From: a virus
Virus record (IMG/VR): IMGVR_UViG_3300016469_000571
Coordinates: 30,556 to 94,555 of that record
Length of the DNA: 64,000 nt
Direction: 5' to 3' (one strand)
The notes beneath the pieces are model-generated. The model did no database searches. It saw only the letters and a list, made by a program, of their open reading frames with translations, and had not been told where the DNA came from. The translations under genes and the position numbers were made by a program. This document shows positions 1-64,000 of the stretch, piece by piece (the stretch's first letter is position 1; the number at the start of each line of letters is the position of its first letter).

Positions 1-191
1 CTGGCTTTAGTGAATACACAGCAATACCAGCAACCAATTTAGGAGACCATACATCTTCTACAGCTAATACTATTTTTCAATACGCCCCTGGATTAACCCA
101 TGTTAAATCCAAATATGGATCTGGAGAAGTAAAACCAACAATAGATGCATCAACAGAAAGATATGCTGTTGATTTGCTGTATTCTGTTTAA
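1..191 (+). CDS. 3' end of a gene starting upstream of the window (...GFSEYTAIPATNLGDH...DLLYSV*), probably virion/fibre-associated
   Basis: Manual translation of the frame starting at nt 3 is open to TAA at 189-191; 45/62 aa are identical to the frame at 825-1013. Confidence 0.75.
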   Translation, partial: GFSEYTAIPATNLGDHTSSTANTIFQYAPGLTHVKSKYGSGEVKPTIDASTERYAVDLLYSV

Positions 192-724
192 GAAGCGTTT
201 AATCTTTGAAATTCAACAACACATTCTGCTTTTCTATCATCAGATCCAAATGCATCGACAACAACTGATAATTCATTTGATACAACAGAAATTGTAATTG
301 ACCAGCCAGTTGAATTGTCTAAATTAGTACTTGAGGTTTGATTTATAGATAAAACCCCTGCTTCTTGACTTATTAAACATTTTCTTTCAAAATAAGCTCT
401 TGTTTTTGTTCCAGTTGTATTAACTATTAAAATTTTTAATGTACACAAACATGAATCATCATCATTTATAGACAATTTACTATTATCTGGTAGTAATAAA
501 TCTATAGAGCCACCAGCAGCAGCATTTCCTGTTAATAAATAATTTTCTAAATTATTTACTTTGCTCCAATATGAACCATTACTTATATAAAGTTTTTCAC
601 TTATATTTCCATCTGATCTTAAATAAATAGATCCAGATGATTCTGAAGAGGTTGGATATCCGGTTCCAGCAGATATAGTTATTCCACTAGTTCCTATAAA
701 AAATGGATTATCTGTAGATGGTGC
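188..724 (-). pseudogene. Start-less reading frame paralogous to residues ~52-108 of the 1045..2301 protein, followed by a different C-terminus (silent cassette or gene fragment)
   Basis: The track ORF 188..475 extends without stops to 724 (APSTDNPFFIGTSGITISAG...GSIYLRSDGNISEKLYISNGSYWSKVNN, versus PSAENPFSIGTSGVTIEAG...GSLYLRYGGTINEKIYVTDGVSWQLVNN). In-frame TAA at 725-727; no in-frame ATG. Confidence 0.75.
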
Positions 725-1013
725 TTATTCATTATCATTTTCTTCATCATATACACTATCAGGATCAGATTTAAGACAATACTTATATATTGGACTGTAT
801 AATCAAACTACACAAGGATTAACAGGATTTAGTGAGTATACTGCAATACCGGCATCAAATTTAGGAGATCATACCAATTTTACAGGAAATACTAAATTTC
901 AATATACAAATGGATTAAGCTATGTAAACCCAGTATATGGATCTGGAGAAGTAAAACCAACTTTTATTGCTTTAACTGAGATTTATCCAGTAGATTTATT
1001 ATATTCAGTGTAA
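714..1013 (+). pseudogene. Start-less C-terminal fragment paralogous to the gene ending at 191
   Basis: Frame is open 627-1013 with no ATG/TTG and a GTG only as its last codon; reads VDGAYSLSF...GFSEYTAIPASNLGDH...DLLYSV*. The left boundary is approximate. Confidence 0.7.
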
Positions 1014-1044
1014 TTATTAATATAAAACTATATATTAAGGAAAT

Positions 1045-2301
1045 ATGGCTGATTCATTAACTGCAATAAATAATTTAAGAGATTCCGTAATTGCTATAGA
1101 AAAAGAGCTTGGAGTAAATCCTAAAAAAGTTTATTCTACTGTAAGAGCTAGACTGGATATCTTAGAGAATAGAATAAATAATCCAACAACACCAACACCT
1201 TCTGCCGAAAATCCTTTTTCTATTGGAACATCAGGAGTAACAATAGAGGCTGGGGAAGATGAGCCAACAACTCTTGCATTTCCAGGGTCTTTGTATTTAA
1301 GATATGGTGGAACTATTAATGAAAAAATTTATGTTACTGATGGAGTGTCATGGCAGTTAGTTAATAATTCATCTGTATCTGATGCAACAAATTTAATAAA
1401 AGGAATAATACAATTAACAAATGATTTGGGAGGTACAGCAACCTCTCCGAGCGTTGTTGGATTGCAAGGCAGATCTGTAAAAAATCAAGCTCCTAATAAT
1501 GGAGAAGTTTTGACTTGGGATTCTGTTAATTCAGAATGGATACCATCTCCAACTGCCGGATCTGTTCCGGATGCAGATAGTTCAACAAAAGGAATAATTC
1601 AACTAACAGCAGATTTAAGCGGAACAGCCGCTTCTCCAAAAGTAGTTGCTATTCAAAACAGAAATGTTAAAGATCAAGCCCCAAATAATGGAGAGCTTTT
1701 AATATGGAATTCTTTAAATAGTGAATGGACTCCTGGAGTTGTTCAAGACGCAGATGCATCTACAAAAGGATTAATACAATTATCTTTAGACATATCTGGA
1801 ACAGCAGATTCTCCTTTAGTATCTGGAATACTTGGATTTCCAATACTAGGAGAAGTATATAATGGCTATGGAATATGCTTTAATGAGCCAGATAATGAAT
1901 GGAATAATGTATTTATAGATGGATACTCTAATTTAGCTTTGTTTTCCGGAGTAGAAACTATTATAGGATCTGGATCAGAATCTTATAATAGTATAGGCGT
2001 ATTGCAAATCAATGCAGATGAATATGGTCAAAGTCCTACTTTTATATTTGAAGCTATATTTCAAGCAACATCAGGAGAAATAGCAGAGGTTAGATTATAC
2101 AATCTAACCGATGGCGCACCAGTATCAGGTTCTTTATTATCAACCTCTTCAAATATTTTTGAATATAATTCAGCAATTCTTACTTTATCAGGAAACAAAT
2201 TATATGAAGCTCAATGTAGAATAACAAATCCAACACCAGGAGTATCTGATGGTATAATTTGTGGTAATATTAATATAAGAGTTAAACTAAGAAACTTCTA
2301 A
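1045..2301 (+). CDS. Putative tail fibre / virion appendage protein with internal repeats
   Basis: AAGGA RBS; N-terminal heptad-like segment; three DAxxxxKG(I/L)IQLxxD(L/I)xGTAxSPxV repeats typical of fibre shafts. Confidence 0.65.
   Translation: MADSLTAINNLRDSVIAIEKELGVNPKKVYSTVRARLDILENRINNPTTPTPSAENPFSIGTSGVTIEAGEDEPTTLAFPGSLYLRYGGTINEKIYVTDGVSWQLVNNSSVSDATNLIKGIIQLTNDLGGTATSPSVVGLQGRSVKNQAPNNGEVLTWDSVNSEWIPSPTAGSVPDADSSTKGIIQLTADLSGTAASPKVVAIQNRNVKDQAPNNGELLIWNSLNSEWTPGVVQDADASTKGLIQLSLDISGTADSPLVSGILGFPILGEVYNGYGICFNEPDNEWNNVFIDGYSNLALFSGVETIIGSGSESYNSIGVLQINADEYGQSPTFIFEAIFQATSGEIAEVRLYNLTDGAPVSGSLLSTSSNIFEYNSAILTLSGNKLYEAQCRITNPTPGVSDGIICGNINIRVKLRNF
1381..1830 (+). repeat. Intragenic degenerate tandem repeat, ~2.5 units (starts 1381, 1570, 1747)
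   Basis: Repeated DA..KGIIQL..DL.GTA.SP.VV..Q.R.VK.QAPNNGE.L.W.S.NSEW.P; periods 189 and 177 nt. Confidence 0.9.
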
Positions 2302-2307
2302 GGTAAA

Positions 2308-3657
2308 ATGGCAAATGCTTATTTTTTAAATCATACAATAGATACAAGCACAACTAATAATTATTTTAATGTAATATGGAAATTAACAAGGGCAATGAAA
2401 TCTTCTGGTTGGACTACTGTATATCATTCAGATGGTGTTACAAAATCAAATACTGGTGATAGTTGGGGTGTTAACGTCAATCCAGCAGATGATACATATC
2501 CTGCTTTTAACTCCGCGGCTGCTTGGATCGTTATGAGAGGACCAAGCACAATAAAGCTAAACTTTACTACTGCTCCAGGCAATCTTGTACGAGGTGAAAG
2601 CATTACACAAGCTGTTAGCGGGGCTACAGGAGAATTATTAGGAATAGTTTGGGACGGGTCTACTGGCTGGGCTGTAGTAATGCCTAGAACTGGAACATTT
2701 GACGCAACAAATGTAATTACTGGTGGAATAAGTGGACAAACATTTACTCCAACATCAGTTCAAACTTATGTTCGTGAATTTATGTTTGCAAAATCAAGTG
2801 CAAACGTAACTTCAGGAACGATATATTACATTTGTGCAGAACAAACATCAGAATCAACTTCTTTATTTAGCACTCTTGCGGCTTCTGCTGGTTGTACCGC
2901 GACCATACCTCCTGGTTCTGGAGGTACAGGCAATTCTTTTCCATCTATAGGAGTTTGTTGTAAAGGTGCTGCGGGTTCTGTCTCACATAATTCTTTTTTT
3001 GTAAACAGTGGTATAGGAACATATGCTAATCTTTTAGCAGCAAATGCAACCCCAAGCTCAGGAATTTCAGCAGATGGTAGTTTTTGGTCTTTACCACAAA
3101 CTACATCAAGTCAAAGTTTAGCTTTTGGATTTGTTAGAGTTGAAGATTCTGAACCTGGAGATGTTGATCCATATGTAATATTTACCATGTCAAATACAAC
3201 ACCAACTACTTACACAAATAATACAACAGTAGGTGGAGCGGCTTTATTTACATTAGCCTCATATTTTTCATATATATCTTCAACAAACTCAATACAATTA
3301 TTCTGGGTTGGATATGTTGCTAGAGGTGTCGGTCAACCTACAAGAGAAAAGGCTGTCGCTTGGGTTGCATTAGCAACAAATTCTACTTACGTAAATACTG
3401 GGGTTAATACAAAACTATCTAACTATCCTGGAGCTGATTCTGTAACTCCTTATTTAAGGGAGTTTCCTTTATTAATTTCAAATAGAACCACAGAGGTTTG
3501 GCATAAAGGAAGACCAAGATGGTATTTTTACAGTACTGTTGGCGCTCATATGGATACATTAGATAGTAAAAGATTTGTTGTTATTTCTGCTAGAAATGGA
3601 AACACAAATCCTTCTTTTTGTGTTGGACCTTGGGATGGATCAACAAACCCACTATAA
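2308..3657 (+). CDS. Hypothetical T/S/G-rich virion structural protein
   Basis: 449-aa ORF with beta-rich composition, in an operon with the fibre-like gene. Confidence 0.55.
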   Translation: MANAYFLNHTIDTSTTNNYFNVIWKLTRAMKSSGWTTVYHSDGVTKSNTGDSWGVNVNPADDTYPAFNSAAAWIVMRGPSTIKLNFTTAPGNLVRGESITQAVSGATGELLGIVWDGSTGWAVVMPRTGTFDATNVITGGISGQTFTPTSVQTYVREFMFAKSSANVTSGTIYYICAEQTSESTSLFSTLAASAGCTATIPPGSGGTGNSFPSIGVCCKGAAGSVSHNSFFVNSGIGTYANLLAANATPSSGISADGSFWSLPQTTSSQSLAFGFVRVEDSEPGDVDPYVIFTMSNTTPTTYTNNTTVGGAALFTLASYFSYISSTNSIQLFWVGYVARGVGQPTREKAVAWVALATNSTYVNTGVNTKLSNYPGADSVTPYLREFPLLISNRTTEVWHKGRPRWYFYSTVGAHMDTLDSKRFVVISARNGNTNPSFCVGPWDGSTNPL

Positions 3658-3666
3658 TAGGATAAA

Positions 3667-4032
3667 ATGGCTGAATTAGGATTATCTGGCAGTACTACAG
3701 GTCAAGGCTCAACAACATTAGCTACAGGAGATTTAGGATTCAGAGAAGGTAGCTCCACATTTAAATATCAAAGCGATGCTATTAATATTAGAGATTATTT
3801 TGATAAATATGTTATAGATCCTAAATTTTCTGTTAATATAGAAAGCGTTCCTATAAGTCAGCCAGTAACATATTTTGTAATGAGAGGGTTAGATCCAGAC
3901 TGCATTACAGTAACATATAGATTTTGGACAGTATCAGGATCTCCAGACCTAAGCGGAGCTAGCTATTCTGGTCCTAAATGTGGCGTAAGCTCATTAACAG
4001 ATATCGTTGTTGTTCATAGATATACTATTTAA
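3667..4032 (+). CDS. Hypothetical protein
   Basis: AGGA RBS; 121 aa; stop overlaps the convergent gene. Confidence 0.7.
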   Translation: MAELGLSGSTTGQGSTTLATGDLGFREGSSTFKYQSDAINIRDYFDKYVIDPKFSVNIESVPISQPVTYFVMRGLDPDCITVTYRFWTVSGSPDLSGASYSGPKCGVSSLTDIVVVHRYTI

Positions 4033-4574
4033 ATTTTTGATAAAACAGTATCGACCAACATAATTCTTTCTTGCATATTTGCTGTATTAATAGGAATATA
4101 TTTTATATTTTCAAATTCAAATAAACATTTAATCATTGCATCAATTGTAATTACACCTTCCCAAGTTAACTCTTCTCTTACTCCATCTTGGGCTAATGTT
4201 TCTTTAGCTGGTCTAACAAAAAATACAATAGAATCTTTATTATTTAAAGATTTTACATATTGTTTGTACTCTTCTGTTTCTTTTATTGTGCTTAAAATAT
4301 TTGTATGATTAGCAGTATATGCTAAACAATCAATAGATCTATCTGAAACAAAAGAGCTATGTTTTTGCTCTTCAAGTAATTGTCTAAAAAATATAGCTTC
4401 TTGAAATGAATTAGCTACATTGATATCAGTTCTTAAAGTTTTTAGATTTAATTCTCTTTCCGATAAAATAGATCTAGCAACTTCTGTAATCATTGGAAGG
4501 TTATATTTTTGAGAAATATATCTGGCTAATGTTGTTTTACCTACGCTATGACTTCCTGCTAAATAAACTTTCAT
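4029..4574 (-). CDS. P-loop kinase, AAA_28/NadR-like nucleoside or nucleotide kinase
   Basis: GSHSVGKTT Walker A, EVAR and SDRSxDxLAY motifs. Confidence 0.75.
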   Translation of the reverse strand: MKVYLAGSHSVGKTTLARYISQKYNLPMITEVARSILSERELNLKTLRTDINVANSFQEAIFFRQLLEEQKHSSFVSDRSIDCLAYTANHTNILSTIKETEEYKQYVKSLNNKDSIVFFVRPAKETLAQDGVREELTWEGVITIDAMIKCLFEFENIKYIPINTANMQERIMLVDTVLSKI

Positions 4575-4582
4575 ACTTTTCC

Positions 4583-4759
4583 TTAAGTTGTTTCAATTTC
4601 GTTTAATATTTTTTCAAATTCTTCTTTGCTAAGAAGAACAGAATTTACAATAAAAGATTGTTGATTATTTATTAAATTTCTTGCTGAAATTGTTAATTGA
4701 ATTTTTTCATTTATTTTTTTAATTTCTAAATAGCTACCATCTTTGTATTCAATCTTCAT
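4583..4759 (-). CDS. Small hypothetical protein (58 aa, MKIEYKDGSYLEIKK...), not in the ORF track
   Basis: Manual translation; fills the gap between co-oriented genes. Confidence 0.65.
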   Translation of the reverse strand: MKIEYKDGSYLEIKKINEKIQLTISARNLINNQQSFIVNSVLLSKEEFEKILNEIETT

Positions 4760-4919
4760 TATAGCCGCCTAATAATGCTATTATTTTTTCATTTTTTAAA
4801 ACAACACCTAATACTTTTGGATTTATTAATTTATAATCTGAAAAATATTTTAAAGCATCATTTAAATAATAAAACCTACATATCTGATAATTTTTTATAT
4901 TTAATTTTAATTCATACAT
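4749..4919 (-). CDS. Small hypothetical protein (likely start MYELKL)
   Basis: Track ORF 4749..4973; AGGA precedes the ATG at 4919. Confidence 0.6.
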   Translation of the reverse strand: MYELKLNIKNYQICRFYYLNDALKYFSDYKLINPKVLGVVLKNEKIIALLGGYNED

Positions 4920-4920
4920 T

Positions 4921-5694
4921 TTATCCTGTAATAATTTCTGGACCAGATTTGTGTAAATAAATTGTATGCTCAAAATGAGCGCTTAAGTCTTTTGTAACAA
5001 CTGTCCAATTATCTTGGAGAGTTTTTGTTTCATTTGAAAACCCTAGACAAAATAAAGGCTCTATAGCAAAAGACATTCCTTCTTGCAGTCTAATACCAGA
5101 ATCTTTATCACTTCGATTAGAAACAAATGGTGAGTCATGTGGCTTGTTCATTGATATAAAATGACCACCATATTTTTCTATTACTTGAAAATTATAAGTT
5201 TTTCCAGTTTTATAAATAGAGTGACCTATTACTCCTAATTTAGCGCCTACTTTAACTTTAGAAATAGCTTCTTTTAAAGCAAGTTCTGTATATTTTACAA
5301 GATCTTGTGCTTTTTTATTTTCTCCTATTATTATTGTAATAGCAGAATCAGCTATTGCTCCTTCAAACGTTGCTCCTAAATCAAAACTAACTACATCTCC
5401 ATTAAAAAATGGCTTATCTTTTGGTATTCCATGAACAAGCTCATTGTTCACAGATATACAAACTGCTTCTGGAAATCCATGAAAGCCTTTAAATGTAGGT
5501 TGGCATTTATTGTCTAATATAAAGGTCTCAATTAATTTTGAACAACCTAAACCAGTTCTTTTGTGTGCCTCTGTTTTCAAAATAGACAAAGCTTGAGAAA
5601 CAACTTTTCCGGCTATTCTTTGTTTCTCAAGCCATTCACTATTATGAATAACACACAAAAGATTATCAACATAACCTTTTGAATGTATTTTCAT
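4921..5694 (-). CDS. map: Methionine aminopeptidase type I
   Basis: CISVNNELVHGIP, SFDLG, IADSA, GGH, AIEP and SAHFEHT; the D,D,H,E,E metal ligands are present. Confidence 0.95.
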   Translation of the reverse strand: MKIHSKGYVDNLLCVIHNSEWLEKQRIAGKVVSQALSILKTEAHKRTGLGCSKLIETFILDNKCQPTFKGFHGFPEAVCISVNNELVHGIPKDKPFFNGDVVSFDLGATFEGAIADSAITIIIGENKKAQDLVKYTELALKEAISKVKVGAKLGVIGHSIYKTGKTYNFQVIEKYGGHFISMNKPHDSPFVSNRSDKDSGIRLQEGMSFAIEPLFCLGFSNETKTLQDNWTVVTKDLSAHFEHTIYLHKSGPEIITG

Positions 5695-5695
5695 A

Positions 5696-5878
5696 TTACT
5701 CTTTTTTTTCTTCTTTAAATTGATTTATAATCTCTTCATTTAATTTATTATCTAAATCAGATAAAACCTCAATTAATTTAAAAGATGTTTTTTTGTTTGT
5801 TTTTGGATTTTCTATTTGATAATAAATATAATTTCTTATATTTATTAAATCAGATATTTCACTTATTTTCTTTTTCAT
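5696..5878 (-). CDS. Hypothetical protein
   Basis: 60-aa ORF in a tightly packed operon. Confidence 0.6.
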   Translation of the reverse strand: MKKKISEISDLINIRNYIYYQIENPKTNKKTSFKLIEVLSDLDNKLNEEIINQFKEEKKE

Positions 5879-6059
5879 TTAGCACTACATTTCCTTCTGG
5901 AGTTATTACATGATTTACTGTTAATCCATTGTTAATATAAACATTTAATATTTTATTTGTATATTTTAACTCTGCAATTTCTAATTGCAATTGAGCTATT
6001 TTTTTTTCTAATGTAGCTACATCAATAATTGCTCTATCTTTATCTGAGATTTTTTCCAT
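5859..6059 (-). CDS. Hypothetical coiled-coil protein
   Basis: 66-aa ORF with AAGG RBS. Confidence 0.65.
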   Translation of the reverse strand: MEKISDKDRAIIDVATLEKKIAQLQLEIAELKYTNKILNVYINNGLTVNHVITPEGNVVLNEKENK

Positions 6060-6065
6060 TTTACC

Positions 6066-7343
6066 TTATAATAATTTAGCAGCCTCGGTTGCCAATCTGG
6101 ATCTTTCACCTTTCATCAAAGTTACGTTTCCAAATATTTTAGAACCTTTGAAAGCTTTTATAACTTTAGATAAGCCGTTGTTCATTATATTTAGATTTTT
6201 TGAATCTATTTGATTAGCATCTCCAGTTAATACTATTTTGGTGCCATTTCCTGCTCTTGTTAGTAATGTTTTTATTTCGTGTTCGGAAAAGTTTTGAGCC
6301 TCATCAACAATAATAAAAGCATTTGGAATAGATCTACCTCTAGCAAATGTAATCAAATCTAATTCTATTTTACCTTTATTTACATACATTTCAAAATCTT
6401 TTTTCCATGTTTGACCTCTATCTTTGCTAGAGAATAGTAGCTCCATAGAATCCATAATTGCTGCAAAGTGTGGGTTTTTCTTTTCTTCCAAATCTCCTGG
6501 TAAAAATCCTATGTCATTTCCTACAACTTCAACAGGTCGATAAATAATTAACTTATCATAAGATTTATGATTTAAAACAGCTTCTAAGCCACAAGCTAAA
6601 ACACATAAGCTTTTACCTGAACCAGCAACACCTAAAGCAGTTACAAGCTCTACGCTTTTGTCTAAAGATAATTCCATTAAGCATAATTGATCTTTATTTC
6701 TTGGAGTTAAATTCCAAGGCTTATGATCTCTTACTAGTTTTAATTTACCATTTGCCATTTTTCTTGATAATCCATAATTTTTCTCTGAATTATCATTAAA
6801 TAATATAAATGAGTTTGTATCTAGTTCAAAAGGATCATCTACAGAACCATTTGATTGAAGTTCAACGCCTATAGTATAATCATCTGAATATTTCATATGA
6901 TTATTTAAATCTAAAAATGATATAGATTTTGTTCTATTAACCGCAGACATTTCAAATGCTTTTGCTTTAATTCTTAAATTAATATCTGCTGTAACTATAC
7001 ATACTTCTTTACCAGATAATCTTTGAATTTTAAAAGCACAGGATAAGATTTTATTATCTCCATATTTCATGTCTTGTAATAGATTTTCATCAAAATCAAA
7101 ATCTATTTTTATTCTAGAGTTTTTCTGTATGCTTACATTTGATTCTTTAGAGTCTGTAAAAATCTCATCTAAAACTCTAATTGCAGCTCTAGCATTTTGA
7201 GATACTTCTCCTTGGTATTTTTTTAATTTATCCAATTCTTCTAAAACTACATATGGAATAACAATTTGACAATCTTCAAATGAATATACAAGAGTTGGGT
7301 CTTCAACTAAAGCAGATGTGTCAAGTACGTAGATTTTGTTCAT
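6066..7343 (-). CDS. phoH: PIN-PhoH (PhoH2) family protein
   Basis: N-terminal PIN domain (VLDTS, VLEELD, DNKIL, TADINL) plus PhoH ATPase (GVAGSGKS, GFLPG, RGRS, DEAQN, GDxxQID). Confidence 0.93.
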   Translation of the reverse strand: MNKIYVLDTSALVEDPTLVYSFEDCQIVIPYVVLEELDKLKKYQGEVSQNARAAIRVLDEIFTDSKESNVSIQKNSRIKIDFDFDENLLQDMKYGDNKILSCAFKIQRLSGKEVCIVTADINLRIKAKAFEMSAVNRTKSISFLDLNNHMKYSDDYTIGVELQSNGSVDDPFELDTNSFILFNDNSEKNYGLSRKMANGKLKLVRDHKPWNLTPRNKDQLCLMELSLDKSVELVTALGVAGSGKSLCVLACGLEAVLNHKSYDKLIIYRPVEVVGNDIGFLPGDLEEKKNPHFAAIMDSMELLFSSKDRGQTWKKDFEMYVNKGKIELDLITFARGRSIPNAFIIVDEAQNFSEHEIKTLLTRAGNGTKIVLTGDANQIDSKNLNIMNNGLSKVIKAFKGSKIFGNVTLMKGERSRLATEAAKLL

Positions 7344-7351
7344 TAATGTCC

Positions 7352-7408
7352 TTTGAAAAAGAAAAAGATCCCTAACATTTTTCTATAATTATATGTTAAG
7401 GATCTTTT
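7352..7408 (-). terminator. Stem-loop with U-rich tail just upstream of phoH (terminator or attenuator)
   Basis: Minus strand AAAAGATCCTTAACAT-N14-ATGTTAGGGATCTTTT (16-bp stem, one G-U pair), then TCTTTTT. Confidence 0.6.
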
Positions 7409-7474
7409 AAGCTCATATTACTTTCATATGAAAAGTGATTTTATTACAGCAGGAATTATTTTATATATATGGCA

Positions 7475-7813
7475 TCACAAAATTGTATTAAATTCTATAA
7501 CGGCTTCTATATATATTTGATTTTTTCTATCAATTTCTGATAAATCTTTTTTTATTTTATAAAAAGGCTTTATCATTCTAGCTATTTCTTTATTTTCAAA
7601 GTATACAACAAAATCATCCTCGTCAAGGACTTTTAAGTTATTCTTTTTAAGAATTTCTTTTATTTTAATTTTATTATCAATGGTATCTTGATCAAACAAA
7701 CTACTTACATTTAATTCTAATGCTTCTAGAATTGATTTTAGAAATTTATTTTTTTCTTCTTTTTCAAAAGATTGCTTATCTTCTGACATGTTTAAAAAAT
7801 ATGTTTGCTTCAT
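7475..7813 (-). CDS. Hypothetical protein
   Basis: 112-aa ORF. Confidence 0.7.
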   Translation of the reverse strand: MKQTYFLNMSEDKQSFEKEEKNKFLKSILEALELNVSSLFDQDTIDNKIKIKEILKKNNLKVLDEDDFVVYFENKEIARMIKPFYKIKKDLSEIDRKNQIYIEAVIEFNTIL

Positions 7814-7828
7814 TAATTATATTTTTAT

Positions 7829-8476
7829 TTATGAAGAGCACATAACACATGCTTCTGGATTATCTAAAGAACATGCAAGCTCTTCTTGATTTTGAAGCTG
7901 TTTATTTTTTAATTCATCTTCTATTTTTCTATCTACTGTGAATTTTTGAGCACCCTTGTTTTGAGTTCTAGTATAATACACAATTGTTTTCAATCCTTTT
8001 TTCCATCCATAAAAATAAGCCGAAGTTAGTTTTGCAAATGTAGGGTCTTTAAAATAAAGATTTAAAGATTGTGATTGACATATAAATGCACCACGATCAG
8101 CAGACATGTCTATTAATGTTTTTTGAGACATTTCCCATACTGTTTTGTATAAAGATTTTAAATTATCTGGTATTTCATCAATGTTTTGAATTGATCCCTC
8201 GGATGCAATAATTTTTTGTCTTATTGTATCATCCCATAAATTTAAATCAATTAAATCATCTACTAGATATTTATTTATCATAATAAATTCTCCAGAAGAA
8301 GTTGATCTTTTATATAAATTGGATGTAATTGCTTCAAAACACTCTGTATTTCCCATGATTTGACTTGTATTATGAGAAACAACACCATTTGATAGCAAAT
8401 ATTGATGATTTTCATTCACTTCCAAATCCCATGTTGGAATCGCCTCTTGCAATTTTTTTATTGATTTTATTTTCAT
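7829..8476 (-). CDS. nrdA: RNR class Ia alpha, part 3: split-intein C half 2 (36 aa) plus C-terminal extein
   Basis: AAGGA RBS before ATG 8476; MKIKSIKK...TWDLEV..NHQY..NGVVSHN|[12 protein letters not shown]; [10 protein letters not shown] pair and terminal CVMC. Confidence 0.93.
8369..8476 (-). mobile_element. Split intein 2, C-terminal half
   Basis: Intein blocks F/G ending His-Asn, followed by Thr+1. Confidence 0.9.
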
Positions 8477-9368
8477 ATTCAATTCCTTTTTTTAATAAGC
8501 TTTTATTTATTACTTCTAATGACTCTTCGTCTGTAAAACTTTCCCAAATTATATAATAATCAAAACCTTTAGATTCTGCTAAATCTTTTTTTTCTTTATC
8601 TAATAAGTATACGGCGTTTGCATCTAATTGAACTTCTTTTTTTGAAAAAGAAAATCTTTTCCATTCAGACCATTCTTTGGAATTTAACTTTGATGGATTT
8701 GGATGAAACTTTTCACCATTATACTCAATAATAATTTTTAAATCAGGTATAGTAAAATCGTAATAACTTAATCGCTTTTTTTCTTTATTATAAATATAAT
8801 ACTCTTTATTTTCTTTAAAACCAAAGAAATGTTTTATGTTTTTTTGTTTTAAAAAACAAGATAATGGCTCAAAATATCTTAAAGATTTTTTAGAGGCATT
8901 GCAAAACTGAACTTTTTTCTTATTTAAGATTTGTTCTACTTTTACAATTGCCTCATCACTTGAATATCCTTTTTTTATCCAAAAATCTACTGATGATGTA
9001 TTTAAATTTTTTTCATAAAATTCTTTTCTTTTTAATTCAGCCTCTTCTTTAGAAAATCCTTTATTTATCCAATAGCTAGAATTAAAAACAGTATTTTTAG
9101 ATTTTTTATTTTTATATTCACTCCATTTTATTTTACCTAAATCATGCCCATATTTTTCAATATATTTTTCCTCTGTATGTTTTGATGTGTTTTGAAAAAG
9201 TCTAAATTTTTTTAGACCTTCTTCTTCTCCATATTTTTTTATAAAATTTTCTTTAGATGTTGCTTTAGATTTTTTATATTCTATTATTTTAATATTAGCC
9301 TCTTCTAAGCTAATATTATCTCTTTTTGAAATATAAATTGGATCATAAACACTATTTTTAACTTTCAT
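8412..9368 (-). CDS. Free-standing Vsr-like (PD-(D/E)XK-related) putative homing endonuclease with N-terminal repeats
   Basis: YDF...[11 protein letters not shown]...DKEK..LAESKGF.YYIIWE; repeats (F/Y)IxKYG and WIxKG(F/Y)SxxEA; lies between the intein halves. Confidence 0.8.
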
Positions 9369-9413
9369 AAAAGCTATATAGCATTATAGCTAACATCAAT
9401 AAATAAAAAAAAA

Positions 9414-10394
9414 TTACACTGAAACTATCTCATCATTTTCTGTTAGTTCATCAACTCTTTTCCAAATCTCTCCATTTGTAGATTTTACTAACAATAAATG
9501 ATTATTTGTAAATTTATATTTTTTACCATCTTCAAATTCTATTTCTATTACATCTTTGTATCCATTATAATGAATACCTGGAGATTTTTTTAGCCCATCT
9601 TTTGTTTGTACAAATACATCTTTTTCAAATGGAATTGTCATTTGCTGATCTATTTGTTCTATTCTTTTCCAATCTATATTTTGTTGATCCATTAAAGAAT
9701 ATAAGGAAATTGGATTAAAATTAGCATCTAATATTTCATTTTCTCCAGATTGGCAAGATGCTGTCGGCATTGGGGCTAATAATAAGCTATTTCTTAATCC
9801 ATTTTCTTTTATTTTTTGTTTTAGTGAATCCCAATTGTACATTTCTGGTTCTACTCCCCACATATCAAATTGTAATATTCCTTGAGATGCAGGGCTTCCA
9901 TCAAAAGTCTCATATTTTCCATTTTTTATAGCCAAATCACAAGATGTGTTTAGGGCACTAAAATATATTGTTTCAAATATATTTTTATTTAATTCTTTTG
10001 CATTATCAGAATCAAATGGAAATTTCATTTTTGCAAAAACATCTGCTAATCCTTGAACTCCTAAACCAATTGGTCTATGTCTAAAATTAGATTTTTTTGC
10101 GGCTTCTGTTGGATAAAATCCAATATCTATTACTTTATTTAAATTTTCAACTAGTATTTTTGTTATTTCAGATAGTTTATTGAAATTAAAATATAAATTA
10201 CCTTTCTTTCCAGAAAGGCAAGAAGGTAAAGATATTGACGCTAATGTACATACGGCAGTTTCATCTGGAGTGGATACTTCAAAAATTTCAGTACAATTAT
10301 GAACTAAAATATCATTTGCAAAAAAATTTGCAGATTCTTCGATAGTAAAATCATATACAGGTATTTCTTCTTCTAAAAATTCTATTTCTAACAT
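9414..10394 (-). CDS. nrdA: RNR class Ia alpha, part 2: intein C half 1, middle extein, intein N half 2
   Basis: ...ILVHN|CTEIFE..AVCTLAS..RPIGLGVQGLAD..GLRNSLLLAPMPTAS|CQSG...FTNNH...WKRVDEL. Confidence 0.93.
   Translation of the reverse strand: MLEIEFLEEEIPVYDFTIEESANFFANDILVHNCTEIFEVSTPDETAVCTLASISLPSCLSGKKGNLYFNFNKLSEITKILVENLNKVIDIGFYPTEAAKKSNFRHRPIGLGVQGLADVFAKMKFPFDSDNAKELNKNIFETIYFSALNTSCDLAIKNGKYETFDGSPASQGILQFDMWGVEPEMYNWDSLKQKIKENGLRNSLLLAPMPTASCQSGENEILDANFNPISLYSLMDQQNIDWKRIEQIDQQMTIPFEKDVFVQTKDGLKKSPGIHYNGYKDVIEIEFEDGKKYKFTNNHLLLVKSTNGEIWKRVDELTENDEIVSV
9417..9755 (-). mobile_element. Split intein 2, N-terminal half (113 aa)
   Basis: Cys1 after PTAS; block B TxxH (FTNNH); ends at a stop after ELTENDEIV. 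Confidence 0.9.
10296..10394 (-). mobile_element. Split intein 1, C-terminal half (33 aa)
   Basis: VYDFTIE..NFFANDILVHN followed by Cys+1; GAGGA RBS before the ATG. Confidence 0.9.
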
Positions 10395-10448
10395 TAATCC
10401 TCGTAAATATAATTTATTTTTATGTCACTTTGTTTATAATGGCTCAAA

Positions 10449-12038
10449 TCATGATAAAAGTAACACATCATCCTTATTTAAATATTGAGCCTCTACATAA
10501 CCTCTATTTTTTGTATAGATTTTATGATCTGGGGTACATTTTAATTCTTTCCCATTGTATTTTATTTTAATAACTTTAGATTTCTCACTTGTTAAGCAAG
10601 ATTTTAATATTTTATTAAATTTTAGCTCATTTGTATTTTCATTACAACTTAATATATATAAGTCTTGTGTTTTTAATAAATCATTTACCTCTTTCATTGA
10701 AAGAGTATACTCTTCCAAATCATTTGGATTTTTCTTTACTCTAACCATTGCATTTCCATCAATACATAAATTCGAGCTTTTAATTATTCCAATATTTTTT
10801 TGATTTGATTTTATATTTCCAGAGTCTTTTGCTAATAAATATGGCTGACCAGTTTCAATACATGATTCTAATATTTTAGACCAAATATCTCTTGCTTTTA
10901 CTTTTTTTACAAATTTATTTTCATTTTCATATTTTGTATATAATTTTTCAAAATCCTCTCCATATACATCAGATAAGCCTTTTGAAATATTAGGGTCCAT
11001 CAAAGACCAATCATCATCACTCTCTACTCTTTTAAAGAATAAATCAGGAGCCCAAATAGCTAGATTTAAATCTCTAGCCCTTAACTCTTCCTTACCATTA
11101 TTTTTTCTTAAATCTAAGAAATCCTCTATATCACAATGCCAAGGCTCTAAATATGCAGCAAATGCGCCTGGTCTTTTACCACCTTGATTAACATACCTAG
11201 CAGTCTCATTATATACTTTAAGCATTGGAATAATACCATTACTTGATCCACCAGTACCATATATATGGCTGCCTTTTGATCTAACATCGTGAATATGAAA
11301 ACCAATTCCGCCAGATGATTTTGATATCTTCGCAACTTCTTTTAAAGTATCAAAAATACCAGATATAGAATCTTCTTTATTTGCTATTAAATAGCATGAG
11401 TTTAATTGATTTTGAACAGTACCAGCATTGAACAATGTTGGTGTCGCATGAGTTGCTTCCAATTTTGACAATAAATTATATGTATTTAAGCAAGCATCAA
11501 TATCATCAAAATGAATACCACAAGCCACCCTCATCCACAAATGTTGAGGTCTCTCAACTATTTTATTGTCAATTTTTTGTAAATAACTTTTTTGTAAAGT
11601 TTTAAAACCAAAGTAATCAAACAAAAAATCTCTATTGTAATCAATAGCACTATCCAAAACATGAGAGTGCTTTTTAACAAATTTAATTACATCATTAGAA
11701 ATGAACTGTATTTTATTTCCATGAATATCTTGTTTATATGATAGCTTTTCAATTACATTTGAAAATGTACTATCTGTGTCTTTATGCAATCTAGTTATCT
11801 CTAATCTTAAATCTAGCTTATCATATTCTGGATTTTTTATTGACATAGAATATGCAGTTTCTATTGCTAGAGAATCTAACTCTATTGTAGTAACACCATC
11901 AAATAAACCACCAATGACTTTTTGAGAAATATAATAAGCATCAACGTTTTTTAAATCTTTTGATTGTCTTTGAATTCTTTTTAAAATCTTATCAAATTTT
12001 ACAGTTTCTTTTTGTCCATTTCTTTTAACAACAAACAT
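10449..12038 (-). CDS. nrdA: RNR class Ia alpha, part 1: ATP cone, N-terminal extein and intein N half 1
   Basis: MFVVKRNG ATP cone, ERPQH, ATPTLFNAG, QLNSCYL, GGIG, QGGKRPGA, ETGQPY, SSNL|CIDG. Confidence 0.95.
   Translation of the reverse strand: MFVVKRNGQKETVKFDKILKRIQRQSKDLKNVDAYYISQKVIGGLFDGVTTIELDSLAIETAYSMSIKNPEYDKLDLRLEITRLHKDTDSTFSNVIEKLSYKQDIHGNKIQFISNDVIKFVKKHSHVLDSAIDYNRDFLFDYFGFKTLQKSYLQKIDNKIVERPQHLWMRVACGIHFDDIDACLNTYNLLSKLEATHATPTLFNAGTVQNQLNSCYLIANKEDSISGIFDTLKEVAKISKSSGGIGFHIHDVRSKGSHIYGTGGSSNGIIPMLKVYNETARYVNQGGKRPGAFAAYLEPWHCDIEDFLDLRKNNGKEELRARDLNLAIWAPDLFFKRVESDDDWSLMDPNISKGLSDVYGEDFEKLYTKYENENKFVKKVKARDIWSKILESCIETGQPYLLAKDSGNIKSNQKNIGIIKSSNLCIDGNAMVRVKKNPNDLEEYTLSMKEVNDLLKTQDLYILSCNENTNELKFNKILKSCLTSEKSKVIKIKYNGKELKCTPDHKIYTKNRGYVEAQYLNKDDVLLLS
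10452..10766 (-). mobile_element. Split intein 1, N-terminal half (105 aa)
   Basis: Cys1 after SSNL; CTPDH block B; RGYVEAQYLNKDD; then TGA. Confidence 0.9.
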
Positions 12039-12047
12039 TTTTTCTCC

Positions 12048-13013
12048 TTAAAAATCTTCATCAAATTTAATTTTATTAGATTCTGCTGTTTTTCCTACAG
12101 ATGCTTTTTGATATTCAATAACTCTTTTTTCAAAGAAATTGCTTTTTGATTTCAAAGCAATCAACTCCATAAAATCAAATGGATTTTTTTCATTATATAT
12201 TTTAGAACAACCAAGCATTTGGCTCAATCTATCTGCACAAAATCTAACATAACATTTCATATCTTTTGAGTTCATTCCTATTAATTCAACTGGTAGTGAA
12301 TCCGAACAGAACTCTTCTTCAATAGCAACAGCTTCTTTTATTATTTGGTGTATTTTTTCTTCGCTTACTTTTTCATTTGAAATTGAATGCAATAAACAAG
12401 CAAACTCACAATGTTGTCCTTCATCAGTTGATATTGCTTCATTGCTGAAAGCAAGACCAGGCATCAATCCTCTTTTTTTCAACCAATAAATAGAACAAAA
12501 TGAAGAAGAGAAGAAAATACCCTCAACAGCAGCAAATGCAACTAATCTTTCTTCAAAAGAAGCGTTTGAATCTATCCATTTTAAAGCCCACTCAGCTTTC
12601 TTTTTTACAACTGGGATTGTTTCTATTGCATTTAGTAATTTACTTTTTTCTTCATTATTTTTAATATATGTATCAATTAATAAAGAATAAACTTCTGAGT
12701 GAATTCCTTCGATCATTAACTGATAACCATAAAATATTCTAGCTTCAGGTATTCCAACATCGTTGTAAAATCTCATTGCTAAATTTTCTCCAACAATACC
12801 GTCTGAAGCCGCAAAAAAAGCCAACACATTTGAAATAAAATGCTTTTCATTGTTTGTTAATTTGTTCCAATCATCTAAATCTCTAGACAAATCAACTTCT
12901 TCTGCCGTCCAAAAAGCAGCCTCGGCTTCTTTATAGGCTTTCCATATATTATTATACTTAATTGGAAATAAAACAAATCTTGAGTTATTTTTTTCTGTTA
13001 AATTGCTCATCAT
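12048..13013 (-). CDS. nrdB: RNR class Ia beta subunit
   Basis: [23 protein letters not shown] (radical Tyr), VEGIFF, DEGQH, NFFEKRV.EY. Confidence 0.96.
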
Positions 13014-13027
13014 CCTCTAAAATAAAA

Positions 13028-13066
13028 AATCTATCTTGATAGTACTTTTACTACAAAATAGATTTC
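13028..13066. promoter_or_regulatory. Imperfect stem-loop upstream of nrdB
   Basis: AAATCTAT-c-TTG-a-TAGTA-cttt-TACTA-CAA-a-ATAGATTT. Confidence 0.4.
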
Positions 13067-13102
13067 ATGGTTAATTTATATTTCAATATTACTAATTGAT
13101 AT

Positions 13103-13717
13103 TTATCGCATTTTTTTTAATAAAGATTTAATTTTTGTATTAATTTCTGATTTTTTTAATCCTGTTTTTTTGCTATACTCTTCTATAGTAATTTTATCTT
13201 TATTTATGCCAAATAAAGATTCTATCATATCCCTATCTTGTTCATTTAATTTATTTATTTTTTTATTAACTATTCCTTCTTCTGTTTTTCTAACAAAAGA
13301 AATTTCTGGATTGAATGAATTATCTTCTGCATTGAGAGGTATCTTGTCCATTTTTGGTGGAGATTTTTTTGCAACAACTAATGGAATTCTAACTGTAGAA
13401 TATGCATTGGCAGATCTATAAATTCTTGTATCTATATATTTGTGCAACCACCAAAAAATAGAACCTTTTGATTTATCAAAATTTTTTAATCCCATGACTA
13501 AAGCTTCATATCCATCTTGATTTAAATCATCATAATTTGAAAACTTTTTATATGCAGTTGTTTTTGAAAAAACCAAATATTTGAATTTTTCAACTAAAAT
13601 ATTTTCATGCTTTATTAGCTCTAATTTATCTTTTTTAGATTTTGAGCCATTGTATTTTTCTTTTAATTCAATAAATTTTAATGCTAGTTCTTGCGCTTCT
13701 TGCTCTGATATTGACAT
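13103..13717 (-). CDS. Sigma-70 family RNA polymerase sigma factor
   Basis: Region 2 (DDLNQDG..ALV.GLKNFDKSKG.IFWW...I), VRIP, and region 4-like LNEQDRDMIESLFG...TIEE. Confidence 0.85.
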   Translation of the reverse strand: MSISEQEAQELALKFIELKEKYNGSKSKKDKLELIKHENILVEKFKYLVFSKTTAYKKFSNYDDLNQDGYEALVMGLKNFDKSKGSIFWWLHKYIDTRIYRSANAYSTVRIPLVVAKKSPPKMDKIPLNAEDNSFNPEISFVRKTEEGIVNKKINKLNEQDRDMIESLFGINKDKITIEEYSKKTGLKKSEINTKIKSLLKKMR

Positions 13718-13724
13718 AACCCTC

Positions 13725-13910
13725 TTAGCTATAATTTGTTGACGCCCAACCGCCTCCTTTTAGTATAAACCCTCCTCCCTTGCTAATCAACCTCTCTACA
13801 TTTGTTTTTAAATTATCCTTCTCACATTCTGGGCAAAACTCTAGCTTTTCAGAAATTTTATGTTCGACTTCAAATACCCCATGAATTGGACATTTATATT
13901 CGTAAATCAT
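13725..13910 (-). CDS. FmdB-family zinc ribbon protein
   Basis: YEYKC..HG.FE...CPEC...RLIS...F.LKGGGW. Confidence 0.85.
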   Translation of the reverse strand: MIYEYKCPIHGVFEVEHKISEKLEFCPECEKDNLKTNVERLISKGGGFILKGGGWASTNYS

Positions 13911-14236
13911 TTACTTCTCCTAAACATATTTCCAAAATCTCTTTTAATCTTTTCTTTTGTCGCTACGTTTTCTTGGAACTTCTTTTCTCCAACAAGATTT
14001 GCCAAATAATTTTCATTTTTTGAAGCCTGCTGTTTCATTTTATTTACTTCATCTTTTATTTTTTCTTTAAACTCTTCTGGATTTAACTCCATTCTTGCCC
14101 CACCTTCACAATTAATTAATCTTCTTACAGCCTCAGCACCACATGAAGGGCAATTTTTAGGAGGATTATCTTTTATTGAATATTCAGCTTCCCACTCATG
14201 ATTGCACGCATCGCATTTATGTAAATATGTTATCAT
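13907..14236 (-). CDS. FmdB-family zinc ribbon protein with helical tail
   Basis: CDAC...CPSCG...RRLI; ATGA overlap with the next gene. Confidence 0.8.
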   Translation of the reverse strand: MITYLHKCDACNHEWEAEYSIKDNPPKNCPSCGAEAVRRLINCEGGARMELNPEEFKEKIKDEVNKMKQQASKNENYLANLVGEKKFQENVATKEKIKRDFGNMFRRSK

Positions 14237-14248
14237 CTATCTCCTTAA

Positions 14249-15643
14249 TTAAAATCCTTGCAATTCTTCCATATATCCTGATAAATCATTTGCATCTATA
14301 AATGTTTCATCTTCTAGTTCCATTTTATTATCAAATAATCCACCACATTTAAAATCTTTAATCAAAGAACCTTTTCCTAATTCTCCTTCTCGATTTTTAA
14401 TAATATAATACTCCATATCAGGGTATTGCTGTTCATTTTGTCTTGTATGAATTTGTATAGCTATATTGGCATTTGTTACAATTAAGCTTGATCTTCCAAT
14501 TCGATGCATACCTATTTTTTCTTCTGTGTCTTTTGTTGGCTTCATTCTATTTAACTGTACTGCACTCAATACTATTACTTTATGTACTCGACCAAATTCA
14601 TGAACAGCAGCAGATATGTGACCTAGCTTTAACCAATCATCTAACCCTTTATCATTTTCATAATCCATTAGACCTAAATAATCTATAGATACAATTTTAG
14701 GCAAGAAATAATTCTTTGTCTCTTCATAGATACTTTCTATTACTTCTATAGTAACTCCTCTAGGAGCATCAATTATTTCAAATTGATAAGGGTAGTTTTT
14801 AATAAAATCTAAAGCTTTTTTTACTCTTTGCTGCTCTTCTTTATTTAAAGTAGCTTTTTTAAGTTTATTTGATTCGACTCTTGCTAATCTAGCCAATACT
14901 CTTTGAAAACAAGCTTCAAAAGGCATTTCTAATGAAAAATATAATACATTATGACCAGTTGTAAACTGCGATGGATCTGTATCTATTGAATTATTTTGTA
15001 ACCACATTTGTATAGACAAATTCATTAAATACATTGATTTACCAGAATTTGACTCTCCACAAATTAATACAAACTCACCATCTTGCAATCCATTTGTCTT
15101 TTCATCAAAAGATGAATATCCTGTTTTTACACCATCTTCAAATTCTTTACCATTTTTTCTTGCTTCAAGCTTAGAATTATATTTTTCCGTAAATAAACTA
15201 ATTGCATCTTTTAATGTTCTTTTTTCAAAAGACTTTTTTCTATTTATATTATTAATATCAGAAATAGTATTTTTTATCTTTGGTAACAAAGATAATAAAT
15301 CTTCAGAAGAAGATAAATCATCTTTTAAATTAGAAATTTTATTTAATGCAAATCTATTTTTTAATTCATTTAAATCATGCTTAAATTCTTTTTCTGAAAA
15401 AGAAATTTTTTCTAACTCATTCCAATTATTTTCTATAGTTTCTAAAAGTTTTTGATTTTTTGTTTTTTCTTTTAAAACCCTTAAAGTAGGAACATCTTTG
15501 TTAATAGAAATATATTTAATTACTGTTTGAGCAAATGCAAAATATTTTTGTTCAAAGAAATTTGCATTGCACTCATAAACAAAATCTTGAGCTAATTTTT
15601 TATCTGTACAAATTGCTTTTAAAATTCTTAAATCTAAATTCAT
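14249..15643 (-). CDS. dnaB: Replicative DnaB-like helicase
   Basis: TGY..FD..TNG, GESNSGKS, FSLEM, IDYLGLM, QLNR, KNREG. Confidence 0.92.
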   Translation of the reverse strand: MNLDLRILKAICTDKKLAQDFVYECNANFFEQKYFAFAQTVIKYISINKDVPTLRVLKEKTKNQKLLETIENNWNELEKISFSEKEFKHDLNELKNRFALNKISNLKDDLSSSEDLLSLLPKIKNTISDINNINRKKSFEKRTLKDAISLFTEKYNSKLEARKNGKEFEDGVKTGYSSFDEKTNGLQDGEFVLICGESNSGKSMYLMNLSIQMWLQNNSIDTDPSQFTTGHNVLYFSLEMPFEACFQRVLARLARVESNKLKKATLNKEEQQRVKKALDFIKNYPYQFEIIDAPRGVTIEVIESIYEETKNYFLPKIVSIDYLGLMDYENDKGLDDWLKLGHISAAVHEFGRVHKVIVLSAVQLNRMKPTKDTEEKIGMHRIGRSSLIVTNANIAIQIHTRQNEQQYPDMEYYIIKNREGELGKGSLIKDFKCGGLFDNKMELEDETFIDANDLSGYMEELQGF

Positions 15644-16332
15644 TTACCTCTAAAATCTTTTCCAAATACAGTTATAGACTCTAAATATCCAGAAAATAAA
15701 GAACCTAAACTTTCTTTTAATTGACCACTAAATATATTTAACACATTAGGACTATTTGTTGCCATCAATGTAGGTAATTTATTTTGTGACCTAGTTCTAA
15801 ATATATTTTCTAAAACCCTAGCATATAAATCACTAGCATTTTCAGAAGCCATAAATCTTCCATCAAATTCATCAATTACAAGAAAATCTACAGTATTTAA
15901 TTCTTTCTTAATCAAGAACTTTTCTTCATTGTTTGAAGAAAATACAGATACCAAATCACTTAATGTAGTATAAAGACAACTATAATCTTTTAAACATGCA
16001 ACTTTTAAAATATTAACTAATGTAGTCGTTTTTAAAGTACCATGTTTTCCACAAAGACAAAAAGATTTCCCATTAATATAAGAACTTCTTAAGTCTTTTG
16101 TATATTCTTCAAAAGTTTTTAGTAAAACTTTATCACCAGGAAAATCTTTCATCCAAATATCCCAATATTCAACTGGAATATTTGCCTCATAATACCTATT
16201 TAAAGAGGTAATCTTAACTACTTTTAATTTACTATCTATAGAGCTTTCATTTATTTCTTGTATTTTTATGTCTAACTTTTTTATCGGTATGTTGTTTAGA
16301 GACTTTGAATGCTGAAAAGTTTGGTAATCCAT
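15640..16332 (-). CDS. DnaC/IstB-like helicase loader ATPase
   Basis: ANIP..Y, GKHGTLKT (variant Walker A), DFLVIDE, R.QNKLPT..ATN, GKDFR; adjacent to dnaB. Confidence 0.8.
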   Translation of the reverse strand: MDYQTFQHSKSLNNIPIKKLDIKIQEINESSIDSKLKVVKITSLNRYYEANIPVEYWDIWMKDFPGDKVLLKTFEEYTKDLRSSYINGKSFCLCGKHGTLKTTTLVNILKVACLKDYSCLYTTLSDLVSVFSSNNEEKFLIKKELNTVDFLVIDEFDGRFMASENASDLYARVLENIFRTRSQNKLPTLMATNSPNVLNIFSGQLKESLGSLFSGYLESITVFGKDFRGK

Positions 16333-16660
16333 AATTATTCTCTATTTTAGGTTTTAAATTTTTAAATAAGTTATTTTTTTCTTCTTGAGCTTCTTTTATT
16401 TTCTCATCTACAATTTTCTTTGTACTTTCAAAAAGTATATCTTCGCTTTCAATAAGCGGCTCTTCTTCACCAAAGGAAATTGAAAAATCATCAGATTCAA
16501 TTTCTGAATCTGTACTTTTTTGATCTTTAATATTCTCAATATATAAAATTTCTGATTGGTTTATATTATCTACTATATTTCCATTTTTTAATTTAATAGA
16601 AAATAAACCAACAAATTCGCCCTCTATAAAGAGGGCGTTTTTAAAAACTATTTTTATCAT
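16247..16660 (-). CDS. Hypothetical protein
   Basis: 137-aa ORF; ATGA overlap with the upstream gene. Confidence 0.65.
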   Translation of the reverse strand: MIKIVFKNALFIEGEFVGLFSIKLKNGNIVDNINQSEILYIENIKDQKSTDSEIESDDFSISFGEEEPLIESEDILFESTKKIVDEKIKEAQEEKNNLFKNLKPKIENNYGLPNFSAFKVSKQHTDKKVRHKNTRNK

Positions 16661-17202
16661 ACAACCCTTGACAAAAATGATAAATCAAGATTTAATAACT
16701 TTATTTTTTCACAGTCGCTAGACTGTGACTGCATCATAAAGGCTAAATCACCATATGTCAAAATATTTTCATTTATAGTTTTAATTTTATTTATTAATTT
16801 TTCTGGTAATCTAGTAGCTCTATCTATTGTAGATAGTGTTTGATTTCTTAAATGTCTTGTTTTAAAATCTTTTAAAGAATACTCATTTGTTAAAAAACTA
16901 ATTGATGTCAATCTTCTTTTAGATTTTTTAACTTTGTTTTCAAAAATCCAATCAATATAATCTTTAAGAATAATTGGATCAGATGATAAGTTTATACATA
17001 ACTTATTTATTTGAAAAACTTCAAAAGATTTAGATGGCTGTGGTGCATTGAACTTAAATTCATATTCAATATTATATTGGTCTTTGTACTTTTTACAAAA
17101 ATAAGCCAATACACCTGTTTTTGACCAATTCTTACAATCAGTATTTTCTATCTCTATAAATTTTTCAAAAAACTTTTCATAATTTAAATTTGGAGCTTTC
17201 AT
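16657..17202 (-). CDS. Hypothetical protein in the replication cluster
   Basis: 181-aa ORF with ATGA overlaps on both sides. Confidence 0.7.
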   Translation of the reverse strand: MKAPNLNYEKFFEKFIEIENTDCKNWSKTGVLAYFCKKYKDQYNIEYEFKFNAPQPSKSFEVFQINKLCINLSSDPIILKDYIDWIFENKVKKSKRRLTSISFLTNEYSLKDFKTRHLRNQTLSTIDRATRLPEKLINKIKTINENILTYGDLAFMMQSQSSDCEKIKLLNLDLSFLSRVV

Positions 17203-19859
17203 TTTCCTAATATCTTAAACCCTTCCTCTTCTGTATAAGTTTGATACCTAATCAATGAATGCTTATCTAAAAACCTAGTATTGTCCATAAAATCTATGAC
17301 AGCTACTTTTGTTTTATCTTTATAAGCTCTAACAACTCGACCTATTCTTTGCAAAGCTCTTATTTTAGATTTACCTCCACCACCTAAAACTAATCCAGAT
17401 AATTTTGGCAAATCCATTCCAATATCAAATATTGTGCTCGCAATAATACAATCTATATTATCATCATTTAATGCTTGCTTTATTTCATTTCTCTTTTCAA
17501 GAGAATCGTTTCCATAAAGCAATTCACATCTTATTCCTTCATTTAAAAACTCTTTGTATAAAATCTTACCATGCTCTATTGTTTTAAATAAAACCAATGG
17601 TTTGTATTTTTTCTCTATTAAAGATTTTGTATTTTTAACTATTAAAGCATTTCTAATGTCATTATTTACTATATATTCTTTATAAACTTCTTGAAATGTT
17701 CTTGCTTGTATTGTTTGGTGTGGAACATTTACAAATTTTATAATAGGCTGAGCTAAAATACCTTTTTCAATTAATTCTGTAGCAGATACATTGCAAATAA
17801 TTCTACCAAGCATTGCTTCTGTAAGCAAATCACTACCATCATCTCTAAATGGCGTTCCTGATAATCCATATATTCTTTCTGGATCTATATATTTATAGAT
17901 TTGTTGTAATGTCTCACAAGTACATGCATGACATTCGTCTATAATATGAACTTTTGCTTCTTTTAAGCATTTAAGAATTTTAAATTTGTCTTGTATCTTT
18001 GGTGGAAGTTCTCTAACAGTTTCATCGTCTATTGTTAGTGATGCTTTTTTTACCTCTAATGCAGATCCTATTGTCCAAACAGATGCTATTGTTAATCTTT
18101 TAGGATTGCAAATACCATTTCCTATCCATCCTATTTCTTCTTTAAAGATTTTTGAAAATAAATCGTGAAATTGCTGAAGAAGATCAAGACCTATTACATA
18201 GATTATAGTAGGCTTGTTAAATTCTTTTGTCATATAAGCAGAAATTAAAGTATTATGATTTATAAATCCATTAGAAACAAAACTATGAGTCTCTGGTATG
18301 CAAAAATCATAATTATCAGACATTACTTTTTCTATATTAGAAACTTTTAAAAAAATCTTATCTTTTATAAGACTTTTAATTTCATTAACTTTTTCACTCT
18401 CTTCACAACTATCTAAATAATTCTCTAAATTTTTTTTAGATGGATTTCTATAAATACCCCAAGATTTAATAGTTTTTGTTTTTTTAAATCCTAACTTTAA
18501 TTTAGTATTTTTTATATTTGTTTTTTGAAATGGAATGCAATTAACATTTGGGTTAATATTTCTAATTTTAGAAATTATTTTTTTTATTTTATACCCATTT
18601 GGGTCTAAACCAATTTCATTCATAAATTTTGGAATGAATTCATTGTATATGCTTAATATAAAACAATCATTTCTTTTTGTTCTTTTTATTCTTTTTGAAG
18701 AAACAATTCCAAAATTTAATAAAATTGTTTGAATTTGATTTATTAAATTTTCATTAGACAAACCAACACATATTGCATTTGATTCTACCCAACCATCAGT
18801 CTCATATATTCCTCTTATAAACATAGCAAGAGGTTCTTTTTTTAACATTCTTATGCTTTTAGGAATTTCTTTATTTATAGACTTAGAATATTTAAAACCA
18901 TAATCATATAATTTTTTCCTATATGACGCCGAGTTTATAATTAGATTTTTTGCTTTTGACTTTGTATCACAAATTTTGTGTTTTATATTTATTTTATTTA
19001 AATAATTAGATGCAAAATCTAATATATGTTGATCCATATTTGTTAAAACAACTCTGTTTTTAACGCTTAAACCACCATCACCCATAAGAAGTCCATACCA
19101 ATAAGCCTCATCTAAGTCTAGATCATTAGATCCATACATTTGGGTATTGTATGATATAGCAACATAATCTTCTTTTGATATTTCAGATAATTTTTTCCAA
19201 TCTAATTGACCATTACCATTTATTACTTTAATTTTATGATTTAAAGTACCAGTTATTGAAAACCCATATCTTGTGGTAATTTTAATAGATTCAGAAACTC
19301 CATCATAATAAAAATGAGACGTAATGTCTTTGTTATTATTTGTTAAAGGTGTGGCAAGGTTAAGGTTAAGCTTTATGCTTTCTTTTTCTTTTATATTTAA
19401 ATTAAAGATATTTTTTAATTCTTCAAAAGAAAGTATTCCTTTTTCTGTAATATTCAAAGAATTCTTTGATATACACTTACCGCTGCCAGTAGCTGCTCTA
19501 ACTATTCCTATATTGGTTTGCTTGCATGTATCAACAATTTTTTGCTGATAATCTCTTAAATTATATCCAATATCATTGACAATTAATTCTGGCTCAATTG
19601 TTGGTACTTTTCTTTTATCTTCAATTGTATAATCAATTGAATTCTTTTCTAGAAATTCTTTTACTTTTACAAGTAAGCCGATTTGAAATTCATTTTTTTT
19701 ATTTAATAATCTTGTAACTCCGTCCCATCCATTTTTATATGCTTGTGTATATTCAACACCTAATTGTTTGTAGGATAATAAATTTGAAATTCTCTTCATA
19801 AGAATTTCGTCATCAGACTCTATTTTACAAGATTTGTTATTTTTAATTACTATCTTCAT
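17199..19859 (-). CDS. SF2 DExH helicase (UvsW/XPB-like) containing an intein
   Basis: LRDYQ, ATGSGK|T, IIDECH, GLSGTP, IFDIGMDLP, QRIGRVVR; the start may be 19859 or 19880. Confidence 0.9.
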   Translation of the reverse strand: MKIVIKNNKSCKIESDDEILMKRISNLLSYKQLGVEYTQAYKNGWDGVTRLLNKKNEFQIGLLVKVKEFLEKNSIDYTIEDKRKVPTIEPELIVNDIGYNLRDYQQKIVDTCKQTNIGIVRAATGSGKCISKNSLNITEKGILSFEELKNIFNLNIKEKESIKLNLNLATPLTNNNKDITSHFYYDGVSESIKITTRYGFSITGTLNHKIKVINGNGQLDWKKLSEISKEDYVAISYNTQMYGSNDLDLDEAYWYGLLMGDGGLSVKNRVVLTNMDQHILDFASNYLNKINIKHKICDTKSKAKNLIINSASYRKKLYDYGFKYSKSINKEIPKSIRMLKKEPLAMFIRGIYETDGWVESNAICVGLSNENLINQIQTILLNFGIVSSKRIKRTKRNDCFILSIYNEFIPKFMNEIGLDPNGYKIKKIISKIRNINPNVNCIPFQKTNIKNTKLKLGFKKTKTIKSWGIYRNPSKKNLENYLDSCEESEKVNEIKSLIKDKIFLKVSNIEKVMSDNYDFCIPETHSFVSNGFINHNTLISAYMTKEFNKPTIIYVIGLDLLQQFHDLFSKIFKEEIGWIGNGICNPKRLTIASVWTIGSALEVKKASLTIDDETVRELPPKIQDKFKILKCLKEAKVHIIDECHACTCETLQQIYKYIDPERIYGLSGTPFRDDGSDLLTEAMLGRIICNVSATELIEKGILAQPIIKFVNVPHQTIQARTFQEVYKEYIVNNDIRNALIVKNTKSLIEKKYKPLVLFKTIEHGKILYKEFLNEGIRCELLYGNDSLEKRNEIKQALNDDNIDCIIASTIFDIGMDLPKLSGLVLGGGGKSKIRALQRIGRVVRAYKDKTKVAVIDFMDNTRFLDKHSLIRYQTYTEEEGFKILGK
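18252..19475 (-). mobile_element. Contiguous intein with LAGLIDADG homing endonuclease (408 aa), inserted in Walker A
   Basis: GK|CISKNS...GTLNH...YGLLMGDG...IRGIYETDG...YDF..PETHSFVSNGFINHN|T. Confidence 0.93.
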
Positions 19860-19892
19860 CGCTATAAAAATATAGCGCATGTACTAGAATTG

Positions 19893-20222
19893 TCAATAAA
19901 ACATCAAATATACTTCAAATTTATTAATATTGTTAATATAAATTTTGTCAAAGCTTTCAAAATATTTTTTAATATGATCAATGTCTTTTGTTTCTAAAAT
20001 TTTATTTTCTATTTCTAGTAAATCATTTTTTGTACAACCAAGCTCAATTAAGGTATTAACAACTGATCTTACTAAATAAGTATTTGCGATTTGTAAACCG
20101 ATCTTTTTTAAAGATTCTATATCTTTAAATTTTTTCTTAGAATTTTCTTTTAACAAAGTATCAGTAAATATATCAATACTTGATATTACTAGTTTATTTT
20201 CTTTTGTCGATAACATTTCCAA
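19893..20222 (-). CDS. Hypothetical protein
   Basis: 109-aa ORF. Confidence 0.65.
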   Translation of the reverse strand: MEMLSTKENKLVISSIDIFTDTLLKENSKKKFKDIESLKKIGLQIANTYLVRSVVNTLIELGCTKNDLLEIENKILETKDIDHIKKYFESFDKIYINNINKFEVYLMFY

Positions 20223-21480
20223 CTAACTTTCCAAAAGCAGAGTTCTTTTGAGCGATTTGTTCTTTTATTCTTTGCGCAGCAGAAACATTCTGTTCTTTAC
20301 CAGAATCAAATGTAAGATTTAAATTCCTTCTATCTTCTTTTTCTTTAACTTTTTGCATTTGTAAGCTAACTTCTTTTTTCAAAGAATTAATCCTTGAATC
20401 TGGTAAGCTTAATCCAGAAAAGAAAGAATATACTTTTACATTATCTTCATTTGAATCAATTGTATAAATGCCTTTAAATATCCCAACAGGACTAGAGCAT
20501 TGTTCATTTATCATTGCCATTGCATAATTAACACTTGCTGATGTAATCTTATCCATTACTGCTTTATTTCCAGCTATGATAACACCAACATATTTGGCAT
20601 CTTTAATATCAAAACCTTCTGCCAACATATTAGAAGTTAAATTTGAAATAACTGCTTCTGCAATTGCAGTTGGTTGTTCATAGTTTGATATAGTTAGCTC
20701 TCCATAAATAGATAAACCATCTCCATCTGTTAAAATTCTTGCCCACTCTGTTGGATCTAATGGTTTTACACTAGATGGCATGGAAGATAAAGTATTAAAT
20801 ACATCAATTGGATTTGCTATAATTTTATTTGCTTGATTAAAAAAGTCAAGTTGGCTTACATTATGTAATAGCGCTTCTATTTTAGCATTATCAACAACAA
20901 TTAAATTTGAAATCTTTTTTTGCTGAACTAATTTTGTTAGTTTTGATAATGTGTCTAAAGAATTGGATTTTGTTTGAACATCATCAGATTCCATTGGCAA
21001 TATTGCCATTACTACAATAGGTTTTCCTATGTCTGACAATACGTCAATTAATGTTAAACAAGAACCAGCACCAGAGCCTCCACCCAAACTAAAACATAAT
21101 ACATTTACTTCGCTAGCATCAAGCTTTGATAGTAGTTTTACTATTTGATCTTTATTAGACTCTGCTGCCTCTGAACCTATTAGCAAATCTTTTGCAGCAC
21201 CACCTAGCCCATAATTTAGTAAAAGCTTATTCTGATCTGGAACCTCTATAAATTTAAGATCTTGCTGTGCTGTATTAATACATACAACATCATATCCTAA
21301 CTTATAATAAACTTCAGCTAATCTTCCTCCACCTTGACCAGAGCCAATAAACCCTAAATTAATAGAACGCTCTTTTTTCTTTTTTACTTTGTTTTTTAAC
21401 ATGGCAAGAGTTTCTGAATCTATCTGTAAATCATCAATAATTGTTTCTTTTGCTTTTTCTTCTATAGAATTTTTAATCAT
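20194..21480 (-). CDS. Tubulin/FtsZ-family GTPase (PhuZ/TubZ-like)
   Basis: GSGQGGGRLA, INTAQQD, GGGSGAG signature, LP..SD, VVDN and T7-like LDPTE. Confidence 0.9.
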   Translation of the reverse strand: MIKNSIEEKAKETIIDDLQIDSETLAMLKNKVKKKKERSINLGFIGSGQGGGRLAEVYYKLGYDVVCINTAQQDLKFIEVPDQNKLLLNYGLGGAAKDLLIGSEAAESNKDQIVKLLSKLDASEVNVLCFSLGGGSGAGSCLTLIDVLSDIGKPIVVMAILPMESDDVQTKSNSLDTLSKLTKLVQQKKISNLIVVDNAKIEALLHNVSQLDFFNQANKIIANPIDVFNTLSSMPSSVKPLDPTEWARILTDGDGLSIYGELTISNYEQPTAIAEAVISNLTSNMLAEGFDIKDAKYVGVIIAGNKAVMDKITSASVNYAMAMINEQCSSPVGIFKGIYTIDSNEDNVKVYSFFSGLSLPDSRINSLKKEVSLQMQKVKEKEDRRNLNLTFDSGKEQNVSAAQRIKEQIAQKNSAFGKLVGNVIDKRK

Positions 21481-22358
21481 TTAAACCACCAATTGTTAGC
21501 TAAATACCACTCTAAAAATAATTTCATTCCTGATTTAACATCAAATTCTTGTGTCCAACCTAAATTACTTATTTTACTTGAGTCTAATACACATTTATTT
21601 AATTTGTTATTTTTTAATAAAATTAATTCTTCTTCTACTTTTAATAGGTTTTGCAATTCAAATAAAACATCAAACTCAGAGCATTCTTCACCTCCAATAT
21701 TATATACTTCTCCTGGTTTTCCACATTCTATCACTTTTAGAATTCCATTGACCGCATCAGGTACGTATCCAAAACTATAATAATTATTATTTTCTAATAC
21801 AATTTGCTTTTTGTTATTAAAAGCATCTATAGCAGAAACTAATAATGAATTTTTGTGTTGTCTAGGTCCAAAATACTTTCCAACTCTTATTATGTTATAG
21901 TCAATTTTATTTAATTTACAATACTCTTTTACTAAATTTTCACACAATAATTTTGATAGACCCTCTTCATTGTTTGGATTAGTATTATTTACTTCATTAA
22001 ATTTTGAATCAGAATTTCCATAAATCTCATCAGAAGAAATATAAATAAATCTTTTGCCTTTTGATTTTTCTAATAACTTAGAAGTAATTGATAAGTTCAT
22101 GGCTAATGAACTATCAAAAGCTCCATGTATAATTATTTCTGGATTATCTGATAAAAATATAATATTTAAAAGATGTTCATCATTACAATTACCTATATAA
22201 AAAGAATGGTTTTTGTTTTGATAAACATTATTTAATATATGATTATTTGAAATAGAATCAATACTAAAGATTTTATAATCTAACTTTGCAAATATGGTTT
22301 TTCTTATAAAGTTAGAAAATAAGAAGCCACAAGATCCTGTTACTAATATTTTTTTCAT
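21477..22358 (-). CDS. NAD-dependent epimerase/dehydratase-like protein (RmlB-like), degenerate
   Basis: KILVTGSCGF, YISSDEIYG, FGPRQH, GEVYNIG; the YxxxK Tyr is missing. Confidence 0.8.
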   Translation of the reverse strand: MKKILVTGSCGFLFSNFIRKTIFAKLDYKIFSIDSISNNHILNNVYQNKNHSFYIGNCNDEHLLNIIFLSDNPEIIIHGAFDSSLAMNLSITSKLLEKSKGKRFIYISSDEIYGNSDSKFNEVNNTNPNNEEGLSKLLCENLVKEYCKLNKIDYNIIRVGKYFGPRQHKNSLLVSAIDAFNNKKQIVLENNNYYSFGYVPDAVNGILKVIECGKPGEVYNIGGEECSEFDVLFELQNLLKVEEELILLKNNKLNKCVLDSSKISNLGWTQEFDVKSGMKLFLEWYLANNWWFK

Positions 22359-23200
22359 TTTTTGTATAAATTATATTTTGGATTTATGTATTTAGACATA
22401 TCTGTATGATAAATTTTACTCCACTTACTAAACAAATGAGCTAAATTTTGATTTAGAAAAAGCTTATTTACTGGATTCTTTTTTAATGTTGCGCTTTCTT
22501 CATGAAAGATTTTTGTATTTCCTACACAAATTATTTTTTTATTTTGTTTATATTTTACATTTAAACAAGCACTAACATCATCAAAAGCCCAAACAAAATC
22601 TTCATCCATTCCATGCTGACCAGACAAGTTATTTCTTATATTTTTATAAGTTTCTGCTTTAATAAGCATAACAGCTCCGGTTACAGCTTGAAACTCTCTA
22701 TCTAATGAAAAAAATTCAGAATCTTTTTGCTTTAATCCAAAATGCATTGGAGTTCGTAATCTATCATGAAAAACTACTCCTGCATGTTGAATTAAATCTG
22801 TATTTTTAAATAATAACTTACAACCAACAATTCCTACAGACTTGTCATTAAAATAAGATATCATATGGTTTAAATCATTCTTGCCAGAAAAAACAATATC
22901 ATTGTTTAATAGTAAAACTAAATCATTGTCTTTTGGATTTGATAACTTAAATAAATAATTCATTCCATATGCAAAGCTATCATTATTGTGAGGGTGTTTT
23001 ATAATTTTTAATTTATCATCATTTAATGACTCCAAATACTTTACTGAGCCATCAGTTGAATTATTATCTTTTATATACCAAGTATAATCAAATTCTTTGT
23101 TTAAAGAATTAAAAGAATTATATAACTCTTTTAATTTATCTTCGCCATTCCAATTTAAAGTAAATATGTAAATCATTTCTCTCTTAAAAAGACATTGCAA
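22355..23200 (-). CDS. Glycosyltransferase family 2
   Basis: LNWNG, DNNSTDGS, LLLNND, IQHAGV, AVTGAVML, DDV..CL, HEESAT. Confidence 0.9.
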   Translation of the reverse strand: MQCLFKREMIYIFTLNWNGEDKLKELYNSFNSLNKEFDYTWYIKDNNSTDGSVKYLESLNDDKLKIIKHPHNNDSFAYGMNYLFKLSNPKDNDLVLLLNNDIVFSGKNDLNHMISYFNDKSVGIVGCKLLFKNTDLIQHAGVVFHDRLRTPMHFGLKQKDSEFFSLDREFQAVTGAVMLIKAETYKNIRNNLSGQHGMDEDFVWAFDDVSACLNVKYKQNKKIICVGNTKIFHEESATLKKNPVNKLFLNQNLAHLFSKWSKIYHTDMSKYINPKYNLYKK

Positions 23201-24140
23201 AATTTAAAGAAACATCTAGATTTTTATTTGTAGAAAATCCAGCACCAAGACCAATATAGCTATTCTGTAAAAACTTGCTAACATTTTGTAAATTAAAAAA
23301 TACAGGCACTAAAGAAACTTTATAATCATTAAAATTTGTACCTGCTCCAATGTTTAATATACTCATTTTAGGTGAGTTTCTAAATTGACCATATTGAATT
23401 AATCCAGCATAAATATAAACAGATGAATCAAATCCATGATTAAACGCATATCCAGACCCAAGTGATAAAAATAATTTAGGATAAAAATAAAATTGATTTT
23501 CTGGTGTAATCTGAAAAGAATCTGCCTTGTCTATTTTTAATTCATAATCTTTATCATTTACATTTAAAATTACTTTATTATAAACAATTGTATTATTATC
23601 TTTGTCTTTTGATATTACATTTGATATTTTATATTTTCTTTCATAAACTTCGTATTCCCAAGGATTCTTTCTCCAATGAGAAAACCCAATTTTTGCAAAT
23701 GGAATTTTTTGATTTATAAATTGTTCTCCAATTGTTATATATTGAGTTTCTTTTTTTAATTCATCTGGTTTAACTTCAACTATTTCATTTGGTTTTTCTA
23801 TTTTTGTTTCTGTTTGAACATTTGATTTATTTTGATAAGTAGAATAAATCTGAACTGTATTAAGAGATTCTATTCTTCCATTTAAATTTTTCAAATCTTT
23901 TTCTATTACAGACAAATCTATCTTATTTTGTTTAAATAGATCTTTTAGATCTTCTTTTGAAACATTAGAGCTAGATGATCTAATAATAGAATCATCTAAT
24001 TGTTTTTGTTTTATTTGAAGCTCAGCTAAATAATTATTTTGTTTTTTTGATTCAAAATAAAAAAACAAACAAAAAATAGATAATATAAAAAATATTATTA
24101 CATTTACACCTAAAGATATTTTGTTTATTTTTTCATTCAT
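23184..24140 (-). CDS. Membrane-anchored protein: N-terminal TM helix, coiled coil, beta-rich C-terminus
   Basis: ISLGVNVIIFFILSIFCLFFYF; ATGA overlap supports a start at 24140. Confidence 0.7.
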   Translation of the reverse strand: MNEKINKISLGVNVIIFFILSIFCLFFYFESKKQNNYLAELQIKQKQLDDSIIRSSSSNVSKEDLKDLFKQNKIDLSVIEKDLKNLNGRIESLNTVQIYSTYQNKSNVQTETKIEKPNEIVEVKPDELKKETQYITIGEQFINQKIPFAKIGFSHWRKNPWEYEVYERKYKISNVISKDKDNNTIVYNKVILNVNDKDYELKIDKADSFQITPENQFYFYPKLFLSLGSGYAFNHGFDSSVYIYAGLIQYGQFRNSPKMSILNIGAGTNFNDYKVSLVPVFFNLQNVSKFLQNSYIGLGAGFSTNKNLDVSLNFAMSF

Positions 24141-24946
24141 AAAATCTCCTGAACTTCTGGTACAAAAAAGCAACAAGACTTCTCTATGCTTGTTATCATA
24201 TATTTAACTCTGTTACCTAACTTATCTGTTTTTTTCATAAAAACATCTGCATGATCAGCAAAAGTAGATTTTATTAAAATATCTTCTGAATATTTTTGAT
24301 CAAAACATCCATTGTGCTTATAAACTTCTAATGACTTTTCTTTTGCTGCAATTAATAATCTTTTCAAATCTTCTTTTGATAAATCCCTACCAAAAGTTTT
24401 GGGTGATATTTTAGCTCTATAAAAAGTCTCTGACTTAAGGCAAACCCCAAGTGAAGAAAACATTTTTGGTGTCATTACTAGCAATGTGATTGGTTTATTA
24501 AATTTTATATTTTCATAAAAATAATTAATTTTATCATCAAAATCTTCATCAATAGAATCCCAATAAACCTTAGATAATTTATTATCTAATTCTTCTTTAT
24601 TAAATAAAAAACATTGACCATAATGCAATGGATCAATAAAATACAATTCTTCATCTGATTCTAATTTAAATGAAGCTCCTTTTTCATGTATTTTCTTTAA
24701 TTTCCCAGAATTTCTTGGTTCTATATACAAATATAAATCTTTTGATAATTGAATGTATATATATTTGCCTTTAGATTTAATATCTATAAAATCCAAATCT
24801 TTTGGAATTTCTTTATTAAAACCATTTCTATATCTAGAATCTGGATAAATATAAAAGTTCTTAATTTTCTTACCAAGAAAATCTTTTCTAATATAATCAC
24901 ATAATACTTTTATTTCTGGACCTTCTGCTGGAAATAACTCTTCCAT
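24137..24946 (-). CDS. Fpg/Nei-family DNA glycosylase-like protein, divergent
   Basis: EGPE, KSKGK, YFIDP..YG, H2TH-like LG..LKSE.FYRAKISP, zincless-finger-like DKLGN...VPEVQ. Confidence 0.8.
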   Translation of the reverse strand: MEELFPAEGPEIKVLCDYIRKDFLGKKIKNFYIYPDSRYRNGFNKEIPKDLDFIDIKSKGKYIYIQLSKDLYLYIEPRNSGKLKKIHEKGASFKLESDEELYFIDPLHYGQCFLFNKEELDNKLSKVYWDSIDEDFDDKINYFYENIKFNKPITLLVMTPKMFSSLGVCLKSETFYRAKISPKTFGRDLSKEDLKRLLIAAKEKSLEVYKHNGCFDQKYSEDILIKSTFADHADVFMKKTDKLGNRVKYMITSIEKSCCFFVPEVQEIL

Positions 24947-25590
24947 TTTTCCTCAAATTTTGTTTTAGATTCTAAATATAATTTATACGTATTTAATTGT
25001 TTTGATGTTTGTTTACCAAAATGAATAACTGGTATTTCTTTTATTATAAAAGGAATTTCTTTTTGTTTAATTCTAAATCCAAGATCAGTATCTTCAAAAT
25101 ATGCAAAAAACCTTTCATCAAAGAATTGATTGTTCTCTTTTATTCGATTCCAATTATCTCTAGAGCTAGACAAGCACCAACCAGACATGTACTGGTATGG
25201 GTACGATTCTATTTTAGAACTTTCCTTGATAAAGTTAAACTTTTGATCTAGGTAGCCTACGGTCGGACCAACGAATCCGTCTTTGCAGAATTGTACGATT
25301 TCATCCGTCCAATTCTCAAAATTAGAGCTAACCTTAATATCATTGTTTATTGTCATTAAATTTTCTGAACTTGCATTTTCAAAACCTATATTTACAGCTT
25401 TTCCAAAACCAAAGTTTTCTTTAAGTTTTATGTATTTAACATTAAATGTTTTAACAATAGATTCCGTATTATCAGAGCTATTATTATCCACAATAATAAT
25501 CTCACTATCTTTTAATCTTGTTAAATCTTTTAAACAGGCTTCTGTAAAATGACTTTTATTAAAAACAGGTATTATAATACTTAATTTCAT
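24910..25590 (-). CDS. Glycosyltransferase family 2
   Basis: LSIIIPVFN, IIIVDNNSSD, NFGFGKAVN.G, NND, FFAYFEDTDL. Confidence 0.92.
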   Translation of the reverse strand: MKLSIIIPVFNKSHFTEACLKDLTRLKDSEIIIVDNNSSDNTESIVKTFNVKYIKLKENFGFGKAVNIGFENASSENLMTINNDIKVSSNFENWTDEIVQFCKDGFVGPTVGYLDQKFNFIKESSKIESYPYQYMSGWCLSSSRDNWNRIKENNQFFDERFFAYFEDTDLGFRIKQKEIPFIIKEIPVIHFGKQTSKQLNTYKLYLESKTKFEEKWKSYFQQKVQK

Positions 25591-26711
25591 TTTAATAATT
25601 TTTCTACTTTCTTAAAAATATTTGACCAAGAATAATTTTCTATTACAGGAGCGAAATCTATTTTATCTATTATAGATTGATAATTACAATAAGCGTGCTT
25701 TAATTTCTCAGCAGCATCGTTTACATCTGGCTCAAATACGTATGTGTTTTGTTTTGATTCCCAATACAACATTTTTGGATTAGCTCTAACTACTTTTCCT
25801 GATACTAATAAACTATTACTATCATTGCAAAAATCTAATTGACCACCATAATTAGAACAAATTAATAATTTTTTACTAGCTAGCGTTTCTAATGCAGGAA
25901 TTAAAAAAGACTCAGCATTTGATAAACTAAAAATTACATCGCATGACCTATAAAAATCAGAAATATCATCTATATATTTATCATATACTATGATTTCTGC
26001 ATGATTTTTATATTTTAACTTAAAATCTTTTAATAACTCATAAAAATTAACTTCAAAGGGTAATTTTTTTGTTTTTGTACTAACTTTAAATACTAAACAT
26101 ACATCATCGTTTTTATTAAATGCTTTTCCCCAAGATTCTAAAATACCAGGAATATTCTTCCTCATATGTGGCTGAGCAATATTTGCCCCAAATGTAAACT
26201 TATTTGAAAAATTTATTTTATTTGTTCTAGTTAAAAAAGATTCAGAATACCCATGAGGTATTACTTCTATCTTGCTTGCTGGAACCATTGAATCAACAAA
26301 TACTTCTTTTGCATGATTTGATGGCGCTAATATTTTATCCACAAAAACATGATTTTTTGCAAACCCAGTAGGTAATGCATTTTTACCTGCAAACTCATAA
26401 CACCAAATTGCAAATCTATTTTTTAATCCTCTTTTAAAATAAAAAGGAAAGTTAGACATAACTGTATAACTAAATTGAGCATCATAGCTTTTTTGCAAAT
26501 TAACAGATGATTCTGTTAATTTTGAATAACTAAAACCCTCTTCTACATATCCTTTTAAATTAGGTCTTAAATCATCTGGAAAATGCTCTATTCCATTTGT
26601 AGAAAAAATATCTATATCATAATTTGATTTTTTAAACTCTCTACACAAAGATTGAGCTACAATGCTCCATGAATGCAATTTTCCAGCAAAACCATTCCAT
26701 AAAACTTTCAT
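25587..26711 (-). CDS. Glycosyltransferase family 4 (GT-B)
   Basis: PS.H, VIPHG, RKN, ESF.IP.LE, YGGQLDF, YSW. Confidence 0.88.
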   Translation of the reverse strand: MKVLWNGFAGKLHSWSIVAQSLCREFKKSNYDIDIFSTNGIEHFPDDLRPNLKGYVEEGFSYSKLTESSVNLQKSYDAQFSYTVMSNFPFYFKRGLKNRFAIWCYEFAGKNALPTGFAKNHVFVDKILAPSNHAKEVFVDSMVPASKIEVIPHGYSESFLTRTNKINFSNKFTFGANIAQPHMRKNIPGILESWGKAFNKNDDVCLVFKVSTKTKKLPFEVNFYELLKDFKLKYKNHAEIIVYDKYIDDISDFYRSCDVIFSLSNAESFLIPALETLASKKLLICSNYGGQLDFCNDSNSLLVSGKVVRANPKMLYWESKQNTYVFEPDVNDAAEKLKHAYCNYQSIIDKIDFAPVIENYSWSNIFKKVEKLLK

Positions 26712-26724
26712 GAAGCTATATATA

Positions 26725-29700
26725 TCAAATGAATAAATTGTCTGTTAATTCAGGACTAATTAGTAATGGCTCGTTATTAAATCCTGCTTTTTTCAAAAAT
26801 ACAGTAATTTGAACTTTTGTAGACAAAGTTGGTTTTGTTACGTCTTTTGTTATATTTGTAAAATTTAATCTTAACAAACCTGTTAATTGATCAACATAAA
26901 CCCCCATTTTAGGATCAACAATAATACCTTCATCTAATAAGTCATATCCATCTAATATAGGAGAAAAGGCTTGCATAGAAACATCAAATCTAACTTGATT
27001 ATTTAATAAAGCCGTTGACTGAACATAAGTACAATCAGCAAACTTCATTGCTTTAAATCCTGAAATTGTTTTACCATTAGCATACTCATAAACAAAGTTG
27101 CTAAATATATTAATTGATTTCTCTGTACCTAGAAAATTATCTGGTACTTCTATTGTAATAGAACCAACTTCAAAATCTACTTTAAAATAATCTTTATTTG
27201 TATTTAAAATCTGACCACCAACAATTAAATTACCAGGTACATATTTATTAACTACTCCTGGATCAAAGCTTAATTCTAATGGATAAGATACTTCAATTGG
27301 ACAATTATCATCACATGTAAATTCATTAAACCCACTTGTTTCAATAATTGCATTTGGAACATATACTAATTTTGATTTTGTTATTATAAAATAATCTTTC
27401 CATAATAACTTTGGATCAGCAAAGGCTGAAACATTTGAACTAGAAAAATCTCTATTTTGCAGACTTGTATTTAATTCAAAAATATCTGGTAATAAATGCA
27501 AATTTGATCTTACAGAATAATAATCATCGTGCCTATCAACAAATGATTCTAACTGTATTTTTAATACATCAAATGTTGTTCCTATTTTATTATATGGATT
27601 TGTTGTTGGAGCTGGATAAGATAATGTTGGAAATGAAGTTACTTCTGACCTAGTTAAATAACTTTCAATTAAATAACCATCATATCCATCAATTAAAAAG
27701 TCACCATTTACATTACATCTTAATAATGACAATAAAACATTATTATCTAAATATTTTTTTCTTATATTTATATTAGTACCATCTAAACCAATGATCTCAT
27801 ATCTTCCTTGATTTTGCAAATTAGATGGATCATAAATTACTAAATGATAATCAGCTAAAGCTGGAAAAGATGAAAAATCTATATTGGCGCTAGAGAATTC
27901 ACTGTCTGTGTTATTTGTAGGTAGTAAAACACCATCAAACTCTACAACAACAATTGTATCTGTATTATCAATTAATTCAAAATTTAAAGTATTAGCAGAA
28001 ACACATGTGTTAGTTAAAAAACTATAACCATTTACACATGTAGTTGTGATTGTATCTGTTGTAATGACACTATCTAATGGAGGACTAATATTTAAATCAA
28101 AATCTAAATATTTAGACAATTCAGAATAATCTGATTCATCTACTATACAGTCTCCATTCCAATCTCCATAAGTCATTGTAAGTTTTTTAGCATCACCTAC
28201 TCTATAATAAAGATTTGGGTTTGATAAATCAGGAGTGAATTTTGAGCCAATCAATTCTCCATTTACAAATGCAGATAACAACTCAGATAAATACCCATCT
28301 TTTCTAGGATCTGTATTATCTTCTAATAATGGAATATAAATTTCATTATTTAATATTGTCCAATATTTTAAAACTAAATTATAATTGGTTGTGGATTCTA
28401 TTTTTTTATTTTTATCAGAGATAACGCCAAGTTTTAAACTTGAATTAAAAGAATCTAAATTAGAGGTTTCTATTGTAGACAATAAATCTACTGTTGGTGT
28501 TTTTTGTTGCTTTGAATTAGTAGTAGTTCCAGTTCTTTTATTTTCTACTAAATCACTATATTCTGTTGTTGAAGTAACAACAGCAGTAAAAACATCATTA
28601 CCATTAAATGATAAACTATCTAAACTATAATCTACATTCACACCATTTAATTCTTTTACTTTTGGTATTTCTATACCAAAACCATCTTCATATATTTTTG
28701 CAGAAGATACTTTTGCATTATCTGAATATATTTCAAACCATAAATCTTCAGATTGAATATCCGTCCAATAATTACCATTAAATATGGTAACTCTTGAATT
28801 GTTTGTTAAATCTTGACCTGTATAAATTTTAAAATCACATTTTGTTGCAGATCCAGATCTTTTAATTGTAAAAGCATAGTATTTGTCTTTTTCAATCTTT
28901 TTTGTAGCTACAGTTGTGTTGCTTAATACAAAATCAATTGGTTGAGATGTATTGCTTAATGCAAAACCTTTTTCTAATAAAGAATTATAATTAAATGTTA
29001 ATTGAGCTAATGGAGTTGGAATTGGATCAAATTCTATTTCTAAGTTTGGAGCCAAATCTGTAGGACATGATATTGTTGATTGTAAAGGATAAATAGTAAA
29101 AACCAAATCTCCTTCCCACTCTAAATCCAATTCATCTCCTGGATCATTATTCTCTACAGATAACAACAATCTAATTTTTTGTATATTATCTGAATTTGAT
29201 TTAAATTTTTGACCAATTTCTGTTGTAATATCGTTTTTAGCTAGCTCTCTTGAAGAATACTCTGTAGTATATATAGCTAATGAAGAAACATCATAATTTG
29301 GCAATGCTGCATTTAGTAATGATGTTAAGTCTACTGTTGATGTGCTAAAAAAATCTCTCCAAAATAAATTTGGTTGTAGATTTTGAGAAACGGTTAAACA
29401 ATCTCTTGACAATACCCCAGATAATGCTTCATATACTCTTAAAGTTCCACCTAAATTTAATGAAAGAGTATTTGCAAACATATCGTTAATTAATATAGAT
29501 ATTATTTGCTTAAAATGTAATTTTGAAAATTGAGATTCATTTTTATGAAACTTAAATGTTTCATAAATTAATTCTCCATTAAAGTTTAATCCAAAGATTG
29601 CAACCTTAACTGTTCTTAATCCAAAAACATCTGAGTCTTCTAAGTTAACTTCTAATTGATTACCATAGTCAGAATCAGATGGTTGAGTAGATGGGGATAA

Positions 29701-29922
29701 TGGAGTACCATCTAAATTTCCAACAATTGTACTAGAATCAAATAGTTTTATTTTGCTTAAATTATCTGGCAAAATGCCTTGACCTATATGATTGTAGGTC
29801 AAACCAGATGCTACTGTATTTATATAATTTTGTTCAGTAGATAAATCATCATTATCTACTTGTTGTCCATTTAACCAAATGTTTTGTTTGCTTGTAACGT
29901 CTTTTCGCATATTTGCTCTCAA
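26725..29922 (-). CDS. Large virion/baseplate-associated protein with dockerin-like Ca-binding motifs
   Basis: 1065 aa following the baseplate wedge; N-terminal W..GQQVD..DL..EQ; two D/N-x-N-G-D loops. Confidence 0.6.
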   Translation of the reverse strand: MRANMRKDVTSKQNIWLNGQQVDNDDLSTEQNYINTVASGLTYNHIGQGILPDNLSKIKLFDSSTIVGNLDGTPLSPSTQPSDSDYGNQLEVNLEDSDVFGLRTVKVAIFGLNFNGELIYETFKFHKNESQFSKLHFKQIISILINDMFANTLSLNLGGTLRVYEALSGVLSRDCLTVSQNLQPNLFWRDFFSTSTVDLTSLLNAALPNYDVSSLAIYTTEYSSRELAKNDITTEIGQKFKSNSDNIQKIRLLLSVENNDPGDELDLEWEGDLVFTIYPLQSTISCPTDLAPNLEIEFDPIPTPLAQLTFNYNSLLEKGFALSNTSQPIDFVLSNTTVATKKIEKDKYYAFTIKRSGSATKCDFKIYTGQDLTNNSRVTIFNGNYWTDIQSEDLWFEIYSDNAKVSSAKIYEDGFGIEIPKVKELNGVNVDYSLDSLSFNGNDVFTAVVTSTTEYSDLVENKRTGTTTNSKQQKTPTVDLLSTIETSNLDSFNSSLKLGVISDKNKKIESTTNYNLVLKYWTILNNEIYIPLLEDNTDPRKDGYLSELLSAFVNGELIGSKFTPDLSNPNLYYRVGDAKKLTMTYGDWNGDCIVDESDYSELSKYLDFDLNISPPLDSVITTDTITTTCVNGYSFLTNTCVSANTLNFELIDNTDTIVVVEFDGVLLPTNNTDSEFSSANIDFSSFPALADYHLVIYDPSNLQNQGRYEIIGLDGTNINIRKKYLDNNVLLSLLRCNVNGDFLIDGYDGYLIESYLTRSEVTSFPTLSYPAPTTNPYNKIGTTFDVLKIQLESFVDRHDDYYSVRSNLHLLPDIFELNTSLQNRDFSSSNVSAFADPKLLWKDYFIITKSKLVYVPNAIIETSGFNEFTCDDNCPIEVSYPLELSFDPGVVNKYVPGNLIVGGQILNTNKDYFKVDFEVGSITIEVPDNFLGTEKSINIFSNFVYEYANGKTISGFKAMKFADCTYVQSTALLNNQVRFDVSMQAFSPILDGYDLLDEGIIVDPKMGVYVDQLTGLLRLNFTNITKDVTKPTLSTKVQITVFLKKAGFNNEPLLISPELTDNLFI

Positions 29923-32900
29923 ATATAATTTAAGAATATCCTGGAATTTGCTGGCTTAAGTATTTTTAAAAGCTTCTCCATAATAAGCTTGCTTTGAGGA
30001 TTATCTTTTAATATATTAAAAGAATCAAATATATCTAACGTAAACTCAAAAATACCTGACTTTTTGTTTATTAACAAACAAAAATCTTCAAATAAATTAT
30101 ACTCTATATCTGAATCAAGTAAATATGTAGTATACAAATCTTTTACAACAGGCAAGCTATTAACTCCTAAATAGCTTATATCTATTGATTCATTTAAATA
30201 CTTAAATGAATTTCTATATTTGTTAGACAGTCTTAAATTATCTAAAGATATATTTCCATAATTTCTTGAGCTAAAATCAGAGCCCAATGTAAAATAATTT
30301 ATTGTATCTTTAAAAGATATTTCTTTATCAAAGAAATACCCATCATAACCGTCTCCTAATATAGTAGACTCAAAATAATTATTAAAGTAAATAGAACCTT
30401 CATAACTTATTTGCGAATGTCTATAACCATCTATAAACAATAATAAATTCTCATTGCTAGAGTTAAACTTATAAGAGGCTTTTACTCTATGCCAAGAATT
30501 TTTTTCCCAAACAATTGGAGCTTTTATTGCATAAAGTTTATTGCTAGCTGTAATTTCAAAATTTAAATTGCTATTTGCATCTTTATAAATAGAGATTCTA
30601 TCTCCGTTTGTTCCTTTTGGAATATAAATTACTTTTACTTTTGTATTATTTTGAGGTAATGGTTTGCCTAGTTTTATTACTTGCTCATTTATTGTTGTTT
30701 GAGTCTTAGGCTTGTAAGATACAATAACTTGAACATTGTTATTTGGTAAGTTTTTATTCAAATAAATGGTTTTACCATCACTTGAAATTGAACCACCATC
30801 AAAATAATCTGTATTTAAAAAGTTATTTATTTTTACATATAAAACTTGTAATGCTGGATTTGTAATAACTACTTTATTAGATGATGTAGATGTTACTACT
30901 TCATTTACAGAATCTTTTCTTACATAGTCTATTGATCCACCAGAAAAATAATCAAAATCTGAGTCTAATGTTTTTACAGAAATAATTTGATCTGCTTTAG
31001 AAGATAAACTAATTAATTTTTTATTTGTTGATATTAACTCTTCTTCTATTAACGAAGTAGCATCAAAATAATATCTTGTATTAAAATCATACAAAGTATC
31101 ATAAATTGGACTTATCCAAAACTCTATTGTTCCTTCTTTTTTTGAATCCAAATAACCTAAATTGGTTATGTTTAAAGATCTATCTTTTAAATAAATAGAA
31201 TTATTAAATTCTGAGTTTACAGAATTATTTGAATAAATAATATTGTTGTCTTTTAAAGCAACATAATAATTAGCTTCATTTTCAAATGGAAACGAATTAA
31301 ATTTACTTAAAAATGTAAGATTTTTAGAAAGCTTTGTTCCTTTAATAGAATTAAAGTTTTTAGTAACCGAATCATTATCAGTTAAATATTCTCCTGTTCT
31401 TACATCAGTAAGAGCTATATTATATACAGCTAATTCGTTTATTATTGAATTACAATGATTTTGAGATAAATAGTCAGTACCTACATGAACTAACTCTCCA
31501 AAATCATAGTCAATACTTAAATAAGCTGGATAGCTAAATTCATAAAAACCTTTTCTTAATAAATATTGTTGACCTGGATAATCTAATGGTTCAAAATAAA
31601 AGAACCCATTTCCAATTCCAGATGCATTATCTACTGTTTTATAGATTTTATAAATACCATTTGTAAAACTATTTATTGGTAATGGATATCCTGTAGATAA
31701 TGGATCTAACTCTAATAAATAACCATCTACATTTGTTATTTTATAAAAACCAGCCATTGTTATAGGATCTTCTATTACAAGAGTGTCTCCTATATTACCT
31801 AGTGAAAAGTTATTGCTATAATCAACAACAGTTGTATCGTTAAACTTTTCTAAGTTAGATCCAGAACTAACTACATAACTATATTTAAGCACTGGTGTAT
31901 AATAGCTAACTTCTGGTTCAAAAATATTTTCAAACTCTGAAACTTTTATACTGCATAAAGCTTTAGTTGGATTTATACAATCTGCTAGTATTTTTACTTT
32001 ACTAACAGAAATAAATAAATTAGTTGTATTTAATGACCCATAATCATTAAATGATAGTATCTCAGATGTAGAAGAATATCCAACATAACCAAAAACTTCA
32101 ACTGTTAATGGATTTGTAAAATCTACATTTGTACCAGAAATTTCTACTTTTATTACTCTACCAGATTGTGAATTTATTGGATTATCTGTTAGTATTTCAC
32201 TATCGTATGTGTTTCCTAGTATTGTTGAATTGCTTGAGCTAATAAGTGTATTGTTAAGCAACAACTTATAAATCTCTACGTCAGAAATAGATGTAGGTCT
32301 TGGAAGTTGAGTTTTTATTATATTAGATAAATTATCAGACCATTGATAATATTTTGCTTTTACTACTTCATGATTTAATCCAAGACTTGTCGCAAACAAC
32401 AATTCATTTGAATTTAATCCATTTTTAATGGTTATTGTATTTTTACTTAGTTCATAATCAGATATTTCTGCTCTAGGACTTCGCAATTCAGTTTCTTCTG
32501 TAGAATAAATAAAGAATTCTACACCAGAGCTAGAAACATTTATTGTAGAATCTAATTCTAATTGATTAACATTAACAGATATTATTGTATAATAATCTTC
32601 TAAACCAGAATAATTAATTCTAATTAAATCACCAACAGAAACTATATTTGTAAAATCATTTGTTGATAACACAATATTTGTATTATTTAATGTAAGATCA
32701 TTGTCTGTAAAATAATAAGATAATTTATAAAAGTAATTATTTGTGTTTAAATAATATCTTCCATATCCATCAAAATTAGTTTGATTTACAGAGAATTCTA
32801 GATTTGTTAATGAAACCGGCATATTTGTATCAAGAGTTAAATCTTGACCAGATACAGATAGTATTTGATATCCATTTTCATTAAATAAATCATTTTTAAT

Positions 32901-35900
32901 AAAAATTGAATCTCCAGGAGAGATATTAAAAGCAGAAAAATTAATTAATGAACTTACAATTGGAGAGCCAATTGTTGTTTCCAAATCAACGGAGCCAACA
33001 ATATCTTTTCCTGCCACTCCAACGAAAGTCTCTTTGGCTGTGGTTCGGAAGTCTTGTCGGATGTAATTTCTAATATTGCTAGAATAAGTTAAGGAATTCT
33101 GAACCTCGGTGCCATCTACGAAGAGGTGTAGCTCGTCTCTCGAAAGTTTAGAATTCAATTTCCAGCTAACGTATACTTGATGATTCTCTCCAAAATTCCA
33201 ACTAGAAATATCTGTTGAAATTGAATGTTTTTTACTATTATTATCTATTACTTCAAATACTAAATAACCTGATTTATCTTTATAAATAGAAAATCTATTT
33301 TTATCTTTTTTAATATCTATAAAGTATTTTTTACTATCAGCTATAAAACCATACAATTCATTCTTGTATGAAGAATTTGTTACTATTGTTAGTTTTGAAT
33401 TCGTAGATAAAACACTTGTTGGATAACCATCCATTACTTTAAAATCATAAAAATCTGATTGTAATTTAATTTTAAATGTATTTGTAGGAGTTGAATAGCC
33501 ATCAACAACTTGTACATACCATCTTTCAAATAAGTTTGAAGGGTCTTTATCTAAATAAAAATAAACCCCATCTTTATTTGTATTAGGCGTTCCTTTAATT
33601 ACATTTTTAGTTAATGTAAAAATATTTGATTCTGGATGAATTTCTGTAGCCCCAATAAATATTTTGTCAGTAGATATATCTAAATTATCTTCTAATACTT
33701 CAACTAATATATTATTTAGATTATCTATTCCATTCCATTGTGGTGTAACCCAAAATCCTAAAGAACCTTCTTCTAGATTTAAATTATTAAATGATGGGAA
33801 AGTAATTGATCCATTATCAATTAAAACCCCATTACCATGCTTTGAAGGTAATAGCTCAAACTCTCCGATTGAATTTATTTGCTGCGGAGATAATAAACTT
33901 TCACCTACGCTCCAATTATTAAATTGAGATTCAATTACTTTTGGAGTAACATGAGTTATTTGTTTTACAATGTTTTTTATTGCAGGTATTGTTGGTCCTA
34001 ATATAAAAGAAGACATTGCAGCATATAATGCATCTCTGTATCTTTCTCTATTAAAAGATGGGTCTATGTTTGATAACTCGTCTACATTAACAAGAGTAGA
34101 GAAATTTCTTAATAAACCATCTCTTAAAGCTCCAACTTTATAGCTAACATAGTATGGAGTATTTGTTGATACTGTCCCCTCTCTAAAGTCTAGAGAGTTC
34201 GATCCATACTCATAATTAATTAATATTTCATCTGCTAAATAATTATAGTTGCAAACTAAAGAACCTCTAGCGTAATCTACTACAATTCTAGATAAATTAT
34301 TTATAGACATTAATAATTGTATTTTTACAGAACCTAAGCTAAGCGTGTCTAAAATTATTTTATTTGTTGCTTCTTCTATTGAAAAAGATAATACATCTAT
34401 TTCATTAGATGAAGCTAGGTCTGTTACAACCGTAGAGACGGTCAAATTTGATGAGGTATAGCCAACTTGTTTTGGTATTTCAACATAATATCCATCAAGA
34501 ACAGAATATTGTATTGTTTCAAAAAATGTTTTTTCAAAATTTGATACATTTATGTTTTTATTATTAAATACTGAAAAGTTTGCAAAATTTACAGGAGTAT
34601 CTGAATTTATAAAATCTTCATATTCATACAATCCAAAAATTTCAGAAACTTCATTTTTTACTTTAGGCACAAAAGAAGTGTTTTCAAAATATCCAACATT
34701 ATTTGAAATCAATAAATAAGGACTATTGTTTACATTATCTTCGTATGCATTAGCTAATCCATTAACAGATATAGTATCTTCTAATACACTAGAAGCATTT
34801 ACTTTTATTTCTTCAGTAGAAGGTTGTATGTAAGACAATTTATTTACATATAATACATGACTAAATTGTGGATTTATATCTGAGTATTTATAATTTGCTT
34901 CTCCAAAATCTTCTATTGTAAGAGAATCAACTCCAACAAACAAAAATCCATTTGCATAATCTACAACATACTCTCCTACGTCTAAAATTGAATTTTCATT
35001 AATAAAATGCTTTTCTACTTGAAAAATATTATTATCTAATATTAAAGAAGTATTTTTAAAATTTGCAATTCTATCGTTTGTAGAAGATATTATATTAGAT
35101 TTTGATAATTGAAATTTTGCTACAATAATTGTATTTGTATTTGTATTTGTTGAATAGTTTATTGGAATTAATTTTTCACTAAAACTATGAAAATCAACAA
35201 CTTCTTCATTTTGAAGAATTCTTGGTGGATTTGTATATCTAAAATAGACTTTATTACCATCAAATCTTGACAAGCTATATAACTCACCAGATGTTTCATT
35301 GTATATTCTAAAAACATTAGTTACTGGATAGTTTTGTGTTTGTAAAACATTTAATGCTAATAAATTATTGTTTATTCTTTCATTTAAACTTTCTTCATGC
35401 AAAGAAGCTTTATAATCTAGTCCGTTTTGATAAACTATTTCATAATTATACTTTACATAAAGTGTTTTATCTATTGCTTTTCCTTTTGGAAGGATTGCAA
35501 GATCGTATGTATTAGAATCATATACATAATCTATTTCTGATTGAAATGATTGTTTATATGTATACGAGACTACTGGTGGTTCCTCACCTGAACCTAAATT
35601 TGATGAGCTTTGTCCATACACATATATATTTCCTGTTTCGTAATTTACAGAATACTGACCAGGAGAAAATGGCAACTCTTCATATCTAAAATCTATTTCA
35701 TATAAAAATGCTGGATTTGGTGCGTTTGATGCTAAATTAGTAAAAACCAATCCATTTGATGATGGTGTATTGTTATTTGCATCAATGATATTTGAATTCT
35801 TTAAAAAGAAATTTGTAGATATTGGTGGTAAAACTTCTCTTACAATATCTTTTCTAGAAAAGATATCTGGATTATAAATTATTTTTGTTGTATTTTTGTA

Positions 35901-36875
35901 ATAATACTCTATGTCTATTTTTACTATTTGAGCAATATCAAAGTCAGGGTCTTTTAATATCTCTTCATTTAATTTTACTTGATTTGATTCTAATTGAAAA
36001 TATTTAGAAGCAAAATCAGGATCGTATTTTGGATCCAATAATTGATAGCCATACTTTTCTATATTATAAGTATAAATAGGGTTTAATGTTGATAATGTAA
36101 ATACTATAGATTTAATTTTTATTACATTTGATTTATTTAGATTTAGGTTAAAATTAACTACATTAAAATAACCTTTTGTATCAAAAGAATTTGTTGATAA
36201 AATTTCTGTATTATATGTTTCTTGTAAAGAAATTAATTTATAGTTTTTAGATGAAAAAACAAAAGTTTCTTCTGAAAAAGTATTTGTTGGTCTTGGTCCG
36301 ACTCTTATTATTTCATAAGCACTACCTTCATTTAATTTATCAAATGGTCCAGAACCTCTAGTTTTTAATTCATCAATAACATCAAAAGAAATATAGTTTT
36401 CATTTTTTACATTTTTAATAGCATCCAATGCAATATCTAAATTTTTAGATAATGAATCTACTATTGTAGATACAACTGTTCCATTGTCTATATTATAAAC
36501 ACCATCAGATAATGTTTGGTTGATTACTTGTTTAAAAAAATTTTCTTTTTCAATAGGTCCAATTATTTCATATACATTACCTACATTATCTTGCAAAAGA
36601 CTAGCTGTATTATTTAATGAATTAAATGTATAATTTAATGTTTTAACTGCTTTAACTTTATAAGCAACAAATGGTGTTAGCGGTTTGCATTTTACAAATA
36701 AAAAATTATCTTTTATCTTTACAGATAAAACACTTGCATCTGGAATAGATGCATTTGTAGATAAAATTTGAATATTTGATACTGATATACCACTAGATAA
36801 TTTATGTGAAAATTCTAATGTTAAATCTTGACTTGATTTTACTTCTACATTAACTAGTCTTAAATTTTCCATCAT
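29919..36875 (-). CDS. Giant baseplate wedge protein (P2 gpI/T4 gp7-like core) with LamG-like segments
   Basis: RERYRDAL...GPTIPAIK; two G(S/T)xxFW(V/I)xP motifs and two W...H.V..S.K...L.LF(V/I)DG motifs; C-terminal KPANSR; follows baseplate J. Confidence 0.65.
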   Translation of the reverse strand: MMENLRLVNVEVKSSQDLTLEFSHKLSSGISVSNIQILSTNASIPDASVLSVKIKDNFLFVKCKPLTPFVAYKVKAVKTLNYTFNSLNNTASLLQDNVGNVYEIIGPIEKENFFKQVINQTLSDGVYNIDNGTVVSTIVDSLSKNLDIALDAIKNVKNENYISFDVIDELKTRGSGPFDKLNEGSAYEIIRVGPRPTNTFSEETFVFSSKNYKLISLQETYNTEILSTNSFDTKGYFNVVNFNLNLNKSNVIKIKSIVFTLSTLNPIYTYNIEKYGYQLLDPKYDPDFASKYFQLESNQVKLNEEILKDPDFDIAQIVKIDIEYYYKNTTKIIYNPDIFSRKDIVREVLPPISTNFFLKNSNIIDANNNTPSSNGLVFTNLASNAPNPAFLYEIDFRYEELPFSPGQYSVNYETGNIYVYGQSSSNLGSGEEPPVVSYTYKQSFQSEIDYVYDSNTYDLAILPKGKAIDKTLYVKYNYEIVYQNGLDYKASLHEESLNERINNNLLALNVLQTQNYPVTNVFRIYNETSGELYSLSRFDGNKVYFRYTNPPRILQNEEVVDFHSFSEKLIPINYSTNTNTNTIIVAKFQLSKSNIISSTNDRIANFKNTSLILDNNIFQVEKHFINENSILDVGEYVVDYANGFLFVGVDSLTIEDFGEANYKYSDINPQFSHVLYVNKLSYIQPSTEEIKVNASSVLEDTISVNGLANAYEDNVNNSPYLLISNNVGYFENTSFVPKVKNEVSEIFGLYEYEDFINSDTPVNFANFSVFNNKNINVSNFEKTFFETIQYSVLDGYYVEIPKQVGYTSSNLTVSTVVTDLASSNEIDVLSFSIEEATNKIILDTLSLGSVKIQLLMSINNLSRIVVDYARGSLVCNYNYLADEILINYEYGSNSLDFREGTVSTNTPYYVSYKVGALRDGLLRNFSTLVNVDELSNIDPSFNRERYRDALYAAMSSFILGPTIPAIKNIVKQITHVTPKVIESQFNNWSVGESLLSPQQINSIGEFELLPSKHGNGVLIDNGSITFPSFNNLNLEEGSLGFWVTPQWNGIDNLNNILVEVLEDNLDISTDKIFIGATEIHPESNIFTLTKNVIKGTPNTNKDGVYFYLDKDPSNLFERWYVQVVDGYSTPTNTFKIKLQSDFYDFKVMDGYPTSVLSTNSKLTIVTNSSYKNELYGFIADSKKYFIDIKKDKNRFSIYKDKSGYLVFEVIDNNSKKHSISTDISSWNFGENHQVYVSWKLNSKLSRDELHLFVDGTEVQNSLTYSSNIRNYIRQDFRTTAKETFVGVAGKDIVGSVDLETTIGSPIVSSLINFSAFNISPGDSIFIKNDLFNENGYQILSVSGQDLTLDTNMPVSLTNLEFSVNQTNFDGYGRYYLNTNNYFYKLSYYFTDNDLTLNNTNIVLSTNDFTNIVSVGDLIRINYSGLEDYYTIISVNVNQLELDSTINVSSSGVEFFIYSTEETELRSPRAEISDYELSKNTITIKNGLNSNELLFATSLGLNHEVVKAKYYQWSDNLSNIIKTQLPRPTSISDVEIYKLLLNNTLISSSNSTILGNTYDSEILTDNPINSQSGRVIKVEISGTNVDFTNPLTVEVFGYVGYSSTSEILSFNDYGSLNTTNLFISVSKVKILADCINPTKALCSIKVSEFENIFEPEVSYYTPVLKYSYVVSSGSNLEKFNDTTVVDYSNNFSLGNIGDTLVIEDPITMAGFYKITNVDGYLLELDPLSTGYPLPINSFTNGIYKIYKTVDNASGIGNGFFYFEPLDYPGQQYLLRKGFYEFSYPAYLSIDYDFGELVHVGTDYLSQNHCNSIINELAVYNIALTDVRTGEYLTDNDSVTKNFNSIKGTKLSKNLTFLSKFNSFPFENEANYYVALKDNNIIYSNNSVNSEFNNSIYLKDRSLNITNLGYLDSKKEGTIEFWISPIYDTLYDFNTRYYFDATSLIEEELISTNKKLISLSSKADQIISVKTLDSDFDYFSGGSIDYVRKDSVNEVVTSTSSNKVVITNPALQVLYVKINNFLNTDYFDGGSISSDGKTIYLNKNLPNNNVQVIVSYKPKTQTTINEQVIKLGKPLPQNNTKVKVIYIPKGTNGDRISIYKDANSNLNFEITASNKLYAIKAPIVWEKNSWHRVKASYKFNSSNENLLLFIDGYRHSQISYEGSIYFNNYFESTILGDGYDGYFFDKEISFKDTINYFTLGSDFSSRNYGNISLDNLRLSNKYRNSFKYLNESIDISYLGVNSLPVVKDLYTTYLLDSDIEYNLFEDFCLLINKKSGIFEFTLDIFDSFNILKDNPQSKLIMEKLLKILKPANSRIFLNYI

Positions 36876-39800
36876 CTAAATTCAGTATTAATGGTTAGTT
36901 TATTTAATTCAAAATATTCATTATTTTGAGAAACTAACTTTACTACTGATCCAGATTGACCTGTTTTGTTAAAATAAATTAATCTACATCTATCTACACC
37001 ATCTATAGATTCAGCAGAATTTTGAATATCTGCATCTTCTAATACTCTTCCTAACTCTAATACATTTACTAAATTAGTAACAGCATTTGTTACGTTTTGA
37101 ACAACGGTAGATTCCGTTAATCCATTAGTTAATGTAATTAATATTAAAATCTCCAAATCAACGCTTAACTTACTTGCTTCTTTTACTAAAACATCTGCAT
37201 TAATTGGTCTTGTAGATTCATTTGCAAATGTTACATCTCCTATAATTTTATTATAATTGTATCTTAGTGTTATTCTTTCATTTTGTTTTGGAGCTACATA
37301 ATCATAAAAAGCTTTGTATCTGGAAGAACCATTTGGTTGATTAAATAATGACAAAACAATTCTTGTAGATTGAGAGCTTCTAAATCCAGCACCAACTATT
37401 TTATTTAAATATATAAATTTTTTATTTGTATATTGATTTCCATTTCTTGTAAAATTAATTGTTTCTGAATCATTCTCTATAATAAAATAAAACGTACTTA
37501 ATAATTTATCTCCAACTACAGTTGGTTCATTTAATTTAATATCTAAACTAGACAAACTACTATCTTTTATTAAATTATTAAAATACCTATCTTCATTTAT
37601 AGAAGCATTAAATAAATTATATTCATAATCTTTTGTTAAAATAACATCTCCATTTGTAGTTACTTTTTCTAAACTAACTACATTTACTAGTTTAATAGAA
37701 CTGCTTATTGCAGAGTTTGAGTTTAGTCCAAGATATTTTCTTATTGCTTCAGCAAAGTTAACTCTACCATCACTGTAAATGCCAGTAAACAATACATCTG
37801 TGGCTTTATACAAAACATTTCCAACAAATGTAATACTTCCTGGATTTACTATATTATCTGATAATGTACATAATAATTTACTTGAACTATTTTTTAATAG
37901 ATCATAACTATAAAAACAAATAACAACATAATCATTTATTGTATATGACCCAGATAAAATTAATTTATTATTACTTAAATCAATAGTTACAGGAAGCTCT
38001 TTATTATCTTTTATTCTTATTGCAAATATATTGTTTGTATTTATATTTGTAAAATCTTTTGTTATGGTAAGCAAATTTGATGAGTCATCGAAACTTGTAA
38101 TGTCGTAAACTCCTTTGTTTAATCCATTTATTTTTAATTTGTAATTAAAAATGCTTGGTATAAAAGAAAAATCTAAAGAAGCTCCAAATAATGAATACTC
38201 ATATCCATCATCTAAAATATACCCATCTGTACCAGTAAACAACTCATACCCATCAGACTCTCTTATAATAGAGTAATCTATAGAAGTGTCATCTACAAAG
38301 CTATTTAATGGTAAATAATAATTTGAACCATCAAATTTTATTTGATTAAATCTATACAATAACAATTCATTTGAATAATTTAATGGCTGAAATCTTGATA
38401 ACTCTTTTGGATAGTACAAAACAATTACATTATCTCCTATAGCTGGAGAATTGTATCCAGATAATATGGCTTGGTATAATTGATTTGTATTTTCTAACGT
38501 ACCTAAATTATCAGCATTCCAATATTCATTTGTATTTGTAATATTAAATATAGATATTATTTCTACTGTAAAGTTTATGCTAGAAACATCTAACTCTACA
38601 TATAGATCTCCATCTGTATTTTGTTTTACAATTGCATTTTGACTTCTTAAGTTATTTGTTAAGTTAGTTAATTGACCACCACTAAAATTATTTAAAAATC
38701 CATTTGCTAATTTGCTTGATGGCAAATTAGATGTAGTAGTGTTTAAACTATTATTTGTATTTGCTATGTAATTTACATTTAAATACAATGATGACTGAGA
38801 AGTGTTTATATTTGCTGTAGGAATACTTATATTAAAACCAGATATTGATCCAGATATGTTATCTACTGTAAACACATCTAAGTTATTTGTTTTTACAGTA
38901 ACAAAATCATTCTCTTGAGCTGTAGTATCAGTTGGTAATATTATTTCAAAATTATAATAAACATTTGAATTAAATAATGTAGATGTAGCTTGAAACAAGC
39001 CATCATTGTTTTTTGTATTATATAATTCTTGGTTTGAATATCTTAATTTAATTGAAAAAACAGATGTTGGTTCTAAATCTAAATTTGATAAAGATACTTT
39101 TAATCTATCTATGTATTTACCAGAAGTTACTTTAGATACGTACCCAGTGTATTGATTAAAACTAAAACAAGATATCACTGAGCTTGCTGGTAATGTTGTT
39201 GATCCTACAAAATAAGAGCTTGTATTATCCAAACTAAATAATACTTTTTCATTTCTTACTAATGAACCATATCCCCAATCAATACTATCATCTACAATTC
39301 TTGAATTATTTGTGTTCTTTAAACCATCAAAATCTAAGTGATTGTCATAAGTTACGATCCAATTATAATCAACTTGCAAAATATCTGTGGCTGATGGCAA
39401 TGTACTTCCAGATATTTTTATTCTACCTGTAGTATTTATTGAACCAGAGCCATCTAGATTTTGATTTGTTACTATATATCTTTCTCCAGTATTTGTATTA
39501 AAAACTCTTGTTACATTTGTAATTGGGTAGTGTAATAATTGAATAATAGATCTATCTGAAGTTACTTTTGAATTTTCATTTGTAACCAAAACAGATTGTT
39601 CTATTTTAGATATTTTAGTTACATCTGAATAAGTTAAAGTATCTTGACCATTTGTTTGATTTTTAATTCTGTCTTCTTGAAAATCAGATATTGTATTTGA
39701 TATCCATTTTAATTTATCAAAACCCCATGGGCTTCCTGCATAATATCCAGTATCTTTTACTAACTCATAATTACCAGAAACTCTGCCGAATTCATCTACA

Positions 39801-40867
39801 GTTTTTTCTTTAAAATTAGAACCAGATAAAGATCCAGTTATTTGAACAATATCACTTACTGGTTGAGTTGGTAATATACCTGTAGCAAGATTGTCTACTC
39901 TTTTTTTAGAAACTGTTTTATTTTCATCCCCTAATATTTGACCTATAGTATAATCATTTAAACTATTTGTAGCATCTGATGAATTTGATTTGTCTAAATA
40001 AATAAATGAATCTGTAGCTTCAATTATATTTGATCCTAAAACAACAATATCTACTTTACCGCCATTGCCTTCTTTTACTATGGTTAATGTACCTTCTGAG
40101 TTTTTTTCTACTACAGTTCCATCTCTTGTCATTAATGGATCATTTGGTTCTACAATATAAATATCTGTAACTCCACTTACAGAGGCAGATGTATTAAAAT
40201 AACCTAAATTAGTTCCAACGCTAGATCCAGAAAAAGTAGAAAGAACTCTATCTCTAAATGCAGCATCATTTTCAGGATCAGAACCTCCATTAAATGCATT
40301 TACATTTAATACATTACTTGATCCAATAATATTTGTTCTAGATAAACTGTATTTTGCTATATTTCCAGAAATACCTGGAGTACTTGCAGTCACAGATAAT
40401 TCTACAGCAAATTGATCTGTTATTCCAAGGTTATCTAAATCAGCTCTATATTTTGCAGCAACACCTCTATAAAAATTAGCATTAGATGCATTAACTATAG
40501 TGCTTGAATTTATTGCAAATGGTATTCCATTTTGAGAAAAAACCAAATCCCCTTTGTTTATTGCTACATTGCCATCTATTGAATTAAATGTAATAATTGC
40601 TAATCCAGATGCAGGTCTAGATACTTGTCTTGCTAGTCCAAAATTTCTTGCTAGCTTGTCTAGATCTGATCCTATAACAAGTCTTAATGATTGATTGGCT
40701 GATATATTTGCAAGCTCGCTATACAAAGAAGATAACTGCGTTGCTAATGGAGAGATAAAGATATCTCTTGTTACAGTGCCAGGCTTTGTATCTAACTCTG
40801 GTTTTACTAATCTATAAAAATCTATAAGATTTAAAATTATCTCATTGGTATTTCTTATGTTAACCAT
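36872..40867 (-). CDS. Baseplate J / gp6-like protein with large insertions
   Basis: PGTVTRD, LDKLARNFGLAR, A.G, PG..GN, GGSDPEND..FRDR, GGKVDI, IDGVD. Confidence 0.88.
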   Translation of the reverse strand: MVNIRNTNEIILNLIDFYRLVKPELDTKPGTVTRDIFISPLATQLSSLYSELANISANQSLRLVIGSDLDKLARNFGLARQVSRPASGLAIITFNSIDGNVAINKGDLVFSQNGIPFAINSSTIVNASNANFYRGVAAKYRADLDNLGITDQFAVELSVTASTPGISGNIAKYSLSRTNIIGSSNVLNVNAFNGGSDPENDAAFRDRVLSTFSGSSVGTNLGYFNTSASVSGVTDIYIVEPNDPLMTRDGTVVEKNSEGTLTIVKEGNGGKVDIVVLGSNIIEATDSFIYLDKSNSSDATNSLNDYTIGQILGDENKTVSKKRVDNLATGILPTQPVSDIVQITGSLSGSNFKEKTVDEFGRVSGNYELVKDTGYYAGSPWGFDKLKWISNTISDFQEDRIKNQTNGQDTLTYSDVTKISKIEQSVLVTNENSKVTSDRSIIQLLHYPITNVTRVFNTNTGERYIVTNQNLDGSGSINTTGRIKISGSTLPSATDILQVDYNWIVTYDNHLDFDGLKNTNNSRIVDDSIDWGYGSLVRNEKVLFSLDNTSSYFVGSTTLPASSVISCFSFNQYTGYVSKVTSGKYIDRLKVSLSNLDLEPTSVFSIKLRYSNQELYNTKNNDGLFQATSTLFNSNVYYNFEIILPTDTTAQENDFVTVKTNNLDVFTVDNISGSISGFNISIPTANINTSQSSLYLNVNYIANTNNSLNTTTSNLPSSKLANGFLNNFSGGQLTNLTNNLRSQNAIVKQNTDGDLYVELDVSSINFTVEIISIFNITNTNEYWNADNLGTLENTNQLYQAILSGYNSPAIGDNVIVLYYPKELSRFQPLNYSNELLLYRFNQIKFDGSNYYLPLNSFVDDTSIDYSIIRESDGYELFTGTDGYILDDGYEYSLFGASLDFSFIPSIFNYKLKINGLNKGVYDITSFDDSSNLLTITKDFTNINTNNIFAIRIKDNKELPVTIDLSNNKLILSGSYTINDYVVICFYSYDLLKNSSSKLLCTLSDNIVNPGSITFVGNVLYKATDVLFTGIYSDGRVNFAEAIRKYLGLNSNSAISSSIKLVNVVSLEKVTTNGDVILTKDYEYNLFNASINEDRYFNNLIKDSSLSSLDIKLNEPTVVGDKLLSTFYFIIENDSETINFTRNGNQYTNKKFIYLNKIVGAGFRSSQSTRIVLSLFNQPNGSSRYKAFYDYVAPKQNERITLRYNYNKIIGDVTFANESTRPINADVLVKEASKLSVDLEILILITLTNGLTESTVVQNVTNAVTNLVNVLELGRVLEDADIQNSAESIDGVDRCRLIYFNKTGQSGSVVKLVSQNNEYFELNKLTINTEFR

Positions 40868-40877
40868 ATTTAAATGT

Positions 40878-41309
40878 TTAAATAGTGCTTAATCTAAAAG
40901 CAGTTGTAATTGGTTTAAATCCTTTTGATATTACTGTAATATAAACCTCAAATACTCTTGGATCAAATTCGCTTCTTATTACTTGTACAGATTGTACAGT
41001 AGCTATTTGCTCATCTGCTGATAAGCTTTGAGTTGATTTTATTTGATAATTTTGCAAATCTTTTAAATTTTCTAAAGCTTTTATAATTTGATTTTTTGAA
41101 ATTGAATTTAATAATTCGTCAGATTCAGGAGAACCTATAACTGTTTTAGATAAAAATGATCCGTACCAAGGATTCAATGGGTCATATCCAACAGGAGTTA
41201 AACATATTTTTAATACATCTTGTATTAATTTTTCAGAGTCTATTATTGTTTTAATATCTCCATTTTCTATCACTAAATCTGCATTTTTTATTTTTAAATC
41301 AAATGACAT
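40878..41309 (-). CDS. Baseplate gp25/GpW-like protein
   Basis: DL.IENGD, KLIQD....LTP.G..P..PWYGS; sits directly before J. Confidence 0.8.
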   Translation of the reverse strand: MSFDLKIKNADLVIENGDIKTIIDSEKLIQDVLKICLTPVGYDPLNPWYGSFLSKTVIGSPESDELLNSISKNQIIKALENLKDLQNYQIKSTQSLSADEQIATVQSVQVIRSEFDPRVFEVYITVISKGFKPITTAFRLSTI

Positions 41310-42925
41310 TATACCCGTATTCCAAATTGTTTTCTTTCTGTATATATTATTTGCATAATATTATATAAACCAAATACTGTTTTTTGTAACTCTATTATTG
41401 ATTCTTGTACAGGCGGTCTTTCTTCATTTGATATGTTTAATTTTTTACTTGCTCTTAAAAAAGCGTCATCGTCTAACAATCCTAATAAGAATTTTCTTTC
41501 AACTAAATACATAGCTCCAAGTATTGCAATAATATCACACAATCCTAATCCACTAAACTCACCCATAATTATTTCTATTTTTCTTAAAGCATCTGAAGCT
41601 TTATTATCAAATACAGTTTTTCTTTTCAATAAAGAACTTAAAGTGTCTTTTATTAAATTTCCAAAAGCTTCTGCTGTATAATCAATTACAGAGCCTAAAT
41701 ATTCTGTTATTTTTTCTCCAATTGTATCTGCTGTAGTATTTGTTAAGTTTGTTTGCGGTGTTAAATTATTTATAAAATCTTTATATAAAAATAATTTTAT
41801 TTCTTTATCTAAATCTGTATTAAACTTATCTGTAAATAAATCTACTGAGAGAGTTTTTACTCCAGCTTCAGGTCCGCTTGGATTGCATATTGGCAAATAA
41901 GTAGTAATAGAAAAAGTAAGATCTATATCTGATTGTGCTTGAATTAATTCATCAACCATAGAACTAATTAAATTAATAAACTTTAAAAACATTTCTCTTT
42001 CAACAATCCCATAAGAAGTAGGATCCTGAATGTTATTAATTAATTTTTCATCTTTTATTTTTTCATTCGATTTAACGAAATCAACAATCTGCTGTCCAAA
42101 TTGACCAATTTCTCCTTGTCTATTTTGAGATAAATATCTGTTTTCAATAATTGTTTGAAGTAATGGTATCTTTGCAGTTAATGTTGGGTTTATTTGCAAA
42201 TGACTTTTTTTAAATGGAAAAGGTACAGATGGTCTTTTTATTGCACACAAATCTAATCTTGGATCATTTATCAATGGAAAAATAAAATGATACCTTTTAG
42301 CTATTAATTTTGGAGATTCTATATACTCAAGCAAAGATCTATTTAATGGATCTGATAGCTTTACTAAATAAGAATGATTTTCTAATTCAAAATCAAAAGC
42401 ATTTTGATACTTATCTATATGATCATTAAAATTTCTTAAATTATAAGATGTTAACAAATACAAAGAAGTATTTATATCTCTATAAGATAAATTATTTACA
42501 ACAGTAGAATTATAATAAGCTTCTTTTTTATTTGAAAAATTATAAAATCCATTAATTGGATTGTTAATAATATCTACTTTATTTTTTGTTTTAATTTGTC
42601 GTGTATTAAAAATAGGATCTGTAAGGTATTTAATACCATCATGCCCTGGATTATAAAAAGCCCCAGAATTTGATATCACTGGTAAGCCTATTAATCTAAG
42701 AAATGCGCTTATTCTACTTTCTTGATATGTATCTGAAACTTGAAGCTTTCCTGATATCCCAGAAAAATCTTCTGGTTTAATTGTTTTAACTTTTTTTAAA
42801 TTATCAGGAGAAGATATATTTACATACCCTCTAATATCATCAATTTCAGATACAATTGTATTGTAGAAATTTTCTATATTTATTTGATAATTCTGATTGT
42901 TTTTATAATTAGACTGGTTAGTCAT
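41309..42925 (-). CDS. Hypothetical protein in the baseplate module
   Basis: 538-aa ORF; position only. Confidence 0.6.
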   Translation of the reverse strand: MTNQSNYKNNQNYQINIENFYNTIVSEIDDIRGYVNISSPDNLKKVKTIKPEDFSGISGKLQVSDTYQESRISAFLRLIGLPVISNSGAFYNPGHDGIKYLTDPIFNTRQIKTKNKVDIINNPINGFYNFSNKKEAYYNSTVVNNLSYRDINTSLYLLTSYNLRNFNDHIDKYQNAFDFELENHSYLVKLSDPLNRSLLEYIESPKLIAKRYHFIFPLINDPRLDLCAIKRPSVPFPFKKSHLQINPTLTAKIPLLQTIIENRYLSQNRQGEIGQFGQQIVDFVKSNEKIKDEKLINNIQDPTSYGIVEREMFLKFINLISSMVDELIQAQSDIDLTFSITTYLPICNPSGPEAGVKTLSVDLFTDKFNTDLDKEIKLFLYKDFINNLTPQTNLTNTTADTIGEKITEYLGSVIDYTAEAFGNLIKDTLSSLLKRKTVFDNKASDALRKIEIIMGEFSGLGLCDIIAILGAMYLVERKFLLGLLDDDAFLRASKKLNISNEERPPVQESIIELQKTVFGLYNIMQIIYTERKQFGIRV

Positions 42926-42927
42926 AC

Positions 42928-45117
42928 TTATATATCAGAAATGTCTCTTCTTGGCTTACCATCAGAATCGATTCCTGTATCAGTAGTACCTAGTACTCCT
43001 GCTGCAATAAATCTATATTCTAGTTTTTGTATTTCTGATGTAGCTGATTGATTTAAATCTTCTGGTAGTGTTACTAAAGTTAAAGATTGATTGTCAAAAG
43101 AAACATCTACTTCTCCTTTTCCATCTACATTAGAAGATATTTGACCAATAAATAATCCTTGACCATCATAAACAAAATTACTTATTTCTCCTAAAGTAAC
43201 GTTTGCTGTTAGTTTATTTGCTATAATCAAAGCCAAATCACTTGGAATATTCTGTGCAACTTGTTGATTATTAGCATCTCTTAAATCAACAGATACAACT
43301 ACTTTTTGAGTTGTAAATTGAACTTTAGGCTCAACTGTAAATGTACTCTTTGATGTATCAATAGATAAACCAATTAACTCTTCCAATGAATTATTACATT
43401 TTTCTTGCAAATCAGTTAAACATGTAGTTGATGTTGCTTGAAATTCAGCTAGTGTTGTTTCATTTAAATCTGATCTCAATTTATCTAATGCTGTTTGTAA
43501 ACATTGTTGAGTAAAATCTAAATCAGGAAATCTATCTGAATTTACTAATTCTGTAAGTAAATCTAACTTTAAATTAAAACTACCAGCAACTACTGTATTA
43601 ACAAAGTCAATATCATTTCTTAATTCTACATTACATGCAGATGATACTAAATCTTTTGAAAATAATACTTCAAAATTTGGTTTTAAAGTATATTCCATGT
43701 TTGTATATTGATAACCATCTGTGCTTTCTAATACTGGATTTGGATCAAATTCTGTTGGATAAAATAGAAAATTTTCTAATGTTGCAGGGTTTGTTGTAAA
43801 TGATATTCCATCAGATGCAAAACCATACAATGGAGTGACACCATCAGCTTCATAACCAAGTCCACCAGCCAAATTTAATACACCATTAGCCGCTCCAGTT
43901 ATTGAATTATCCCATAAGTATAAGTTTGTTGTTGGCGCATTTAATACAATGCAATCTTTAAAAATTACAAATCTTGGAATTCCATATTCTACACCATTTC
44001 GCGCATAACTAGATGGATTATAAAATACTTTTATATCTACAGTGTATGCAGCTTGTTTTGGATTTGTATTTGCTGTATAAACAACATCTGTTGGAAAAAA
44101 TACAGGCTTTGGGTTTATAAAACTTGGAATGTCATATGCATCAACTATATTTAAAAACCTTTCGTCTATATTTTGGAAATTATCATACAATTGATATGAT
44201 TGTTGTCTTATTGGAAATGATAATGTATTTCCACCACCAGGAATGGTAGGGAATGGAACAAGAACATTTGAAACAGCAACAATTGAATTGTAATATTGTA
44301 AAGTTCCAGTTTGTCTATTTGTATTAGATAATACATAATCTGGACAAACATCTGAGTTGCAACACTCATCCAAAAACTCCTGCTCTGATATTGTAGATGG
44401 ATCAGATTTATTGCAAGGCGGAATTCTAAACTTAATTGCAAGAATATCTTTTATTGTTTTAAAAATAATAGCAAATGCAGATAATAATACAAATAAATTT
44501 TGAAAAATACACAACAAAGCAGCTATTTTTTTTGAAATAGAAGTAATAGACTCATTATCTGCTTTTTGAATTGCATTGTTTAATGCTTTAATATTTCTTA
44601 AAATTGCATTAACTAGTTTTAATATTTGACTTATTATATAATTAATAAGCTCTAAAATTAACAACAATAATGATATGATCATTACTATTAAAGCAAATAT
44701 AGGAAATAAAGATAAAAAGTCAGGAATGCATGTTCTAAATAATTTACGAATAGCTCTTAATAATTTTACTGGATTTTTTAAAGCACATATTATTTCTATA
44801 ATACAAACAATTAAGTTTAATATTGGTAAGAAAAATTTATAAAGCATTAAAAATGGAAAAAATTTATCCAATAGCTTCATAATGCCATCAAATATATCTT
44901 TTCCAAAATTTGGGTTTAATGCTGGTTGTAAAATACCAGATGGTAATATTAGCTTTAATTTACTAAAGATATCTAATAAACTTTCAGGTAAACCTCCTGG
45001 AATTTGAAACTTATTTAATGGTAAAGATATAGAAAATCCTTGACCAAAACCAGGTATAAAATCAGCCGGAGGAGGATCTGGCAGGTTTATATCAATATCA
45101 TTAATATCACATGGCAT
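42928..45117 (-). CDS. Hypothetical protein with hydrophobic helices and a C-terminal Ig-like segment
   Basis: Three long apolar segments in the N-terminal 230 aa; S.FTV.P...V.V.LRDAN. Confidence 0.6.
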   Translation of the reverse strand: MPCDINDIDINLPDPPPADFIPGFGQGFSISLPLNKFQIPGGLPESLLDIFSKLKLILPSGILQPALNPNFGKDIFDGIMKLLDKFFPFLMLYKFFLPILNLIVCIIEIICALKNPVKLLRAIRKLFRTCIPDFLSLFPIFALIVMIISLLLLILELINYIISQILKLVNAILRNIKALNNAIQKADNESITSISKKIAALLCIFQNLFVLLSAFAIIFKTIKDILAIKFRIPPCNKSDPSTISEQEFLDECCNSDVCPDYVLSNTNRQTGTLQYYNSIVAVSNVLVPFPTIPGGGNTLSFPIRQQSYQLYDNFQNIDERFLNIVDAYDIPSFINPKPVFFPTDVVYTANTNPKQAAYTVDIKVFYNPSSYARNGVEYGIPRFVIFKDCIVLNAPTTNLYLWDNSITGAANGVLNLAGGLGYEADGVTPLYGFASDGISFTTNPATLENFLFYPTEFDPNPVLESTDGYQYTNMEYTLKPNFEVLFSKDLVSSACNVELRNDIDFVNTVVAGSFNLKLDLLTELVNSDRFPDLDFTQQCLQTALDKLRSDLNETTLAEFQATSTTCLTDLQEKCNNSLEELIGLSIDTSKSTFTVEPKVQFTTQKVVVSVDLRDANNQQVAQNIPSDLALIIANKLTANVTLGEISNFVYDGQGLFIGQISSNVDGKGEVDVSFDNQSLTLVTLPEDLNQSATSEIQKLEYRFIAAGVLGTTDTGIDSDGKPRRDISDI

Positions 45118-45119
45118 TA

Positions 45120-45404
45120 TTACTCTCTTATATTTTCTATGCTAGCAATTAATTTATTTGCTACTAATTCTGATATATCATTTATTTGATTTGAATTTAT
45201 ATTGCAGTCTAAATCACTAGCTACTTTTACAATTATATTAATAATATCTTTTTTTGTATTTGCTACAATATCTTTGCTAGCAAATTCTTGTTCTTCTATA
45301 TTAGGTCCAAGAGAGTTTAAAATATCATTTGCTAATTTTATTTTTCCTAAAGCTTTTAATTCATTTGCTTCTAAAACTAATCTATTGTATTGCTCTTTTT
45401 TCAT
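45120..45404 (-). CDS. Hypothetical protein
   Basis: 94 aa; GGAGG RBS and ATGA overlap. Confidence 0.7.
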   Translation of the reverse strand: MKKEQYNRLVLEANELKALGKIKLANDILNSLGPNIEEQEFASKDIVANTKKDIINIIVKVASDLDCNINSNQINDISELVANKLIASIENIRE

Positions 45405-47323
45405 ATTGATCCTCCAAATTCTTTTAATACCATTCTATTATTTAATATTAAATTTTCAGCTTCTAAAGTCATTGTAGCATCTGATTTAATAACAACATCG
45501 CTATTTGCATGAAACAACATTCGTCCAGCAGTTAATATCTTCACACCTTCTGAATCTATTCTAAGTAGTGTCGCTTGAAATCCAGGTCTTAAAACTCTAA
45601 TGTCTAATGTTCCACCTAAATATCCATTATTTAATTTACTAAATCTAGAGTCTCCATCTACTCCAGTTCCACCAATTTGAATAATCATGTTTCCATCTAA
45701 ATTATAAACCATACTATTGTTGTTTCTGTCTCTTCCTATATTTCCCAAAACACCACCAGCAAAATCAAATACTAAAGATTGTCTATCAGATGTATTAGCT
45801 CCAACATTTAATTCTAATGAACCATCTAAGCTAATTAATCCAGATCTGCCACCAGCATTTGCATTTTCTCCTGAAATAAATATTTCTTTTGAAATAAAAT
45901 CTTTTGAAATATAAGTATTGTTTAATGCTATTGTTTCGTCATTTTGATAGTTTATAAAATCCAAAGATTGATGTGCTATACATGTTTTTGATAAATCATG
46001 ATATGCAGTACCATGCTTTATATGCTGATTTGTAAACCTATCTATAGGAGTAACAATTTCTCCTAATTCATTTTTAATTTCAATAAATCCTTTATTAAAA
46101 GAATCATGTAAAACATCTAAACCATCTTCTCTAAAAATTAACTTGTTTGGATTTTTATTATCTTCTTCAGATATATGAGAATAATTTTCATATCTAGTTA
46201 GAACAGGAATATTTCCTATTTCAGATGAACAAGATATGTTTGCTTTGAATTGACCTTCTTTATCTACATCAATAAAAAACCTAGATCTATTTCTAGAATA
46301 GTTTGCCGAGTCATTTACATCAGGTACTTTGTCTATATCTTTTTTTGAATTTAACTCAAAATGATACGCAATTCCTTTTCTTTGTAAATCTTTAATTTTA
46401 AAAAAAGTTTCTGTTTTATCATTATTGCTATCTTCTGAAAATGATTTGTCAAATTTTATTGGATATCTATTAATGTCTAATACATTTCCAAAAATATCTA
46501 CAACTGTACCTTCAATCTTTTCTATTAAATCATTTGGATTGTTTAAGCTTAAATTAAGAACATTTGATCGTAATTTTCTTCTATCAGGATAAGAATAATC
46601 ATTTTCTTCTTTTTGATTTTTATAAAATAAAGACTCAGAAAAATCATTTAATACATTAGATGATTTTTGAAATTCATTTATAACAGATCTAATTTCAACT
46701 AAAGGTGGGTTTTTATTAAATGTCTCTGATAAATTATTTGTATTAATTTTTGGATCTAAACCTATAGAACTTCTAGATAAATAATACTCATTATCTTTTA
46801 ATTTTAAAAGATCCGAATTGTTTAATAAATGATTTTTTTCTCTTTTTATTAAACCATTTATAGTAATATTAGCCTCAGATATAGAATATTTATTTCCATA
46901 ATAATTAGAATAATAATTTTTTGTAGAATTAAGCTCTATATTTAAATCATCTGATCCTAGAGTAATTTTTTCATTTGATAATAAAATTTTTGAAAGTTCT
47001 GAAGATTGTACAACAATAGTATCTTGTGGCAAGTCCGGAATATTTAATAAACTATTAGGTACAGAAGATACATAATAATATTGATTTCCACTTCCTTGAG
47101 CAACAATAATATCTGAGCCTTCTTTTGGTTTTGAACCTATAAACAAACCATTATCAAACAACAAAGAAGTAGGGATTGGTATGTCTATTAAAGACGCATT
47201 TCCTTTTACACTAGTAGATGTGTTTAATTGTATTTTTATTGTTTTATTAAGATTATCATATTTTATAATCTTAGCTCTTCTTACCAAACCAACAGGCTCG
47301 TCAAATATTTTTGTACCTATCAT
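45401..47323 (-). CDS. Putative baseplate spike (gp5/gpV-like)
   Basis: N-terminal OB-like segment (P.EGS.IIV), beta-repeat C-terminus; follows the hub gene. Confidence 0.55.
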   Translation of the reverse strand: MIGTKIFDEPVGLVRRAKIIKYDNLNKTIKIQLNTSTSVKGNASLIDIPIPTSLLFDNGLFIGSKPKEGSDIIVAQGSGNQYYYVSSVPNSLLNIPDLPQDTIVVQSSELSKILLSNEKITLGSDDLNIELNSTKNYYSNYYGNKYSISEANITINGLIKREKNHLLNNSDLLKLKDNEYYLSRSSIGLDPKINTNNLSETFNKNPPLVEIRSVINEFQKSSNVLNDFSESLFYKNQKEENDYSYPDRRKLRSNVLNLSLNNPNDLIEKIEGTVVDIFGNVLDINRYPIKFDKSFSEDSNNDKTETFFKIKDLQRKGIAYHFELNSKKDIDKVPDVNDSANYSRNRSRFFIDVDKEGQFKANISCSSEIGNIPVLTRYENYSHISEEDNKNPNKLIFREDGLDVLHDSFNKGFIEIKNELGEIVTPIDRFTNQHIKHGTAYHDLSKTCIAHQSLDFINYQNDETIALNNTYISKDFISKEIFISGENANAGGRSGLISLDGSLELNVGANTSDRQSLVFDFAGGVLGNIGRDRNNNSMVYNLDGNMIIQIGGTGVDGDSRFSKLNNGYLGGTLDIRVLRPGFQATLLRIDSEGVKILTAGRMLFHANSDVVIKSDATMTLEAENLILNNRMVLKEFGGSI

Positions 47324-50300
47324 AAAATCTCTTTTGTTTCAAATTTTACAAAACAATCTATAACATATTTAAATAATGTTCTCTTTAAACCATCTGCTGA
47401 TCTACTTGGTAGATTAGAACCACCAGATACACTATTAAATGCTTCGTCTATTTCAAGATCACTTTTCATATCTCCCTTAGAATAAATGTCTCTAGCAATA
47501 TTTATTGCTTGTTGAGATGGAGATCTTGGGTCGTCTTCATTAGATAAATCTACAAAATTATCATCTATATATTCTTTGCTAATTGTTATTTTTAACTTTC
47601 CAGTATCACTTTGATTAAATGTTTCTTTCTGTCCAGTTAATAACTGCTTTACATCTTCTCTTAGTTTAACTAAATTATCTGGAGGTGTATATGACTCATC
47701 TTTATATATTCTTAATTCTATCTTTGCTTCTATAGGATTATTTTTAACATTGTTTATATTCATTTGATAAGCAATTGTATTTAAAATATCTTGAATTGTT
47801 TTTGAATTGTGTTTGCTATATTTGCTTATAAATTGATTATTATCTTTGTTTATATTTACAGAGAATGGAGAATTTTCATCTAAAATAATTGTTCCTATAT
47901 GTGTTTCTCCAAGATAATTATCTTGTCTATAATTAATAAAATCAATAGAGTCTTTATTATTGTATATTACTTTTCCTACAGTATCAAATACATTTGGAAT
48001 ATAGTCTCCTGGGCTATGACCATATTCTAGTGTTAAGTTAGTTGTAAAACTAGATCCATATGTAAAATTATGACTTACTGACTTTACATAATACAATAAT
48101 TGATTCTCTTCAAGATAAACAACATCTCCTGGCTGTTGATATTCATTACCAGCAATTGTTACATTTGCTTTTAATATATTTTTTCTAGCTCTTAATAAAA
48201 GAGTAGTTGCATAAGGAGATAATTGAGATCTTGGGTCTGTTAAAAATGGAACGTTTACAGGTGATGTTGACTTCATTCCATATTTTCTCCACAAATCATA
48301 ATCTATAGCAAAAGCAGATGATAAGCCTAGATTTGACTCTATTGCTGTGGTTAAGTCACTACCGCCATTAATAGATTCAAACTGATTAAATGATCCATTG
48401 GCTTGTACAGCTGTAAACTCAGGCTCCTGCTCAGAAAATTCTAAAGATTTGATTGCTGAATTCTTAAGAATAAATCTAGCGCCAGATCCAGGTCCAAGAT
48501 CATCATAAGACTCATCCTCAATTAAATGCTCTAGTATCTCAGGAGCATTTCCAAAACTTACTCTTGGAGTTAATAAACTATTTGAAACATCATCATTATC
48601 TATTGTTCTTAATTCAATAGAATTTTTTAATGAATTATAAAATGTCTTTACTGCTCGTTGCCTTTCAGATAATTTATTAGCTATAAAATTTGTTATTTGA
48701 ACCCTATCTATTTGCTTTAAATTATTACCGGCTGCATCAATATTAAAATACAAATCATCTATATTTACTGGCTTTCCAGTCTTTGTTTTTAATCTTTGTT
48801 TTAAAACATCTACTCTTTCACTTCCTATAATAGAAGAAGCATTATCATACTTACTTCTTTCTTCTGGTGTAAATGTAGATAATATAAACTCAGATCTTAC
48901 TTTTGGAGTATAATACGATCTATTTGATAAAGCTTGACTTGAAATAATTTGCAATGTCTCGTCTTGTTCAAAAATGTCTGGATCATTTGTTTTTACTAAT
49001 GTATCATAACTAGATATAATTCCTTGTTCATTTGTAATAAAATCAAATGGGATTGATCCAACTTCACTAGTACTATCTAACTTTATAAAATATAGCTTAA
49101 TATCAAAATCAGTATTAATATCTATAAACGCAAAAAATAGCCTTATTTCATCTTCAATTACTTCTATTTTTTGTCTTAAGCCATCCAATTGACTTCTAAA
49201 TAAACTATCTAAAAATTGAGGATACAACTGCATATTGTATTCTTTTTTTAGATTTATTAATCTATAAAATACAGAACTTGGTATTTTATTAAATTGAGGT
49301 GGTCTTACTCTTAGATTTCCTTGTGTATCTGCGTAAAACTCTAAATTTAATAAACCAGTAACTAATTTTATTTTTTCTAAAACAGATGTAAACTCATTAT
49401 TATATAAACTTAAATCATTAAAATTAGATTCAAATGCTGCAAAATCATAATCTTTATCATAAGAATCATCAACAATAAATAAATTATTATCTGTATTTGA
49501 TCTTACTTTCCAAGCAAGTCTTTTTGTTAACTCATTAACTCTTCTTCTAATATTTCTTCGTCCAGCTTCATTAGATAATGATTTTTCTTTGCTTTCATCA
49601 TTTATAAAATCATCAGAATCAAATATTACATCATTGCCTATAATAGATAAACCAAAATTTGAATTATCAGAAACAGTTATTTCTTGTTGTAATTTTTCAA
49701 TGTCTTTCTTTAATTGATTCATTCTTTCTACTACAGGTCCAGATAACTCAGATGGGTTTCCTCCTATATTTGGATTACCTAATACCTTTCTACCAGAAAG
49801 AAGATAGTTTTTTGTATCTAATACTTGATACTCTTGTAACTTATCATTTAATTCAGCTACTTGTTTATTAATAGTTATTTCTGCTGATAATACTTTTGCA
49901 TAAGCTTCTTCATTTATAGTTAATGTTTTAAATGGAATAAAATTTCCCCATAATACATTGTTTTTTGTAAGCTCGTTTTGTAAGTTGGCAAAATATGAAT
50001 TTGCTCCATTTTTATTTGCTAAAGGATCAGATTGAAATCCATCTAGGTTTGTTACTGCTTTCCAATAGTTAATAAAATTATAAGGTCGTCCTGTAACTAA
50101 TAAAGAAATAACATTCATTACATCTTGACCAGCAAATGGGTTTTTAAATATACTTTGAATGCCTACTTTATTTGGATCATTAATATCTAATGAATTTCCA
50201 AATGCTACATAAACTCCAATACCTTGTTTCCAATTGTATACCATTCCATCTGGAGCATATATAAATCTTTCTTTTTGTCCAGTTGTTGGATTAATTGTTA

Positions 50301-52191
50301 TATCAGATATAAAATTTGATTCTGTTACGTATTGACCTATACCTGGTCCTGCTTTAAATTTCAATAACTGACTTGCTGTACCTAAAATTATTTTATTTTC
50401 ATCTAATAACTCAGGTATCTCATTATTAAAATTTGTTGTTATTTGATCAAACTTAGTCTTAAAAGGTGTTAATTGATCAAAAATAGCTCCGTTAAAATTA
50501 TCTGCTCCTGGATTAAAATTAACTTTTCCCATCTCTAAATAACCAGTATTGTCTTTACAATTAACTCTAACTGAATATCCAGAATTAGGACTATATGAAG
50601 TGCCAGTTGATGATACTAAACCAGCAAATATACAAATTCCATCTGTGTTTGAAACAAATAAGTTTCTTAAATAAACCCAAAGCCTATCAGGAAAACTTGA
50701 TCCTACATAAACAGCCTTTTCTGATTGTAAATCTAAATTACTATCAGGATTAAATATACTGCTAAATTGATTCTTTAAATCATAAACACTAGATGCAAAT
50801 TTTTGAGCTATGTTTAAACCAGAAAATTGAGACTTTAATCCAGCCAAAACTTTTGAATCATATTGCGATTTAGATGAAACAAAAATTCTTACCTCATCCA
50901 TTGATTGAATTATGTTTTGACCCAAAAACATAGATCTCATCTTTTTTCTAGCATAGTTTGTTTTTGCATTTCTTAATTGATAACTATTTTGAGATCCGCT
51001 TGTTAAAGCTAATTTTGTAAATATTGTTGATATGATTTCTTTAAATAAATAAAGCTCAGATTGTTTCGTATTTGCTATAAAATCAATATTTACAGTGCTT
51101 TTTCCTACAGGGTCTAAACCATCATTACCTAAAATACCTCCAACCAAATATTCATCTTTTACGTCTGTAGTTGGATTGACTGATTGTTGAAAATCAAATT
51201 GTATCTCAACTCCAATCCTATCTACTATCGCAACAACTCTTTTACTCAATACTGTATTTGCATTTATCTTAAATGAAATAGGACTTGCATTTCTAGAATT
51301 TCTTAATTCATTAAATCTTAATAAATAAGAAGCTAATAAATCTTCTGTTTGTCTTAATGAAAATTTAAAAAATGATTTATTATAAAAAGAATCTGTAGCA
51401 TCTGATATTGCTTTTTCAATATCATATTCTGTAACAAGCATTTTATTGTATGGGTCAGAAATAGTTAAGCTAGCACTTCCTCCACCTGTTTCTAATGTGC
51501 CTGTTGTATTAAAACTGCTTACGTTTGTTAACTCAATAACACCTGTTCCTTCATCATTTAAATCTGTTAACCATGTAGTTATTTTAGATTGATTGGAAAA
51601 AGATAATATAGATTTTATTTTATTTGTAATACCTAAAATATATTCTAATCCAGATACGTTGTTTGTAGATAAGCCAGGAAATTCTGCACCAACTCCTGTT
51701 AAAGAATCTACGGCTGATAAAATTGCTGGTAAAAATTGCTCAGTATAACTAGAATCTAATTCTAATACTCTATTTATTTTTGATAATTGCTCTAATGCAG
51801 ATATTTCTCCACATTTATTTTTAAATAAAAGTTTTGAAGCTTTATAAAATAATTTTTCATCTTCAGACATATAGTCTGGTCTAAAATTGTTTGATAAAGA
51901 TGAAAACATTTTTTTCTTTATTAATACAGTAGCATTTGGCTCTTGCATTAATATTTCTAATTGTCTTGATTTTGAATTAAATAAATCTGTTCTTAAAAAC
52001 CCATCATCTGTATAAGATCTAATTGCAGATTTATCTATTTTTTTTGCAAAATCACCCAAAGCTCCAAATGGTATTTTTACACCATCTTTTACAGAACTTA
52101 AACTTTGATTTTCAGTTTGACCAAATGAAGAGTCAATTGCTGAATTATAAAAATCTTCTAGTTTATTTCCAAGCTTTTTTAAAAAACTCAT
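47320..52191 (-). CDS. Putative baseplate hub (gp27/late control D-like)
   Basis: IFAGLV, V.CKD...L, LEFYADTQGNL.VRPP, ANVTIAG...QPGDVVY...YYVKSVSH.F......T.LTL.YG. Confidence 0.7.
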   Translation of the reverse strand: MSFLKKLGNKLEDFYNSAIDSSFGQTENQSLSSVKDGVKIPFGALGDFAKKIDKSAIRSYTDDGFLRTDLFNSKSRQLEILMQEPNATVLIKKKMFSSLSNNFRPDYMSEDEKLFYKASKLLFKNKCGEISALEQLSKINRVLELDSSYTEQFLPAILSAVDSLTGVGAEFPGLSTNNVSGLEYILGITNKIKSILSFSNQSKITTWLTDLNDEGTGVIELTNVSSFNTTGTLETGGGSASLTISDPYNKMLVTEYDIEKAISDATDSFYNKSFFKFSLRQTEDLLASYLLRFNELRNSRNASPISFKINANTVLSKRVVAIVDRIGVEIQFDFQQSVNPTTDVKDEYLVGGILGNDGLDPVGKSTVNIDFIANTKQSELYLFKEIISTIFTKLALTSGSQNSYQLRNAKTNYARKKMRSMFLGQNIIQSMDEVRIFVSSKSQYDSKVLAGLKSQFSGLNIAQKFASSVYDLKNQFSSIFNPDSNLDLQSEKAVYVGSSFPDRLWVYLRNLFVSNTDGICIFAGLVSSTGTSYSPNSGYSVRVNCKDNTGYLEMGKVNFNPGADNFNGAIFDQLTPFKTKFDQITTNFNNEIPELLDENKIILGTASQLLKFKAGPGIGQYVTESNFISDITINPTTGQKERFIYAPDGMVYNWKQGIGVYVAFGNSLDINDPNKVGIQSIFKNPFAGQDVMNVISLLVTGRPYNFINYWKAVTNLDGFQSDPLANKNGANSYFANLQNELTKNNVLWGNFIPFKTLTINEEAYAKVLSAEITINKQVAELNDKLQEYQVLDTKNYLLSGRKVLGNPNIGGNPSELSGPVVERMNQLKKDIEKLQQEITVSDNSNFGLSIIGNDVIFDSDDFINDESKEKSLSNEAGRRNIRRRVNELTKRLAWKVRSNTDNNLFIVDDSYDKDYDFAAFESNFNDLSLYNNEFTSVLEKIKLVTGLLNLEFYADTQGNLRVRPPQFNKIPSSVFYRLINLKKEYNMQLYPQFLDSLFRSQLDGLRQKIEVIEDEIRLFFAFIDINTDFDIKLYFIKLDSTSEVGSIPFDFITNEQGIISSYDTLVKTNDPDIFEQDETLQIISSQALSNRSYYTPKVRSEFILSTFTPEERSKYDNASSIIGSERVDVLKQRLKTKTGKPVNIDDLYFNIDAAGNNLKQIDRVQITNFIANKLSERQRAVKTFYNSLKNSIELRTIDNDDVSNSLLTPRVSFGNAPEILEHLIEDESYDDLGPGSGARFILKNSAIKSLEFSEQEPEFTAVQANGSFNQFESINGGSDLTTAIESNLGLSSAFAIDYDLWRKYGMKSTSPVNVPFLTDPRSQLSPYATTLLLRARKNILKANVTIAGNEYQQPGDVVYLEENQLLYYVKSVSHNFTYGSSFTTNLTLEYGHSPGDYIPNVFDTVGKVIYNNKDSIDFINYRQDNYLGETHIGTIILDENSPFSVNINKDNNQFISKYSKHNSKTIQDILNTIAYQMNINNVKNNPIEAKIELRIYKDESYTPPDNLVKLREDVKQLLTGQKETFNQSDTGKLKITISKEYIDDNFVDLSNEDDPRSPSQQAINIARDIYSKGDMKSDLEIDEAFNSVSGGSNLPSRSADGLKRTLFKYVIDCFVKFETKEIL

Positions 52192-53042
52192 ATATCTCTT
52201 AATTTTTTGTTGTATGAATAATCTATTGGAACGTTGTTTTCTGAATAAGCATAATCCGTTGGAGAATAATATGGATTCTTGTGAAACGGAAGATAATTAG
52301 CTCTATATCCTCTTTGTTGAGTAGCTACAAACTCTAAACTATAATCAAATGCAAAATTGTTTGCACTCTCTGTAACCCTAAAAGAATTAAAATATCCCCT
52401 ATATACAACCCCACCATAATACATCTCAACTGTAAATGCATATTGTGCTAATGATGGATTTATTCTTGGTATTATACTTTCTTGAGATGTAATCGCATCA
52501 CCAATACCTCCAATTATACTACCAGCAATACCTCCAACCTTATTTCCTAACTTTCCAAATGCACCTTCTATTGCAGATGCCGCTAAATTCTCAGCATTGT
52601 TATTTCCAGCTTCTACTTTTAATGCAGCGCCATCAATTGCAAATTGCTCTGCTCTATATATCTCTTGTAATAAATTTATACCCTCAATACCAGAACTACC
52701 TGTTGTTCCTGATAATGAAATCTTAATTAAATCTTCTCCCCAGTATTGTAAAGAATATCCTCCTTTTGTCCTTTCAGAAGAAATTTGCTTATTATAAGTA
52801 TAAGTAATGTTATTTGGATTTATATACATACTCACAACACCAAATTCAGGAACAAACCATTTTATAATATTTCTTCTTATCTTACCATTGTATTTATCCC
52901 TATACTTGGATGTAGGTAATCCATTCCCATCTGCTGGTATGTTTGATGATAATGGAAACCCACGATTCTCATCTTGTACTTGAGATCCTAAACCTAAAGG
53001 ATCATCTGCTAAATCTTCTAGTTTTTTAAAAATATCTACCAT
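52188..53042 (-). CDS. Putative tail tube initiator / baseplate organiser
   Basis: MYINP..I.....K.I...RTKGG...QYWGE...ISLSGTTG; Y.G.F.SF...E....F.Y; follows the tape measure. Confidence 0.65.
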   Translation of the reverse strand: MVDIFKKLEDLADDPLGLGSQVQDENRGFPLSSNIPADGNGLPTSKYRDKYNGKIRRNIIKWFVPEFGVVSMYINPNNITYTYNKQISSERTKGGYSLQYWGEDLIKISLSGTTGSSGIEGINLLQEIYRAEQFAIDGAALKVEAGNNNAENLAASAIEGAFGKLGNKVGGIAGSIIGGIGDAITSQESIIPRINPSLAQYAFTVEMYYGGVVYRGYFNSFRVTESANNFAFDYSLEFVATQQRGYRANYLPFHKNPYYSPTDYAYSENNVPIDYSYNKKLRDI

Positions 53043-53048
53043 ATGTCC

Positions 53049-55208
53049 TTATTTTGCTGCTACTGCTGAAATAGATCTTGCTATAGACGCACCACCATCA
53101 ATTTTTTCTTTACATGATAAACAAAATCCTGTAACTTCAACTTTTACATCATGTTGTATTTTTTGATCTTCTGGTTTTATCTTTGTTGCTGTTTTTGAAT
53201 CTTCTTCCACTTCACGCTTTGGCAATGCTTGTTGAGCCATCTGTCTTGGTTGTGGAAGTTGTTCTCTTTGAGAAAATTTAATTTGCTGTTGAAGAGCTTC
53301 ATTATTTTTAGCAGGAGTTGCGCTTTGATCATCAATATAAGATGTTTTCATTACTCCAAATGGAGCTTTAAGAACACTTTTTATATTAGTTTTAAAGAAA
53401 TCATATTCATTTCTTAAATCTTCTAATCTTGTTCTATCTCCAGTATCTTCGTATTTTCCAACTTGACCCATTCTAACTAATCCTTCTAACCTATCAACTC
53501 CAGCTTTTTCAGATGCCGACTTGTCAAGACTTAAGTTTTGCTTTAATTTTAAAGCATCTTCATCATTAACAACCATATCACTTCCAGATGATGCGGCAAG
53601 TGAGTTTTGTATAAAGCCTAAATTAGGAATTGTAAATTGACTTAAAGCATTATCTCTTTTTATCCCTTGCATACCAAATGCAGTTCTTGTTTGATCAGTT
53701 AATACTTGACCTTTTTTAATATATTCACCAGCAGAAGTGGCTGCACCATCTGGCATAAATAATTCCTTCATATTTGCTTTGCCTTCTTGAACTTGTTTAA
53801 ACATATCCAAGCCTTTAATAGCCTCTGCCTCTGAATTAAATAATTGACCATATGGTCCTTTTGTTAACATCATTCTTTGCTTTTGAAATTGAGCAGCAAG
53901 TCTTGGATCTTTTACAGCTTCGTCCATAGTAACTACTTTACCAAATTGCTTGGTTAAATCTTTCATTACCATTTCCATTATTTTGTCTACTCGACCTTTT
54001 CTTAATAAATCTTCTATTTGCAAAGCACCCATAATACCACCAGGACCGCCTGATCTTGCTGATAACAAAGCTTTCTTTGCCATATCCATAGAAGCTATGC
54101 TTTTTGTTAACCCACTTAATATTTCTGTAGTTTGCTTGCTGCTAGCTCCTGTTGCTTTTAATGCTTCAGAATATTTTAATAATATATTTGTTGCTGCATC
54201 TGTGTTGTTTCCAAATTTGCCTAATGTATCTGAAACTCCTGATGTATAGTTTTGAACATGTGATAATTCTAATCCAGCCTTGTTAGAAGCTTCTGACATT
54301 CTTGATACATAGGCTAAAGCCTTTTCTCCTGTCACGCCATAATTATCAACAGCTTCTCTCATTTTATTTAAAACAGTAGTATACTCTTGACCAGACCCTC
54401 TAGCAAAATCAATACTAGCTGCTAACATTGTGGTTTTTTTAGCACCATCACTTGATAATGAAACTATTGTGTCTAACATTCCTGGAATTTTAGACAATTC
54501 ATTATAATATTTTTGGACTTCTGTTGGTAATGTATTTGTAGCTTCGGCAGCCTTTGCTATTAAATTTGCATGTTCTCCTAATAAATTATTTATTAGGTTT
54601 AATGATTCGCCAGAATTTTTATATATTTGATCTAGCTTACCAGTAGCAGCTGCATTAGATAAAATAGCATCTCTTAATCTCAATGCGGCATCAGCAGATT
54701 GAAGCTGCTTGGTTAAGTATTTATCCATTCCATCAACACCTTTTTTAATAATATCAATTGGAATATTAAGACCTAAAGATCTAAATTTATTAGAAACTTC
54801 TTCAGGTGCTAAATTTTTAATAGAATTAAAAGTATCTAATATTTGTGTTTTAATAGATGAATATTGCTCTGTAAATCCAGTAGATAAATCTGCCTTACCT
54901 AAATTAGCAAATATTTTTGTTGAATCTGTAACAAATGCTTGTGCTTGAGAAATAGCTAAAGTTTGTGCAGATGATAAATTAGTAACCTTTGAACTTAAGT
55001 TTGTTACTACGCTATTTAAATTTTTAAAATATTGAACTGAATCTTGTGCTAAATTAGCAAATTTTTGTTGAGCTATTTTAGCTTTTTCACTTGCACTCTC
55101 ATTATCTATAAGAGCTTCATTATTTTGTTCAATAGCTTCAGTATTTTCTCTAATAGCATCAGAACTTTCTTTAGTAGCTTGTGGATCTTTAGGATCTTCT
55201 GGTGGCAT
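53049..55208 (-). CDS. Tape measure protein
   Basis: Ala/Lys/Gln-rich helical 719-aa ORF directly after the frameshifted chaperones. Confidence 0.75.
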   Translation of the reverse strand: MPPEDPKDPQATKESSDAIRENTEAIEQNNEALIDNESASEKAKIAQQKFANLAQDSVQYFKNLNSVVTNLSSKVTNLSSAQTLAISQAQAFVTDSTKIFANLGKADLSTGFTEQYSSIKTQILDTFNSIKNLAPEEVSNKFRSLGLNIPIDIIKKGVDGMDKYLTKQLQSADAALRLRDAILSNAAATGKLDQIYKNSGESLNLINNLLGEHANLIAKAAEATNTLPTEVQKYYNELSKIPGMLDTIVSLSSDGAKKTTMLAASIDFARGSGQEYTTVLNKMREAVDNYGVTGEKALAYVSRMSEASNKAGLELSHVQNYTSGVSDTLGKFGNNTDAATNILLKYSEALKATGASSKQTTEILSGLTKSIASMDMAKKALLSARSGGPGGIMGALQIEDLLRKGRVDKIMEMVMKDLTKQFGKVVTMDEAVKDPRLAAQFQKQRMMLTKGPYGQLFNSEAEAIKGLDMFKQVQEGKANMKELFMPDGAATSAGEYIKKGQVLTDQTRTAFGMQGIKRDNALSQFTIPNLGFIQNSLAASSGSDMVVNDEDALKLKQNLSLDKSASEKAGVDRLEGLVRMGQVGKYEDTGDRTRLEDLRNEYDFFKTNIKSVLKAPFGVMKTSYIDDQSATPAKNNEALQQQIKFSQREQLPQPRQMAQQALPKREVEEDSKTATKIKPEDQKIQHDVKVEVTGFCLSCKEKIDGGASIARSISAVAAK

Positions 55209-55530
55209 TATTCTCTTGGTCTATCTCTTGAAATAGGTATACTTTTATATTGTTTTACAATCTCAAAAGACTCTTCAAATTCTTCATCTGTTGAAATATG
55301 TACTTGACCACCACCCATTAATTGTCTTACTCTATCAGGGTCTATAAATGAACCTATTAGATATCCAAGATTTTTTACCAACTCATATTTATTTTCTTCT
55401 TCAGCTAACCAGTTAAAATAATACCATGACTTAAGAATCGGATCAATATTTTGAATTTCTTCATCATCAGGATCTTTACCTTTCATTTTACATAAGAAAA
55501 ATAAAAACCTATGATCCGATTCATTTCTTA
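55208..55530 (-). CDS. Tail assembly chaperone, -1 frameshift extension (gpT-like)
   Basis: The -1 frame is open from the slippery site: IRNESDHRFLFFLCK-MKGKDPDD... Confidence 0.75.
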
Positions 55531-56079
55531 TTTTTTTAAATCTTCAATAACCTCCTTTGCCTCTTCTTCTGTTTTTACAGAATACTTAGAATTAACCTCT
55601 GTTAACAAATCCCCATATCCATTATATAATAAACCACAAAGAGACTCATCTAATGAATCTATAAAATTTAATCTATCTTCAAAACTATTTGCCTTAATAA
55701 AATCATTAAAGCCCATACCTTCTATTTCTTCTAAACTATAAGCTAAAAATTGTCTTCTAAGCTCAAATTGAAACTCAGGTGTTCCTTGAAATTTACCACA
55801 TGCTGCTATTGCATTTCTATTTTCTTTTGATGTTAATGTTCTTAATACAAAAGTAGTTTTATTTACTACAACTTCTTTTTTTTGTCTTGTCAATCCTAAC
55901 AAAAAATTAATTCTATCTTTTGAATCAGAAGTCATTCTTTGCTTTTCTGGGTGCAGTTTTTGTTCTCTATACTCTTTGACCTGCGCTTCAAAGTTAGAGT
56001 CGTCTTCTATATCATCGACAACATATTGCTTTCCTACATTAAATTTCTTACTTCCTAATTGAGATTCTATTACTGGCAT
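55528..56079 (-). CDS. Tail assembly chaperone (gpG-like)
   Basis: F.LRTLT..E; ends DLKK*; located upstream of the tape measure. Confidence 0.75.
   Translation of the reverse strand: MPVIESQLGSKKFNVGKQYVVDDIEDDSNFEAQVKEYREQKLHPEKQRMTSDSKDRINFLLGLTRQKKEVVVNKTTFVLRTLTSKENRNAIAACGKFQGTPEFQFELRRQFLAYSLEEIEGMGFNDFIKANSFEDRLNFIDSLDESLCGLLYNGYGDLLTEVNSKYSVKTEEEAKEVIEDLKK
55531..55540 (-). other. Programmed -1 ribosomal frameshift site T TTA AAA AAA
   Basis: GAT TTA AAA AAA TAA fits X XXY YYZ and joins the two ORFs in frame. Confidence 0.8.
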
Positions 56080-56143
56080 ACTGTCCTTTATAACAAAATG
56101 TTTAATTTAAATTTTAAACAAACATATAATTGAATATTAATTT

Positions 56144-56803
56144 ATGGAAAAATTATTAAAAATTGCATATAAGCTTGCAACAAACATAGATCAAAATGTA
56201 ATTATAAAAGAACATAATACACCTCAAGTATCTTATATGGTATTTAAAAACTTAGATAATTTAATCCAAGATGCTCAAAGACTAAAATCTATGCTAAATG
56301 ATAAAGATGATTTGCCAGCTTGGGCTGATGAGTATGTTTCTTTATCAAAAGATAATTTAGATAAAGTAATAGATTATGTCTCTTCAGAAAAAACAACAGT
56401 CGCAGAAGCTACTCATTTATTTTATAAATTAGCTTCAAAATATGATCACATTGATTTTACTCCACCTGAATCTGTAGCAGAAGTTGCAAAAAGAGCTCTT
56501 GAATTAAGAAAACAAAACAAAGGCAAAGGAGGATTGTCTGCTCAAGAAGCTGGAGCACAAGGAATTGGTTCCGGTGTTGTAAGAGCTGTTTCTTTAAAAA
56601 ATAGAAAGAAACTAAGCCCTTCTACTATAAGAATGATGAAGTCTTTCTTCGATAGGCATGAAAAAAGTGCAAAAATTGATAAAGGCAAAACAAAAGAAAA
56701 TGATAAAGGAAGAATAGCTTGGCTTCTTTGGGGCGGCGATCCAGGTAGAGCTTGGGCAAATAAATTAGTAAAACAAATGGATGCCGCTGATAAAAAGAAA
56801 TAA
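56144..56803 (+). CDS. Two-domain phage hypothetical protein
   Basis: LPAW..Y.....DNL..V.DY domain plus FTPP...A.RAL.LR...RM.SFF.RH...GRIAWLLWGGD.G..WA domain. Confidence 0.75.
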   Translation: MEKLLKIAYKLATNIDQNVIIKEHNTPQVSYMVFKNLDNLIQDAQRLKSMLNDKDDLPAWADEYVSLSKDNLDKVIDYVSSEKTTVAEATHLFYKLASKYDHIDFTPPESVAEVAKRALELRKQNKGKGGLSAQEAGAQGIGSGVVRAVSLKNRKKLSPSTIRMMKSFFDRHEKSAKIDKGKTKENDKGRIAWLLWGGDPGRAWANKLVKQMDAADKKK

Positions 56804-56841
56804 TTTTAACATATTAATATAGAATAAAATTTAGGAGATAA

Positions 56842-57510
56842 ATGGCTGGTAATTTTTCGAGTGCTGCTAATACAAATTCTAGTTTGTCATATCTAGATGG
56901 CAGAAATAAAACCTCAAGTTCACTATCAACAAATATATTGGTTCTTGTAAATGATATACCAATCGGAGCTGTACAAGAGTTAAGTATTACTGAGGCAAGA
57001 TCTGTAACAATGATCAATGAAGTAGGTACAGATGGTGTAATAGATTCTGTCCCAACACAATCTACAAAAATATCTGGAAGTTGTAGAAGAATTAGATACG
57101 ATGCTCTAAGAATAACAGAAGCTATGGGCAGATCTTTCTTACACTTACAATCTCAAGTATACCCTTTTGACTTCGTTATCATCGATAGAAATAGAAGAGG
57201 TGGTAACAAAATATCAACTGTAATTAAAAATGTTTGGTTAACAAATATCCAATACTCTTACTCTTCAAATGAATGGATTATCACAGATAACGTAAATTGG
57301 GAAGCTGAAACAATTTACTCAACATTGGTTGGTACAGGCGGATCAGCAGCAACAGGTGGAGACCTAGGTATCAAATCTTCTGGTCCATTTAACTCAGAAT
57401 TTGTTAACGATGTTGAAAGACAAGTTGACTCAGGTAAATCTGGCAGAAGAGGTTCTCTAGATTCAGGAGGTCTGTTAGATATCGTAGACTTCTCTTCAAA
57501 TGTATTCTGA
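56842..57510 (+). CDS. Tail tube protein (opposite strand to the rest of the tail module)
   Basis: AGGAG RBS; I.V....IGAVQ.LSI.E.R....I.EVG.DG....VP; PFD..IID; IKNVW.....Y.Y....II......EAE.I. Confidence 0.75.
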   Translation: MAGNFSSAANTNSSLSYLDGRNKTSSSLSTNILVLVNDIPIGAVQELSITEARSVTMINEVGTDGVIDSVPTQSTKISGSCRRIRYDALRITEAMGRSFLHLQSQVYPFDFVIIDRNRRGGNKISTVIKNVWLTNIQYSYSSNEWIITDNVNWEAETIYSTLVGTGGSAATGGDLGIKSSGPFNSEFVNDVERQVDSGKSGRRGSLDSGGLLDIVDFSSNVF

Positions 57511-58367
57511 TTTTTATGCCTAATCTTATTAGACCCTTCTATTATATTTAACTTAGCTGAATAAGGTCTAAGATTATTTAATCCCCAACAAATTCTAAAC
57601 TCTTCATCGTTTACAGATTTATAATTAAAAGTAGATTTTGGAATAATATGATCTATCTGCCATTTCCAAGTAGATAGATCATTGTCATTCCAAGTCTTAG
57701 GATCATACTTTCCCCAATTATTCCAATTCATCCATGACTCAAACTTTGACTCTAAATGAGTTTTTAACTCTTCTATTGTATAATCAAGAAAAACTCTCTT
57801 AGAACAAACTTTTGTTATTCTTTTTAACTGACTTCCAATATTTTTATTAAGCTTAAAAATAATATCATTTTTTAATTTATTGTTTTCATATATTCTATTT
57901 CTTTTATTTTTTATCTCTTTTTGACATATTAAACAATTTTCGTATTTAACTATTCCCTTTTTTATTCTATAATAAAACTCACTCCTTGGCTTAGTTAAAC
58001 AACATTTTTTACAAAATTTATTTTCTTTTAATTTTATTAGCCTTTTTAAATTGTTTAGCTTGTACCAATTTAATAACGGAGTGTAAGTTACATTTAATTC
58101 TTTACATATTTCTCTTATTGAATAATAAGACTCACGTAATTTTATTATCTTTTCTACTAGATCTTTGTTTAAAGTACTATATGGGCTTATAAAATAATTT
58201 CTATTATTTATTTCTACAACTATTAAATCTTTATAATGTTTTGTTTTTATATTGTGTTTCTTTAAGACTTTATAAACATATGTAGATCCAATATTTAATT
58301 CTTTAGAAATTTCATTTATTGATTTTTTATCTTTTCTTAATAAAATTATTTTATCTTCTAAATTCAT
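57315..58367 (-). CDS. HNH-type endonuclease 3 (HTH, CxxC, HNH)
   Basis: HLESKF..WMNW.NWG...WQIDHIIP...CW.L.NLRP; ATGA overlap supports a start at 58367. Confidence 0.85.
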   Translation of the reverse strand: MNLEDKIILLRKDKKSINEISKELNIGSTYVYKVLKKHNIKTKHYKDLIVVEINNRNYFISPYSTLNKDLVEKIIKLRESYYSIREICKELNVTYTPLLNWYKLNNLKRLIKLKENKFCKKCCLTKPRSEFYYRIKKGIVKYENCLICQKEIKNKRNRIYENNKLKNDIIFKLNKNIGSQLKRITKVCSKRVFLDYTIEELKTHLESKFESWMNWNNWGKYDPKTWNDNDLSTWKWQIDHIIPKSTFNYKSVNDEEFRICWGLNNLRPYSAKLNIIEGSNKIRHKNQNTFEEKSTISNRPPESREPLLPDLPESTCLSTSLTNSELNGPEDLIPRSPPVAADPPVPTNVE

Positions 58368-59434
58368 TTGTGCCTTATTCTTTTTGGTCCTTCTGTAATG
58401 TTTACTATAGATTCTAAAGGTCGTAAATTTTCTAATGCCCAAACTATTTTAAAATTTTCATCATTCATAGATGTATATGGATAATCTGAATGACATTTAA
58501 TATGATCTAATTGCCAAGTAAATTTATTCTTATTATAAACACCATGATTATCCCAATTCATCCTTTCATCAAACTGACTTTCTATATGAGAGATTAAATC
58601 TTTTATAGAGTAGCCTAAATGTTTTAATATACTGCTTTCTTTTTTAGATTTTTGCTTTTTAAGCATTTTTAATATACTTGATGAAACTAATTTTCTAAAC
58701 TTTTGTTCTGGAGTTTTAGGCAACCTATTAAGTTTTTTTTCTTTTTCCGTATATTTGTCACAATAATATCTTTTTTTAGATTTACACAATAAACATATTT
58801 TTGTATAATTTTCACTTTTAAAAAATTGATTAATTAATTTAAACTCTAAACATCTTTTACATTGTTTGGTTGTGTTTTTTAAATATAGATTTTCTAAATG
58901 TAATTTATTTTTATAATTTATCATATTATAAAAGTTTTTTACAGTATAATATTTTAAATTAAATAAATCAGCAACTTGCTCTATAGTTAATTCTTTTAAA
59001 GCAAAATATAATCCAAGAGCAATATCTTCGTTTAAATTTGAATAATAAATATTTTCACCAAGAAATAGTTTTTTATTTGGAGAAGATAACAAAACACTTT
59101 GCTTTAACTCTTTTATTTTGGGCTTTCTATAGTTTTCACATTTTTTACAAAAAGAATTTATTTTATTATTTCTTATTCTAAAATTATTTATATTTTTAAC
59201 TATTTTACATTTAGTACAAGCTTTGTTACTAAGTAAATACTCAAGCTCTTCTTCTGGTTTGGAATTGTATTCTCTAAATTCTTGAATAGACTCCCAACTT
59301 ACATTTAAATTACTTTTTAACCAAAAATTAGATTTGTCTAAATTATCTATTAAAAACTTAACAGAATCTTCTGTAAAAATAAAATGATTATAATAATAAA
59401 TTTTATTGTAATTTATTTTGCTGTTTACTTTCAT
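58364..59434 (-). CDS. HNH-type endonuclease 2
   Basis: Four CxxC motifs; HIESQF..RMNWDNHG...WQLDHI...WAL.NLRP. Confidence 0.85.
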   Translation of the reverse strand: MKVNSKINYNKIYYYNHFIFTEDSVKFLIDNLDKSNFWLKSNLNVSWESIQEFREYNSKPEEELEYLLSNKACTKCKIVKNINNFRIRNNKINSFCKKCENYRKPKIKELKQSVLLSSPNKKLFLGENIYYSNLNEDIALGLYFALKELTIEQVADLFNLKYYTVKNFYNMINYKNKLHLENLYLKNTTKQCKRCLEFKLINQFFKSENYTKICLLCKSKKRYYCDKYTEKEKKLNRLPKTPEQKFRKLVSSSILKMLKKQKSKKESSILKHLGYSIKDLISHIESQFDERMNWDNHGVYNKNKFTWQLDHIKCHSDYPYTSMNDENFKIVWALENLRPLESIVNITEGPKRIRHK

Positions 59435-60263
59435 TTTTCCTACAATTTTCAATTACATTTAATTTGGCTGAATAAGGTCTAAGATTACTCAATGCCCAAC
59501 ATTTTTTAAAATCCTCGTCATTTACAGATGAATACTTGTAATTGCATTTTGGTATAATGTGATCTATATTCCATTTCCAAGTAGATGGATCATTATCATC
59601 CCAGGTTTTAGGATTATATTTCCCCCAATTATCCCAATTCATCCATGATTCAAACTTTGACTCTAAATGCAATTTTAAACTTTCTATAGTATATGGCATA
59701 GAATCAAATTCTGTATTCTTTTTTATACTTTTAAGTATTTTAAATATTAAAATTTTTCTTAGCTTATATGAAGGATCTTGTTGCTCTTTTTTTAAGATAT
59801 ATTTTTTCATAACTTTTTTAACTTTATCCTTATTATTTTTTACATATTTTCTCCAACTTTCTTTAATTTTTTCTTTGTTGTTTTCTCTATATTTTTTATC
59901 TCTAATTTTACTATAATCTTTTTGACATACTATGCAATAACAATTATAAATTATATTTTTAGATTTATTTGATTTTTTATTTTTCTTTAAAAGATAATTA
60001 TCTTTTGTTTTGTATTTCTTGCATATAGCACATTTTTTAAAATCAACATCTAAGATTAATTGATAAAAATCTTTATTGTTTAGCTTTATTAAATTATTAA
60101 TTGTAAATTTACTTATATTTAATTTTTTGGATATTTCTTTTTTTGAAATATTTAAATCCAATAATTGTTTAATTTTAATAACCAAATCTTCATTTAATTT
60201 TGTAGAAATATTATAAAATATATAATCGTTATTATAAAATACTTTATTTGTTGCTGGTCTCAT
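59403..60263 (-). CDS. HNH-type endonuclease 1
   Basis: HTH, CxxC; HLESKF..WMNWDNWG...WNIDHIIP...CWALSNLRP. Confidence 0.85.
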   Translation of the reverse strand: MRPATNKVFYNNDYIFYNISTKLNEDLVIKIKQLLDLNISKKEISKKLNISKFTINNLIKLNNKDFYQLILDVDFKKCAICKKYKTKDNYLLKKNKKSNKSKNIIYNCYCIVCQKDYSKIRDKKYRENNKEKIKESWRKYVKNNKDKVKKVMKKYILKKEQQDPSYKLRKILIFKILKSIKKNTEFDSMPYTIESLKLHLESKFESWMNWDNWGKYNPKTWDDNDPSTWKWNIDHIIPKCNYKYSSVNDEDFKKCWALSNLRPYSAKLNVIENCRKNESKQQNKLQ

Positions 60264-60288
60264 ATAAATTATAAATAACCATAAAAAA

Positions 60289-60316
60289 CAAAAAGTCCAA
60301 TTTCTTGGACTTTTTG
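60289..60316. terminator. Rho-independent, probably bidirectional, terminator after the sheath gene
   Basis: Perfect inverted repeat CAAAAAGTCCAA-tttc-TTGGACTTTTTG. Confidence 0.85.
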
Positions 60317-60336
60317 AAACTATCTTACAAAAATAA

Positions 60337-63093
60337 TTATAATGTTCCGACGCTAACTCTAATTAATACATAATTAACTGGATATGTAGGCTGAACTCTT
60401 ACACTTACATTATACTGTCTAGGATCTACAGAATCTTTTGAAACACTTAAATCAGTATAATCTGTAATTAAGTTTTGAGATGCAAATGAATTCAAGATTT
60501 GAACTGCTCTTGTTGTCATTAATGTTAATGTATCTCTTGTTTCTGGTGTTCCTATAAAAGATTTAAATCCAGCTCTTAAGATTTTTGCTAGTCTATCTCT
60601 TATAAATATAATTGAAATTTCTTCTTCTTCTGGAAAACCTGATTGAGTAGTAGTTCTTCCGTAAATCACATTTCCGCCACCTGAAACTGGTTGCAATGTA
60701 GTTACGCCTGATTGAGCTAATTGCTCTAATTGAGTTATTGTATAAACTTTATCTCTTAAGATAGAAAAACCAGATAATGTTTTGTTTGTTAATGGATTTT
60801 CTAATCTTAGGTCTGCTACTGTAAATCCTGCTGCTGCTGCTCCTAGATAGAAACCATCTATTAGAGTATTTGATCCATTCAAGCTTACTACAATTTGATC
60901 TGGAGCAAAATACACGCATCTATATGTATTACCGAAAGCATTTGATACTGAGTAATTAGCTAAATCTTCTATATTACCATTTAATACTTCTGTAACAGAA
61001 TCTCCTTGGATACCTTCTAAGATTCCTATATCTTCTACTGCTGCATCTTCTACTCCTGTTAAGTTGTCTGGAGTTAAGCCTGCAATAGCTCCTGTGAATA
61101 ACACTCTTTCTTTTTTGTTTCTTATATTGCTCATTACTTTGCAATGAGTTAGTGCATTTTGGAAAATAACAGAAGGCATTTGCAATGGTAGTGGAACTAC
61201 TATATCACATTCTACTTTTTCTAATGATGCTAGAGCTGTTATCCAACCAGAGTCATAGAAAGCAGCATCATCTGTATCTATTACAGTAACTCTTAATGCA
61301 TTTCCATTTGGAACTACATTCCTATTTACTACAACATAGCTACTTGTTTCTGTTTGATCAATTAATTGATATCTTAGATTTGATTCAGAGACGAGTGTTT
61401 TTCTTATTGTTAGTGTATTTGTAAAAGAGTCATAGGCTGTGATATCATATAAGCCATTATTATCATCTGATCCAGAGATATATATTTTTTTACCTAATAA
61501 ATCGGTAAATGTGCTAAAGTCAACACCTGTTGAATTAAATGTAGCTGTTGCTGTTGAAGGTATAGATGTTAAAGTACCATCTGTATCTGAGGCTAATACT
61601 GTTCCTGTAATTTGCTCTCTTAGTTCAAATGTAACAGAGGCTTCGCTTACAAAATCTGCGAAAGAATCTAGTTCTAAATATAAAGCACCATCTGTTACTG
61701 CGGTAATATCAAAATCTCCATTATTAGCAACATTGGTTGCATCTGTAATTCTTAATATTTTACCAACAGCTGTTGAATTAAAAGTTTCTGAAGCAGAGAA
61801 TATGCCTTTGTTATTGAAGGCTGGGTCTCTAGCTAGGTATCCATCAAATCCTGTGCTAACGGCAGCATCTCTTTGAATAACAGAGTAGAAGAATGAATAA
61901 CCTGATGGTGCTGGATTATTATCATTTATAAAGCTTGTTACGCTTGGGTTGCCACCTGTTCCTAGTGTATTGAACTCATATTTATTTGGTAATAATTGAG
62001 TTTCTACACCAGTTGTATTGTTTGTTACGAAAAAGTGTATATTAGAATCTGGATCTGGAGTAACTCCTAATGGTAAGGCAAATATAAACTCTTCATCATT
62101 TGGAGATAATGAATTGATTGCATCTGTTAGTTGGTAAGAAACTCTTCTTGGGGTTGAAGGAGCTGCTTGAACAGCGACAACGGAAGAAGCTCCATTAGCA
62201 AATAGCAATTGAGCACCTAGGGATAATGTATTTGTTGTAGAAGGTGTACCATGTTTATCTACTACTTGACCTAAGCCTTGCAATGTTTCTGGATCATTTA
62301 AAAATGATTCTGGGATATAATTAGCTGTTAAAGAATCATTTGCATTTAAGACACCGCTTTCAATTTTTACAGTAAAGCCATCTCCTTCTCTAAATGGAGA
62401 AGTAGAAGATCCGCCTATTTGAGTTTCTTGTATAGCAAATTCTAATACTCCATTAGAAGCAGTTGTTCCATCTGCTGTCCATAGAACAGGATTTCCATTT
62501 GCATCTAATTTTGGACCTGATACTGATCCTATTGCAATAAATTTAGCAGTTTCTTGAATTGGATTGTTAGAGTTATCTCTTTGAACGGAAACGCATCTAA
62601 TTGTCCAGGTTTCTTTTAAAGCATTTAAATCTTCTAAAGTAAGACCATTAATTGAACCTAAGCCAACATTGGTTGATAATGGCTTATATTCTGTACCACC
62701 TTGATCTACTATATAGGCTCTTTGTAATTCTAATTTACCTGTTGTTGAATCCAGTCTATATTGATATTGTGTGCTAAATGGATTAGAGTCAATGGTTGAT
62801 TCCAAGCCAACTAGTTTTACTCCATTTTTAAAAATGGATGTTCTTTTTTTAACAAGAGGGGCATTTTGTAGTAGAAAATGTCTACCATCTGCTCCTGTTG
62901 CTGAAGTGTAATTTGAATTTAATCCATCTTTTCCACCACCAACGGCAGTAGAAACTACTGTTTCGTCGGTAGACCCTTCACCTATTATTGCAGCAACTCT
63001 TAGACCTCCGGGAACTGATATTCCTCTTGTATTTGTTGTTACTTCTGAATAAGTGCCTGGTATTGCAGTTGTTAAACCTGGTATATTAGCCAT
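60337..63093 (-). CDS. Contractile tail sheath protein with insertion domains
   Basis: PGTY.EV, AIIGEG, LSLGAQL.F.NGA, AL..LE, HC..MS....K.ER, PLTNK.L.GF, G.TT.Q......EIS...IRD, P.YPVNY. Confidence 0.92.
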   Translation of the reverse strand: MANIPGLTTAIPGTYSEVTTNTRGISVPGGLRVAAIIGEGSTDETVVSTAVGGGKDGLNSNYTSATGADGRHFLLQNAPLVKKRTSIFKNGVKLVGLESTIDSNPFSTQYQYRLDSTTGKLELQRAYIVDQGGTEYKPLSTNVGLGSINGLTLEDLNALKETWTIRCVSVQRDNSNNPIQETAKFIAIGSVSGPKLDANGNPVLWTADGTTASNGVLEFAIQETQIGGSSTSPFREGDGFTVKIESGVLNANDSLTANYIPESFLNDPETLQGLGQVVDKHGTPSTTNTLSLGAQLLFANGASSVVAVQAAPSTPRRVSYQLTDAINSLSPNDEEFIFALPLGVTPDPDSNIHFFVTNNTTGVETQLLPNKYEFNTLGTGGNPSVTSFINDNNPAPSGYSFFYSVIQRDAAVSTGFDGYLARDPAFNNKGIFSASETFNSTAVGKILRITDATNVANNGDFDITAVTDGALYLELDSFADFVSEASVTFELREQITGTVLASDTDGTLTSIPSTATATFNSTGVDFSTFTDLLGKKIYISGSDDNNGLYDITAYDSFTNTLTIRKTLVSESNLRYQLIDQTETSSYVVVNRNVVPNGNALRVTVIDTDDAAFYDSGWITALASLEKVECDIVVPLPLQMPSVIFQNALTHCKVMSNIRNKKERVLFTGAIAGLTPDNLTGVEDAAVEDIGILEGIQGDSVTEVLNGNIEDLANYSVSNAFGNTYRCVYFAPDQIVVSLNGSNTLIDGFYLGAAAAGFTVADLRLENPLTNKTLSGFSILRDKVYTITQLEQLAQSGVTTLQPVSGGGNVIYGRTTTQSGFPEEEEISIIFIRDRLAKILRAGFKSFIGTPETRDTLTLMTTRAVQILNSFASQNLITDYTDLSVSKDSVDPRQYNVSVRVQPTYPVNYVLIRVSVGTL

Positions 63094-63147
63094 ATTTTAT
63101 TCCATTAAAAAGTTTCTCTATTTATTAATTTTTTTTATGCCTTATTT

Positions 63148-63930
63148 TTAAAATAATTCTGAAAGAATTTGATCTGTTACAATTGTTAGATTGTAAGCTG
63201 GGCTTGCTGTTGATTGTGATAAGTCGTCAAACTCTACTATAAAGTTAACAACTTCTAACAAGGTATTAATAGGTATAGATCTTAACCATTCATATCTTAT
63301 TGGTGCTGTTATGGTATATCTAAATAACTTATCATTTCTATCTTCTTGAGCGCTAGTTCCACTTATGCTTACTGGCTTTACTACCAATCCAGCTTCAGAT
63401 AGTTGATCAGCATATATTTCAGTTAATGCCATTGAGCATAATTCTGCAATATCATCTGCTGCTCTTAATGATCTAGAATAAATATCTATAGATAGATTAC
63501 CTTCCCAAACACCTGCTGTATTAAAATATTCAGGTCTTGAAACTTCTATTGAGTTTCCATACCCATCTTCATAAAGATATTTTTTATATTGTATTGTACC
63601 TTGATTTCTATTTATAGAAAGTGGAACATAGCTCATTCCAGATGCTTTTACTATAATAGCTGGATAAAATATAGTATCATATCTATAGTTTTCTCCTATA
63701 AATATTCTTGTTGTAGCATCATCTTTTATTCCAGATCCTAAAGACAAATCAGTATGATCTGGAGTTTTTGGGAAACCCCATTCATCTTTTAAATATCTAT
63801 AGTATGTATCTTGACTAAAAAAATCTTTTAATGTAGATATTATTAATTCTTTTGGATAAACAATCATACTAGATTGAACTAGATGATGCAAAGATTGTAA
63901 ATCACTTTTGTAATGATTGTTTGTTGCCAT
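63148..63930 (-). CDS. Putative tail completion / terminator protein
   Basis: YPAIIV, G.W.G...IDI.SRS; located just upstream of the sheath. Confidence 0.55.
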   Translation of the reverse strand: MATNNHYKSDLQSLHHLVQSSMIVYPKELIISTLKDFFSQDTYYRYLKDEWGFPKTPDHTDLSLGSGIKDDATTRIFIGENYRYDTIFYPAIIVKASGMSYVPLSINRNQGTIQYKKYLYEDGYGNSIEVSRPEYFNTAGVWEGNLSIDIYSRSLRAADDIAELCSMALTEIYADQLSEAGLVVKPVSISGTSAQEDRNDKLFRYTITAPIRYEWLRSIPINTLLEVVNFIVEFDDLSQSTASPAYNLTIVTDQILSELF

Positions 63931-64000
63931 ATATTAATGATAAAATTACCATTTATATTTTAATAAAACAGGAGACATTAACATATCTAATGTTCCAGAA

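Follow-up and report, generated by a model that had tools for sequence, protein, structure and literature searches.

Two open reading frames without usable starts lie back to back near position 720 of a viral sequence, and they are probably remnants of a crossover that recently joined two different versions of a highly variable tail-fibre gene cluster, not parts of a programmed receptor switch. The sequence analysed, referred to below as the window, is 64,000 nucleotides long and corresponds to positions 30,556 to 94,555 of the virus record IMGVR_UViG_3300016469_000571.

From stop to stop, the leftward frame covers 188-724 on the minus strand (178 codons) and the rightward frame 627-1013 on the plus strand (128 codons), and neither offers an ATG, GTG or TTG that would yield a long product. 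An earlier, sequence-only reading had described two start-less frames diverging from one point, and these are present (188-724 on the minus strand, about 708-1013 on the plus strand). In what follows, b' is the leftward fragment and a2 the rightward one, and a1 denotes the 101 C-terminal codons of the upstream gene, gene A, that match a2; coordinates are collected in Table 1. Homology of a2 sets in at about 714-716, not at 627, the frame being merely open further upstream. The same reading had compared the rightward frame with the in-window end of the upstream gene, where 45 of 62 residues (73%) are indeed identical. Once upstream DNA was added, the a1 tip could be followed from 114 nt before the window to position 191, and a1 and a2 aligned over 101 codons with 65% amino-acid identity and 214 of 306 identical nucleotides (70%). 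The repeat search returned the pair as direct repeat D3 (298 nt, 71%), in which the longest exact match is 27 nt. When a2 was compared with 1.8 billion representatives, the sole match was gene A's own cluster.

Table 1. Features of the fibre cluster around the junction, in window coordinates.
Feature	Position	Strand	Description
Fibre gene A, 3' end	1-191	+	Whole gene 640 aa, start 1731 nt before the window
b'	188-724	-	Residues 51-228 of the fibre-associated B' family (225-231 aa); start-less, otherwise intact
a2	708-1013	+	Second, start-less copy of the 101 C-terminal codons of a fibre gene of A type
Putative recombination joint	716-721		AGATGG, the sole stretch fitting both contexts
Spacer	1014-1044	+	31 nt, AAGGA just before the ATG of gene B
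Gene B, N-terminal module (residues 1-108)	1045-1368	+	B' type
Putative second, older joint inside gene B	1369-1380	+	Passage from B'-type sequence to DUF5907 fibre body
Gene B, body	1381-2301	+	Three DUF5907 repeats and a C-terminal domain
449-aa and 121-aa genes	2308-4032	+	Follow gene B; order common to L041 and L042
AAA_28 kinase-like gene	4029-4574	-	Synteny with L002 resumes exactly at its stop codon

The leftward fragment lacks only the first 50 codons of the B' family, a TAA standing directly upstream of it at 725-727, and its last 178 codons are whole. Eleven full-length homologues of b' were found (E down to 4e-51), and in the end-to-end alignment with this family every invariant residue is kept in b'. 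Its reported resemblance to the protein encoded from 1045, gene B, was borne out: residues 52-108 are identical at 31 of 57 positions (E 9e-18), with divergence beyond, and codons 51-108 show 54% amino-acid and 65% nucleotide identity. The last 120 codons of b' have no relationship to B, their orthologue being the short gene found in relatives. The overlapping stops of b' and gene A (TTAA, 188-191) are real, and the same 4-nt overlap occurs in a close relative, L002. On the other side, the succession of a2 stop, spacer and gene B start looks like a native co-directional gene boundary. A scan for promoters and terminators gave no enrichment over shuffled sequences. Presumably, b' and a2 are silent, unexpressed remnants, and in annotation neither frame should be called as a gene.

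Both flanking genes encode DUF5907-repeat fibres with PHROG tail-protein matches. PF19264 (DUF5907) exceeds its curated cut-off in gene A over five stretches (E 6.5e-25) and in gene B over three (E 3.1e-15). Gene A also matches phrog_8780, a minor tail protein, and is 62% identical to gene A of L002. Residues 1-105 of gene B are 66% identical to the L002 short gene, and this N-terminal module is a diverged paralogue of the missing and overlapping parts of b'. Six orthologues of the gene B body start with MT(N/Y)YPNNLDD..PIAT, as gene A does, and come without B residues 1-108; as judged from these alignments, gene B too is chimeric. B' was modelled with modest confidence (pLDDT 66.6), and the best PDB match of the model, to tail fibre gp42 of Klebsiella phage Kp9, is weak (E 5e-4, TM 0.28), so that a fibre-like role of B' is only loosely supported by this model.

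At the junction itself, the window follows the reverse complement of the L002 short gene up to position 721, with 21 of 21 identical bases at 701-721, and from position 716 it follows the gene A tip, a1. Similarity to the two contexts ends at one point, with 6 nt shared, and neither pairwise nor three-way junction comparison found similarity past the joint on either side. At the level of sequence comparison, one gene context gives way abruptly to another, unrelated one over a 6-nt microhomology. Relative to L002, synteny is broken at codon 51 of the short gene and regained at the kinase stop.

The phage carrying this cluster is large, uncultured and very AT-rich. In L002, gene A converges on a complete 228-aa short gene, the start of which overlaps the end of the kinase gene that comes next; a2, gene B and the 449-aa and 121-aa genes are all absent from the L002 record. 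Two more distant relatives, L041 and L042, carry B-like, 449-aa and 121-aa genes in this order on one strand, preceded in L041 by another fibre gene. Gene content and orientation of the cluster, which is bounded by the methionine aminopeptidase gene and the 401-aa gene, are different in every relative examined. The a1 and a2 tips are 65% identical to each other and only 56% and 53% identical to the L002 tip, a relationship that would fit two related parental phages. Identities to L002 on the left and right arms were 71%, 62%, 76% and 70%, and gave no sign of which arm came from which parent.

Searches for further relatives returned little. Neither the B protein alone nor the 449-aa protein alone matched any viral contig. 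The B' family alignment found only L002 among viral contigs, nothing among genome contigs and distant domain-level relatives only among metagenome contigs; an alignment of the 401-aa neighbour again found only L002. A tblastn search of cultured phages with the L002 short gene and the 449-aa protein gave no match, and an exact 26-nt word of b' occurred in no other viral contig. Intergenic DNA of 24 related loci yielded no clear second example of such gene fragments, with crude gene calls that fail on GC-rich loci.

The probable explanation of these observations is that two versions of a hypervariable tail-fibre cluster recombined recently, by an illegitimate event at the level of microhomology. 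Version 1 would be L002-like, with fibre gene A converging on the 228-aa B' gene and then the kinase gene. Version 2 would be arranged as in L041 and L042: a fibre gene, A2, whose tip differs from that of A, and after it on the same strand B and the 449-aa and 121-aa genes. One unequal crossover, joining B' at codon 51 (read on the opposite strand) to A2 at about codon 565, would produce exactly the arrangement seen now: gene A would be complete, followed by 178 C-terminal codons of B' pointing leftward and 101 C-terminal codons of A2 pointing rightward, and then by the intact B-449-121 series. The same outcome would follow if a patch of about 820 bp (a1 plus b') had been inserted into A2, a variant that calls for two crossovers, one homologous and within A, the other illegitimate. 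Gene B would stem from an older event of the same kind, in which a fibre body, normally starting like A, acquired an N-terminal module of the B' type. The exact version-2 allele, A2 directly before the chimeric B, was found in no genome, and we infer that parent, as we do the parental genomes and the order of events in general.

The sequence-only reading had also considered a simple scar, or an inversion breakpoint whose partner lay left of the window. The scar is now favoured by the abrupt 6-nt joint, the parental orders in relatives and the age of the paralogues; no second junction exists as the expected partner to the left, where the full-length gene A lies.

The same reading had taken the many synonymous differences as a sign that both frames had recently been under selection, and the codon comparison agrees. 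Between a1 and a2, 27 codons differ by synonymous changes only and 35 by non-synonymous ones (dS 1.03, dN/dS 0.26), with a clear excess of third-position and synonymous change; dS between b' and B is 0.77. The paralogues had separated long before they came to lie next to each other. With neutral substitution, the probability of both frames remaining open is already below 0.05 at about 0.057 substitutions per site. Although the paralogues are old (dS about 0.8-1.0, under purifying selection), the frames are open, and they would therefore have been joined recently; the fragments look healthy because each probably belonged to a working gene until recently.

Mosaicism of phage genomes by illegitimate recombination is said to have been described by Hendrix and Hatfull, and mosaics of tail-fibre genes reportedly by Sandmeier, Iida and Arber. 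The junction is likely to be a mosaic joint of this ordinary kind. It shares with such joints an abrupt change of relatedness, few shared bases, a place in host-range genes, truncated remnants and alternative modules at the locus. It differs in that the remnants are fully open and stand head to head on opposite strands, and the joint would therefore keep both parental alleles almost whole; its setting, a large, uncultured, very AT-rich phage with DUF5907 fibres, is different too. Another likeness is to cdiA, rhs and similar polymorphic genes, which have orphan, displaced C-terminal modules downstream. Like these orphans, a2 is a start-less 3' module with a full-length paralogue upstream in the same orientation, and its homology begins at a module boundary; by analogy, a2 could be recaptured by recombination between the a1/a2 direct repeats, given their 27-nt exact match. 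Unlike them, the present locus has no toxin or immunity gene, its hitchhiker b' is a truncated structural gene, and there is no conserved boundary motif of the VENN or PxxxxDPxGL type.

Among the alternatives, an assembly or amplification chimera would have joined co-occurring strains with versions 1 and 2, so that the fragments would exist together in no one genome. The record is a metagenome-assembled fragment and the two sides of the joint resemble two alleles of one locus; whole-genome amplification is known to make inverted chimeras at short microhomologies. Nevertheless, a chimera is unlikely: the 6 nt shared at the joint are far below assembler word sizes, the natural places for a mis-join (the 27-nt exact a1/a2 match and the DUF5907 repeats) lie elsewhere, and both arms are co-linear and complete, as in a viable recombinant.

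A programmed inversion, in which segment 724-1195 flips between inverted homologous arms formed by codons 51-108 of b' and of B, is quite improbable. The segment would carry the first 50 codons of B with its ribosome-binding site, perhaps also a promoter, and would join one N-terminal anchor to either the long B body or the short b' tip, under a recombinase encoded in the unsequenced 78% of the genome. In its favour, b' and B are inverted to each other with 174 nt of homology starting exactly at the b' start, both fragments are intact, and a flip would restore a complete 228-aa gene like those of the B' family. The arms, however, are only 65% identical. The inverted match between 698-724 and 1195-1221 to which attention had been drawn is present (20 of 27) but is not special: it lies inside an inverted coding homology with 113 of 174 positions matching, where at least 20 matches are reached by 47 of the 148 windows of 27 nt and the longest exact inverted match is 10 nt, and it is absent from the 25 longest inverted repeats of the 8-kb neighbourhood. 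That neighbourhood has no strong inverted repeats, and the repeat search found no family of repeated short sites around the junction.

Nor was a candidate enzyme found. That no recombinase is seen in the window extends to the whole 94.5-kb record, about 22% of a genome estimated at roughly 430 kb, for serine, tyrosine, large-serine and IS110-type enzymes: PF00239 (Resolvase) had no match there at E<=1, and PF00589 (Phage_integrase), Recombinase and IS110 domains had none either. In four related records (94-252 kb, about 800 kb in total), Resolvase and Phage_integrase gave no match over the cut-off. The remainder of the genome leaves room for such an enzyme. A further point against inversion is that a2 would have no role in it, being direct to A and start-less in either state; L002 has a plain intact short gene at this place, and a microhomology of 6 nt between two unrelated genes suffices to explain the joint.

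Mu G/Gin, P1 C/Cin, p15B Min and e14 P/Pin likewise place alternative fibre C-terminal parts on opposite strands at a host-range locus. They have an adjacent serine invertase and near-perfect inverted crossover sites (26-34 bp) where the constant part borders the variable one, whereas here no invertase was found and the arms are those of diverged genes; the would-be constant 5' part also lies inside the flipped segment, not outside it, and a2 is in direct, not inverted, orientation to a1. In Mu and SfMu the repeats are 34 bp long, and one altered base beside the core is suspected to prevent inversion (PMC4406740). With no invertase found in the 94.5-kb record or the four related ones, no near-perfect sites and the wrong geometry, membership of the Mu type was rejected, as was that of the shufflons (Rci recombinase, sfx sites), for which these records gave no tyrosine recombinase and the surroundings of the junction no repeated short sites. 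Vsa switching in Mycoplasma pulmonis uses conserved 34-bp vrs sites and the HvsR recombinase, and sap switching in Campylobacter fetus uses long, nearly identical 5' regions and RecA. If the locus were a switch, its geometry would resemble vsa or sap more than Mu G, by analogy, with opposite cassettes that lack a 5' part or promoter flanking a segment with expression signals; it differs in having neither vrs-type nor sap-type sites.

The suggestion that the fragments are silent alternative C-termini for an inversion or shufflon-like switch was thus not upheld, with no conserved crossover site, arms of 65% identity, no recombinase in the 94.5-kb record and a2 direct to A. That a large virulent phage maintains them as silent cassettes for switching its host range, with a recombinase from the unsequenced part of the genome inverting 724-1195 and the a1/a2 repeats allowing deletional change of the A tip, is very unlikely, even though a maintained cassette would also look like two open start-less frames side by side. 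Were such a switch active, the mechanism would be notable and new: a fibre switch of the expression-site type, of which no description in phages is known.

Duplication in place, in which copies of A's tip and of the 5' part of B arose within the genome, one of them inverted, and then diverged where they lie, would explain why each fragment is paralogous to a flanking gene and why a1 and a2 are mutually closest. It was rejected as strongly disfavoured and is highly improbable: dS values of about 1.0 and 0.8 and 30-35% nucleotide differences stand against it, because a start-less copy drifting for that long would have gained stops, and B was not the source of b', whose last 120 codons are of other descent. 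A diversity-generating retroelement with a2 as template repeat for a variable tip of gene A, to which a non-coding-looking copy of a fibre C-terminal end close downstream might point, is effectively refuted by the substitution spectrum, with a1/a2 mismatches spread across all bases and not tied to adenine, 30% divergence over 306 nt in a codon-position pattern and no reverse transcriptase (RVT_1) match in the record.

Read as a scar of mosaic recombination, the junction would provide one more example of module exchange in DUF5907 fibres, with no general view changed by it. With two parental alleles almost whole on either side of a 6-nt joint, it would offer a base-resolved snapshot of the reshuffling of receptor-binding genes in large uncultured phages.

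The two start-less frames lie within a fibre gene cluster of a single, linear IMG/VR virus record of 94,555 bp (bases 30556-94555 form the window), which CheckV estimates to be ~22% of the complete genome and whose GC content is 25-36%. Both frames described in the sequence-only reading were confirmed. The leftward frame, b', has a TAA directly upstream (725-727) and no ATG, and its first TTG would yield only 95 aa. The piece a2 of the rightward frame is, as had been claimed, a paralogue of the end of the fibre gene A: once upstream DNA is included, it matches the last 101 codons of A (a1) with 65% amino acid identity and 214/306 identical nucleotides, and further upstream the similarity ends. 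The stop codon of A overlaps that of b' within TTAA. DUF5907 repeats (PF19264) were detected in A (E = 6.5e-25) and in gene B (E = 3.1e-15), and both match PHROG tail-protein families.

Features of the fibre gene cluster and of related loci (window coordinates unless stated)
Feature	Position	Strand	Remarks
401-aa gene	upstream of window, before gene A	minus	
Gene A	1731 nt before window to window base 191	plus	640 aa, N-terminus MSNYPNNLDD
b', start-less frame	188-724	minus	178 codons, stop to stop
Rightward start-less frame	627-1013	plus	128 codons, usable start absent
a2	708-1013	plus	paralogue of a1
Small antisense frame	697-750	minus	four ATGs (750, 747, 738, 732)
Gene B	1045-2301	plus	418 aa
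Switch inside gene B	1369-1380		codons 108-112
449-aa gene	2308-3657		Pfam or PHROG family none
GIY-YIG-like genes	genome 12746-16425		three paralogues, ~14-18 kb before window
GIY-YIG-like candidate	genome 19882-20901		fourth gene
Tandem 449 paralogues	L053 8774-13293		3-5 copies
Tandem 449 paralogues	L055 4544-11695		3-5 copies
Tandem 449 paralogues	L056 8316-13345		3-5 copies
Tandem 449 paralogues	L059 3357-11287		3-5 copies

The reported match of b' to gene B was recovered over B residues 52-108 (31/57 identical, E = 9e-18), beyond which the two are unrelated. Eleven full-length homologues of b' were found (225-231 aa, E = 4e-51 to 1e-34); it aligns end to end with them from their residue 51 and keeps all family-invariant residues. 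The module missing from b', 50 residues long (MAD...ELG.NPK..Y..VRARLDILENRINNP), also begins gene B. A structure model of this short-gene family, B', of modest confidence (pLDDT 66.6), predicts a pair of helices at the N-terminus, together with a small beta domain and a beta sandwich; its best PDB match, a weak one, is a Klebsiella phage tail fibre.

Six orthologues of the repeats and C-terminal domain of B start with MT(N/Y)YPNNLDD..PIAT, like gene A. The first 108 residues of B itself are of B' type and show 66% identity to the short gene of L002, a close relative. Gene B is a natural chimera, a B'-type N-terminal module on a DUF5907 fibre body. The module by which the short protein, lost here, was attached may now serve B, whose body possibly occupies that protein's site on the virion.

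L002, the one close relative compared, is a 94-kb IMG/VR record whose neighbouring proteins are 70-76% identical to those of the window. Its order is the 401-aa gene, A, a complete 228-aa short gene, a kinase-like gene and a methionine aminopeptidase. The short gene runs towards A, and their stops overlap by 4 nt, as do those of A and b'; a2, the B body, the 449-aa gene and the 121-aa gene are all absent from its 94 kb. The window tracks the L002 short gene down to codon 51 (bases 701-721 match 21/21) and rejoins L002 exactly at the kinase stop, ~4029-4032. There the stops of the 121-aa and kinase-like genes overlap in TTTAAA, mirroring the TTAA of A/b'; at the equivalent point in L002 the kinase stop is overlapped by the start of the short gene. 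Two more distant loci, L041 and L042, carry a B-like gene, 449 and 121, in this order and all on the same strand; in L041 a further fibre gene stands before them. The window shows this order from a2 rightwards.

Three-way comparison showed that up to 721 the window follows the L002 short gene (reverse complement), and from 716 on it follows a1. AGATGG is the only stretch fitting both contexts, and past the joint neither side shows similarity to the context of the other. The apparent overlap of protein homologies over 'LSVDGA' and 'APSTDN' is due to this short shared stretch. To judge from the bases at the joint, such an abrupt switch bears the signature of an illegitimate crossover at microhomology. 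Together with the parental-type gene orders in relatives, it supports the view, allowed for in the sequence-only reading, that the frames are a scar. Less probably, a chimeric molecule in the sequencing library produced the joint. Long shared words, such as the 27-nt exact match between a1 and a2 or the DUF5907 repeats, are the places where one would expect an assembler to mis-join; the joint shares just six bases.

At the joint, a small antisense frame enters b' one base out of frame and contains T_TTT_TTA (703-697), phased so that a -1 slip would lead into b'. It has no upstream Shine-Dalgarno sequence, the T-run encodes the conserved NPFFIG of the family, and the motif is most likely due to chance.

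The paralogues are old (a1 versus a2, dS 1.03 and dN/dS 0.26; b' versus B, dS 0.77 and dN/dS 0.52), with an excess of third-position changes. Stops arise from 6-8% of all single substitutions in these AT-rich frames, and the probability that neither start-less frame acquires a stop is 0.5 once 0.013 neutral substitutions per site have accumulated and <0.05 once there are 0.057. Old divergence with frames still open implies that the copies diverged inside working genes and were juxtaposed recently; duplication in place followed by drift is ruled out on the same grounds. The signal of recent selection noted earlier is accounted for in this way, and the fragments need have no current function. 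With each other a1 and a2 share 65% identity, against 56% and 53% with the L002 tip, consistent with descent from two related parental phages.

The most likely mechanism is one unequal crossover between co-infecting relatives, which would give the present map in a single step. The first parent would have carried A converging on the short gene, and the second a fibre gene A2, with a2 as its tip, followed by B, 449 and 121. A crossover, which we infer, from codon 51 of the short gene to ~codon 565 of A2 would leave a recombinant that has the complete gene A of the first parent and the B-449-121 block of the second; only codons 1-50 of the short gene and all of A2 upstream of ~codon 565 would be lost. 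Insertion of an 820-bp patch (a1 plus b') into A2 would be equivalent. The exact second parent, A2 then B-449-121, was not found among the relatives compared. Coincident contig sizes (12901, 38871 and 34735) suggest close relatives in which the short gene is complete and is accompanied by a B orthologue and a 449 homologue.

The proposal that the frames are silent alternative C-termini for a programmed, shufflon-like inversion was not borne out. The 20/27 inverted match is present, but is equalled or beaten by 47/148 27-nt windows of the arms; these (551-724 versus 1195-1368) are identical at 113/174 positions and share no exact run longer than 10 nt, whereas Mu-type systems have 34-bp repeats in which even one substitution close to the core may be critical (PMC4406740). 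The surrounding 8 kb hold no inverted repeats of note. The fragment a2 lies in direct orientation to A and would lack a start after any single inversion. The earlier failure to see a recombinase extends to the whole record (94,555 bp, ~22% of the genome), which lacks Resolvase, Phage_integrase, Recombinase and IS110 domains; four related records (94-252 kb) have no Resolvase or Phage_integrase over cut-off. A diversity-generating retroelement (DGR) is excluded by the a1/a2 substitution spectrum and the absence of a reverse transcriptase from the record.

Elsewhere in the record, three paralogous genes beginning MFYIY.F.N..N.K.YIGKT have a GIY-YIG-like look; there is also a fourth candidate, and the presence of these genes suggests active homing endonucleases in the phage.

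In every relative (L041, L046, L047, L052, L053 and L056, where it lies near position 10000), the cluster from the aminopeptidase to the 401-aa (FAD-type) gene has its own gene number, strand arrangement and set of modules. Several of these loci have 2-4 genes with the same N-terminal module, or tandem 449 paralogues; homologues of the 449-aa protein number >150, and many of them come from contigs of 200-500 kb. The start-less pair is a well-resolved but unremarkable outcome of modules being shuffled among phage host-range genes.

Follow-up and report, generated by a model that had tools for sequence, protein, structure and literature searches.

How does a phage make one NrdA chain, the large (alpha) subunit of ribonucleotide reductase (RNR), which supplies the precursors of DNA, from a gene that lies in three pieces? 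In an uncultured AT-rich phage, analyzed here through a 64,000 nt stretch of its DNA (the window), nrdA occurs as three separate open reading frames (ORFs) on the minus strand. Two naturally split inteins most likely cut nrdA into three genes, and the chain would be stitched together by two trans-splicing reactions. The gene order, all on one strand, is nrdB, piece 1, piece 2, endonuclease, piece 3:

12048..13013, minus strand: nrdB, RNR small subunit, 321 aa (Pfam PF00268, E 1e-106)
10449-12038, minus strand: ORF1 (piece 1), 529 aa, extein 1 (424 aa) plus putative IntN1 (105 aa), TGA stop
10767..12038, minus strand: extein 1, 424 aa, with ATP cone, all-alpha domain and first barrel part, ending ...IIKSSNL (PF03477, PF00317, PF02867 positions 2-213)
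10449..10766, minus strand: putative IntN1, 105 aa plus TGA (TIGR01445; NrdJ-1 intein PDB 8ubs)
10395..10448, minus strand: spacer of split 1, 54 nt
9414-10394, minus strand: ORF2 (piece 2), 326 aa, putative IntC1 (33 aa) plus extein 2 (180 aa) plus putative IntN2 (113 aa)
10296..10394, minus strand: putative IntC1, 33 aa, MLEIEF...NDILVHN (TIGR01443)
9756..10295, minus strand: extein 2, 180 aa, CTEIFE...APMPTAS (PF02867 positions 212-392)
9414..9755, minus strand: putative IntN2, 113 aa plus TAA (PF14890, matched by ORF2)
8412..9368, minus strand: predicted free-standing homing endonuclease gene, 318 aa (phrog_22677)
7829-8476, minus strand: ORF3 (piece 3), putative IntC2 (36 aa) plus extein 3 (179 aa), ATG at 8476, end at 7829
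8369..8476, minus strand: putative IntC2, 36 aa, MKIKSIKK...NGVVSHN (TIGR01443)
7829..8368, minus strand: extein 3, 179 aa plus stop, TSQIMG...YYTRT...CVMCSS (PF02867 positions 392-523)

Each of the three pieces is laid out as a gene of its own. Every start has an SD-like site before it: AAGGAG lies 5 nt ahead of the ORF1 ATG, GAGGA just upstream of the ORF2 ATG, and AAGGA 7 nt ahead of the ORF3 ATG. A TTG at 8482 was rejected as the start of ORF3, since MKIK begins every relative and places the start at the ATG. Directly upstream of piece 1 sits nrdB and, with only 9 nt between them, the two probably form one operon. The spacer of split 1 has no endonuclease gene and holds two further stops, TAA and TGA, in the frame common to ORF1 and ORF2. 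That shared frame across 54 nt is also expected of a recently broken contiguous mini-intein. The original prediction had given these boundaries and lengths, separate SD-like sites for ORF2 and ORF3, and two additional in-frame stops in the gap; all hold exactly, with the genes on the minus strand. The 318-aa endonuclease ORF was absent from its account.

The encoded enzyme, judged by sequence, is a eukaryote-like class Ia RNR alpha chain of normal length. Joined in silico, the exteins give 424+180+179 = 783 aa, and this product, proposed from the outset to be a normal class Ia alpha chain, matches the uninterrupted NrdA of phage phiST (789 aa) end to end, at 51% identity over the full length and with zero gaps at either joint. 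The Pfam RNR barrel PF02867 is covered contiguously across the three ORFs (2-213, 212-392 and 392-523), and NCBIfam matches of the pieces also support an RNR. All features of a class Ia alpha chain are present: ATP cone, all-alpha domain, ten-stranded barrel, N-x-C-x-E, Tyr-Tyr, a C-terminal Cys pair and the adjacent nrdB. Extein 2 opens on the thiyl-radical Cys of the N-x-C-x-E motif, which would double as the +1 nucleophile of intein 1. Extein 3 opens on a Thr, the predicted +1 nucleophile of intein 2, and bears the Tyr-Tyr pair and a C-terminal CxxC tail that is covered in alignments with yeast Rnr1 and human RRM1.

Intein 1 is, by homology, a member of the characterized NrdJ-1 family. It sits at NL/C, before the thiyl-radical Cys, where the extein part of ORF1 ends ...KSSNL/C. 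A homologue of the NrdJ-1 split intein (PDB 8ubs, E 4.7e-11), IntN1 matches TIGR01445 at 26.6 bits (cut-off 24.5), and carries Cys1 (CIDGNAMV...) and a block B TPDH. IntC1 matches TIGR01443 at 28.0 bits (cut-off 15.6) and ends ILVHN/CTEI, His-Asn followed by Cys at +1. The halves (105 and 33 aa) lie on separate ORFs, split at the endonuclease site, with three stops between them. Cys1 of IntN1 is kept at four related loci (L004, L005, L006 and L021), and among 20 middle pieces with 42-53% identity to ORF2, H32 and N33 never vary and C34 hardly does. These are the sequence features of a class 1 split intein, and intein 1 would be expected to splice in trans.

Intein 2 has the same class 1 features at a different site, and it too would be expected to splice in trans. 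At its joint, PTAS/CQSG, IntN2 begins with Cys1 (CQSGENEIL...) and has a block B TNNH; IntC2 ends VVSHN/TSQI, His-Asn followed by Thr at +1. ORF2 matches Pfam PF14890 at 44.7 bits (cut-off 35.8) and IntC2, in ORF3, matches TIGR01443 at 22.6 bits (cut-off 15.6), so that intein models match all four halves; against TIGR01445, IntN2 scores 16.6 bits, under the cut-off of 24.5, and a sequence search found no solved relative of it. Conservation extends to this intein: C214, N298 and H299 of ORF2 are invariant in 20 relatives (42-53% identity), and S34, H35 and N36 of IntC2 are invariant over six loci. A contiguous natural form of intein 2 occurs in P0008 and P0031. Comparing IntN1 with IntN2 revealed no similarity and, with canonical residues in both inteins, this bears out the original proposal of two different split inteins.

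Split 2 also houses a Vsr-like (EDxHD) homing endonuclease, identified by conserved residues and a structure model and predicted to cleave DNA. Its ORF occupies the stretch from ORF2 to ORF3, beginning after a 45-nt non-coding gap downstream of IntN2 and overlapping the start of ORF3 with its last 65 nt. The protein combines a helical N-terminal part with a Vsr-like nuclease domain (residues 156-296). It belongs to phrog_22677 and has 2087 relatives. D204, E215, H222 and K260 never vary across the relatives compared, and D257 is almost invariant. Sequence searches against Pfam and PDB found no match. In the AF2 model (pLDDT 85), residues 156-296 superpose on I-Bth0305I (3r3p) with Z 9.2 and rmsd 2.8 Å over 95/97 residues at 21% identity, and the model superposes on E. 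coli Vsr (1cw0) with Z 9.2 and rmsd 3.3 Å over 112 residues; both Z scores are well over those of the next-ranked structures. The protein lacks an N-terminal part of about 110 aa that most relatives have, and no SD-like site was seen before the gene, so the endonuclease may be weakly expressed or decaying.

The locus has every sequence-level feature that two trans-splicing reactions would need. Piece 2 would dock at both ends, its IntC1 with the IntN1 of piece 1 and its IntN2 with the IntC2 of piece 3. In each reconstituted class 1 intein, an N-S acyl shift at Cys1 would come first, then transesterification to the residue at +1 (Cys for joint 1, Thr for joint 2), and finally Asn cyclization. 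The outcome would be a 783-aa NrdA without seams, its sequence again reading ...SSNL-CTEI... and ...PTAS-TSQI... at the joints. NrdA would be inactive until both reactions are complete, because joint 1 adjoins the thiyl-radical Cys and joint 2 lies in another highly conserved motif. The two pairs would dock with opposite charge polarity: IntN1 has a net charge of +3, with a positive second half, and IntC1 of -9, whereas IntN2 has a net charge of -8 and the N-terminus of IntC2 is Lys-rich. With unrelated sequences and opposite polarity, cross-reaction between the inteins is improbable, and the middle piece would not cyclize. At the DNA level, the endonuclease in split 2 would spread its element; split 1 would have no such means.

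The three-piece layout is common in phage metagenomes and not unique to the window. In a search for the same arrangement, 44 of the 120 top-ranking metagenome relatives of ORF2 proved to have the IntC1-extein-IntN2 middle piece; other alleles have one intein only, or a contiguous intein 2. All pieces occur in the same order at three further loci: L005, where split 2 holds an endonuclease remnant, L006, which has an extra split with HN/G, and L021. Splicing residues of the partner halves are likewise conserved in related loci. Because all intein halves match models and the layout appears in dozens of independent contigs, the pattern is not a product of chance. For either intein, near-identical exteins are found both carrying and lacking it, and the endonuclease is full, shortened, a remnant or gone. 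Interruption by a group I or II intron was rejected, as no Rfam family matched between 7000 and 14000 at E up to 0.1.

The pieces could instead assemble unjoined, with one or both intein pairs acting as docking domains only and no peptide bond formed, like the tails of Aeh1 NrdA-a/NrdA-b; we regard this as improbable. PMC3045599, a paper cited in PMC2677866, describes the NrdA of phage Aeh1 as split, non-spliced and active, and the HN/G at the extra split of L006 suggests that some joints of the family may not splice. Yet both joints here keep Cys1, TxxH, HN and a Cys or Thr at +1, conserved in relatives of 42-53% identity, and both insertion points fall in conserved active-site motifs. A folded intein of about 140 aa would be hard to tolerate in conserved RNR active-site motifs. 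An intein-less split of the Aeh1 type does not describe this locus, where intein halves with all catalytic residues stand at both breaks.

It is highly improbable that nrdA is decaying, broken by mobile elements and being lost while the phage uses the host RNR. The shortened endonuclease would fit such decay, and the remnant at split 2 of L005 shows that decay occurs in the family. However, the three nrdA ORFs are intact, with their SD sites, catalytic N-x-C-x-E, YY pair and CxxC tail; an intact nrdB adjoins; and the layout is found across many diverged lineages that keep the intein residues, which points to purifying selection.

Least probable of all is that split 1 is an artefact or is read through, the stops of a contiguous mini-intein being erroneous or bypassed: ORF1 and ORF2 share a frame and the insert of 471 nt is about the size of a mini-intein, but three stops of two kinds fall within 54 nt, every one of the 42 long ORFs in the window closes on TGA or TAA, a GAGGA and an ATG of its own start ORF2 at the precise point at which the IntC1 of relatives begins, the same intein 1 halves lie about 1 kb or 265 nt apart in relatives, an independent assembly contains the identical 529-aa ORF1, and the nearest solved homologue, NrdJ-1, is described as a fractured-gene split intein (PMC2677866). 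That independent ORF1 speaks against assembly error, and so does the occurrence of ORF2 and the endonuclease as exact copies in three sources.

Joining by two split inteins would combine known parts in a new way. Split inteins and fractured genes are known, and the described natural cases each join two pieces; their combination is new. We found no paper describing a natural three-piece split-intein nrdA, and in print the layout appeared only for engineered proteins. In such a three-piece system, two split inteins would coexist in one essential protein without cross-reaction, a property that engineers screen for. The locus may also offer a tool, a ready pair consisting of an NrdJ-1 relative and an uncharacterized Thr +1 intein. 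Intein turnover is visible through alleles with and without inteins and with endonucleases at all stages. Gene callers label the pieces as hypothetical or partial RNR genes, and phage RNR surveys will therefore miscount them.

A broader reading is possible, if doubtful. The locus would then be the first described natural tandem trans-splicing system, in which two inteins with evolved orthogonality build an essential enzyme out of three polypeptides. Selection against cyclization and mis-joining of the middle piece would have produced the charge-swapped pairs, and the double reaction at active-site motifs, one half of it with the radical Cys as nucleophile, would gate dNTP synthesis post-translationally in the infected cell. 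With its Thr at +1 and its Vsr-like endonuclease, the site-2 intein would represent a new natural split-intein family, usable beside NrdJ-1.

Each split alone is of a known kind. Dassa, London, Stoddard, Schueler-Furman and Pietrokovski described fractured genes in 2009, among them NrdA-1 to NrdA-7, NrdJ-1 and gp41-7 (PMC2677866). With a Vsr-like endonuclease gene inside it, between IntN and IntC on the same strand, split 2 is such a fractured gene; split 1 is not, and is instead an endonuclease-less split intein resembling their gp41-7. Split 2 reproduces their full arrangement on one strand: IntN, a gap of 45 nt here and 27-51 nt in theirs, a free-standing Vsr-like endonuclease, and IntC. 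Split 1 lies at their NrdA integration point, directly N-terminal to the thiyl-radical Cys. All of their NrdA loci share that one point, so the PTAS/TSQ site is not among them. Their genes are each broken in two, whereas here one gene would be cut into three parts by two different split inteins. Among their loci, DnaE-1, which includes a portion of a further intein, comes closest to hinting at more than one break.

The individual components also have characterized counterparts. The NrdJ-1 split intein is a fast orthogonal tool (PMC7090010) with structures PDB 8ubs/9omb; its alignment with IntN1 includes ...CTPDH.(I/V)YTKNRGYV..., and the two inteins share the canonical endonuclease site as their split point. 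NrdJ-1 belongs to a class II RNR and sits one residue further downstream (PMC2677866), whereas the intein here precedes the Cys and would use it as +1; at L004, a homologous locus of class II, the +1 residue is Ser. I-Bth0305I (PDB 3r3p; PMC3239194) has a catalytic domain that superposes on that of the endonuclease, which has the conserved Asp, Glu, His and Asp. I-Bth0305I resides in a group I intron, whereas the endonuclease here is free-standing in a split intein and has a different helical N-terminal part.

Whole-locus parallels come from one natural and one engineered system. In phage Aeh1, a free-standing homing endonuclease gene splits nrdA (nrdA-a / mobE / nrdA-b) and the pieces are made separately, as here; that split is without an intein and the pieces associate non-covalently (PMC3045599), whereas canonical intein halves flank both breaks here. 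Engineered orthogonal multi-fragment ligation (e.g. PMC7090010) gives the middle fragment the IntC of one pair and the IntN of another, just as in ORF2. Those constructs are man-made; the layout in the window is natural, lies on an essential phage enzyme, and is kept in many lineages.

Three separate minus-strand open reading frames (ORFs) together encode nrdA, the large subunit of ribonucleotide reductase (RNR), and the segments flanking their RNR parts form two different split inteins. A further gene lies inside the second split.

Features of the nrdA locus
10449-12038, minus strand: ORF1, 529 aa; 424 aa of N-terminal class Ia RNR alpha (...IIKSSNL), then 105 aa in frame
54 nt, minus strand: spacer between ORF1 and ORF2; two extra stops in the same frame (TAA, TGA), then GAGGA and ATG
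9414-10394, minus strand: ORF2, 326 aa; 33 aa (...ILVHN), 180 aa of RNR (CTEIFE...APMPTAS), then 113 aa (Cys first)
8412-9368, minus strand: putative endonuclease ORF, 318 aa; occupies the gap between ORF2 and ORF3, overlapping ORF3 by 65 nt
ATG at 8476, preceded by AAGGA, minus strand: ORF3; 36 aa (...VVSHN), then 179 aa of RNR (TSQIMG...CVMCSS tail)

The 105-aa extension of ORF1 begins with Cys and is terminated by TGA, and all four flanking segments match intein models. The original prediction of a three-piece nrdA joined by two split inteins is supported as an interpretation, although it overlooked the gene in split 2. Recomputation returned exactly its lengths for the RNR parts, or exteins (424+180+179 = 783 aa), and for the intein halves (105/33 and 113/36). 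The two further in-frame stops that it placed in the 54-nt gap are present, as are the SD-like sites that it assigned to ORF2 and ORF3.

Without its inserts, nrdA specifies an ordinary class Ia alpha chain. The three ORFs cover the Pfam barrel model PF02867 successively: ORF1 (2-213), ORF2 (212-392) and ORF3 (392-523). Joined in a script, the 783-aa product aligns end to end, at 51% identity, with the NrdA of Cellulophaga phage phiST, a 789-aa chain encoded without interruption. The alignment is gap-free at joint 1, where the joined product reads IKSSNLCTEIFE and phiST NrdA reads IKSSNLCIEINE, and at joint 2, where they read MPTASTSQIMGN and MPTASTSQILGN. The closest solved relatives of the product are yeast Rnr1 and human RRM1, with similarity extending to the ...DNPEAC.MCS tail; nrdB, also intact, sits 9 nt upstream of piece 1. 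A DNA-level search of the phage collection brought up no close relative; its best matches, about 66% identical, are nrdA genes without interruption from Cellulophaga and Tenacibaculum phages.

Independent records support the stops that separate the pieces. An 85-kb contig, assembled separately from other sources, encodes ORF1 at its full 529 aa with a single substitution, and three sources record ORF2 and the endonuclease with sequences identical to the window's. Recoding does not explain the spacer stops, since all 42 stop-to-stop frames of at least 150 aa in the window (G+C 27%) end in TAA (24) or TGA (18), and none in TAG. Rfam gave no family match at the nrdA locus, and so no known intron. 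Promoter-like sites in this 27% G+C DNA were fewer than in shuffled sequence, and the terminator scan gave nothing of use.

The two inteins are unrelated in sequence and opposite in charge polarity. Intein 1 has Cys at position 1, block B TPDH, a C-terminal VHN and a +1 Cys; intein 2 has Cys at position 1, block B TNNH, a C-terminal SHN and a +1 Thr. The NrdJ-1 split intein (PDB 8ubs) is a homologue of IntN1, the N-terminal half of intein 1, with E 4.7e-11. No solved relative of IntN2 was found by sequence, and comparison of IntN1 with IntN2 gave no similarity (E 0.81). Computed net charges have opposite polarity in the two pairs: IntN1 is +3 (second half +5) and IntC1 -9, while IntN2 is -8 and IntC2 is 0 overall, its Lys-rich first 12 residues being +3. 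IntC1 and IntN2, which both reside on piece 2, are strongly negative alike. We infer from these sequences that the opposite polarity may help to keep the pairs orthogonal and to prevent cyclisation of piece 2.

Both inteins interrupt critical regions of the enzyme. Aligned with yeast Rnr1, site 2 separates Ser610 from Thr611, within a conserved stretch that we take to line the substrate-binding pocket. Site 1 (NL|C) lies directly N-terminal to the thiyl-radical Cys and is the insertion point of seven fractured NrdA loci described by Dassa et al. in 2009 (PMC2677866). A folded intein at either site should prevent RNR activity, so splicing is probably obligatory for an active product. Judging from the sequences, both joints are quite likely to splice in trans.

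The gene inside split 2 is a predicted Vsr-like endonuclease. By sequence, the 318-aa ORF matched nothing in Pfam or the PDB and NCBIfam only at chance level; it has 2087 relatives in a representative library. In relatives, Asp204, Glu215, His222 and Lys260 are invariant and Asp257 nearly so, within the motif YDF..IIEY.G...HPNP...D..K. An AlphaFold model (pLDDT 85) gave weak plain Foldseek E-values (best 0.05), with Vsr ranked first. VIA re-alignment of model residues 156-296 gave Z 9.2 both with E. coli Vsr (rmsd 3.3 A, 112 residues) and with the catalytic domain of I-Bth0305I (rmsd 2.8 A, 95/97 residues). On this modelled fold, we place the ORF in the Vsr-like family reported from within fractured genes by Dassa et al., and the extra invariant Glu that they note is also in the window's copy. 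It lacks about 110 N-terminal residues of most relatives, and shorter relatives do occur. Homologous genes fill the same gap in four related IMG/VR loci (L006, L007, L021 and L041), and a fifth (L005) retains only remnants. Between ORF2 and the endonuclease ATG, 45 nt (9369-9413, minus strand) contain a small inverted repeat (AGCTATA...TATAGCT) and no SD-like site. We do not claim RBS occlusion by a hairpin, because folding is no better than in shuffles (z -0.21).

The three-piece arrangement recurs widely in metagenomes. A search with ORF2 returned thousands of relatives, and we classified layouts for the best 120. The same middle piece, IntC1-extein-IntN2 (325-375 aa, 40-53% identical), occurs in 44 of these, so we dropped the idea that the arrangement is unique. 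Another 28 have split 1 only, with IntC1 followed by exteins 2 and 3; 19 have split 2 only, running continuously across site 1 and ending in IntN2; and two (P0008, P0031) combine split 1 with a contiguous intein 2. When 20 middle pieces are aligned, the residues needed for splicing show no or almost no variation. Three IMG/VR loci (L005, L006 and L021) hold all pieces in the same order, with intein 1 halves about 1 kb apart. In cellular genomes, mostly of Bacteroidota, the 80 best-scoring relatives are uninterrupted at site 2 and IntC1 appears only in two short MAG contigs; among these 80, no three-piece form appears outside viral or metagenome contigs.

Intein content turns over at both sites. 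A FastTree phylogeny of extein 2 requires at least 20 changes of intein state for site 1 and 11 for site 2, and near-identical exteins can have different states, P0010 and P0045 being one such pair. The window's extein 2 clusters, without strong support, with split-1-only alleles such as P0018. Tentatively, intein 2 and its endonuclease may have been gained later in the window's lineage, with intein 1 being older and having lost its endonuclease.

Other loci vary the theme further. L006:134-7616 (IMGVR_UViG_3300028374_000002) and L005 have nrdA in four pieces, through an additional split in extein 1. This split falls at ...AVDQ|C and comes with a Vsr-like endonuclease of its own; the HN that ends its IntC precedes a Gly, and the next RNR frame is about 290 nt further on, so the joint may not be textbook. 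In L004:3426-6909 (IMGVR_UViG_3300036715_002378), homologues of both window inteins break a class II-like RNR into three ORFs, so these inteins move between RNR classes. Its junctions read NPC|C... and VHN|SEI, with an HNH-like ORF inside split 2 and a 265-nt gap at split 1. Six loci (L011, L033, L035, L038, L047 and L083) carry contiguous inteins of a CVAPET... family (405-1100 nt) at NL|C, several with Gln instead of Asn before the +1 Cys. Being contiguous and unrelated to intein 1, they were not counted as its relatives.

The same phage carries a second, ordinary intein. A UvsW-type helicase (893 aa, 17199-19880, minus strand) contains a contiguous intein of full size, LAGLIDADG endonuclease domain included, directly after Walker A GSGK (CISKNS...FINHN|T). 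The window also has a TubZ/PhuZ-like tubulin gene (20194-21480, minus strand; Pfam Tubulin and TubZ-like_C) and, immediately downstream of the nrdA locus, a 425-aa PIN-PhoH fusion protein (6066-7343, minus strand). By CheckV's estimate the 94.5-kb record is 22% complete, consistent with a very large phage.

The literature searched, including PMC2677866, PMC7090010 and 10.1101/2025.01.02.630785 and with most subscription journals outside its reach, describes no natural protein that two split inteins assemble from three polypeptides. What comes nearest is the DnaE-1 locus of Dassa et al., which is incomplete and has part of an additional intein (PMC2677866). The three-piece nrdA is directly testable and supplies a candidate orthogonal intein pair. 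Taken singly, neither split is of a new type: at split 2 there is a fractured gene, and split 1 is a NrdJ-1-family split intein that lacks an endonuclease. Bringing the two together combines known elements in a predictable way, and the result is widespread. Protein engineers have an established way of ligating multiple fragments through orthogonal split inteins (PMC7090010), and the three-piece nrdA is apparently an undescribed natural solution.

Follow-up and report, generated by a model that had tools for sequence, protein, structure and literature searches.

Opposite charge polarity of two split inteins in a three-piece phage nrdA is probably inherited rather than a pairing code

In a large uncultured phage, the gene for NrdA (the alpha, or large, subunit of class I ribonucleotide reductase [RNR]) is split over three genes, and the two split inteins at its breaks carry opposite charges on their partner beta-strands (N+/C− in pair 1, N−/C+ in pair 2), as an initial annotation of the locus had claimed. 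This polarity contrast was probably inherited from two independently acquired intein lineages, each docking by its own zipper, and is not a pairing code for the three pieces. What selects the partners is mainly that the two inteins are of structurally different families, with repulsion between like charges being at most a small bonus.

The class I nrdA is fractured at two classic intein sites (between NL and CTEI and between PTAS and TSQI), each occupied by a naturally split intein of a different family. Under the mechanism that we propose, each pair would dock by its own co-evolved charge zipper, made of the initial IntC strand and the strand of IntN that precedes block B, and two trans-splicing reactions would rebuild NrdA. 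Pair 1 belongs to an N+/C− branch within the NrdJ-1 family, and intein 2, which still has its putative endonuclease gene, was probably the second arrival. Since the pair-1 branch also occurs in genes with a single split intein and pair 2 is N−/C+ in every relative found (those from the second IMG/VR scan having been preselected for an MKIK start), the opposite polarity would be inherited.

The locus lies in a 64,000-nucleotide stretch of viral DNA, hereafter the window, and its features are collected in Table 1. The Pfam barrel coordinates run without a gap over the three ORFs, the catalytic residues are complete (Cys1; TPDH in pair 1 and TNNH in pair 2; HN plus Cys and SHN plus Thr), and the thiyl-radical Cys of the ORF2 extein is the +1 residue after IntC1. 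The halves of pair 1 are on separate ORFs, with the break at the canonical endonuclease-insertion site, where a stop after ...LLLS is followed by the spacer, GAGGA, and the IntC1 ATG; no endonuclease gene is present in this 54-bp spacer. Pair 2, from an unnamed RNR site-b family, carries the HINT signature (PF14890, the catalytic set, and separate ORFs), and homologous split pairs occur in many IMG/VR loci. ORF4 most likely begins at ATG 8476, with AGGAA 7 nt upstream, rather than at the TTG at 8482 of the mechanical ORF list. The limits given in the initial annotation, 8369 and 10766, coincide exactly with the IntC2 end and the IntN1 start. A scan for promoters and terminators found sites no more numerous than in shuffled sequence.

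Table 1. Features of the split nrdA locus, in window positions
Feature	Position	Strand	Description	Basis
ORF1	10449-12038	minus	NrdA N-extein (ATP-cone, all-alpha domain, first barrel part; C-end ...KSSNL) + IntN1	Pfam PF03477, PF00317, PF02867 positions 2-213 of 523, PF14890; translation
IntN1	10452-10766	minus	105 aa; Cys1; block B TPDH at 10524-10535; NrdJ-1 intein family	
IntN1 interface strand KSKVIKIKY	10557-10583	minus	net +4	
Intein 1 spacer	10395-10448	minus	54 bp; GAGGA just 5' of ORF2 ATG	
ORF2 (middle fragment)	9414-10394	minus	IntC1 + 180-aa extein (CTEI...PMPTAS) + IntN2	Pfam PF02867 positions 212-392; PF14890 44.7 bits (cut-off 35.8); AF2 model
IntC1	10296-10394	minus	33 aa; net −9; no K/R; HN end, then Cys+1	
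IntC1 interface strand MLEIEFLEEEIP	10359-10394	minus	net −5	
IntN2	9417-9755	minus	113 aa; Cys1; block B TNNH; net −8	
IntN2 interface strand DVIEIEFED	9528-9554	minus	net −5	
Free-standing gene between intein 2 halves	8412-9368	minus	last 65 nt overlap ORF4 start	
IntC2	8369-8476	minus	36 aa from ATG 8476; net 0; SHN end, then Thr+1	
IntC2 interface strand MKIKSIKK	8453-8476	minus	net +4	
NrdA C-extein	7829-8368	minus	TSQIMGN... to C-terminal CxxC tail	Pfam PF02867 positions 392-523

Given its position, which is that of the published fractured-gene layout (PMC2677866), the free-standing gene that separates the two intein 2 halves presumably encodes a homing endonuclease. Its product matches PHROG 22677 (function not annotated) at E 5.5e-22; no Pfam match was obtained even at E 10, no PDB match was obtained, and a Vsr-like identity was not found.

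In a search with phmmer against the PDB, residues 23-104 of IntN1 matched the NrdJ-1 intein (8ubs_A, PDB 8UBS; E 4.7e-11), with the strand KSKVIKIKY aligned to the acidic NrdJ-1 stretch AELVELEID, and IntC1 alone gave a weak match (E 0.25). Similarity between IntN1 and IntN2 was not detectable (E 0.81), IntC1 and IntC2 share 32% identity over 31 aa, and no close solved relative of IntN2 was found. Judged by sequence, the two inteins are from unrelated families. Published matrices show no cross-reaction between different split-intein families, including families of like polarity (PMC7090010; 10.64898/2026.03.03.709324), and gp41-1, gp41-8, NrdJ-1, and IMPDH-1 have been combined in one pot (PMC7090010). 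Therefore, cyclisation of the middle fragment through IntC1 and IntN2, as in SICLOPPS, is not expected whatever the charge. An AF2 model of ORF2 (pLDDT 79) folded IntN2 as a beta domain, with residues 282-286 (VIEIE) and 292-296 (KYKFT) as strands of it; IntC1 stayed below pLDDT 50 both in the window's middle fragment and in that of the same-polarity P0010, and in neither was it placed with confidence on IntN2.

Translation and recounting gave the charge numbers of the initial annotation: IntC1 holds nine acidic residues (2 D, 7 E) and lacks K/R, and IntN1 has 18 K/R and 15 D/E (net +3, with +5 in its second half). Against a background of all frames of 120 or more aa within the window, IntN1 (+3) and IntN2 (−8) are ordinary in whole-fragment charge, 18% and 13% of background windows being at least as extreme, whereas the −9 of IntC1 in 33 aa falls in the 0.19% tail and the four interface strands each fall in 0.5-0.9% tails, values that are descriptive because the strand windows were picked after looking. 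The signal is therefore in the partner beta-strands and not in overall net charge; whole-fragment net charge was dropped as a statistic, since what stands out is limited to the strands. Taken strand by strand, the two pairs differ more sharply than first described, with N/C charges of +4/−5 in pair 1 and −5/+4 in pair 2, so that both pairs fit charge-zipper docking between the strand that precedes block B in IntN and the initial strand of IntC.

It could be argued that these charges have nothing to do with pairing, being solubility features or compositional noise in short AT-rich segments, and that docking specificity is wholly hydrophobic and structural. The ordinary whole-fragment charges of the two IntN halves would agree with this, as would the suggestion of Beyer et al. 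that the charges of NpuDnaE are perhaps mainly a solubility aid (10.1101/546465). We consider this reading highly improbable because, among the matches listed, IntC and IntN strand charges are strongly anticorrelated over 39 natural split pairs, all non-identical and from the pair-1 family (Spearman −0.78 to −0.84), because the local charges lie in 0.2-0.9% tails, and because the crystal structure of gp41-1 and modelled structures for five natural pairs show cross-strand salt bridges (10.1101/546465; PMC2677866). Within the pair-1 family, the IntC/IntN strand charges among the matches listed span −8/+8 to +4/−6, with the window at −5/+4.

The non-cognate combinations, IntC1 with IntN2 and IntN1 with IntC2, are both like-charged, and the electrostatic capture model in the literature predicts that they are disfavoured. 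This part of the initial annotation stands: both ends of the middle fragment are acidic, and the strands of IntN1 and IntC2 are both basic. It had further proposed that the first arrangement stops the middle fragment from cyclising and that the second blocks skipping of the middle piece. Such a selected fidelity device, in which like charges suppress capture of IntC1 by IntN2 (cyclisation or dead-end complexes) and skipping of the middle piece through IntN1 and IntC2, would be consistent with (i) all four interface strands being strongly charged with the expected sign, (ii) the co-evolution of partner-strand charges, which implies that electrostatics matter in docking, (iii) the IntC-X-IntN geometry of the middle fragment, which leads to a high effective concentration of the halves, (iv) a class II RNR (L001) with the same two families and likewise opposite polarity, and (v) the halves of NpuDnaB that were made orthogonal by charge engineering (10.1101/546465). 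In the same work, a beta3/beta6 charge swap by itself left NpuDnaE non-orthogonal (10.1101/546465), and unrelated families are orthogonal whatever their polarity (PMC7090010).

The comparative survey argues against such a device, and the "built-in specificity code" of the initial annotation fails as a rule. Among the matches listed, the supposedly unsafe layout, a basic IntC1 with an acidic IntN2, is present in 44 of the 45 other three-piece nrdA middle fragments, all 45 of which are intact ORFs (41 with both expected junctions), and 7 of 10 non-identical three-piece IMG/VR loci do not differ in polarity between their two pairs, with catalytic residues intact. An acidic IntC together with an acidic IntN2 was found in the other three of these loci (the window, L001, and L171) and also in P0058. 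Nor does the code appear to be needed by, or to have evolved for, the three-piece gene: among the matches listed, IntC1 is acidic in 1 of 43 three-piece nrdA relatives (42 basic) and in 15 of 30 two-piece ones (15 basic), and opposite polarity is thus neither enriched in nor required by genes with two split inteins. The sample combines the best-scoring hits of this query with scans conditioned on motifs (IMG/VR was sampled by two degenerate-motif scans, with counts referring to the matches listed); it is biased and holds few independent lineages, with about seven three-piece gains. A search for related loci with ORF2 alone returned one locus, L001, the class II RNR noted above, which is also three-piece, and the hits of a search of 50% representatives were for the most part RNRs that are full-length or carry a cis-intein, with few further middle fragments among them.

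On a tree of the exteins, with at least seven architecture changes and at least four changes of charge sign, no association between architecture and IntC1 charge was seen in independent pairs. The window falls in a clade of 13 rows (SH-aLRT 94) in which all others are two-piece; an acidic IntC1 is already present in those closest to it, P0018 and P0022/P0034. As inteins are mobile, the intein allele may have had a history other than that of the extein tree. Genes that lack a second intein likewise show reversed polarity, namely a two-piece DnaE (L008, −8/+8), another two-piece RNR (L039 and similar), and two-piece nrdA.

We therefore regard a selected fidelity device as unlikely, and its variants, in which the N+/C− intein 1 was kept, or the invasion of intein 2 succeeded, because of the like charges, are to be judged unlikely as well. 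That the inversion is a real though dispensable fidelity layer in this nrdA, the L001 class II RNR, L171, and P0058 seems quite doubtful; if true, these genes would have less dead-end IntC-IntN capture and yield more full-length enzyme than same-polarity three-piece genes, and the natural charge continuum of the NrdJ-1 family would be a ready source of orthogonal variants of a single ultrafast intein. Given these four cases, a weak preference for opposite polarity in three-piece genes is possible, and same-polarity three-piece genes might pay some hidden cost. Under inheritance from two lineages, the repulsion between like-charged non-cognate halves probably brings, as a by-product, a small gain in fidelity, and we infer that any electrostatic contribution to pairing is at most small.

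Split inteins are widely used protein ligation tools, and orthogonal pairs are in demand for three-fragment ligation. The locus described here is a natural three-fragment system in which pair 1 is related to the ultrafast NrdJ-1 with its charges inverted, and within that one intein family, partner-strand charges co-evolve tightly and cross zero. Opposite polarity is not needed in nature for two split inteins in one gene, so for engineers charge swapping would serve for fine adjustment, while orthogonality would come mainly from elsewhere. In phage biology, multiply fractured RNR genes appear to be common, with at least three split sites used. Our literature search, which was limited, found no published description of a natural gene with two split inteins.

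The fractured genes of Dassa et al. (2009, PMC2677866) have the same one-strand layout of N-extein-IntN, spacer, endonuclease gene, and IntC-C-extein, which pair 2 fits, and pair 1 has no endonuclease gene, like the published gp41-7 (PMC2677866). Their NrdA-1 to -7, inserted just before the thiyl-radical Cys, share the host enzyme and, at site a, the insertion point. In contrast to those genes, the window gene has two fractures and therefore three pieces, its site-a intein is N+/C− whereas the published NrdA-2 at site a is N−/C+ (PMC2677866), and its inserted gene matches only PHROG 22677, the nuclease expected in that layout being GIY-YIG or Vsr-like (EDxHD). The NrdJ-1 intein (8UBS/9OMB; 10.64898/2026.03.03.709324) is homologous to IntN1, with the same canonical split site and a common TPDH..YTKNRGYV block, and the NFFANDILVHN end is common to many members of its family. 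It differs from pair 1 in that its interface strand is acidic and that of the window basic, that the window IntC1 is short (33 aa) and acidic, and that the window intein lies one residue further upstream, in a class I and not a class II RNR. The initial annotation had stated that pair 1 reverses the known pattern, a premise that is dated, as both polarities have been published since 2009, with gp41-1 and gp41-8 being N+/C− (PMC2677866). The gp41-1 intein, of a different family, is N+/C− on the strands equivalent to beta3/beta6, as is pair 1 (Beyer et al., 10.1101/546465). The idea that inverted charges can cut cross-reaction is common to both cases; the orthogonal pairs of Beyer et al. were engineered (10.1101/546465), whereas both polarities occur naturally in the one window gene, with our comparative data showing no selection for it. 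Finally, the middle fragment resembles a SICLOPPS construct for IntC-peptide-IntN cyclisation in having an N-terminal IntC and a C-terminal IntN, although its two halves come from unrelated inteins.

Four consecutive ORFs on the minus strand within 7829-12038 carry a class I ribonucleotide reductase (RNR) alpha gene, nrdA, in three pieces broken by two split inteins, pair 1 (IntN1/IntC1) at site a and pair 2 (IntN2/IntC2) at site b, and both this anatomy and the charges of the halves are real. In translation, the extein ends read ...KSSNL/CTEIFEV... at site a and ...APMPTAS/TSQIMGN... at site b (slash, junction), so that two splicing reactions would rebuild an uninterrupted chain, with the thiyl-radical Cys directly after the first junction. 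Catalytic residues are kept in intein 1 (Cys1, TPDH, HN+Cys) and intein 2 (Cys1, TNNH, SHN+Thr). The halves of pair 1 lie only 54 bp apart, across a gap with a GAGGA ribosome-binding site, and the likeliest start of ORF4 is the ATG at 8476, preceded by AGGAA. The inserted gene, for which a Pfam search gave no match, overlaps this start of ORF4 (IntC2) with its final 65 nt (8412-8476, minus strand) in a different frame. A clear Shine-Dalgarno is present for ORF2 and ORF4 but not for the inserted gene, which suggests separate translational control.

Features of the fractured nrdA locus and neighboring genes (window positions)
Feature	Position	Strand	Content
ORF just downstream of the nrdA cluster	6066-7343	-	PhoH-like resemblance, PIN-like N-terminal region and GxxGxGKS ATPase C-terminal region (all by eye)
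ORF4	7829-8482	-	Intein C-part, PF02867 barrel positions 392-523 (Pfam)
Inserted 318-aa ORF	8412-9368	-	Separates pair 2 halves
ORF2	9414-10394	-	Intein C-part, PF02867 barrel positions 212-392, second intein N-part (Pfam)
ORF1	10449-12038	-	ATP-cone, all-alpha domain, PF02867 barrel positions 2-213, then intein N-part (Pfam)
UvsW-type helicase with third intein (contiguous, cis-splicing, LAGLIDADG endonuclease domain)	17199-19880	-	UvsW_N, ResIII, Helicase_C, LAGLIDADG_3, Intein_splicing (Pfam)
Tubulin/FtsZ-family protein, PhuZ/TubZ type	20194-21480	-	TubZ-like C-terminal domain; PF00091, PF22453

The IMG/VR contig measures 94.5 kb and is estimated to be 22% complete; its NrdA shares ~53% identity with NrdA from Tenacibaculum and Cellulophaga phages, and the PhuZ/TubZ-type protein fits a large phage. 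The helicase intein sits in the Walker A loop (GSGK/C ... HN/T).

The initial annotation had read the opposite polarity of the two pairs as a built-in specificity code against cyclization and skipping of the middle fragment. Its charge counts were all reproduced: net charge is -9 for IntC1 (zero K/R), +3 for IntN1 (second half +5), -8 for IntN2, and 0 for IntC2, whose head reads KIKSIKK. Compared with the long frames of the window itself, whole-fragment charge is ordinary for IntN1 (18% tail) and IntN2 (13% tail); that of IntC1 (0.19% tail) and those of the four predicted partner-interface strands (0.5-0.9% tails) are not. IntN1 KSKVIKIKY (+4) stands opposite IntC1 MLEIEFLEEEIP (-5), and IntN2 DVIEIEFED (-5) opposite IntC2 MKIKSIKK (+4), the two pairs resembling charge-swapped copies of each other. 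In an AF2 model, VIEIE and KYKFT of IntN2 form a beta-hairpin in the folded domain; IntC1 has a pLDDT below 50 both there and in a monomer model of a same-polarity middle fragment, so that its placement relative to IntN2 is of low confidence in both. The strand charges also bear out that non-cognate halves are like-charged, which should work against mis-pairing under a capture-and-collapse model.

Two degenerate-motif scans of IMG/VR gave loci with both partners readable. Among the matches listed, the strand charges of IntC and IntN partners are anticorrelated across 39 non-identical split pairs of the pair 1 family (Spearman -0.78 over 9 aa, -0.84 over 18 aa), forming a continuum from -8/+8 to +4/-6; set beside this anticorrelation, the view that the charges are irrelevant, to which the ordinary totals of IntN1 and IntN2 would be congenial, keeps a small remainder of the probability. 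Because pairs with basic IntN and acidic IntC strands (N+/C-) sit in two-piece genes, those with one split intein, namely DnaE (L008), another RNR (L039 and at least about ten similar loci), and nrdA, reversed polarity is, judging from these genes, a lineage trait that occurs where a second split intein is absent.

The ORF2 search returned thousands of relatives, sampled by match rank. Among the best 120, 45 proteins of 306-375 aa have the IntC1-extein-IntN2 layout, all 45 as intact ORFs and 41 with both HN+C/S and PTAS/C. In 44 of the 45, a neutral to basic IntC1 strand (0 to +4; 0 in P0072 only) is combined with an acidic IntN2 strand (-2 to -6), the other being a truncated fragment; this combination is the layout expected, on the reading of the initial annotation, to permit cyclization. 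A stricter set, with the window counted in, holds 43 three-piece and 30 two-piece proteins: IntC1 is basic in 42 and acidic in one of the former, the window, versus 15 and 15 of the latter. A maximum-likelihood tree built from the 180-aa middle extein, which mobile intein alleles may not follow, implies 7 or more changes of architecture and 4 or more of charge sign, with few truly independent lineages, and independent pairs show no association between the two. Opposite polarity does not, on these counts and this tree, behave as a code for the three-piece gene. The window groups within a clade of 13 rows (SH-aLRT 94), all the others of which are intein-free at site b, and acidic IntC1 is already found in its nearest members, P0018 (25/33 IntC1 residues identical to the window's) and P0022/P0034.

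Among the matches listed, pair 2 is N-/C+ (the reverse) in all three-piece loci, which is not an independent test since the second scan required an MKIK start; both pairs share polarity in 7 of 10 non-identical three-piece loci (L004, L081, L032, L154, L142, L180, L191) and oppose it in 3 (the window, L001, L171). In three-piece L037 and L038, IntC1 lies on its own 99-codon frame, and the remainder of the middle fragment on another, owing to a frameshift or sequencing error or else to an additional break. L001 (3426-6909, plus strand), on a different phage contig, is a B12-dependent class II RNR in three pieces with the window's two intein families at homologous sites (NPC/SEI and KPSG/TVSQ) and a 15-residue stretch of IntN2, VIEIEFEDGKKYKFT, in common; its second gap holds a different, 172-aa gene that gave no match in a Pfam search. 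Evidently, each of the two inteins has been transferred between RNR genes of class I and class II. A third split-intein site, VHN/GGGRRKGS, lies upstream of site a in nrdA relatives P0033, P0058, and P0085, combined with site b (IntC basic in P0033, acidic in P0058) or on its own, so RNR alpha in these phages can be broken at three sites or more, and the sites are combined in several ways.

The opposite polarity is probably a matter of inheritance, not design, because comparative evidence says that (i) the N+/C- state of intein 1 is older than the second fracture in the window's extein lineage, (ii) it is common among single-split genes, and (iii) most natural three-piece RNRs work with two N-/C+ pairs. 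In the most likely history, an endonuclease-less N+/C- split intein would already have occupied site a of nrdA, and intein 2, with its inserted gene, still present, would then have entered site b. A selected fidelity role, with which the like-charged non-cognate halves would agree, is unlikely beside this distribution.

Published split inteins bear on that role from both sides. The charge zipper of gp41-1 has been demonstrated, and NpuDnaB was made orthogonal by charge engineering, while swapping zipper strands did not make NpuDnaE orthogonal (Beyer et al., 10.1101/546465). Fifteen of 16 inteins were mutually orthogonal, and gp41-1, gp41-8, NrdJ-1, and IMPDH-1 were combined in one pot, so inteins of the same polarity showed no cross-reaction there (Pinto et al. 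2020, PMC7090010); different families reportedly fail to cross-react because only the fold is common to them (2026 NrdJ-1 preprint, 10.64898/2026.03.03.709324). IntN1 and IntN2 have no detectable similarity (E 0.81), identity between IntC1 and IntC2 is 32% across 31 aa, and by sequence the two pairs are different intein families. Fractured genes, NrdA at site a among them, have been described (Dassa et al. 2009, PMC2677866); within the literature covered, no description of a natural gene carrying two split inteins was found. A solved-structure relative was sought for IntN2 and none was found. IntN1 is a homolog of the NrdJ-1 intein (PDB 8UBS, E 4.7e-11), and because its basic strand aligns with the acidic AELVELEID of NrdJ-1, pair 1 is, as this alignment indicates, a natural charge-inverted member of the NrdJ-1 family.
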